DNA of 28,181 bases from Myxococcota bacterium (GTDB taxonomy: Bacteria > Myxococcota > UBA4151), in contig JAPKCE010000001.1 of the NCBI GenBank assembly GCA_028823075.1, positions 1 through 28,181 of the forward strand, in the 5' to 3' direction. Position numbers and translations under genes: made by a program. Under the pieces are notes generated by a model. That model did no database searches. It saw nothing but the letters and a program-made list of their open reading frames with translations, and was not told the DNA's origin. Shown piece after piece: positions 1 to 28,181 of the stretch (the stretch's first letter is position 1; each line of letters starts with the position of its first letter).

Positions 1-1910
<1,910 letters not shown>

Positions 1911-1930
1911 TCAAATAACGTTAGCGAATG

Positions 1931-1959
1931 TTCCTAGCGCGCACGCGTGCGCGTGTAAA
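1931..1959 (-). promoter_or_regulatory. Candidate gyrB promoter with palindromic, alternating purine-pyrimidine spacer
   Basis: The minus strand reads TTTACA (1959-1954, 5/6 to the sigma70 -35), then the 17-nt CGCGCACGCGTGCGCGC, then TAGGAA (weak -10). Positions 1938-1953 are a perfect 16-bp palindrome. The repeat is seen directly; the promoter role is inference. Confidence 0.4.
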
Positions 1960-2000
1960 GAGAAAGGGGGTATGAAAACCCGTGGCTCAAGCGCCGGCTT

Positions 2001-2618
2001 TTATAGGGTTGGGCTGCGCCAGTCACCGGGCAGCAAATGACCCATTCGATCCCGCTTAACCTGTAGATAACCAGAGGCTAAACCGTCGACGTCACAGATC
2101 AAGGGTTCGTGACTTTCTACCGTCATGCCGGCGTTCGACAAGCCGCTAATTTTACTCGGGTTATTCGTCATTAGGCGAACGGATAAAACGCCGATATCCT
2201 GCAGGATTCTGCCCGCTAATTTGTAACTACGAAGATCGTCCGGGAGGCCTAGCATGCGGTTGGCATCGACGGTGTCGGCACCTTCGTTTTGCAGAGCATA
2301 GGCCCTGATTTTATTGGCAAGGCCAATGCCTCGCCCCTCTTGGCGCAGGTACACGACAACGCCGCCTTCTTGACCGATGCGCCCAAGGGCGGTTTCGAGT
2401 TGTTCTCGGCAGTCACATTTGAGGCTGCCCATGATCTCGGAGGTGAGGCATTCGGAATGGATACGACAGAGCACTGAGCGTTGGTTGCGCACCTCGCCTG
2501 CGACCGCGGCGACATGTTCTTTGCCCTCGGCGTCTGTAAAAACGTGCAGGCGCAACGCCCCATAGCGCGTTGGTATTTCCGCTTCAGCGGGCATGTTTTG
2601 GCGTTGGTCGTCGGTCAT
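2001..2618 (-). CDS. ribA: GTP cyclohydrolase II (stand-alone RibA, ~205 aa)
   Basis: Motifs RIHSECLTSEIMGSLKCDC (Zn-binding Cys), YLRQEGRGIGLANKIRAYALQ, RLMTNNPSK and YLQVKRDRMGH. Start moved to ATG 2618 (MTDDQ), which has GAGG upstream; the track's 2675 extension has no family-like sequence. Confidence 0.93.
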   Translation of the reverse strand: MTDDQRQNMPAEAEIPTRYGALRLHVFTDAEGKEHVAAVAGEVRNQRSVLCRIHSECLTSEIMGSLKCDCREQLETALGRIGQEGGVVVYLRQEGRGIGLANKIRAYALQNEGADTVDANRMLGLPDDLRSYKLAGRILQDIGVLSVRLMTNNPSKISGLSNAGMTVESHEPLICDVDGLASGYLQVKRDRMGHLLPGDWRSPTL

Positions 2619-2682
2619 CAGCAGCCTCTTTGGGGCGCCGAGGCTGTTGCACGCCCTCGGGGGTGGCGCAATCAAAAGCCGG

Positions 2683-3273
2683 CTAGGGGACCCGAGCTAA
2701 GGTGAAGCGTAGGAGTTGCACGGTGTTAGGTTGCCCCTCAAGCAGGGCGTTGCTCGCCGCGCGAAGGGTGCTTCCGGTGGTGTAAATATCGTCGATAAGT
2801 ACCACGGGTCCTGGCGGCAGAGCCTGTCTACATACGAAGGTATCATCGGCTAGAGAGCGCCTATCCTCAGCGTTCATCGATGCTTGGGCTTTGTCGTTTC
2901 GTCGTCGTTTTAGGGCGTGAACGACCTTGCCGCCAAAACGTTTTACCAAGAGTTGGGCGATGCAAGTCGTCTGACAGCCTCGGCGCTTGAAGCGCCGTAA
3001 CCAGGGCGTGGGGACCGGGACATACGAAGCATTTTCGGGGAGCGTAAAATCGGCTTTTAAAAGCTCTGCGTAAATTGCGGGTTCGAGGGGGTGCTTGGCG
3101 CGCCTTAATAGGCTGCTGACCGCACCCTCGTAGAGGTACAGGCTCAGCAGGTCGTTTGGGGGTTCGTCTCGGCGAATAGATACCGCGCAACCGCCGCAGA
3201 TCCAGGGGTTGGAATCGGCGCGCGCTTCGTCACAATGCAAACAAATACCGCTCGGGATAAGCGCGTCGATCAA
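2683..3273 (-). CDS. comF: ComF-family protein (double zinc ribbon + phosphoribosyltransferase domain)
   Basis: N-terminal CLHC...CGGC, then YLYEG, VPVP and the PRTase loop VVLIDDIYTTGSTL. The TTG start overlaps the gpmI stop (TTGA). Confidence 0.85.
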   Translation of the reverse strand: MIDALIPSGICLHCDEARADSNPWICGGCAVSIRRDEPPNDLLSLYLYEGAVSSLLRRAKHPLEPAIYAELLKADFTLPENASYVPVPTPWLRRFKRRGCQTTCIAQLLVKRFGGKVVHALKRRRNDKAQASMNAEDRRSLADDTFVCRQALPPGPVVLIDDIYTTGSTLRAASNALLEGQPNTVQLLRFTLARVP

Positions 3274-4778
3274 GGGCGGATCAACAAACTGCGACCGCTC
3301 ATCTCGACGGGTTTATCGACGCCCATATAATCGAGAAGGGTCGGAGCTAAGTCGCTAAGCAGGCCATTATCAACAGCGGCTGCGTCCATCCCGAGTAGGA
3401 CGACCGGAACCGGTCCGGTGGTGTGTTGGGTATGCGGTTTGCCATCGGCGCTGCGCATCTGCTCGATGTTGCCGTGATCGGCGCTAATCATGACTCCGTA
3501 TCCGTGGGCTTTAGCGGCGCCAAGCACCTGACCCAGGCAGGCGTCGAGAGCCTCCATGGCGAGGATTGATGCCCTCAGATTTCCGCTGTGCCCAACCATG
3601 TCCGGATTAGCAAAATTGCAAACAATAAGGCTGAATGCTTCGCTGCTAATAGCTTCTATTAGACGTCTACTCACCTCAGGAGCGCTCATTTCGGGTTTTT
3701 TGTCGTAAGTGGGAACATCTCTTGGGCTGGGGATTAAGATGCGTTCTTCCCCATCGAAACCCTGTTCAATACCCCCGTTAAAAAAGTAGGTAACATGAGC
3801 GTACTTTTCGGTCTCGGCGATGCGTAATTGAGCGAGGCCTTGATCGGCGATAATTTCGCCCAACGTTTGCTTGGGCAAGGGCGGCTCAAATAAGCTCTCG
3901 AGCTCGAGGTCGCTTCGATAGGGCACCATGCCCAAAACGCTTGAAAGTCGCGGTAAGCGACGCGCAAAACAACCCGGCTCATTTTCGAGGGTCAGTGCGG
4001 CTGCAAATTGGCGCACGCGATCGGCTCGAAAATTCAAGAACCAGACGGCATCGCCATCTTCCATTGGTGCTTTGGTCAGGACTGTCGGTTCGATAAACTC
4101 ATCGGTCTCACCGCGCTCATAGGCATCATGGATTGCTTGCTGTGCGCTTTCGGCGCTCGCTCCTTCGCCGTCGACGATCACCGCCCAGGCGCGCTGTACG
4201 CGCTCCCAGCGTTGGTCTCTGTCCATAGCGAAATAGCGACCGCCCAGGCTCGCAAAAAACGCGCCTTTAGGCAGGCTTTCTTGAAGTTCACTGACAAACC
4301 TTAAGGCTGAATCGGGCGCCGTATCGCGACCATCGGTGAGCAAGTGAAAGGCTATTTTTCTAAGTCCTAAACGGTGGGCACAACCGAGTGCCGCTTTGAG
4401 GTGGCTCATGGAGCTGTGGATACCGCCTTCGCTAACCAGGCCGATGAGGTGCAGGGTTCGCTTTGGGTCAAGCCTGCTCGCCAAAGCCCGCAGTTCCGCT
4501 CGTTCGATCATTTCGTCGGCGGCGATCGCTTCGTCGATGCGCACCAGGGTTTGCTTGATGATGCGTCCGGCGCCGATGTTGAGGTGGCCCACTTCGGAAT
4601 TGCCCATTTGCCCTGGGGGCAGGCCAACATCTTCGCCCGAGGTGAGCACGCGGCCAGTGACGCCTGCGGCTCGTGCCGCTTTATAATTAGGCATAGAAGC
4701 CCTTGTTATGGCGTTGTCCTCGGCTGCTGAACGCTCACCGAAGCCATCGAGAATTAGTAGTAATGCAGGCTTTACCAT
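3270..4778 (-). CDS. gpmI: 2,3-bisphosphoglycerate-independent phosphoglycerate mutase
   Basis: Motifs LLILDGFG, GQMGNSEVGH (catalytic Ser), GRYFAMDRDQRWER, AETEKYAHVTYFFNGG, NFANPDMVGH and ADHGNIE. Confidence 0.97.
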   Translation of the reverse strand: MVKPALLLILDGFGERSAAEDNAITRASMPNYKAARAAGVTGRVLTSGEDVGLPPGQMGNSEVGHLNIGAGRIIKQTLVRIDEAIAADEMIERAELRALASRLDPKRTLHLIGLVSEGGIHSSMSHLKAALGCAHRLGLRKIAFHLLTDGRDTAPDSALRFVSELQESLPKGAFFASLGGRYFAMDRDQRWERVQRAWAVIVDGEGASAESAQQAIHDAYERGETDEFIEPTVLTKAPMEDGDAVWFLNFRADRVRQFAAALTLENEPGCFARRLPRLSSVLGMVPYRSDLELESLFEPPLPKQTLGEIIADQGLAQLRIAETEKYAHVTYFFNGGIEQGFDGEERILIPSPRDVPTYDKKPEMSAPEVSRRLIEAISSEAFSLIVCNFANPDMVGHSGNLRASILAMEALDACLGQVLGAAKAHGYGVMISADHGNIEQMRSADGKPHTQHTTGPVPVVLLGMDAAAVDNGLLSDLAPTLLDYMGVDKPVEMSGRSLLIRP

Positions 4779-4853
4779 GGTGGCCTTCTTGTTAGCGTTG
4801 ACCAGCCCCTACACCAGCCCTAAAGGACCGAGCCATGCATTTCTGGAGAGTTT

Positions 4854-6023
4854 ATGTCCCGCAAGCATCTTTTTACTAGTGAGTCGGTTGGCGAAGGCCA
4901 TCCTGACAAAGTTTGCGATCAAATTTCAGATGCTGTTCTCGATGCCATGCTCGAACAGGACCCGTACGCCCGCGTCGCTTGTGAGACTTTGGTTACGACC
5001 GGTATGGTCTGTTTGGCCGGTGAGATCACGACCTCGGCCTATGTCAATTTGGCTGAGGTGGTGCGCAACACCATTCGCAGGATCGGTTATAATGATCCCG
5101 CCTTGGGTTTTGACGCCGAGGGCTGCGCCGTTCTGACCACCCTCGATGCCCAGAGCGATGATATTGCCGCTGGTGTCGATTCCGGTCGCGGTCTGCACGA
5201 CGAGCAAGGCGCCGGTGATCAGGGTTTGATGTTCGGTTATGCCTGCGACGAGACCGATGCGCTGATGCCCGCTCCGATTCACTTCAGCCATCGTCTGATG
5301 GAAGGCCTCACAGCGCTGCGCAAGAGCGGCGATTTTCCCTGGTTGCGTCCTGACTCCAAGAGCCAGGTCACCTGTGCCTACGAAGATGGAGTGATTACAG
5401 GGATCGACACGGTTGTGATCTCAACTCAGCACACCGAGGATGTTAGCCACGCGCAGATTAAAGAAGCCTTGATCGACGGCTTGATCAAGCCCGGTCTTCC
5501 GGCGCATCTGCTCAGCGCCAATACCGTATTTCATGTGAACCCCACCGGGCGCTTTGTGACAGGCGGACCCAAGGGTGATGCTGGATTGACCGGCCGTAAG
5601 ATCATCGTCGACACTTACGGGGGCGTCGGCCGTCATGGCGGCGGCGCCTTTTCGGGTAAAGACCCGAGTAAAGTCGATCGATCAGCTGCTTATATGGCGC
5701 GTTATATCGCTAAAAATATCGTCGCTGGTGGCTTGGCAAAACGCTGTGAAGTTCAACTCGCCTACGCCATCGGCGTGGCTGAGCCGGTGAGCGTCTTTGT
5801 CGATCATTTCGGTACCGGCGATGCCAGCCCCGAAAGTCTTGAGCGCGCCGTGCGTGAGGTCTTCGCTTTGACCCCGGCAGGTATCATTCGCGACCTCGAT
5901 CTCCTGCGTCCGATCTACAGCGCGACCGCAGCCTATGGCCATTTCGGGCGTAAGGCAGAAAACGGCCTGTTCACCTGGGAAGCCACAGACCGCGCCGATG
6001 CTTTGGTAGCTGCGATCCGCTAA
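4854..6023 (+). CDS. metK: S-adenosylmethionine synthetase
   Basis: Motifs [37 protein letters not shown] and [16 protein letters not shown]; GGAG RBS upstream. Confidence 0.98.
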
Positions 6024-6815
6024 ATGGACCCACTTTGGGCGGCGCTTCTCGGCCTGGTTCAGGGGCTCACGGAATTTCTTCCGGTTTCGAGTTCGGGGCA
6101 TCTGGTGCTCGCCGGTCATCTGATGGGCATCCCGAGTAGCGGTTTGGTTTTCGAGTTGCTGTTGCATCTTGCTACCCTGGCTGTGGTTATTTTTTATTAC
6201 CGCGCCGACGTCGCTGCACTTTGTCTTGCGATACCTCGCGCCTTGCGTGCGCCAATTGCGGGTTACCGGGACGACGAGACCGTGCGCCTCGGTATGTTGG
6301 TGGTTCTCGCCTCGCTGCCAACCGCTTTCATAGGGCTGCTTTTTAAAGACCGCTTCGAGGCTTTGACCGAGCATCCCCAGGCTGTAGGTGTCGCCCTTAT
6401 CTGTACCGCGATAATACTCGCCATCACCCACTTTGTTCGCCCCACTGAGCGCCTCTTAGATGCGCGCATGGCCTTGTTTATCGGTATCGCTCAAGGCTTG
6501 GCGATCACCCCAGGGATTTCACGTTCAGGGGCGACCATAGCGCTGGCGCTGTTGCTCGGAATGAGTAGCCTCAAGGCGGCGCGCTTTAGCTTTTTGATTT
6601 CCATCCCGGCCATCGCCGGAGCGGCGATACTAAAACTTGGCGAAGGCGCTGCGGAACTCGATTTATGGGCGTCGAGCATCGGTTTTACTGTCGCCCTGAT
6701 CAGCGGTTATTTTGCACTGCACGCTCTGGTCGCTTTGGTTAAGGCCCGGCGCTTTGCTGCTTTTGCACCTTACTGCTTCTGTGTGGGCCTCCTCACTGTG
6801 GTCTTAGCGCCGTGA
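6024..6815 (+). CDS. uppP: Undecaprenyl-diphosphate phosphatase (BacA/UppP)
   Basis: Motifs GLVQGLTEFLPVSSSGH and PGISRSGATI, with multiple hydrophobic helices. Confidence 0.95.
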   Translation: MDPLWAALLGLVQGLTEFLPVSSSGHLVLAGHLMGIPSSGLVFELLLHLATLAVVIFYYRADVAALCLAIPRALRAPIAGYRDDETVRLGMLVVLASLPTAFIGLLFKDRFEALTEHPQAVGVALICTAIILAITHFVRPTERLLDARMALFIGIAQGLAITPGISRSGATIALALLLGMSSLKAARFSFLISIPAIAGAAILKLGEGAAELDLWASSIGFTVALISGYFALHALVALVKARRFAAFAPYCFCVGLLTVVLAP

Positions 6816-7369
6816 CTTTAGCCGCTATTGAGGCCGCCCTAAGACGTCCGGCAAACAAAGTTTTAAGCTCTGAAGGTAGGCGCCGAGCTGCTGTTTTAGC
6901 GCTTTTTGATGACCATGGATCCGAACTCCGTTTGTGGTTTATTCGCCGTGCCGAACTCGGTGATAAGCATAGCGGCCAGGTTGCTTTTCCAGGCGGGCAC
7001 CTCGAGCCGGGCGAAACAGCTCAGCAGGCTGCGCTACGAGAATGTTTTGAAGAGATTAACGTCGCCCCGGACGCGGTCGAGGTGATGGGCATTTTCGACG
7101 AGGTTTTAAGTGTTTTTGGGACCATCGTTACGCCGGTGGTCGGTCGATTGAGGCGCGCCGTGACTCCTTCGCCGGATCAAAACGAAGTCGCGCACGTTTT
7201 TTCCGTGCCTTGGAACGATCTCGTGAAGCGCAAAGGCTATCGTTTAGAGACTTGGGGCGAGCGTCAGCAGCCTCTTCACTTTTGGCAACTCGAAGGCGAA
7301 ACCATCTGGGGTCTTACCGGGTATTTTGTCGATTCGTTAATCGCTATGGAGCAAGCATATGAGCAGTAA
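6812..7369 (+). CDS. Nudix hydrolase, CoA-pyrophosphatase-like
   Basis: HSGQVAFPGG followed by the Nudix box GGHLEPGETAQQAALRECFEEIN, and C-terminal IWGLTG. GTGA overlap with uppP. Confidence 0.88.
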   Translation: MTLAAIEAALRRPANKVLSSEGRRRAAVLALFDDHGSELRLWFIRRAELGDKHSGQVAFPGGHLEPGETAQQAALRECFEEINVAPDAVEVMGIFDEVLSVFGTIVTPVVGRLRRAVTPSPDQNEVAHVFSVPWNDLVKRKGYRLETWGERQQPLHFWQLEGETIWGLTGYFVDSLIAMEQAYEQ

Positions 7370-8429
7370 ACATGCCGTTATTATGGCCGGGGGTGCTGGC
7401 ACCCGTTTATGGCCGCTGGGACGTCGCAGTCGCCCCAAACAGTTTTTACCTTTGGTCGACGGCGAGCGCAGCTTGTTGAAAGCCAGCGGCGACCGTCTGC
7501 ATGGGTTGATCCCAGAACAGCAGATTCATGTGGTTGCCGGAACCGAGCAGAAAAAAGACGCCGAAGTGGCCTTTGGTACCATGGGCGCTCGCTTTATCGC
7601 CGAGCCCGAGGGCCGCAACACGGCGCCGTGCATCGGTTTGGCTTGCGCCTGGTTGTTGCGTGCTGACCCCGACGCCATGGTCGCTATTTTACCCGCCGAC
7701 CATTGGATCAAAGACGAAGATCAGTTCCGCTCAACTTTGGCGCGGGCCTTCGACCTTGCGGCGGTGTCAGGGCGCATCGTGACCATCGGAATTGTACCCG
7801 ACCATGCGGCGACGGGTTTTGGTTATCTGCAACTCGATGGTGAAGAAAACGACCAAGGTGTTCCACTCAGCGCTTTTATCGAAAAACCAAGCGGAGCCGA
7901 GGCGAAGCGTATGCTCGCGGCGGGTGGTTATCTTTGGAATGCTGGTATGTTCGTCGCTAGAGCACGCACTTTGTTGGAGGAGATTAGCCGTCAGATGCCG
8001 AGCACGGGCAAGGCGCTCAAGCGCATCGCTGAGGCCATGGGCAGCGACTCCTACGATGAAGTTTTAGTTCGAGAGTATGCTAATTGTGAAGCGATTAGCA
8101 TCGACTACGGGGTGATGGAGAATGCCGCCGATGTTTGGGCTGTTCCGGGGCGCTTTGGCTGGAGCGACGTGGGCAGTTGGGATGCCTTAGGTGAGGTGCG
8201 TGCAAACGATGACCAGGGGAACGCCGTCAAAGGCTCGGCGGTGATGCTCGATTGCACTAATTGCGTCGTCGATGTTGCCGATGGAGTGACGGTCGCTTTG
8301 GCTGATCTCGACAATATGGTGGTTTCGGTCACCTCTGATGCGGTACTTGTTTTACCTCGAGGTTCCAGCCAAAGAGTTAAGGAATTGCTCGGTGCGCTGG
8401 TTAAAAAAGGCAGGGAGGACCTCCAATGA
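7359..8429 (+). CDS. manC: Mannose-1-phosphate guanylyltransferase (no C-terminal PMI cupin)
   Basis: Motifs IMAGGAGTRLWPLGRRSRPKQF, EPEGRNTAP, PADH, FIEKP, WNAGMF, ISIDYGVME and GWSDVGSW. Confidence 0.93.
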   Translation: MSSKHAVIMAGGAGTRLWPLGRRSRPKQFLPLVDGERSLLKASGDRLHGLIPEQQIHVVAGTEQKKDAEVAFGTMGARFIAEPEGRNTAPCIGLACAWLLRADPDAMVAILPADHWIKDEDQFRSTLARAFDLAAVSGRIVTIGIVPDHAATGFGYLQLDGEENDQGVPLSAFIEKPSGAEAKRMLAAGGYLWNAGMFVARARTLLEEISRQMPSTGKALKRIAEAMGSDSYDEVLVREYANCEAISIDYGVMENAADVWAVPGRFGWSDVGSWDALGEVRANDDQGNAVKGSAVMLDCTNCVVDVADGVTVALADLDNMVVSVTSDAVLVLPRGSSQRVKELLGALVKKGREDLQ

Positions 8430-9793
8430 AGATACCTGATCATGCATTTCGAGCCTATGATGTGCGCGGGCTCGTCGACATCGATTTAACCCCCGAATTC
8501 GCTCTCCAATTGGGTTGCGCCATCGGCACTGACATCGTCGTCGGCGGGGGCCGAACAGCCGCCGTCGGTTTTGATGCGCGCGCCAGCGGCCCGCCGCTTG
8601 CCGACGCTTTGATCGAAGGTTTATGCAGCACAGGGCTCGATGTGCGCCGCATAGGCTGCGTCGCTAGTCCTCATCTGTATCATGCTGTGGTTCAAAGCGA
8701 TTTAGGCGGCGGTGTCATGGTTACCGGGTCGCATAACCCGCCGGAATATAACGGCTTTAAGATCATGGTCGGCGGGCATAGCCTGCACGGTGATGAGATC
8801 CAAGCCTTACGCAGGCGCATTAAAAATAACGACTTCTGCGTTGCTGAGCAGCCGGGTAAGGTGCTCGCTTACGATGCGCTTACTCCTTATGCTGCCGATG
8901 TGGCGCAACGTTTGCGCCCTTTGACGCGCCCGCTCAAGGTGGTGGTCGATGCCGGTAACGGCTGCGGTGGCCTGGCGGTTCCGGTGCTGCGCGCTCAGGG
9001 CGCCGAAGTGATTGAACTTTTTTGTGAAGCCGACGCTAATTTCCCAAATCACCATCCCGACCCCACCGTTGAGGCCAACCTCGAAGACCTTAAAGTCGCG
9101 GTGGCTGAACACGGTGCTGACCTGGGTATTGCCTTCGATGGTGATGTTGATCGCATCGGCGCGGTCGATGAAAACGGTCAGGTTATTTGGGGAGATATCC
9201 TAACTCTTTTGTTCGCTCGCGCCCTGCTTAAAGAGCATCCAGGCGCGACGATTATCGGCGAAGTCAAATGCTCTAAACTGCTTTATGATGGCATTTTAGA
9301 AGCGGGCGGCAAGCCGGTAATGTGGAAGGCTGGACACAGTTTAATCAAAGCGAAAATGAAGGAAACCGGCGCGGCTTTGGCTGGCGAAATGAGTGGCCAT
9401 ATTTTCTTTGCGGACCGTTTTTATGGCTTTGATGACGCGATCTACGCGGCCGGCCGGCTGCTCGAACTGCTGTCCGAAGACTCGCGCCCCTTGTCGGCTC
9501 ACCTGGCTGATTTAGCCCCTCTCCACTCCACTCCAGAGATCCGCCGGGAATGTGCCAGCGAAGAACAAAAGTTCTCCTTGGTAGCCGCGGCCGTGAAGCA
9601 TTTTGCAGCTCAGTACCCGGTCAATGATATTGACGGCGTACGCATCGACTTCGGCGATTCGTGGGGGCTTGTTCGCGCTTCTAATACGCAACCTATTTTG
9701 GTGCTGCGGTTTGAAGCGTCGAACGCTGAACGCCTAGCTGAGGTGCGTCATCTCGTGGAGTCCGACCTGCGCATGCTCGAGGCCAAGCTCTGA
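8426..9793 (+). CDS. algC: Phosphomannomutase/phosphoglucomutase (AlgC type)
   Basis: Motifs FRAYDVRG, TGSHNP (phosphoserine loop), FDGDVDR (metal loop), GEMSGH and VRASNTQP. ATGA overlap with manC. Confidence 0.93.
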   Translation: MKIPDHAFRAYDVRGLVDIDLTPEFALQLGCAIGTDIVVGGGRTAAVGFDARASGPPLADALIEGLCSTGLDVRRIGCVASPHLYHAVVQSDLGGGVMVTGSHNPPEYNGFKIMVGGHSLHGDEIQALRRRIKNNDFCVAEQPGKVLAYDALTPYAADVAQRLRPLTRPLKVVVDAGNGCGGLAVPVLRAQGAEVIELFCEADANFPNHHPDPTVEANLEDLKVAVAEHGADLGIAFDGDVDRIGAVDENGQVIWGDILTLLFARALLKEHPGATIIGEVKCSKLLYDGILEAGGKPVMWKAGHSLIKAKMKETGAALAGEMSGHIFFADRFYGFDDAIYAAGRLLELLSEDSRPLSAHLADLAPLHSTPEIRRECASEEQKFSLVAAAVKHFAAQYPVNDIDGVRIDFGDSWGLVRASNTQPILVLRFEASNAERLAEVRHLVESDLRMLEAKL

Positions 9794-10581
9794 GTTGGCT
9801 GGGCGTTGATCTGGGGGGTACTTGGCTGCGCAGCGGTGAGGCAGAGCCCCGGCGGAGCGCAGGTCTAAGCGCCGAAACGTTGATCGCCCAACTTGCCGAA
9901 CAGGCGAAGGCCGAAGGGAAAACGGGGCTTGCCATCAGTTTTGCCGGTTGGTTGAGCGACGACGGAAGCTGCGCTGAAGCGGCGCCCAACCTCTCATGGA
10001 ACAGAACGCCTCTGAGCGCCTTGGCCGCTGATTATGGCCTCGACTGTCACCTGGAAAACGATGTTGATGCGCGCGCCTGGGGTGAATGGATAAACCGACA
10101 AAAATCCAATCCCGGCGGCGATATGCTGGTGATTAACGCGGGCAGTGGCTTTGCCCTTGGCATGGTGCTTGACCATCGGCTGCGGCGCGGAGCGAGGCGC
10201 CGTGCTGGCGAGGTAGGGCATTGGCGGCCCGGGCTTAAAGGGCGTTGCGGGTGTGGGGCGCTAGGTTGTGCCGAGAGCCTGCTTGGAGCGGCTCACCATG
10301 AGCCCTCGGACTTCGATAAAACGGCGCTTCGCCAGCGCTGGTTAGACTTGGCTGTTGCCACCCTGGCTCCGGTTATTGCCGCCCTTGACCCCGGTCAAAC
10401 CATCGCAACAGGCGGCCTTCTCGACCATCGTCCCGAGCTTCGTCTTGAGCTGCAAACCCGCTTGCGCCAGGCACTTCCTGAGGCCTGGTTTGGTGGGTTC
10501 GAGTTACTTCCTTCGGTGGGTGGTGAAGCTTTGGCTCGCCTCGGTGTACTCGACCTGGCGCGCCGGGCGCAAAAGGGTTAG
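9790..10581 (+). CDS. ROK-family sugar kinase (~263 aa; probable CTG start)
   Basis: The frame upstream of the track's TTG (9880) encodes LSWLGVDLGGTWLR, the ROK/ASKHA phosphate-1 motif. It is followed by ENDVDARAWGE, GEVGH and CGCGALGCAE. An in-frame TGA lies at 9739-9741 and there is no ATG/GTG/TTG between it and 9880. Confidence 0.82.
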   Translation: MSWLGVDLGGTWLRSGEAEPRRSAGLSAETLIAQLAEQAKAEGKTGLAISFAGWLSDDGSCAEAAPNLSWNRTPLSALAADYGLDCHLENDVDARAWGEWINRQKSNPGGDMLVINAGSGFALGMVLDHRLRRGARRRAGEVGHWRPGLKGRCGCGALGCAESLLGAAHHEPSDFDKTALRQRWLDLAVATLAPVIAALDPGQTIATGGLLDHRPELRLELQTRLRQALPEAWFGGFELLPSVGGEALARLGVLDLARRAQKG

Positions 10582-10591
10582 GCGCCGGCCT

Positions 10592-11581
10592 ATGAACTGG
10601 ACGCGCAGACGTTGCCCTGATTGCGGGCAGATGATGGTTGAAGAGGAGGGCAGCAGTTGCCCCTGCCCTGCTTGTGGTCGGCAGATTGGGCCTGAGTCGA
10701 TCATCCCCGAAGATACAGAAGAAGAGCCGCCAGCCGAAGCGCTCGACGACGAAGAAAAGCCGGAGAATAAATCCGACGAGCCCGATGCTGAAGAATGGAA
10801 TTTGGGCGAACCGATGCACCGGGTGCTGTGGTTCTGCTTGGTGGCTCCGAACCGTTTACCTTTAGCCGTGATGTTTCGCAGTTTGCGCTGGGTTTTTTCC
10901 TTCGCTTGGATCGGTCAAATACTGCTTCAAGGGGGCGCGTTAGTTATTGGCTCAGCCTTGCTGGTTGCCAGCGCCGACGAGGTTAACCTGCTGCGTGAAA
11001 TAGCTGCCGCCAGTGCCAAGCAGGTTGAAGGAGGGCCCGAAGCCCGACGTCTGCGCATCGCACAAGAGCAACTCTGCACTTTGACGATGATCGGGCCTGA
11101 GCAGCGTTTACTCTGTGCGTTAAATCCTAGCCTATCAGCGCTCAAAAATGTCGGGGAACAGGCAAAAGGGCGGCTTGATGCCATCGAAAGACTTCGGCAG
11201 CCTAGTGATCCAGAAGCTTGGCTCAGCGTTTTGGGCGATGCGATGATCTTTTTGCTCATGATGCTGGTTCCTCTTTGGGGTATGCTCGGACTTGCGCGCC
11301 ATGCCGATGCCTTCGCATTGGCCTTAAAGGTGATCGCATTCGGCCAGGTTCCGATGGCTGTCAGCGCGGTTATCAGCGCGCTTCTCATGAGCTTTGCAGG
11401 CACAATCGGTCTCTCGCTCGGCTTGACGCTGCTGGTCAGCGGCTTTGTCTGGAGCATGGCCGCCTCGGTGGGTTGTTTGATACGCTTCGGTTCCTTAGCG
11501 CAGCGCCAGGCTGTCATGACAGTGCTGGTGATTTTACTCTTTAATCTGACTATGCTGACCTCGCTCGCGGGAAACCTATGA
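10592..11581 (+). CDS. Uncharacterised membrane protein: N-terminal zinc ribbon, acidic linker, multi-TM (Yip1-like?) domain, ~329 aa
   Basis: ATG at 10592, 10 nt after the ROK stop. Contains CPDCG...CPACG, then EDTEEEPPAEALDDEEKPENKSDEPDAEE, then roughly 5-6 hydrophobic segments. The Yip1 resemblance is inference from topology only. Confidence 0.7.
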   Translation: MNWTRRRCPDCGQMMVEEEGSSCPCPACGRQIGPESIIPEDTEEEPPAEALDDEEKPENKSDEPDAEEWNLGEPMHRVLWFCLVAPNRLPLAVMFRSLRWVFSFAWIGQILLQGGALVIGSALLVASADEVNLLREIAAASAKQVEGGPEARRLRIAQEQLCTLTMIGPEQRLLCALNPSLSALKNVGEQAKGRLDAIERLRQPSDPEAWLSVLGDAMIFLLMMLVPLWGMLGLARHADAFALALKVIAFGQVPMAVSAVISALLMSFAGTIGLSLGLTLLVSGFVWSMAASVGCLIRFGSLAQRQAVMTVLVILLFNLTMLTSLAGNL

Positions 11582-11599
11582 GCCTTGGAGGATACTTTT

Positions 11600-12922
11600 A
11601 TGCACCTTAGTTCACAAGCCGCGCAGCGTCACCGCCAGAGGTTAATCGAAAAGTTATTACCCGGCGATCTCCTCATCCTGCCAGCCGCGAGTTTAACCTC
11701 GCGCAACAGCGATGTTTCGCACCGTTTTCGTCAAAACAGCGATTTCTACTACCTTACGGCCTTTCCTGAACCCGGCGCTTATGCGCTCATTCGTCGTCAA
11801 GAAAAGGCTGCCGTTTATACCTTGTTTGTACCGCCAAAATGTCCCGAACGAGAGGTTTGGGATGGTTTTCGAGTCGGCGTCTCGGGGGCTGTTGAGCACT
11901 TCGCGGCAGATGATGCTTACAGCTTAGATGAAATCGACGCCAAGATGCCCGACCTCATCGACGGTGCGCAGCGTCTTATTTATCCCTTGGGTCATGATCA
12001 ACTCGAGGCAAAGGTACGGACCTGGCGCCGTAGCTTGCTTGCCAAGGCCCGCCTGGGCGCCACCTGTCCCTCGGTGGTTGTGGATTCGGGCTCCATCGTC
12101 CACGAACTTCGTTTGATTAAAGATGAGCATGAACTCGAACTTATGGAGCGTGCTGCGCAGATCTCAGTAGCCGCTCATTGTAAGGGTATGACCGCGGGGG
12201 TCCCGGGGTTTTCCGAGCATCAACTTGAGGGCTTAATCGAGGGTGAGTTTCGCGCCGGTGGTGCGGCTCGGTTTGCCTACCCGAGCATTGTCGCTAGCGG
12301 GTCCAACGGCTGTGTTTTACATTATCACGAAAACGATTCGACCATCGCCGATGGGGATATGCTGCTCATCGATGCGGGTGGTGAGTATGCAGGATACGCG
12401 TCAGATATTACCGTGACCTGGCCGGCAAGCGGACGCTTTAGCGAGCCTCAGCGACGTCTTTACGAGTCAGTTTTAAGAGTTCAATTGGCCGTAGTTGACG
12501 CGGTTCGCCCGGGCGCAACCTTTAAACAACTCAACACTTTAGCCTGCCGTTTGTTGCTGGGTGAGATGCAGGGTTTAGGCCTGGTTGATGCAGAGAAAAG
12601 CATCGACGAACTCTTCGAGGCAAAGGCATATACGCCCTATTATATGCATTCCATCGGTCATTGGATCGGCATGGATGTGCATGACGTTGGCGCCTATGGG
12701 AAAGACCGCAGTCGCCCCTTTGAACCCGGGATGGTGCTCACCGTTGAGCCTGGTTTGTATATTGCGCCAGACGCCAGCGAAGCACCTGCTGAGTTTCGTG
12801 GGTTAGCCGTTCGGATCGAAGATGACCTGGCCGTGACCACGGGGGCAGCGCGAAACTTAAGCCATGGCCTGCCGCGCAGCGTCGCCGAAATAGAAGCCTT
12901 CATGGCGCGCACGAGAGCCTGA
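11600..12922 (+). CDS. pepP: Xaa-Pro aminopeptidase (aminopeptidase P, M24B)
   Basis: Motifs FRQNSDFYYLT, LLIDAG, YASDIT, HSIGHWIGMDVHD, TVEPG and RIEDD. GGAGG RBS precedes ATG 11600. Confidence 0.94.
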   Translation: MHLSSQAAQRHRQRLIEKLLPGDLLILPAASLTSRNSDVSHRFRQNSDFYYLTAFPEPGAYALIRRQEKAAVYTLFVPPKCPEREVWDGFRVGVSGAVEHFAADDAYSLDEIDAKMPDLIDGAQRLIYPLGHDQLEAKVRTWRRSLLAKARLGATCPSVVVDSGSIVHELRLIKDEHELELMERAAQISVAAHCKGMTAGVPGFSEHQLEGLIEGEFRAGGAARFAYPSIVASGSNGCVLHYHENDSTIADGDMLLIDAGGEYAGYASDITVTWPASGRFSEPQRRLYESVLRVQLAVVDAVRPGATFKQLNTLACRLLLGEMQGLGLVDAEKSIDELFEAKAYTPYYMHSIGHWIGMDVHDVGAYGKDRSRPFEPGMVLTVEPGLYIAPDASEAPAEFRGLAVRIEDDLAVTTGAARNLSHGLPRSVAEIEAFMARTRA

Positions 12923-12924
12923 GT

Positions 12925-15900
12925 TTACGAGCCGATTTTTACGGCAGGAAAGGTTGCTGATTGACCGGCGGCCAATTCACGCCGTTCACCATTGGTCGAC
13001 TCCAGCATTTCGCGTAGGCGCCGAGTGAGCACCGTGAACAGCCCGTTGAGCACCTCGACGCGATCGGCGACAAGGTCGAGAAAGTCCTGGCGGTCGATGA
13101 CCAACAACTCGACACCATCGCTGCGTCGTGCGGCAGTTGCCGAGGCGGGCCTAGGCTTACGATCGAGAAAGCCGACCTGACCAAAGCTCTCGAAAGCTCC
13201 TAAACGCAGCAGAAAAATGCCGTCGCGATGAAAGCTAACGTCGCCTGAGATGATTAGGAAAAGGGCGGTCGAAGGATCGTGTTCTCGGTAAATCGCTTCG
13301 CCAGGCTGATAATGTTCCGTGCGAGCTAGGTCGGCTACCGCCGCTAATTCGTCGATGTTGAGTTCGCTAAACAGCTCCACGCGCTGCAGCAAAAAGATGC
13401 GATCGATCAATTCATCCGACATGCGGTCCTCCGGCAAAATACTGACGTCTAATGCGGGTCTCGGCAAGCCCGAACGGCTCAGGCAGCGCCCGGCGATGGC
13501 CGCCAGGGTGCGGTCGCTCGCCTCGGCAATTTCAGTGGCCATATCATGAGATAAGCTGGGCTCTACCGTAGCCTCGGCACGCTCAAGCTCGTTCAGTAGC
13601 ATCTGTTTGAGGGGGTGATGGGCGAGGCTCACATCGAGCAGTTCGAGTGCATCGCCTCGGCTCGCTCGGTTGCCGTGGACCAAAACCCTTGTGACCGCGG
13701 TAATAAGCTTTCGGTCACCCTGAAGAGCAAATAGTTTCAGACAACTATCGAGCACCTGACTATGCCTGCTCTGTACCGCTCGGTACAGGAGGTTGAAGCG
13801 TTTCGGGTCGACCGCCAAGGCCGTCCATTGTTGGCGTAGGGCGAACAAACGACGAATGTGACGCTCGATGGAAGCATGCGCCCAAGTGGTGTCGAGGCCC
13901 GATTTTAACCACGGTTTATCGTGGACTAAACGGGATAAGGAGATAGCGACTCGGTACTGTAAAAAAGGGTCGTCTTCGGGATTTGAGCGCAGCAGAAGAT
14001 CGGCTGCTTGAGCACTGCCGATCATGCGCAGAACGCGAGGAAGTTCTTGGCGTAGCCGTAGGCTAATCTGCGGGTCGTTTAGCCAGTTTTCAGCATCTTC
14101 AATAAGGCGGTCGCCGTAGGCAGCTAGAGCCTGTCTAACGCTTACCCGCAGCGATCTGCGCATGAGCAATTGGGCGAGCTCGGGTAGCGCCTCCATGAGT
14201 TGAAGCTGCCCACAGCTGTCGGCTGCCAAGCGCATCACGCTAGGTTCTTCGTCGCGCAGCAGTTCCAGTAAAAATAAGGACCAGTCCCCCTCAGGGAGAT
14301 TGCCGATTAGGCGAGCAAACTCACGCCGGTATCCAGGTTTCCCGTTGCGGATATAAGAAAAGGAACCGCGTACCAAGGCAACGCCCCGAGCGCGCCTTTC
14401 CGGGCATGCGAAGAGGGCTTCGATACCGGCGCTTCGCAGAGCGGGGTCGGTGTTTTCATCAGCGATCATCGGCTCGAGCAGGTCGGCGCTTCGCAGGGGG
14501 TCAATCAGCAACAAAGCGCGCGCTGCCGCCGCTCGGCTGCGCCTGTCTTTACTGTGTCTTACAATGTCCTCTAGTTGGGGCCAGAGCTGGTGCCTTCGTC
14601 GATGCGATGCCCAGTCGATAGCCAGCAAGCGCACGCGCTCGTCGCTGTGGCCTAGCAATTGAGGCAGGCGGGGCGCCAGATCGAACGTTGAGTTGTTCAA
14701 TAAACGTAAGGCGCCGAGGGCTCGGTTTGCCTCCGGATGGTCGAGCATTTTGACTAAGATCTGCAGCGACGAGGCGTCGTCGAGCACCATGGGGTTCTGT
14801 TCTTCATCTCGGTTTCGTCTGGCTCTTCCGGTGATCTTGCGGTTCAAACTCTCCGCATAATCTTTGCGTAACACGCGGATGATAACGCTGATTAGCGCGA
14901 CGATGAGGAGTACGCCGATGGGGTGAATAGCTTGAGGCCAAAACAGACCAAGACCAAGCAGCAGCAGCCCGCAGATACCACTGCCAACCTTTTTAACTGT
15001 GCCATCGAGCAGGGCGCGCAAAGAGCCTCGGATCGGCGCTGGGATTGGGTTGTAAAGCAGAGCGACGGCCGCCGCTGTTACCGAAAATGAACCCACCGAC
15101 TGAACAACCTTTAAAGTGTATAAAGGGGTGATGCTCTGTGAAAAGGCGATGGCTGTGCCGGCTGCGACGGCGACAGCGAGGGGGATCAGCATGAGGAAGG
15201 GAAAAAGTCCCATGCGGGTAAGCAAAAGTCGCGAGAAAAAGAGCTGAAAGACCAGGGCTATCATACCGGCATCGGCGTTGTAGGAGCCGAACAACGCGTT
15301 CATTTCAGCTACGTCTCGCTGATTAGCGACAGCCGAACGGAAAAGGAAATCAACCATTGCTGAGAGCAGCGATAAACTGACCACCAAAGCCCCGAGAAGT
15401 TTTGGGTAACGCTCCGCTCGGGTGTAGTGTAGCCCGGCGTTTATGCGTGCTTTTCCACCTGTTTTTCGGGGCACAGCGGTGGCTCCGGAAGAACGCCCGA
15501 TCAGTCGAAACACCGGTATGGCTAGCAGCAGCAAGAACCCAGCTGCTACAACCTGTGAGGCTGGGTGGATGGCCATTGATAACTGCTCGACCGCGGCCCC
15601 GCCGATGACGCTTCCTGCCATTCCTGCGGCGCCGATGATGCCGAGCACGCGCTTACTGGTGCGCAGGTCGAAGACCTCGCTCAAGGTCCCCCAAAACAGG
15701 ATGGACAGTAAGGTGGTGTAGGTTTCACCCAAAATATACAGAACCGGTTGTACGCCAGGTAGATCGACCCAGGCCATCGCGCCGACCGCGATCAAGCAAA
15801 ATGCGCTGATGCGCAGAGCGTACTTGCCCACGGCGTAAGCGGAATAATGCGCTAGCGGGCGAGCGAGCATGTAGGAACCAAAAGCTACCGACCCGGCACT

Positions 15901-16083
15901 TAAAACGTATAATGCAGGTAGGGTTTGAGCCGAGTGATTACTAAGAAAAAGGGCGTTAGCGGCAGCCTTTACCCCCACGACACCGGCGAGAAACACGGCG
16001 AAAAAAAGCATCGAGGCGAGCGCTGCCCATTCTTGATTTTTCGGTACTCCGAGTCGGCGTACTAATAGCCGCATCCCGCGCAT
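12925..16083 (-). CDS. NTT (Npt1/Npt2, TLC)-like MFS transporter fused to HEAT repeats and a C-terminal cyclic-nucleotide-binding domain
   Basis: About 12 hydrophobic segments in the first ~415 aa, including FWGTLSEVFDLRTSKRVLGIIG and YNPIP...R...LDG. An Ala/Leu/Arg-rich helical-repeat middle follows (e.g. LLRDEEPSVMRLAADSCGQL). The C-terminus reads LFSEL...GEAIYREHDPSTALFLIISGDV...FGQVGFLDRKPRPASATA. Confidence 0.8.
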   Translation of the reverse strand: MRGMRLLVRRLGVPKNQEWAALASMLFFAVFLAGVVGVKAAANALFLSNHSAQTLPALYVLSAGSVAFGSYMLARPLAHYSAYAVGKYALRISAFCLIAVGAMAWVDLPGVQPVLYILGETYTTLLSILFWGTLSEVFDLRTSKRVLGIIGAAGMAGSVIGGAAVEQLSMAIHPASQVVAAGFLLLLAIPVFRLIGRSSGATAVPRKTGGKARINAGLHYTRAERYPKLLGALVVSLSLLSAMVDFLFRSAVANQRDVAEMNALFGSYNADAGMIALVFQLFFSRLLLTRMGLFPFLMLIPLAVAVAAGTAIAFSQSITPLYTLKVVQSVGSFSVTAAAVALLYNPIPAPIRGSLRALLDGTVKKVGSGICGLLLLGLGLFWPQAIHPIGVLLIVALISVIIRVLRKDYAESLNRKITGRARRNRDEEQNPMVLDDASSLQILVKMLDHPEANRALGALRLLNNSTFDLAPRLPQLLGHSDERVRLLAIDWASHRRRHQLWPQLEDIVRHSKDRRSRAAAARALLLIDPLRSADLLEPMIADENTDPALRSAGIEALFACPERRARGVALVRGSFSYIRNGKPGYRREFARLIGNLPEGDWSLFLLELLRDEEPSVMRLAADSCGQLQLMEALPELAQLLMRRSLRVSVRQALAAYGDRLIEDAENWLNDPQISLRLRQELPRVLRMIGSAQAADLLLRSNPEDDPFLQYRVAISLSRLVHDKPWLKSGLDTTWAHASIERHIRRLFALRQQWTALAVDPKRFNLLYRAVQSRHSQVLDSCLKLFALQGDRKLITAVTRVLVHGNRASRGDALELLDVSLAHHPLKQMLLNELERAEATVEPSLSHDMATEIAEASDRTLAAIAGRCLSRSGLPRPALDVSILPEDRMSDELIDRIFLLQRVELFSELNIDELAAVADLARTEHYQPGEAIYREHDPSTALFLIISGDVSFHRDGIFLLRLGAFESFGQVGFLDRKPRPASATAARRSDGVELLVIDRQDFLDLVADRVEVLNGLFTVLTRRLREMLESTNGERRELAAGQSATFPAVKIGS

Positions 16084-16220
16084 GAACCCACCATTTCTAC
16101 AGCGTTAGCCGCCGCGTATCAGCGAGGTTTATGTGACTGCTGGCCGCGGGTTTTGCAAGGTGTTCGGGGCGCTAGGACTTGAAGGGTTGACGAATTAAGG
16201 GTGGGTCGATGTCGCATTGA

Positions 16221-16250
16221 TTGCTTTGCGGGCTCGCTGTGCATTATAAG
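16221..16250 (+). promoter_or_regulatory. Candidate sigma70-type promoter, possibly leaderless
   Basis: TTGCTT (16221-16226), an 18-nt spacer, then TATAAG (16245-16250). The ATG at 16257 follows after 6 nt with no Shine-Dalgarno sequence. Confidence 0.4.
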
Positions 16251-16256
16251 TTGATC

Positions 16257-17372
16257 ATGCGCAGATTGATTTATCCTTTGGCTAGCTTTTGTATCGCATG
16301 TTCTGACGGGGGTAGTTTGTATCGAGATGCTCTGCCTGTGGCCGAGAATTTATCGTCGATGGAATCTGTTTGGAGTCATGACTCCTTGGTGCTCAATGGG
16401 GGCCAAGGGCAGTTTGATTTTGTCGTCGCTGAGGGCAGCCAGAGTTTTTTGGTGGTCGTTAGTGGCCTTTCAGGTGCAGAATATTTGATCTCCTCGTTAA
16501 GGGGTCCCGATGGTGTCCTGGTGCGCGCCGAGGCTAATGAGGCGGAAGCTGCTTCTGGCTTTGGTGCCGCGGCGGGTCCTTTCTTTTCACCCAACCGTAG
16601 CGTCGGTGATCATGGCGGCGCTACTTTGTTGGTGCCTAACGACCCGCTGCTTCGTTTGACTCCGGGGCGTTGGGAGTTGGGCGTCACTTCGAGCAGTGTT
16701 GAGCAACATGAGTTGCGCGTGGACCGCTTGGAGTTGCATGCGGCCGGTTTGCCTCTGCGCAGCGTGATCCCACTGACCATTCACCTTAGCGGCGCCGAGG
16801 GGATGACCGGTGCTTTGGGGCGCGGCCATGAGCGTCTTGATCGTGCACTGCAAAAGGTTGAGCAGGTCTACGAGCCCGCCGGCTTAGCGTTTGAGCCTAT
16901 AACCTTTGTTGATTTGGCACCCGAGTTCAGGGTTCTTGATGCGGTTGACCTGCGTTCTCAGAAGGCTTTGCAAATGCTCGGGCGAGGAGTTGGGCGGGCA
17001 GGGATAAACCTCTTTATTATCGAGCGTTTTGAGAACGACGAGGCGCTTTTGGGAGATGTTGGCGGGGTGAGCGCCGCCATTCCGGGGGACCCGCGAGGCG
17101 GTGAGCCTTTATCCGGGGTCGTCGTCGCCACGAGTTTCTCCGAGGATGCGGCGGCGAGAGATCTGCTGGGGTTGACCATGGCGCATGAGATAGGCCATTT
17201 TCTAGGGCTCTTTCACAGTGAAGAGGCGAATGGGTTTGAAGATAACCTTAGCGACACCTTGGCATCAGAGGGTAGCAATTTAATGCATCATTTAAGCCGC
17301 CCTGGGTTTGACGTTTTGAGCGCTGAACAGGGCATGGTGTTGCGCTTGAACCCCGCGATGCAGCTCCCGTGA
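16257..17372 (+). CDS. Probable lipoprotein zinc metalloprotease (metzincin, M43/pappalysin-like?), ~371 aa
   Basis: Signal MRRLIYPLASFCIAC. HEIGHFLGLFH (HExxHxxGxxH) at 17184-17216 and a Met-turn candidate NLM (ATG at 17283). The subfamily assignment is inference. Confidence 0.8.
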   Translation: MRRLIYPLASFCIACSDGGSLYRDALPVAENLSSMESVWSHDSLVLNGGQGQFDFVVAEGSQSFLVVVSGLSGAEYLISSLRGPDGVLVRAEANEAEAASGFGAAAGPFFSPNRSVGDHGGATLLVPNDPLLRLTPGRWELGVTSSSVEQHELRVDRLELHAAGLPLRSVIPLTIHLSGAEGMTGALGRGHERLDRALQKVEQVYEPAGLAFEPITFVDLAPEFRVLDAVDLRSQKALQMLGRGVGRAGINLFIIERFENDEALLGDVGGVSAAIPGDPRGGEPLSGVVVATSFSEDAAARDLLGLTMAHEIGHFLGLFHSEEANGFEDNLSDTLASEGSNLMHHLSRPGFDVLSAEQGMVLRLNPAMQLP

Positions 17373-17761
17373 GCGGCCTTTTCATCTTATCTTTGGCGCT
17401 GCTCGTCGATGGCCATCATGCGCTCCCCGCTCAACCCGGCGAGGTCGCTTGTTGGCAGGCAGAAGGCGCGCTCAGAACGCACCTTTTGAGCGGTCGTCGG
17501 CCGCAGCGCAGACGCGCGCTTATCCTGCTTGAGCGCTGCTCGTTCACGCTTGATTGGGCGCGTTTACGCGCCGACAACGACCCTGAGATGGCGCTCGTGG
17601 CTTGGCGTTACAGTTTGCAAAACGCAGTCGTCGACGACCCGCGTTGGGCGCAGGCTTTACAGCAACTTCCCAAGGCTCAAGGTCGCAGCGTCTTGCGCCT
17701 TCACAATAAGCGGCGCAGGGCCAATTTGGCTCCCGGACTACCCATCGAGGATGTGCGCTGA
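17369..17761 (+). CDS. Small hypothetical secreted protein (130 aa)
   Basis: Overlaps both neighbours (GTGA upstream, TGATG downstream), which supports a real gene. Hydrophobic N-terminus SGLFILSLALLV; no recognisable motif. Confidence 0.55.
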   Translation: MSGLFILSLALLVDGHHALPAQPGEVACWQAEGALRTHLLSGRRPQRRRALILLERCSFTLDWARLRADNDPEMALVAWRYSLQNAVVDDPRWAQALQQLPKAQGRSVLRLHNKRRRANLAPGLPIEDVR

Positions 17762-19140
17762 TGTTCTTATTACTTCTTGCGGTGGCGACGCAAAACCCGC
17801 TGACTTTGGTGTATACGGGTGATCGTATGGGCAAGGTTGAACCGTGCGGTTGCCCGCAAAACCCTATGGGTCATATCGCCCGCCAGGTCGCGGCCATCGA
17901 CGGTTATCGCTCAAGTGGGGAAAATTACCTGTTCTTTGATCTCGGAAATCTGTTTTTCGAATCGCTTCAGAGCCCCAAGGAATTGCGCGAACAGCATGCG
18001 CGTCGAGCGGCTATTTTAAGCCGCAGCGTGGCGCGTATGCAGCTTGATTTTTTAGTGCCGGGCCCCACGGATTTCCACGCTGGGTTTGAAGGTTATAAAC
18101 GTTTGGTATCGGCATCAAAAACGCCCGTACTGGCGGCCGACTTAAGCACAAAGGATGGGCTGCCAGCCTTTGAGAGTCATCGGGTTTTTAAGCGCGCAGG
18201 TAAACGTATTTTAGTGATCGGCATCGCCGGGTTTACCCCGCAGGGGAGCGAGTTTGTGTTGCAGGATGCCCTCGATACTGTGCGGAGCATTCGCGCAAAG
18301 GCTGGGGCGGTTGATATAACGATCGTTGCATCCCATCTGGATCGCCCGGCGGCGCTCAGACTTGCCAGCGAGGAGCCAGGTTTAGCAGCCGTTTTGGTGG
18401 CCGATAATCACCTGCACCTGATTCCCAAAGAGGCAGGGGGAGCGGTGGTTGTCGGTAGTTCGAAGCAGGGCAAACACCTGGCTGAACTCAAACTTTGGCA
18501 GCGTCAAAGCGGTGCTTACGCCGGCGGTATGAAGATGCGCCGTTTACAGATAAAACTGCGCAAGGCCAGCGGCGCTGAACGCGCCGTTTTACAACAAGAA
18601 CTAGACGGCCTAAACGCGGGGAATACCTTTAAGTATCGCATCGAAGCGATGGGTGAGCAGCGGCCAGAAGACGCCGAAGTGGCTACCTGGGTTAAAGCGT
18701 ATGTGCATTTTGTTGGGCGCATGGAGGCGGCGCGCGGCGTGGCTCCTCCGGGCTACGATGGGTCGGGTGATTTCGCTGGGTTTGAGGTTTGTGCTGCTTG
18801 TCATGGTAAAATTAACGAGCAGTGGAAAAACACTCGCCACGCCCACGCCTACCAAAGCCTGCTCGACCGAGGGCAGCAACTCGACCGCGAATGCATCGCT
18901 TGTCACAGCGCGGGCTGGCGTCACCCTGGAGGGTTTTCGGACCCGCGCAGCGTTGGAATCCTTAAAAATGTGCAATGTGAAAGCTGTCACGGACCCGGAA
19001 AAGCACATGCTCAGAGCGGCGATAAAGCGCTGATCGAGCGCGGCAAGGGCGAGGCAAAATTTTGCCATCGTTGCCATCAAGAAGAGCTTGAGACCGGCTT
19101 CACCGAAGCTACCCATTTACCGCTTATAAAGCACTGGTGA
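17761..19140 (+). CDS. UshA/5'-nucleotidase-like metallophosphoesterase N-domain fused to a tetraheme cytochrome c554-like domain
   Basis: N-domain motifs LTLVYTGD...EPCGCP...ARQ, FFDLGN, PGPTDF, RILVIGI and IVASH. Four CxxCH motifs at 18790, 18892, 18976 and 19063. The W..T.HAHA after heme 1 and CESCHGPG..H are typical of c554-like domains. Confidence 0.82.
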   Translation: MFLLLLAVATQNPLTLVYTGDRMGKVEPCGCPQNPMGHIARQVAAIDGYRSSGENYLFFDLGNLFFESLQSPKELREQHARRAAILSRSVARMQLDFLVPGPTDFHAGFEGYKRLVSASKTPVLAADLSTKDGLPAFESHRVFKRAGKRILVIGIAGFTPQGSEFVLQDALDTVRSIRAKAGAVDITIVASHLDRPAALRLASEEPGLAAVLVADNHLHLIPKEAGGAVVVGSSKQGKHLAELKLWQRQSGAYAGGMKMRRLQIKLRKASGAERAVLQQELDGLNAGNTFKYRIEAMGEQRPEDAEVATWVKAYVHFVGRMEAARGVAPPGYDGSGDFAGFEVCAACHGKINEQWKNTRHAHAYQSLLDRGQQLDRECIACHSAGWRHPGGFSDPRSVGILKNVQCESCHGPGKAHAQSGDKALIERGKGEAKFCHRCHQEELETGFTEATHLPLIKHW

Positions 19141-19141
19141 T

Positions 19142-19660
19142 TTAGCGCGCTGTCGGTGCTCTTTGTAGCCCGAAGCGCAGTAATTTCCAGGTCCTGCCTT
19201 GGTTATCTTGCCCGCGCAGTAGGCCGTGAATCGGCACCCGCGGGTGGTACAGAGACTGGGCGTATGCGACCACGCCGACAAAGCGCCCTGCGGGAACCTC
19301 GACGGCTTTAGCGAGCGAACGCACGGGCTCGTTTCGGCGTTGGCGCAAAAAGGGATCGTCAGGGCTGTTTAGAGCGAGCGTCTTATGTTCAAAAGAATGT
19401 GCGCTTCGGCGGTTTAGCTCAACCTGCCAGCCCTTGGGCCCGTTGCGTAGGACGACGGTCAATAAGACACTGCCGGCGTCTCCGCTTTCTTCGTAAATAG
19501 CCCATTGCTCAACGCTTGGGGTCAAGGCCGCGGTCGAACCGAGAGCATCGTAGCGCGGTAGGGGGCTGAGCGGGGCATCAACCGAGGCTTGGACGGCTCG
19601 GTATTGGGCGCTGGCACAACCCCCAAGCATGATGATCAGGCTGAGGCTTGCACGTGGCAT
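19142..19660 (-). CDS. Hypothetical lipoprotein (172 aa)
   Basis: MPRASLSLIIMLGGC has a canonical lipobox (LGGC). It is the last gene of a tightly packed three-gene run. Confidence 0.6.
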   Translation of the reverse strand: MPRASLSLIIMLGGCASAQYRAVQASVDAPLSPLPRYDALGSTAALTPSVEQWAIYEESGDAGSVLLTVVLRNGPKGWQVELNRRSAHSFEHKTLALNSPDDPFLRQRRNEPVRSLAKAVEVPAGRFVGVVAYAQSLYHPRVPIHGLLRGQDNQGRTWKLLRFGLQRAPTAR

Positions 19661-19665
19661 TAATG

Positions 19666-20046
19666 TTAGCCGGCGTCGGCCGAGGCGTCGACCGGGCTGC
19701 TTACATCGGCAGCTGCGGGCCCAGAATCTTGGATGGGCTCAGCGCCTGCATCGACGACAGCGCCTGCGTCGACTTCAGGGCAGAGTTCTGGACGCTCTTG
19801 GCAGAGGTAGTCGCTCGTGCTGATCTGGCAAGCGCCTTCGACGCAGCGATACCCGGGCAGGCAACTGTCTTCGATGGCTCCACCACCTAAGGCGTCGAGC
19901 ACAAAACCGCATTCTTTCGGCCCGCAAACCCGCCCTCGGCCGCAGATATCTCCGACCGGGCAGTCTTCAGCGCTGTCACAGCTGCGCTCGCTGCAACTGC
20001 TCGCCATGCAAGGCAAGGCCAAGGCGACGAGCACAAGCAATCTCAA
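19666..20046 (-). CDS. Small Cys-rich probable lipoprotein with acidic DAG-repeat tail (126 aa)
   Basis: TTG start in a TTGA overlap. Signal MRLLVLVALALPCMASSC, 10 further Cys including Cx5Cx5Cx5C, and the tail VDAGAVVDAGAEPIQDSG...ADAG. Confidence 0.7.
   Translation of the reverse strand: MRLLVLVALALPCMASSCSERSCDSAEDCPVGDICGRGRVCGPKECGFVLDALGGGAIEDSCLPGYRCVEGACQISTSDYLCQERPELCPEVDAGAVVDAGAEPIQDSGPAAADVSSPVDASADAG
19741..19773. repeat. 18-bp-period imperfect tandem repeat encoding VDAGA twice
   Basis: agcgcctgcatcgac (19741-19755) and agcgcctgcgtcgac (19759-19773) match at 14 of 15 positions. Confidence 0.75.
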
Positions 20047-21617
20047 GGTAGCGCCACGCGAATCGTATAACGAGAAAGCGCCTCGCCATTCGGCATTTTC
20101 ACTTGGTTGCTAGGCAATATAAAATAGGGGTTGTCGAAGATAAGGACCAGGCGGACCGAGATACCGATGTTAGCACTAAAATTCGCGGCGGCGGGTAGGC
20201 GCAAGCGCAATTTACGGGTGTAGCCACTGAGCGCGAAACTCTGACCAGGATACTCTTCGATGAGCAACATATTTGGATAGCTAGGGGTGCCATTGGTTTC
20301 ATAATCGCTCTCGCCAAAAACCGAATTTTCGGCGTCCAAGGGTGCGACGAAAGCAAATTGCGCCAGAACAGACCCAAGACCACTTTGACCGTTGCCTAGG
20401 CGTCTTCCGATGGGCAGATCGGCCTCAAGAATCAGGTCGTCACCACCGTTGATTTGGCCGTCTAGGTTGTGATCGTCCCAGGTCACCGAATAATCCTCAT
20501 CGGAAAAAGGCGCTGCTAGGTTGCTGCTGGTTAAGATGTTGGCGTTACCCATCCAGCTCGCGTCCTCGTCGCCCGCCGCAACAACTCTTAGGCTGAGGTT
20601 GTATTCGGCACCAGCCGCCAGACTCCCCAGCGCTGGGCTCAGGGTGATCAACCGGCCGCCCGACGAAAACTGTGGTTCCAAGTTCAAGCTGGCATCGCCG
20701 CTCTCATCGACCAAAGAACTGTAGAGGCTGCTCGGGTCGATTGGGCGGTCAAATAGGATGCGAATCGGCGTGCCTTCAGCAAGCGGTATAATATGCTGCC
20801 TGCGCTGCACCAGGTCGCGCAGGTTGGAATGTACCATGCGCAGCGCTCCGTTTTGGCGCAAAGTATGCAGAACCTCGCTGCGTTTACGCACCAATAGGGG
20901 CAAGCGCCCCATCTCGATGAGTTGGCTCAATGGAGTTTGCAAGGTTTCGCCGCGGTTCTCATCGTCAGCGTGAATATGCATGGTGACGGTACCACCGAGT
21001 TGGACGCTGCTGGCACCGAGGTGGCTTAGAGCGGGGGCTCCTGCAAAGCGCAATTGGCCCGTGTCATCACTGCTGCTGACTAGGCTCAAACCACCTTTAG
21101 CGGCACCGCCTTGAGTAAAGGAATAAGGAAATTCAAGACTGACGGTGACGCCGCTCGTCCCGACCAACTGCTCATCAAAGACAGTGCTGGTGAGCGTCGT
21201 CGCTGGCAGTAAACCGATAAGGCCAAAGGTGGCGTGGTTGGTGCTCGAGGGGAAGTTCCCCGCGTCATCGGGCAGCTCGACGATAACTCGCGCGCTGATA
21301 AACCCATCTTTGCTTAGGCTCACCATGGCGCTGCCGCCTGCCGGTAAGCCGCTTATCTCGACCACACCGGAAGCGCTGCTGGCCACGTGGCTACGCAGAC
21401 CGGTATACACGCTAACCTGGACCCCATCGAGAGCCTGCCCACTGCTCTGGTCGAAGACGTAGCCCGACAATGAGCTTTCCGGATGCACCAAGGCGATCTG
21501 CGTGACGCTGCCCGGCGAGTCGCCGAGGCCGTCGCCGTTAAGATCGATATTTTCCTCACTTTCGGCGCCACAAGCGACGAGCATGATGCTCAATAATAGA
21601 TAGATAGTAGTTTTCAT
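20043..21617 (-). CDS. Lipoprotein with carboxypeptidase-regulatory-like and Ig-like beta domains and Ca-binding loops (524 aa)
   Basis: Lipobox LVAC at residue 16. LSGYVFDQSSGQALDGVQVSV is a CarboxypepD_reg-like start, and IRILFDRPIDPSS...ITLSP..L.AGAEYNLSL is Big/Ig-like. Also DLNGDGLGD and DHNLDGQINGGD. Domain names are from motif recognition only. Confidence 0.72.
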   Translation of the reverse strand: MKTTIYLLLSIMLVACGAESEENIDLNGDGLGDSPGSVTQIALVHPESSLSGYVFDQSSGQALDGVQVSVYTGLRSHVASSASGVVEISGLPAGGSAMVSLSKDGFISARVIVELPDDAGNFPSSTNHATFGLIGLLPATTLTSTVFDEQLVGTSGVTVSLEFPYSFTQGGAAKGGLSLVSSSDDTGQLRFAGAPALSHLGASSVQLGGTVTMHIHADDENRGETLQTPLSQLIEMGRLPLLVRKRSEVLHTLRQNGALRMVHSNLRDLVQRRQHIIPLAEGTPIRILFDRPIDPSSLYSSLVDESGDASLNLEPQFSSGGRLITLSPALGSLAAGAEYNLSLRVVAAGDEDASWMGNANILTSSNLAAPFSDEDYSVTWDDHNLDGQINGGDDLILEADLPIGRRLGNGQSGLGSVLAQFAFVAPLDAENSVFGESDYETNGTPSYPNMLLIEEYPGQSFALSGYTRKLRLRLPAAANFSANIGISVRLVLIFDNPYFILPSNQVKMPNGEALSRYTIRVALP

Positions 21618-21789
21618 CGTAACCTTTCGAAGGTTTTGCTTTAAGCGGGGATAGCGCAGCGGTCAACGCTCTGTGACGAGTAGTCTTTTTTGACTGCGTC
21701 TAGGAGCTTTGACCGATGCCCGTTGCACCGGGTCTCCACGAGGAGTACCACCCCGCCGTAAATCATCAAATTTCCTTTTAGGAGAGAAC

Positions 21790-24700
21790 ATGCGTCAGCT
21801 TCTAAGCGCCCTTGCTTTGGTTGGTCTTTTTTCTGCGTGTGCGCAGGATGTCGCCGATATTGATCGTACCAAACCCAACAAGGTTCATAAGTCGATGTTC
21901 CAAGGGACTTGGTACTTTCGTGGCACCGTCACCGAAGTCGCTCCAGATATGGCCGGACTTTTTGAGGGCATCGCAACGGGTCTATCGAAGGTTCGTTGGG
22001 AGATCACCGAGAGCGAGCTGCGCGGTTGGACGAGCAACGAGACCGTCATCGGTATGGATCAAGAAATTGATGATTGCCGCCGAGTCAACACGGTGCACGT
22101 CGACGGGCGTATCGATATTGAAGAGACGCGGGACGAAGATTGCATGCGTCGCTCGGCGCTCGACGGGCCTCAGTTGAACCAAGATGGATATCGCACGCGC
22201 TGGGGTCGTTTACCTGACGCCTATAAAGGTTCGATGGTGATCAGCTTTCCCATCGCCGGACATTTCGATGTTAAGCGTGGCTATAACCCAGCAACGGGCG
22301 AGCAGACCAATGTGCTCGGCGAAAACGCCAGCGATCGCGACTGGTGGCAGCGCGATTATATGCGCGTCAGTTGGGGCAGCCCCTCGGTGCAGTTTATCAA
22401 CGGCGAACTGGTCAACAGCTACGGCGATGATTCTGAGCCTGAAAATTCCGATCACCGCATCCGTTTTCTCACCGATGATGGGACGTCGGTCGCCAATGGT
22501 CAGGCTGCCGAAGGCCAAGAAGTCCGCTATTTCGACTTTGGTACTCGCCAGGCTGCCACCATGTACGCTCTCTACGGCGGGCGTCGTTACCCTTATTGCT
22601 ACTTCTCTGAGACCACTTCTTGCGATGCCGCAAAGGTGGCTATGCGTTATTCCTTCTTAAAGACGGAGGCCATGCGCGACTTCGCGCCGGTAGCTTACGA
22701 CGATACCAAAATGGGTCGCTTCGGTTACTTTCGCACCGAGCGTTACGGTCATATGCGCCGTCGCGGTCTCACCGAGTCCGGGCGCGTGCGTTTGGCCTCA
22801 GTGCATAATCTATGGAAAACCACCTACCAGCGTAAGGCCGACGGAAACTATAAGCTCGAAGCGGTAAAAAATGATGCTGATGAGACCGTCGCTTATCGCC
22901 GTATGGAGATTCCGGTTCAGGAGCGTCAGCCGAAACCGATGGCCTATCACCTGTCACCGTACTTCCCTGAAGCCATTAAAGAATATGCGTATCGTGTGGG
23001 TGATTCTTGGAACGACGCTTATCGCCGCACCATCGCTGCGGCTTGGGGTTACCAAAGCGCCAGTGAAGCCGATGAGGATAATGCAGGCATTCCCGATATG
23101 TATGTCGTTTGCGACAATCCGGTTCCTGCCGAAATTCCGGCGCGCTATCGCGGCGGTTTGGGCGACGCTTACTACGAAGTTTGTGGTGCCGCTGGCACCC
23201 GCGCTTTGCCCGGCGATCTGCGCTACAACACCATGTATTGGGTGCATGACCGCAACGATGGACCTTTAGGTTACGGCCCCTCCTACCAAGATCCCGAGAG
23301 CGGCGAGACCATCTCGGGGACAGCTTGGGTCTACGGCGCCGCTGTCGATACCTATGCTCAATATGCCTTGGACCTTGTCAACGCCATGAACGGCGACCTG
23401 GACATCGACGACATTCGCAGCGGTGATTACGTCAAGGCTATGGTCGCTGGTAGCCGCCATGTCACCGACCCGCGCAACATGCCCATCGAAGATTTTGATA
23501 ATTTGCTGAAAGATGAAGACGGCCCGCTCGGCCCTTCCGGCCGCGCCGTGATGGAGCGTATTGAGCGTATTTCGGCTGACCCTGCTGGTGAGTTGGGCGA
23601 CGACATCACCCATGCTCGTCATCGCCGTATGCAGCGGTTCTTAAAGGAGTCGCCGCTCGCTGACGATCTGGTCAATGGCGAGATTTTAGCTGCGGCAGCT
23701 GGCAATCGCATGACGCCCGGTGGCACGGTTACCGATGCCATGCACGACGACGCGCGCTCGTTGCTCAGTGGTAATATGGACGCCATTGAGCGGCGCAAAG
23801 AGATCAACGATGTGGCTTCGCATTTGTCGATCTGGACTCGCGACAATTTTGAAGACTCCAGTTTGATCGGTTTGGCGAAAGAGATGAAGGAGCGTTACGC
23901 CGACCGTCCTGACGCCCAAGATGAGATGTACCAAGAGCTGCGCGGCCGTATTTTCCAGGGTGTGATGGAGCATGAGGTGGGTCATACCCTCGGATTACGC
24001 CATAACTTTGCGGGCTCTTACGACGCTATGAATTACCAAGATGACTTCTGGCGTGTGCGCAAAGCCGGTTTAAAACGCGCCTGGACCAACATCCATAGCG
24101 ACGGTTCGTTAACCGTTAGTGATTTGCTCGGGTTTCGCAATCTAACAAGCGGCGAGCTTGAAGGTGCCGGGGCCGAAGATGGTCAGTACGGTGGGGTTAG
24201 CGAGTATCAGTACAGCTCGATCATGGATTACGGTGCCACATTTAACTCGGATTTCCACGGCATTGGTAAGTACGATGAAGCCGCTATTTTGTTTGGTTAT
24301 GCCGGCAAAGTTGAGGTCTTCGACCAGCTCAGCCGTAACAATAAATACCTTCTAAAAGGTTCGGCCGAGACGGTTTTATCGTCTCATGCCTGGGACGTCG
24401 GTACCGGCAATTACAATTGCCTACCTAGCTTTGAAGACCGCGTTAGCCCTGGCGAAAAAGCGCTTACCGAAAAGCTGCATTACGCCTGGTTACCTATCCT
24501 CTTCTCGGACGCTGCGGCTCCCTCGGGCGACGCCGGTGCTGCGGTTAACGCTGCGGTGGAAGCTGGCGTCACGAACCTTGGCCCGAGCAACCGTCGTTTG
24601 ATCGATTATTCGGTGATCGAAGAGCAGCTCAATGTCGAGCGCGAGCACCGCCGAACGCATCGTCAAGACTGCGCCAAAGAGTCGGCCGCCTTGCATCCTG

Positions 24701-26214
24701 ATCGCCCGGTGATGGTGCCGTATATGTTCTGCTCTGACGAATGGGTCGGCAGCGTCGCTAACTGCAACCGTTGGGACGAAGGCGCCGATCCGGCAGCAAT
24801 TCTCGAGCGTACCATGAACCAGCTTGATGATTATTACTGGTTTAACAACTATAAGCGTGACCGGGTTAGCTTTAGCACCACCTCGCCAGCGAACCGCGCC
24901 TTGTCGCGCACCTATCCGACGATGTTGCTGATGTACCAACAGTGGCTCTTTGGCCGCAATCAGACGGATCTCATTCTCGAGTATCCGTGGCGCACGGGTG
25001 TCTTTGATTCGCTCAACCGCTTTGGTGAGGTGCTCAGTAAACCGCGCTACGGCACCTATTATTTGAGCAACAATGGCGAGGACGCCTACCTCTATGATTA
25101 TGAGCCTCGCGCCCTCGGTGAAGAGCTCGACCAGGTGAATAATATCGCTATTACCGCCGACTTTGTTGTGCCTCGAGGCGTGGGTCGCAAACCCTTCTCA
25201 AGTTACGATTATGATGGTGGTTATTACTACTATGAACGTCCGCTTGAGGCAGGCCATTTCTGGGATTTCTACGCGGCTTTGTTGAGTCAAGGAAACGCCA
25301 CGGCGGCTATTCTCGGTACCGAATCAGCGGCCGACCAGCGACGCTTTTACCTGCCCTTCCACCTGGTTTTCCCGGAATCGCTCGATCGTTTGTATTCGGG
25401 TATCATCACCAACCGCCAAAAGGATTATGCGCCCAAGCTCTTTGTGCGTGACCTTGGCGGTGATGAGGCGGCTTGTGTGGCCTCTGGCTCTAGAGTCGGC
25501 GGCACGGGCATCACCGGAAAAGACAATGATTGTTATTTGATGGTGGGCAAGCCGATCTTTGATTGGCGCGGCGTCACCTCGGGCGCTTTGGTCGATGGCG
25601 AGCGCAATTATGCAGCGCCCTTCGCGACCAACGACGTCGACGGTGAGAATTGGGATGATGGCATCACCGTTCGTCTGCACAATAATTATACTAACAAACT
25701 CTACGCAACGATCTTCGGTGCCATGTTCTTTACCTCCACCTGGGAGCGTAACTTTATCGATGGGATGAAGATATGGCGCGTCGGTACTTCCGAGGACCAT
25801 AGCATCGCCCCTGGCCATCAACGCATCGAGTTCTACGACCCGCGCAGTGGCTTTGTTTACGCATCTCAGTCGGAGAAAGTGCGCCCCTGTGCGGTCACCG
25901 ACGAAGAGCGAGACAACGCCTTGGCCGTGCGTACTATCTGTGATGGACAGGTGGCTCAGGGCGACTGGAATGATGCCGACACCGCCCTTTCCGAAGCTGA
26001 CGAGAATATTGAAAACCAAGATCTTGATTGCGATGCTAACGGCGTGCCGGACGAATGTTCCCAAGACCGAGCGCGCGATGGCTTGAACCTGGCCGACCAA
26101 TGTGTTCGTAAGCTCTGCGCCCAGGACGCGAAGCGCTTTGCGGATAGCCGTTTGGACGATGCGGTGAGCTGGTCCTTACGTTTCCGTGATCTTTACCGCG
26201 CCCTGGTCGACTAA
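21790..26214 (+). CDS. Giant lipoprotein zinc metalloprotease (metzincin), ~1474 aa
   Basis: AGGAG RBS, then MRQLLSALALVGLFSAC (lipobox-like). Motifs GYGPSYQDPESGETISG, HEVGHTLGLRHNFAGS (23971-24003 onward), Met-turn SSIMDYG (ATG 24223) and YMFCSDE. Confidence 0.88.
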   Translation: MRQLLSALALVGLFSACAQDVADIDRTKPNKVHKSMFQGTWYFRGTVTEVAPDMAGLFEGIATGLSKVRWEITESELRGWTSNETVIGMDQEIDDCRRVNTVHVDGRIDIEETRDEDCMRRSALDGPQLNQDGYRTRWGRLPDAYKGSMVISFPIAGHFDVKRGYNPATGEQTNVLGENASDRDWWQRDYMRVSWGSPSVQFINGELVNSYGDDSEPENSDHRIRFLTDDGTSVANGQAAEGQEVRYFDFGTRQAATMYALYGGRRYPYCYFSETTSCDAAKVAMRYSFLKTEAMRDFAPVAYDDTKMGRFGYFRTERYGHMRRRGLTESGRVRLASVHNLWKTTYQRKADGNYKLEAVKNDADETVAYRRMEIPVQERQPKPMAYHLSPYFPEAIKEYAYRVGDSWNDAYRRTIAAAWGYQSASEADEDNAGIPDMYVVCDNPVPAEIPARYRGGLGDAYYEVCGAAGTRALPGDLRYNTMYWVHDRNDGPLGYGPSYQDPESGETISGTAWVYGAAVDTYAQYALDLVNAMNGDLDIDDIRSGDYVKAMVAGSRHVTDPRNMPIEDFDNLLKDEDGPLGPSGRAVMERIERISADPAGELGDDITHARHRRMQRFLKESPLADDLVNGEILAAAAGNRMTPGGTVTDAMHDDARSLLSGNMDAIERRKEINDVASHLSIWTRDNFEDSSLIGLAKEMKERYADRPDAQDEMYQELRGRIFQGVMEHEVGHTLGLRHNFAGSYDAMNYQDDFWRVRKAGLKRAWTNIHSDGSLTVSDLLGFRNLTSGELEGAGAEDGQYGGVSEYQYSSIMDYGATFNSDFHGIGKYDEAAILFGYAGKVEVFDQLSRNNKYLLKGSAETVLSSHAWDVGTGNYNCLPSFEDRVSPGEKALTEKLHYAWLPILFSDAAAPSGDAGAAVNAAVEAGVTNLGPSNRRLIDYSVIEEQLNVEREHRRTHRQDCAKESAALHPDRPVMVPYMFCSDEWVGSVANCNRWDEGADPAAILERTMNQLDDYYWFNNYKRDRVSFSTTSPANRALSRTYPTMLLMYQQWLFGRNQTDLILEYPWRTGVFDSLNRFGEVLSKPRYGTYYLSNNGEDAYLYDYEPRALGEELDQVNNIAITADFVVPRGVGRKPFSSYDYDGGYYYYERPLEAGHFWDFYAALLSQGNATAAILGTESAADQRRFYLPFHLVFPESLDRLYSGIITNRQKDYAPKLFVRDLGGDEAACVASGSRVGGTGITGKDNDCYLMVGKPIFDWRGVTSGALVDGERNYAAPFATNDVDGENWDDGITVRLHNNYTNKLYATIFGAMFFTSTWERNFIDGMKIWRVGTSEDHSIAPGHQRIEFYDPRSGFVYASQSEKVRPCAVTDEERDNALAVRTICDGQVAQGDWNDADTALSEADENIENQDLDCDANGVPDECSQDRARDGLNLADQCVRKLCAQDAKRFADSRLDDAVSWSLRFRDLYRALVD

Positions 26215-26238
26215 CAAAGAGGCCTTTTGGAGCTGATG

Positions 26239-27306
26239 ATGATGCGATTGTTTGTGATGATCTTGTTCGCCGCCGCCCCTGCGCAGGCTTCGGATAACCC
26301 GGCGATGACCACCGCGCCAAAGGGGTCTTTCCCCTTCTCTGGCTCCGTCAGTTGGGGTCATTCGCTGGGGCAGGGCAGTTTTGTGCGCAACTATTACGCG
26401 CGCAACGCCGCCTATTCTCAGAGCTTGGGCCTGTCGGGTTCTTGGAGCTTACCTTGGAAGGGCTACAGCCTGTCGGCTAGCCAGGGCTGGGGTATGGAGC
26501 TGACCACAGGTGGTTCCATGCGCAATCATGAGCTTAACTACGGTGACATCGGGCTCGGTTTCGGCCTGCCCTTTGGCTTTAAAGCCTTGGGGTTCAAGTT
26601 TGGTAGCCGCATCGGCGCCGGCATCCCCATCTCCAAAGCGAGCCGCTTTATGGGTAAAGTCACGGGCCTCTCCGGGGCGCTCTCGGGTGGCCGCAAGTTC
26701 GGTGACAAACTCAGCGTATCCTTGAGCATGAGTTTATCGCGCAGCTTCTACACCGAGCGTCTGCGCACGGTCGACGTTAGCGACGGGCGCGGCTTTGTCG
26801 ATACTAACGGCAACACCTTAACCCCCTTTAATCAGATCTGCCGCGACGAGGAATTGGTGCTTAGCGGCGCCGGTGAAGTCACCGGTTGCCGGGTTGCAGG
26901 CGTTAACGGTGGCATCAACTTAAGCAGCTCCATCGGGGTCTCTTATAAGGTCGATAAAAAGCTCTCCGCATCGGCTAGCTTAGCTTTTATCAACAGTTTT
27001 AAAGATTACAGCATGCCCGTTGATGGCTTTGCATCGTCTTTTGCTCAGTCCGGTATCGGCCGTTCGGATATGACCTCGGGCAGCTTGGGCTTGGGTTATG
27101 CGTATTCTAAAAAAATTCGCATGGGTTTGTCCATGTCCAGCACCCAACCGGCGCTGCATTGGTCGAGCGATGATGTCGCCGATGAAAATGGCAACATTTC
27201 CCAAGTCGGTCAGGGCAGCTGGACCCCCAACTTTCCATGGTGGGATTTCCGCACGACCGCCAATAACTACAGCTCCTTTTCGGGCAGCGTGAGTTACTCC
27301 TTCTAA
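26239..27306 (+). CDS. Probable outer-membrane beta-barrel protein (~355 aa)
   Basis: GGAG RBS at 26229-26232 and signal peptide MMRLFVMILFAAAPAQA. Many alternating Gly/Ser/aromatic strands (FSGSVSWGHSL, LSVSLSMSLSRSFY, LSSSIGVSYKV) and the C-terminal beta-signal FSGSVSYSF. The exact start among three tandem ATGs is uncertain. Confidence 0.75.
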   Translation: MMRLFVMILFAAAPAQASDNPAMTTAPKGSFPFSGSVSWGHSLGQGSFVRNYYARNAAYSQSLGLSGSWSLPWKGYSLSASQGWGMELTTGGSMRNHELNYGDIGLGFGLPFGFKALGFKFGSRIGAGIPISKASRFMGKVTGLSGALSGGRKFGDKLSVSLSMSLSRSFYTERLRTVDVSDGRGFVDTNGNTLTPFNQICRDEELVLSGAGEVTGCRVAGVNGGINLSSSIGVSYKVDKKLSASASLAFINSFKDYSMPVDGFASSFAQSGIGRSDMTSGSLGLGYAYSKKIRMGLSMSSTQPALHWSSDDVADENGNISQVGQGSWTPNFPWWDFRTTANNYSSFSGSVSYSF

Positions 27307-27320
27307 TTGGAGCTTAGCCG

Positions 27321-28181
27321 ATGGATGCGCAGATCATCGTTATCGGCGGCGGTCATGCAGGCTGCGAGGCTGCGTTAGCCGCAGCGCGGTCCGGTGCCTC
27401 TACCTTGCTCATAACGCTGCGCCAGGATGGTATTGGCGAGCTTAGTTGTAACCCGGCGATGGGCGGTTTGGCCAAAGGCCACCTCATCCGTGAGCTCGAC
27501 GCTTTGGGCGGTGAGATCGGCAGAATGACCGATCGTTGCACCCTGTTTCGCCACACCTTGAACCGCAGTCGCGGGCCGGCCGTACGCGGCACCCGCGCCC
27601 AGGTTGACCGGCCTTTGTATCGGACTTTGATGCAAGGCGTGATCGCTGCACAACCCGGTTTGAGCGTGGTCGAAGGTCGAGTCTCCGGTTTTCTTTGTGA
27701 AAACGATCGCTGCGTCGGTGTTGAACTGGCCGACGGGAGCGTTTTGCGCAGCGACGCGGTGATTCTAACCACCGGCACATTTTTGGGTGCGATTTGTCAT
27801 CGCGGCGAGGAAGAGACAGCCGGCGGACGTCATGGCGAAACCCAGGTTGATGACGGGTCGATCTCGTCTCAACTGCGTCGCTTGGGGCTGCGGCTACAGC
27901 GTTTAAAGACCGGGACTTGCCCGCGTATTCATCGCGACAGCATCGACTACACCAAGCTTGATATTCAACACAGCGAGGATGATACGTCGCCGTTTTCCGA
28001 TGCGGGTGACAAAGGTCCTGCCGAGCAGGTCAATTGTTGGGGTGTGCGTACCAATGAGGCCGTGCACGATGTGGTGCGCCAAAATTTACAACGCTCGCCG
28101 ATGTACGCAGGAACTTTGATAGCGGAAGGGCCGCGTTATTGCCCAAGTTTCGAAGATAAAGTGGCGCGTTTTGGTGATAGG
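27321..28181 (+). CDS. mnmG: tRNA uridine-5-carboxymethylaminomethyl modification enzyme MnmG/GidA (3'-truncated by window edge)
   Basis: Hand translation from ATG 27321 (GGAG upstream) gives MDAQIIVIGGGHAGCEAA...SCNPAMGGLAKGHLIRELDALGG...LNRSRGPAVRGTRAQVDR...LKTGTCPR...GPRYCPSFEDK. The frame is open to the edge. Confidence 0.97.
   Translation, partial: MDAQIIVIGGGHAGCEAALAAARSGASTLLITLRQDGIGELSCNPAMGGLAKGHLIRELDALGGEIGRMTDRCTLFRHTLNRSRGPAVRGTRAQVDRPLYRTLMQGVIAAQPGLSVVEGRVSGFLCENDRCVGVELADGSVLRSDAVILTTGTFLGAICHRGEEETAGGRHGETQVDDGSISSQLRRLGLRLQRLKTGTCPRIHRDSIDYTKLDIQHSEDDTSPFSDAGDKGPAEQVNCWGVRTNEAVHDVVRQNLQRSPMYAGTLIAEGPRYCPSFEDKVARFGDR

Follow-up and report, generated by a model that had tools for sequence, protein, structure and literature searches.

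What does a carrier of the NTT/TLC type do in a free-living bacterium, where a single polypeptide joins it to an arm of helical repeats and to a sensor for cyclic nucleotides? The presence of NTT carriers is usually read as a sign of energy parasitism, and any TLC match is still annotated as an 'ATP/ADP translocase' in genome papers. To address this question, we analyzed a gene from an uncultured marine Myxococcota lineage, located within a stretch of 28,181 nucleotides that we refer to as the window (Table 1).

A three-domain protein of a known family

The gene is a single open reading frame with an ATG start and zero internal stops, as judged from the ORF list and its translation, and all three domains of its 1052-aa product exceed the curated Pfam cut-offs: TLC (PF03219; 31.2 bits against a cut-off of 21, residues 114-340), HEAT_2 (PF13646; 51.2 bits, plus a weaker HEAT match), and cNMP_binding (PF00027; 53.1 bits, residues 923-1006). 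The protein therefore has the three parts that the original prediction assigned to it, and the approximate domain boundaries given there lie within about 50-100 nt of those of the AlphaFold2 model. This model places twelve transmembrane (TM) helices within residues 15-418. Because the loops of the carrier domain hold 32 Lys/Arg residues on the predicted inner side versus 1 on the outer side, both the HEAT solenoid and the cyclic-nucleotide-binding domain (cNBD) are predicted to be cytoplasmic.

Table 1. Features of the fusion gene in the window; domain boundaries were taken from the AlphaFold2 model (pLDDT 86.9, pTM 0.77).
Feature	Positions	Strand	Basis
Whole gene, NTT-HEAT-cNBD fusion protein P0001	12925..16083	-	ORF, translation, three Pfam domains, full-length homologues
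NTT/TLC-type MFS carrier domain, residues 1-418, 12 TM helices, N-in/C-in (predicted)	14830..16083	-	Pfam TLC, PDB profile search, structure comparison, loop charges
Short linker rich in basic and acidic residues, 419-436; model confidence mostly low	14776..14829	-	pLDDT <50 at 422-433
Cytoplasmic (predicted) HEAT-like alpha-solenoid, residues 437-870, ~24 helices	13474..14775	-	HEAT_2, all-helical model
cNBD, residues 890-1037: beta-barrel and long C-terminal helix 1009-1037	12973..13416	-	PF00027, AlphaFold2 secondary structure
Phosphate-binding cassette (PBC) FGQVGFLDRKPRPASA, residues 967-982	13138..13185	-	Alignments; motif from PMC2246266, PMC4300089
Disordered C-terminal tail, residues 1038-1052	12928..12972	-	pLDDT <50 at 1031-1052

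With its twelve helices, the N-terminal domain is genuinely homologous to nucleotide carriers of the NTT/TLC type. When a profile of 15 TM domains was compared to all PDB sequences, it matched only AtNTT1 (1.4e-17) and CpNTT1 (5.2e-15), and no non-NTT MFS chain appeared at E<=10. The top structural match by alignment was likewise AtNTT1 (9j3m; Z 37.7, rmsd 2.8 A, 404 residues aligned), against a Z of 31.4 for the best other MFS protein, a margin of about 6 units over LacY. In Pfam, TLC was scored by 21 out of 28 relatives, whereas MFS_1 reached 17.3 bits in the present protein, below its cut-off of 33.4. Together, the Pfam scores, the PDB profile, and the structural comparison place the TM domain with NTT/TLC and not with another MFS family, as had originally been proposed. 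The TM-domain tree that we built is unrooted and was made without canonical NTT sequences. AtNTT1 (PDB 9j3j, 9j3l, and 9j3m) and CpNTT1 (9j3n and 9j3o), which belong to TC 2.A.12, are plastid and chlamydial ATP/ADP translocators that share the 12-TM MFS fold; compared to these, the TM domain studied here is about 60 residues shorter and the protein has about 630 extra cytoplasmic residues.

The architecture itself is already known, as the original prediction had stated: it is that of the NTT-HEAT-cNBD fusion family catalogued by Major, Embley and Williams (2017, Genome Biol Evol; PMC5381601). The present protein has the N-terminal PF03219, the C-terminally fused HEAT repeats (PF13646/PF02985), and PF00027 in the same order, and we found zero structural differences from the published fusions, which also occur in free-living bacteria, including 'Deltaproteobacteria' (PMC5381601). 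The protein aligns collinearly and over its full length to NTT-HEAT proteins, whether or not these have a cNBD, and its full-length homologues measure 1010-1100 aa. Major et al. described a split form next to the fused form, in which the NTT-HEAT gene is followed by a cNBD gene at a distance of a few nucleotides, and the same holds here: in close relatives, the lineage's second NTT-HEAT gene is followed by a stand-alone canonical cNBD gene with a 7-nt overlap. The partnership of NTT-HEAT and cNBD is thus a repeated one, found both as a fused gene and as overlapping separate genes. The solenoid (~430 residues, all-helical, pLDDT ~90 in the AlphaFold2 model) can be aligned collinearly, as far as residue ~865, to the paralogue's HEAT region. 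It gave AlphaRep matches among PDB sequences, a weak NblB-like match in the helical-repeat region, and generic HEAT clusters only in the ESM Atlas.

In addition, we searched for close stand-alone or split homologues of the TM domain and, apart from fragments at contig ends, found a single distant protein of 470 aa. In a search for related loci, the TM-domain alignment contained no sufficiently conserved stretch, and the single protein returned three close relatives only. The TM profile retrieved 13,611 clusters at 50% identity (E <= 0.001), a count in which canonical NTTs may be included; among the best 150 of these clusters, nearly all are fused proteins. Our literature search found no functional study, demonstrated substrate, or transport or binding measurement for the fused family, which agrees with the earlier statement that no substrate had been demonstrated for these fusions.

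Retained and missing residues of the carrier pocket

Canonical NTTs have four conserved charged residues, K155, E245, E385, and K527 in AtNTT1 numbering (PMC4256464; PMC3306366), and we compared these to the carrier domain of the present protein. Both acidic residues are retained (E245 as E120 and E385 as D245), as are the basic residue neighbouring E385, the 'EAK' loop, and the K-x3-K-x3-D loop. Within the membrane helices, K39, N43, Y59, Y116, E120, D245, and R249 are conserved, and a comparison of 189 diverse relatives shows that E120, D245, R/K249, K/R39, W131, and the R352/R356/D360 loop have been retained. The conservation of buried residues shared with NTTs argues for a working secondary carrier and not a decayed anchor. 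This bears on the possibility that the protein acts as a transceptor or scaffold, in which the carrier domain would no longer transport but would sense a cue from the periplasm or the membrane, with partners recruited by the HEAT arm. HEAT repeats are typically protein-protein interaction modules, and the non-fused NTT4 of S. negevensis failed to transport nucleotides (PMC5381601, the latter as cited there), but the strong conservation, over the 189 relatives, of the buried polar and charged TM residues and of the cytoplasmic loop motifs of working NTTs is the pattern expected of an active alternating-access carrier. We therefore consider a non-transporting role very unlikely.

The two lysines, by contrast with AtNTT1, are replaced. 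K155 corresponds to Y59 in a weak N-terminal segment of the HMM alignment, and this position is Tyr in 168 out of 189 relatives and Lys in none of the 189. K527 corresponds to the small residue S368; relatives have small or hydrophobic residues there, and Lys is never in the majority (n=189). K364 and K365, which are a single helical turn away from the K527 position, might substitute for it. In AtNTT1, K155 and K527 are needed for ADP/ATP binding (PMC3306366; PMC4256464), and microsporidian NTTs that lack K155 still transport nucleotides (PMC4256464). Because the equivalents of both ADP/ATP-binding lysines are missing in the fused family, the protein is probably not a classical ATP/ADP exchanger.

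A classical ATP/ADP(+Pi) antiporter would import ATP from lysed prey or neighbours and would be gated by cAMP so as to run only when needed. Such a role fits the fold and the best homologues, which are ATP/ADP translocators, and it fits a predatory lifestyle: Myxococcota are predators, ATP/ADP translocases have been invoked for predators in recent genomics (PMC13755416), and Major et al. proposed cAMP-tuned ATP uptake (PMC5381601). However, both lysines are replaced throughout the family, and ATP from outside would have to cross the outer membrane and evade periplasmic nucleotidases. The distribution of the family also counts against it, since the NTT-HEAT-cNBD family is near-universal in free-living Myxococcota with genomes of 9-13 Mb. 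In contrast to the systems in which AtNTT1 and CpNTT1 operate, the present host is a free-living bacterium with its own synthesis of purines and ATP (purM and atpD were found in the genome). Given these biosynthetic genes and the presence of the membrane domain in 253 out of 301 sampled Myxococcota genomes, the gene is not an energy-parasite gene, and we regard an ATP-importing antiporter as distinctly unlikely.

The cyclic-nucleotide sensor and its proposed role

Among PDB sequences, the cNBD matches domains of PKA, PKG, and CRP at E 1e-11 to 1e-8, and also the cNBD of MloK1. By inspection against the published motif (PMC2246266), its PBC has the same spacing as that of PKA, and the equivalents of Gly169 (G947) and Gly199 (G968) are invariant in 28 relatives. 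The PBC Arg (Arg209 equivalent) is R978, which is kept in about 80 out of 93 family cNBDs and in 13 out of 14 myxobacterial orthologues, and is absent in about 14% of family members. The position of the canonical PBC Glu (Glu200 equivalent) is taken by Q969, and Gln is the commonest residue there (38 out of 93 family cNBDs). The PBC Glu binds the ribose 2'-OH, and Epac1, a cAMP binder, also has Gln at this position (Q270) and also keeps the PBC Arg (PMC4300089). The present domain, known from sequence, differs from Epac1 in the Pro that directly follows the Arg (P979) and in its effector, which is a carrier and not a GEF. This Pro is unusual, as the canonical set at that position is [ANQV] (PMC2246266). 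Read at the sequence level, the sensor pocket is thus non-canonical, with Gln for Glu, Pro after Arg, and the Arg lost in some relatives. Because Pro lies outside [ANQV] and the Arg is missing in about 14% of members, the ligand may be something other than a 3',5'-cyclic nucleotide. Seventeen class III cyclase domains are encoded in this 3 Mb genome, and second-messenger gating of the carrier is plausible. Functional analogies for such gating are provided by the sperm Na+/H+ exchanger SLC9C1, MloK1, and HCN/CNG channels, in which a membrane transport domain is followed by a regulatory cytoplasmic cNBD, although the transport domains of these proteins, which have an NhaA fold or are voltage-gated-like channels, are not related to the present one and none of the proteins has a HEAT solenoid. 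A shared architecture with SLC9C1 was considered and rejected, as whole-chain Foldseek TM-scores were about 0.1 and driven by the cNBD.

We propose, with a probability of roughly 0.4, that the protein is an inner-membrane, ligand-gated carrier for a nucleotide-like solute, for which we infer the ligand, the substrate, the direction of transport, and the gating as follows. The HEAT solenoid and the cNBD would hang in the cytoplasm beneath the inner gate of the carrier. A small ligand with a phosphate group, the likeliest being cAMP or cGMP from one of the many class III cyclases of this genome, would bind the C-terminal cNBD, and the solenoid would relay the change in the cNBD to the carrier, thereby switching or tuning transport. 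The substrate would be a nucleotide or nucleotide-like anion that the carrier imports from the periplasm or exchanges with it. As the two ADP/ATP-binding lysines of AtNTT1 are missing, this substrate would probably carry fewer phosphates than ATP, as in a nucleoside mono- or diphosphate.

Gene neighbourhood and candidate substrates

Exported UshA-type nucleotidase genes are found near the carrier gene in two myxobacterial families, f1 and f10, and they are the single clue from gene context to the scavenging of nucleotides from lysed cells, which the original prediction named as a possible role. In this window and in f1, a UshA-like domain is fused to a tetrahaem cytochrome, and this domain must therefore be periplasmic. 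In eight genera of f10, a UshA-type lipoprotein of ~520 aa is encoded ~1.3 kb downstream; this link may be inherited synteny. The nucleotidase genes lie outside the operon of the carrier gene. Synteny with this window is confined to f1, and a wider link to the UshA-like cytochrome was rejected, as homologues beyond f1 lie on other contigs or megabases away. An all-against-all search for a universal gene neighbour over 12 more distant loci yielded lineage-specific partners only, and conservation of the neighbourhood is seen only within families. Specifically, a radical-SAM gene lies directly upstream in three genomes of family f5, and other lineage-specific neighbours include an RDD protein and many proteins without a Pfam match. 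A Metallophos neighbour in G115, which has no solved relative and no 5'-nucleotidase C-domain, lends weak support at most. No inverted repeat was found in the divergent promoter region (16084-16220).

The neighbourhood is relevant to two further explanations. An outward carrier could feed periplasmic ATP or another nucleotide to exported enzymes, with the cNBD limiting the drain. The gene adjoins an 11-kb block of exported proteins that includes the periplasmic UshA-like domain, and a high cytoplasmic ATP/ADP ratio would push an exchanger toward ATP export, but neither this gene nor any of 12 more distant myxobacterial orthologues was found to have an exported kinase-like partner beside it, and the missing lysines count against ATP. 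Nucleotide export therefore appears unlikely. Alternatively, the NTT scaffold might carry a non-nucleotide solute, such as another phosphorylated or anionic metabolite, given that, among the four NTT residues with functional tests, two differ here and that no universal neighbour points to nucleotides. This, too, is doubtful: all characterized NTTs carry nucleotides or NAD (PMC5381601), the sensor is a nucleotide-binding fold, and UshA-type neighbours occur in two lineages.

Besides the ligand-gated carrier for a nucleotide-like solute that we favour, we put forward as a long shot that the fused NTT-HEAT(-cNBD) carriers are movers of one-phosphate nucleotides and not ATP/ADP exchangers, acting either in the uptake of nucleoside monophosphates or in self-gated cAMP/cGMP transport. 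Uptake of intact nucleoside monophosphates was reportedly part of the physiology of Bdellovibrio in work from 1975-1985 (cited in PMC13689555 and PMC7529429), and, if the first version were true, the carrier would be the never-identified system by which bacterial predators perform it. If the second were true, it would be a cAMP/cGMP transporter opened by its own substrate via the fused sensor, with which social myxobacteria could release cyclic nucleotides or clear them. Either version is compatible with the absence of the two phosphate-binding lysines, the preserved core of the carrier, and the periplasmic 5'-nucleotidase-type genes nearby.

Overall, our analysis adds to the known fusion family the family-wide loss of the K155 and K527 equivalents, the Gln/Arg-Pro variant of the sensor, the near-universality in Myxococcota, and the UshA-type neighbours. 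The fused NTT relatives form a very large family that is a core component of free-living Myxococcota, and in genome annotation, fused NTT-HEAT-cNBD genes should not be read as evidence of ATP theft. Family f10, which has large genomes with orthologues present, presumably has members that are amenable to genetics, Myxococcus xanthus among them, and the question of the substrate would thus be open to experimental genetics.

The three-part carrier protein and its family

The carrier gene is a single open frame, and its three Pfam domains together with an AlphaFold2 model (alignment input, 28 full-length relatives; confident, with pLDDT 86.9 and pTM 0.77) confirm the three-part protein and the coordinates described in the original prediction (table); the accompanying interpretation, a second-messenger-gated NTT-like transporter, is partly supported. 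The architecture was already known, as that prediction had said: NTT-HEAT-cNBD proteins were described in 2017 by Major, Embley & Williams, with NTT-HEAT fusions monophyletic and widespread among free-living bacteria, the cyclic-nucleotide-binding domain (cNBD) either fused or encoded by its own gene a few nucleotides downstream, and none characterised as of 2017 (PMC5381601). Full-text literature searches found no later functional work on NTT-HEAT-cNBD proteins. The carrier gene belongs to a known family of unexplained function.

Three independent tests agree that the membrane domain is NTT-like, and it does not group with non-NTT MFS families. In Pfam, TLC is also scored by 21 of the 28 relatives, and MFS_1 reaches 17.3 bits, under its cut-off of 33.4. 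When a profile built on 15 Myxococcota TM domains was searched against every PDB chain sequence, the sole matches were the plastid ATP/ADP translocator AtNTT1 (E 1.4e-17) and Chlamydia pneumoniae NTT1 (E 5.2e-15), with no non-NTT MFS transporter even at E <= 10. AtNTT1 also heads the VIA-align ranking (9j3m, Z 37.7, rmsd 2.8 A over 404 residues; 9j3l, Z 33.1), and the best non-NTT MFS is LacY (Z 31.4). Loops on one side of the membrane domain hold 32 K/R and those on the other side 1, which indicates an N-in/C-in topology and therefore places the solenoid and the sensor in the cytoplasm.

Coordinates of the features discussed: residues of the carrier protein, positions in the window or, with L numbers, positions in other loci
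Feature	Position	Details
Carrier gene	12925-16083 (-)	ATG start, 1052 codons
TLC (PF03219)	114-340	Pfam, 31.2 bits, cut-off 21
HEAT_2 (PF13646)		Pfam, 51.2 bits, above curated cut-off
cNMP_binding (PF00027)	923-1006	Pfam, 53.1 bits, above curated cut-off
Membrane domain	15-418	model, 12 long helices
Linker, membrane domain to solenoid		model, disordered
Solenoid	437-870	model, all-helical
cNBD	890-1037	model, beta-barrel with 29-residue helix at its end
AtNTT1 E245 equivalent	E120	kept in relatives
AtNTT1 E385 equivalent	D245	invariant in 28 relatives; D in 179/189
AtNTT1 K527 equivalent	S368	variable, small or hydrophobic in relatives
AtNTT1 K155 equivalent	Y59	Tyr in 168/189 relatives, never Lys; low-scoring alignment segment
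UshA/5'-nucleotidase-like N-domain	17761-18780 (+)	part of tetrahaem fusion
CGC motif	17845-17853	source genome; observed in the original prediction
ROK-family ORF	9880-10581 (+)	
408-aa ORF	10355-11581 (+)	
Paralogue on contig C603	L001:662-3505 (+)	source genome, other contig
Paralogue in a relative	L046:8627-11548 (+)	
cNBD gene in a relative	L046:11542-11967 (+)	
Intervening ORF, f10	L035:12801-13901 (-)	~366 aa
Radical-SAM gene, f5	L029:7675-9231 (+)	
Radical-SAM gene, f5	L032:7783-9363 (+)	
Radical-SAM gene, f5	L027:5603-7234 (+)	

Sensor and carrier pockets

The phosphate-binding cassette of the cNBD, FGQVGFLDRKPRPASA (residues 967-982), was compared with the canonical motif FGE[LIV]AL[LIMV]x[PV]R[ANQV] (PMC2246266). 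Both glycines (G947, G968) and the phosphate-binding Arg (R978) are retained; Gln replaces the canonical Glu, as it does in Epac1, which binds cAMP (PMC4300089), and the Pro after R978 is not one of the residues that the canonical motif allows there. Of 93 family cNBDs, 36 read G-Q...R-P, 11 G-E...R-P and 22 the canonical G-E...R-[STA], with the Arg missing or gapped at its position in about 13; Arg-Pro is retained in 13 of 14 myxobacterial orthologues. From these residues and the family pattern, a phosphate-bearing ligand is likely.

In AtNTT1, four charged residues have been probed by mutagenesis: K155 is required for nucleotide binding and K527 for ATP/NTP; translocation depends on the acidic pair E245 and E385 (PMC3306366, PMC4256464). 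We fixed the numbering by adding 84 to the PDB chain index, which gives all four residue types; the K527 alignment is anchored on a Pro that the cNBD-less clade conserves three residues before it. K39, R249, W131, K144 and the R352-x3-R356-x3-D360 loop are conserved too among the shared positions. In our reading of the alignment, the alternating-access machinery appears intact and the phosphate-binding part of the site different, which makes a classical ATP/ADP exchanger less likely; we regard classical ATP import as quite improbable. Three caveats apply: the alignment segment behind the K155 equivalence scores low, microsporidian NTTs without K155 still carry purine nucleotides (PMC4256464), and the K527 position has K364/K365 one helical turn away. 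We favour, with a probability of about 0.4, an NTT-type carrier whose membrane domain would be gated from the cytoplasm and whose substrate would be a nucleotide-like solute bearing fewer phosphates than ATP does. A carrier of nucleoside monophosphates or cNMPs specifically seems rather unlikely, a non-nucleotide substrate is unlikely, and a transceptor that transports nothing is very unlikely.

A second copy and the gene neighbourhood

The source genome holds a paralogue on another contig, 24% identical and collinear across the whole solenoid before the contig end cuts it off. In close relatives this paralogue (973-978 aa) lacks the cNBD; the next gene, which overlaps it by 7 nt, encodes a stand-alone 141-aa cNBD with the canonical G-E...P-R-N-A cassette. 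The lineage thus has split and fused forms, showing that carrier and cNBD are constant functional partners. The two genes are translationally coupled in close relatives, and an alpha/beta-hydrolase gene precedes the paralogue.

The carrier gene converges with the gene for an Xaa-Pro aminopeptidase. On its other flank a divergently transcribed operon encodes exported proteins, namely a metzincin-like lipoprotein, a small protein and a fusion in which an N-terminal domain with a weak match to 5'-nucleotidase (2z1a, E 1.3e-4) is joined to four CxxCH haems; because of the haems, this fusion must be periplasmic. This arrangement is kept only among family-level relatives. In eight genera of another family, the large-genome f10, a ~520-aa UshA-family lipoprotein gene (PDB 3ivd, 5e-24; Pfam 5_nucleotid_C) lies ~1.3 kb downstream of the orthologue, beyond one conserved opposite-strand ORF; by coordinate-table comparison, of the 67 genomes in which a close orthologue of the nucleotidase is listed, 57 were read as having both genes together. 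In one f5 genome a generic Metallophos gene adjoins the orthologue, and a nucleotidase-type neighbour was absent in seven other lineages examined. That a UshA-type protein, a different one in each case, recurs in two families suggests a link with periplasmic nucleotide metabolism; the UshA-type genes and carrier orthologues are not co-operonic, and the arrangement shared within f10 may reflect inherited synteny. Export of nucleotides into the periplasm is unlikely, as exported kinases were not found at the carrier gene locus.

Several further features of these loci were observed. The f10 intervening ORF has no Pfam match and has orthologous stretches in L033 and L034, with 50% identity to L034 in the minus frame versus 42% in the plus frame. 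In three f5 genomes, the gene immediately upstream of the orthologue encodes a radical-SAM protein (PF19864 + PF04055) and looks like a lineage-specific operon partner; it lies 3 nt away in L029 and L032. Homologues of the UshA-like N-domain occur in 218 of 301 Myxococcota genomes, and most matches outside the source genome's own family contain exactly one in-frame TGA, which may encode selenocysteine where the source genome has Cys. With the coordinates given, the ROK-family and 408-aa ORFs share 227 nt; the latter has no Pfam match, only weak zinc-ribbon-like ones, and its true start is probably further downstream.

Distribution in Myxococcota

The closest relatives of the carrier gene are in Myxococcota MAGs. 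At E <= 1e-5, its TM domain was matched in 253 of 301 sampled Myxococcota genomes (214/255 of high quality; 128/137 genera), tallies that take in one unpublished genome (G195), used for tallies only; open frames of 1010-1100 aa hold most best-scoring matches in the 301. When 1.8 billion cluster representatives were searched with the TM profile, 13,611 proteins matched at E <= 0.001, and 3,073 still did so at E <= 1e-30; among 204 relatives retrieved, 91 have TM+HEAT+cNBD and 98 TM+HEAT. A 75%-identical full-length orthologue is carried by two Myxococcota MAGs and by a single-cell assembly (CACGMS010000005.1) that bears the label 'uncultured Candidatus Hydrogenedens sp.'; judged by coordinates, this assembly is apparently genome G044, of the same genus, and its label probably misclassifies it.

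The carrier gene's own assembly (3.0 Mb, 86% complete) contains purM and atpD, so the gene does not serve to import energy for a parasite. The same assembly encodes 17 class III nucleotidyl-cyclase domains, which for a genome of this size is an unusually dense set of cNMP-signalling components. The interest of the carrier lies mainly in its large family, the unexplained function of that family and the presumed orthologues in tractable myxobacteria.

Follow-up and report, generated by a model that had tools for sequence, protein, structure and literature searches.

Background

How large lipoproteins reach the surface of Gram-negative bacteria and work there is understood for only a few systems. 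Slam (type XI) is a DUF560 barrel of 14 strands with an N-terminal periplasmic TPR domain, and SusC and RagA, with 22 strands and about 1000 aa, are plugged barrels that depend on TonB and are partnered by SusD-like lipoproteins. Giant lipoproteins are also found in Enterobacteria, where the SslE/YghJ-type proteins, zinc metalloproteases about 1500 aa in length, have extracellular protein as substrate; they are exported via the type II secretion system and are not known to be encoded beside a small barrel. Among the smaller barrels of the outer membrane, FapF is the functional-amyloid transporter of Pseudomonas. FapF is a polypeptide-conducting channel, which exports unfolded polypeptides (PMC5557850). 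Barrels of the COG4313 type serve as channels through which small hydrophobic molecules are taken up (PMC4493636).

The gene pair considered here comes from an uncultured marine myxobacterium. It lies in a window of 28,181 nucleotides, by which we mean the whole stretch of DNA that was analyzed, and its features are collected in Table 1.

Table 1. Features of the protease-barrel gene pair (positions refer to the window)
Feature	Position	Strand	Basis
Shine-Dalgarno-like AGGAGA, 4 nt upstream of the protease ATG	21780..21785	+	read from sequence
Protease gene, 1474-aa predicted lipoprotein metzincin (DUF4953-type)	21790..26214	+	ORF and translation
Protease signal peptide and lipobox, lipidation predicted at Cys17	21790..21840	+	sequence
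Conserved protease N-terminal motif D-I-D-R-T-x-P-N ... F-x-G-x-W-Y	21841..21930	+	paralogue/orthologue comparison and alignment consensus
Zinc-binding motif HEVGHTLGLRH (HExxHxxGxxH), protease residues 728-738	23971..24003	+	sequence
Met-turn segment S-S-I-M-D-Y-G	24214..24234	+	sequence
21-nt intergenic spacer, GGAG at 26229-26232, no terminator-like site	26215..26235	+	sequence and terminator scan
Barrel gene, 356-aa precursor, predicted 12-stranded outer-membrane beta-barrel of an unnamed family	26236..27306	+	ORF, AF2 model
Barrel Sec signal peptide ending A-Q-A, cleavage before Ser	26236..26289	+	sequence
Segment bounded by two Cys, within extracellular loop L4 (51 residues)	26839..26889	+	sequence; loop position from model
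Final beta-strand (number 12 in the model), closing with a C-terminal Phe in the manner of OMP beta-signals	27286..27303	+	sequence

The protease and the barrel form a conserved gene pair

The protease ORF extends from an ATG at 21790 to a TAA stop at 26212-26214. The initial annotation of this DNA had described a 1474-aa lipoprotein with an intact HExxHxxGxxH and Met-turn, followed about 25 nt downstream by a signal-peptide protein with beta-strand patterning, a terminal YSF and one Cys-bounded long loop. The coordinates, lipobox and both motifs of the first protein are confirmed, the signal peptide, patterning and ending of the second are borne out by its sequence and a 12-strand model, and the loop is present, if poorly kept among homologues; the close spacing also stands, the correct figure for the gap being 21 nt. 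At several homologous loci this gap shrinks to 3-4 nt. Scanning for terminators detected no such site between the two genes, and sigma-70 and terminator scans of the window yielded matches at chance level. A sigma-54 promoter scan of the window likewise gave matches only at chance frequency, with nothing better than three mismatches in the intergenic region 21618-21789.

The distribution of the barrel was determined by a profile search of genomes. Among 41 Myxococcota genomes 33 carry both genes, seven carry neither and one has a weak protease match only, and the barrel was recovered on its own in none; in 25 of the 33 genomes having both, the two genes are adjacent by their listed coordinates. 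A giant protease adjoins 20 of the best 30 barrel loci, and conversely a barrel is present at 15 of 29 giant-protease loci, including those of a Bdellovibrio sp., Bacteriovoracaceae and the cultured Photobacterium sp. MCCC 1A19761, so that about half of these 29 loci have no adjacent barrel. It was found at none of 51 loci encoding the short (~850 aa) DUF4953 proteins of Bacteroidota, Planctomycetota and Gemmatimonadota. The usual gene order in relatives is barrel followed by protease, often with a second protease behind it, and in the family of the source organism the order is reversed, with the protease preceding the barrel; as the genes are adjacent in spite of this reversal, their linkage must have survived rearrangement. 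One barrel is often accompanied by two tandem proteases, which fits a shared channel, and up to four protease paralogues occur per genome, the tandem duplications being both ancient and repeated. When distant loci were compared, no neighbour other than the barrel was found to recur outside the source family.

These observations tie a small barrel of an unnamed family to a family of lipoprotein proteases of 1200-2000 residues across at least three phyla, with carriers that are mostly predators or protein degraders. The pairing is not a matter of chance, and the protease and the barrel constitute a dedicated conserved module. A dedicated two-gene module had been proposed at the outset, with a search for co-occurrence and synteny across Myxococcota as its check; the proposal holds in the genome counts given above, and loci with the two genes side by side occur in many families of Myxococcota as well as in Bdellovibrionota and a Photobacterium. 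The same source had not recognized the pair as a characterized system. Literature searches (DUF4953, PF16313/Met-zincin, Myxococcota lipoprotein metalloproteases) are in line with this, as they found no paper on the family or on a protease-barrel cassette, and there is no mention of the cassette in the paper on the predation proteome of Bdellovibrio.

A wider operon (window genes 16221-21617, mnmG) was considered and rejected, as the synteny of these genes extends no further than the sister genus and none of the distant loci has them. A second, sister subfamily of the barrel is encoded away from proteases, beside genes for an MscS-type channel, an M61 aminopeptidase or lgt.

The protease is a predicted lipoprotein with a metzincin core

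Residues 1-17 of the protease form its signal peptide, and the lipobox L-F-S-A-C at residues 13-17 classes the protein as a bacterial lipoprotein, whose lipidation is thereby predicted. The lipobox Cys is at least 90% conserved in a 66-sequence protease alignment, and a simple lipobox pattern detects it in 16 of 22 related proteases. The conserved N-terminal motif starts about 4-5 residues past the anchor Cys, and the protease is without a flexible tether. The protein contains 19 cysteines.

The H, E, H, G and H of the zinc motif are invariant in the alignment of 66 protease homologues, as are the M, D and Y of the Met-turn S-I-M-D-Y at residues 810-814. An AF2 model of residues 18-1217 (pLDDT 80.9, pTM 0.86) aligns over residues ~290-830 to about 35 solved metzincins in VIA-align comparisons, with Z scores of 10.0 for EcxA, 8.5 for serralysin, 8.4 for archaemetzincin and 8.2 for MMP-9, values that are modest because the query was the whole 1200-residue model. 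Astacin, ADAMs and MMPs are also among the solved structures aligning to the catalytic region, and the nearest solved fold is that of EcxA (PDB 4l6t_A), an M66-related metzincin. Foldseek found no match at E <= 0.001 for the whole 1200-residue model in the PDB and the Swiss-Prot models, and a sequence search of the PDB produced no meaningful match. With the zinc motif, the Met-turn and, in the model, the catalytic-domain fold all present, the protease is best placed in the metzincin clan.

In Pfam the protease exceeds the PF16313 cut-off of 24.2 bits with a score of 45.2, in a match confined to profile positions 3-36 of 316. The NCBIfam model TIGR03952 (BF0631-type lipoprotein metalloproteinase) remains below threshold (14.5 against a cut-off of 208.1), and the NCBIfam search provided no usable family for either the protease or the barrel. 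The PF16313 (DUF4953, 'Met-zincin') proteins share the HExxHxxGxxH helix and the Met-turn with the protease, which differs from them in its length of 1474 aa rather than about 850 aa and in having no detected DUF5117/DUF5118 domain. Relative to this short form the model displays three additions, namely an N-terminal beta domain of roughly 370 residues, a helical insert of roughly 170 residues within the catalytic domain and, towards the C-terminus, a long helical region. The SslE/YghJ proteins resemble the protease in size, lipoprotein nature and zinc metalloprotease type, and are unlike it in peptidase family and export.

The second protein is a predicted 12-stranded barrel

An AF2 model of the barrel built with 58 homologues (pLDDT 88.9, pTM 0.79) shows 12 transmembrane strands in a mature protein of 338 aa, with hydrophobic and Ser/Gly faces alternating along the strands and periplasmic turns of just 2-6 residues. 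The longest of the modeled extracellular loops is L4, the two Cys of which are kept in 21 and 37 of the 58 homologues, and the nearly invariant residues of the family map to loops L2, L3, L5 and L6 on the same side. About 13 residues, with pLDDT of 51-57, precede strand 1, and many homologues bear N-terminal extensions of 50-220 residues. The lumen-facing strand positions are 77% Gly/Ser/Ala/Thr and only 10% charged, figures taken for this barrel alone. The C-terminus reads S-V-S-Y-S-F (27286-27303), followed by a stop codon whose last base is 27306. The signal peptide, 12 modeled strands, short turns, long loops and C-terminal aromatic residue together mark the protein as a probable outer-membrane beta-barrel, which answers in the affirmative the question, raised by the initial annotation, of whether it would fold as one.

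No family match for the barrel was obtained in Pfam and NCBIfam. Its best fold matches are FapF (PDB 5o65, VIA Z 17.1) and the COG4313 protein Pput2725 (PDB 4rl8, Z 16.5), and Foldseek agrees on this pair (E 9e-9); KdgM, NanC and autotransporter barrels trail them by only 1-3 Z units, the autotransporter barrels at Z 13.6-14.4. The domain PF13557 is carried by 6 of the 10 nearest ESM Atlas clusters and by 4 of the 7 that fall outside the barrel's own unnamed family, and it has no match at E <= 0.1 in the barrel itself and none at E <= 0.01 among its 58 homologues. A profile search of PDB sequences with the barrel retrieved neither FapF nor Pput2725, and gave only generic OMP hairpin matches. 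Fold similarity among 12-stranded barrels is no indicator of function. What the barrel has in common with FapF and COG4313 (Phenol_MetA_deg) is the 12-stranded barrel; its model shows no periplasmic coiled coil like that of FapF and does not resolve the lumen-plugging N-terminal segment that characterizes FapF and COG4313, and its genomic partners are giant lipoprotein proteases, as opposed to amyloid subunits or aromatic-degradation genes.

The analogues that had been put forward earlier were Slam/type XI and SusCD/RagAB, along with a structural comparison to Slam, porin and TonB-dependent barrels. The likeness to these systems is one of concept: in Slam a lipoprotein gene adjoins a gene for an outer-membrane barrel, and in SusCD/RagAB a surface lipoprotein and a barrel acquire polymer fragments. 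Their defining features are absent here. In place of the DUF560 and TPR domains of Slam there is a barrel of 12 strands that matches nothing in Pfam and lacks a periplasmic domain, and there are no TonB_dep_Rec, Plug or SusD matches, the mature barrel being 338 aa long and having an enzyme as its partner. The expectation of a barrel fold is upheld, and the nearest shape is that of FapF/COG4313, not that of any of the three types named for comparison.

A type V autotransporter was also considered and rejected, since each of the two proteins has an ORF and a signal peptide of its own.

Possible functions of the module

We tentatively favor, over export or display by the barrel, a reading in which the protease digests proteins at the outer membrane and the resulting peptides cross it through the barrel; we regard it as plausible, if somewhat short of probable. 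The two genes would represent a co-inherited outer-membrane cassette, whose protease would be exported by Sec and lipidated at Cys17; as the conserved fold starts about five residues past the anchor, the first domain of the protease would lie right up against the outer membrane. The barrel would be a channel of 12 strands, structurally of the FapF/COG4313 type, with conserved residues in its extracellular loops, and would carry across the membrane, as extended peptides, what the protease cleaves from proteins at the outer membrane. Such a pair could be a passive digest-and-import module for bacteria living on prey or biomass protein and, if the barrel does import the products, a passive counterpart of SusCD/RagAB-type feeding. 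In this scheme we infer the localization of the protease, its contact with the barrel, and the cargo of the barrel and its direction. A complex prediction with alignments for the barrel (20-357) and the N-terminal domain of the protease (model 1-372) gave no answer (score 0.00), and speaks neither for nor against binding. Some observations run against import: this reading offers no route by which a protease acting outside the cell would pass the outer membrane; at about half of the giant-protease loci a barrel is missing from the neighbourhood, and the second barrel subfamily is not beside proteases; and the small-residue, sparsely charged lumen could mean that something is packed inside it, as opposed to an open pore.

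A possible alternative, on the doubtful side, is a barrel dedicated to export, display or anchoring, which would move the giant lipoprotein or its lipid-anchored N-terminus to the surface or hold the protein there. It might function like Slam, which serves neisserial surface lipoproteins, or the PorP/SprF-type barrels (giant T9SS adhesins), while being built from a different 12-stranded barrel. The strict adjacency and genome co-occurrence with one particular lipoprotein family point this way, as does the export of unfolded polypeptides by the best structural match, FapF (PMC5557850); furthermore, the Ser/Gly-lined lumen could house a polypeptide segment, the conserved motif right after the lipidated Cys could serve as a recognition element and a partner exposed at the surface could dock onto the conserved extracellular loops. 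However, a cargo of 1474 aa with 19 cysteines would have to cross the 12-stranded lumen unfolded, and the few residues before strand 1 leave the barrel with no periplasmic receiving domain comparable to the TPR domain of Slam or the coiled coil of FapF. Export is also opposed by the giant proteases, about half of them, that have no adjacent barrel, and by the lack of a Pfam match to DUF560 or any secretion family. If the barrel did export or anchor the protease, this would define a new surface-lipoprotein pathway. The more specific proposal, that it is an unrecognized minimal device for displaying or anchoring giant lipoproteins, distinct from Slam and the Bacteroidota system, and arms predators (Myxococcota, Bdellovibrionota) and some Vibrionaceae with surface proteases, seems unlikely to us. 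As a cultured Photobacterium carries the cassette, import and export alike, the two options offered by the initial annotation, can be tested at the bench.

It is quite unlikely that the two proteins have no joint function, the barrel being a small porin of the ordinary kind or a channel for hydrophobic molecules, co-transcribed with the protease via a common nutrient or stress regulon. The sister barrel subfamily with its MscS-type channel, M61 aminopeptidase and lgt neighbours would suit such a role, as would the many protease loci without a barrel and the uptake of small hydrophobic molecules by COG4313-type barrels (PMC4493636). Against it, the barrel is the one neighbour that stays with the protease from family to family and phylum to phylum, even where the gene order has changed, none of the 41 sampled Myxococcota genomes has a barrel without a protease, and the gaps between the genes are very short (21 nt here, 3-4 nt at several homologous loci).

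Finally, a protease on the periplasmic side could have envelope proteins as its targets, whether for quality control or for remodelling in the course of predation or development, and the barrel could be its substrate, regulator or platform. This reading would accord with a post-anchor domain held tight to the membrane and with the outer-membrane lipoprotein metalloproteases with envelope substrates that exist in other bacteria, but is very improbable, given that the conserved barrel residues are extracellular and the periplasmic turns minimal in the model, and that up to four paralogues with ancient, repeated tandem duplications look like diversification towards varied external substrates, not housekeeping.

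Sequence and structure of the giant protease

The window lies on contig C609 of a MAG (86% complete, 3.04 Mb), and the closest protein relatives in our sources come from marine Myxococcota or Myxococcales bacteria. Re-reading of the ORFs, motifs and termini confirmed the protease and barrel genes in every detail of the initial annotation; the spacer between them, for which about 25 nt had been given, is present with the slightly different length of 21 nt, and no terminator-like site was found in it.

Features of the window discussed in the text (nucleotide positions unless residues are stated)
Feature	Position	Strand	Remarks
Three-gene unit	16221-19140		M43/M10-like metalloprotease; 130-aa protein; UshA-like protein fused to multihaem cytochrome
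Divergently transcribed gene	20043-21617	-	524-aa protein with CarboxypepD_reg domain
Protease ORF	21790-26214	+	1474 aa; ATG 4 bases 3' of AGGAGA
Protease signal peptide with lipobox F-S-A-C	residues 1-17		from sequence
Post-Cys motif	21841-21930		D-I-D-R-T-x-P-N ... F-x-G-x-W-Y
Zinc motif HEVGHTLGLRH	residues 728-738		from sequence
Met-turn S-I-M-D-Y	residues 810-814		from sequence
Barrel ORF	26236-27306	+	starts 21 bases after protease TAA, GGAG ahead; A-Q-A|S signal peptide; Y-S-F terminus
mnmG	27321-28181		begins 14 nt past barrel stop codon

The only Pfam family matched by the protease is DUF4953 ("Met-zincin"), whose cut-off of 24.2 bits is exceeded with a score of 45.2, and this match is limited to the zinc helix (positions 3-36 in a profile of 316); its score with the BF0631-type model of NCBIfam is far under the cut-off. 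All 66 homologues in an alignment keep the residues of the H-E-x-x-H-x-x-G-x-x-H signature and the Met-turn M-D-Y. An AlphaFold2 model of residues 18-1217, which leaves the last 257 residues outside (pLDDT 80.9, pTM 0.86), comprises an N-terminal part rich in beta structure (about 370 residues), a catalytic domain at model residues ~377-830 into which some 170 helical residues are inserted, and a mostly helical C-terminal part. Foldseek returned no significant match for the whole model. The VIA-align list (48,161 chains) consists mostly of metzincins aligned over model residues ~290-830, including EcxA (Z 10.0), serralysin (8.5), archaemetzincin (8.4) and MMP-9 (8.2), with further matches to snapalysin, astacin, ADAMs, fragilysin, ulilysin and leishmanolysin. 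As motif, conservation and predicted fold agree, assignment of the protein to the metzincins is supported; within DUF4953 it is at best a divergent and much enlarged member. For the N-terminal region, VIA-align listed no more than weak similarity (Z 4-5), to eight-stranded barrels of small size, on which we base no conclusion.

The post-Cys motif starts 4-5 residues past the lipidated cysteine and is strongly conserved, in this protein as in nearly all giant proteases related to it. With conserved sequence so close to the lipid anchor, the folded protease, as far as its sequence indicates, must sit directly on the membrane, with no tether between anchor and fold. The motif itself could serve in sorting or recognition.

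An unnamed family of 12-stranded barrels

The second protein has no match in Pfam or NCBIfam; phmmer, run exhaustively against 1.84 billion cluster representatives, recovered 146 relatives at E <= 0.001, of which no more than 25 reach E <= 1e-10. From an alignment of 58 of the 146, AlphaFold2 predicted the barrel fold that had been proposed for it (pLDDT 88.9, pTM 0.79). Its 12 transmembrane strands are joined by turns of 2-6 residues on the periplasmic side and by loops of 10-51 residues on the outside, and no more than about 13 residues, poorly modelled, come ahead of strand 1. Both Foldseek and VIA-align rank FapF first among its fold matches (E 9e-9 and Z 17.1, respectively), followed by Pput2725, a COG4313 channel (Z 16.5); KdgM, NanC, Tsx and autotransporter barrels trail by 1-3 Z units. 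Six of the ten nearest ESM Atlas clusters carry PF13557 (Phenol_MetA_deg), and three are unnamed, mostly myxobacterial and presumably represent the barrel's own family. Since the sequence itself matches neither PF13557, FapF nor Pput2725, we describe the protein as a predicted 12-stranded barrel of an unnamed family that is nearest to the FapF/COG4313 group, in shape only. FapF exports unfolded polypeptide (PMC5557850) and COG4313 channels take up hydrophobic molecules (PMC4493636).

The positions that hardly vary (D105, P132, S134, S137, D264 and P335) map, together with the C-terminal loop motif, to external loops L2, L3, L5 and L6. Gly, Ser, Ala or Thr occupy 77% of the lumen-facing strand positions and charged residues 10%, against 60% and 14% across the family, a comparison confined to the barrel's own relatives. 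The cysteine pair noted initially is present, in loop L4, but only partially conserved among homologues. In many homologues the signal peptide is followed by an extension of 50-220 residues before strand 1 begins (P0053, P0090, P0103, P0129; locus L081:399-1604), rich in Ala and Pro in Myxococcota but in Lys and Glu in a Bdellovibrio; the barrel of the window almost lacks this extension, which is thus dispensable.

Conserved linkage, gene order and paralogues

The pairing of protease and barrel is real. Among 41 Myxococcota genomes sampled around the window's genome, which are related so that the counts are not independent, the barrel profile and the protease occur together in 33, both are absent from seven, one has a weak protease match alone, and none has the barrel without the protease. 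The two genes adjoin by their listed coordinates in 25 of the 33 genomes, and the giant protease directly adjoins the barrel in 20 of the best 30 barrel loci. Across Myxococcota the barrel profile is present in 143 of 301 genomes (88 of 137 genera). A converse survey, searched from the protease alignment with one genome per species, found an adjoining barrel at 15 of 29 giant-form loci; of the 14 without one, five are truncated where the contig ends a short way upstream. Loci with the barrel come, among others, from a Bdellovibrio sp., from two Bacteriovoracaceae and from Photobacterium sp. MCCC 1A19761, which is in culture; each of these has lipobox, HExxHxxGxxH and a signal-peptide barrel. 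In contrast, none of 51 short-form (~850 aa) DUF4953 loci, drawn from Bacteroidota, Planctomycetota, Gemmatimonadota and other phyla, has a barrel within 7-9 kb. Synteny with the sister genus extends over the entire 16-kb neighbourhood, as vertical descent predicts, and no other window gene recurs near the pair outside the window's family.

The usual order is barrel followed by one protease or by two in succession. A FastTree phylogeny of 49 proteases (midpoint root, read from topology alone) shows an old duplication into P1 and P2, two clades in which the same loci are represented, and a separate, later duplication; the window's protease clusters with the single barrel-protease loci. Its protease-barrel order is shared by the window's genus and the sister genus, and the reversed order appears independently in two other families, in one case as protease, protease, barrel. 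That linkage is kept through such reordering speaks for selection on the pairing. Four giant paralogues are encoded in the window's genome. Besides the window's protease, the one on contig C524 (841-5856) has a weak barrel paralogue directly upstream, forming a barrel-protease pair; those on C133 and C407, compared with locus L073 of a sister genome, appear to form a tandem without a barrel, with genes for a 446-aa lipoprotein and of PHP type behind it.

Possible functions of the module

Protease and barrel constitute a conserved two-gene outer-membrane module that is unstudied, our literature searches having found no paper on the giant protease family or the cassette. Slam and SusCD/RagAB, invoked initially as analogues, each fail on a defining feature, as does autotransporter identity; to FapF and COG4313 the likeness is in shape only. 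Each part is of a known broad kind, and the pairing and mechanism are new. The window contributes the reversed order, a minimal barrel without N-terminal extension, near-perfect co-occurrence at the genome level and the contrast with short forms of other phyla.

Of the two roles first suggested, surface exposure and peptide import, we tentatively lean towards the latter, whereby the protease would digest protein and the barrel would take in the products. By structure the barrel belongs with channels; it lacks any receiving domain in the periplasm and is conserved on its external face; one barrel often serves two proteases, and most carriers are predators or degrade protein. On this reading, an enzyme that acted outside the cell would leave its own membrane crossing unexplained. 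The barrel might instead export, display or anchor the protease, a possible if doubtful role to which the strict tie to one lipoprotein family, a polypeptide exporter as top fold match, the conserved motif right after the lipid anchor and the small residues lining the lumen all point. That it is an independent channel merely co-regulated with the protease seems unlikely: one barrel subfamily does sit away from proteases and many protease loci have no barrel, but the barrel is the sole gene travelling with the protease. A periplasmic role in the envelope is a minor and improbable option.

Neighbouring genes

The two outer genes of the three-gene unit are syntenic in the sister genus (35-58% identity), its 130-aa gene has no match there, and no member was found near the pair in other families. 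The CarboxypepD_reg gene is kept beside the pair within the window's family only. The 14-nt distance from the barrel stop codon to mnmG recurs in the sister genus, so that mnmG may be co-transcribed with the pair in the window's family only. In other Myxococcota families a second barrel subfamily is not beside proteases (L048, L049, L050, L052, L053, L058); within a few hundred bases lie a divergent M61 glycyl aminopeptidase gene (four loci, all in one family), the gene of an MscS-type channel (two) or lgt (one).
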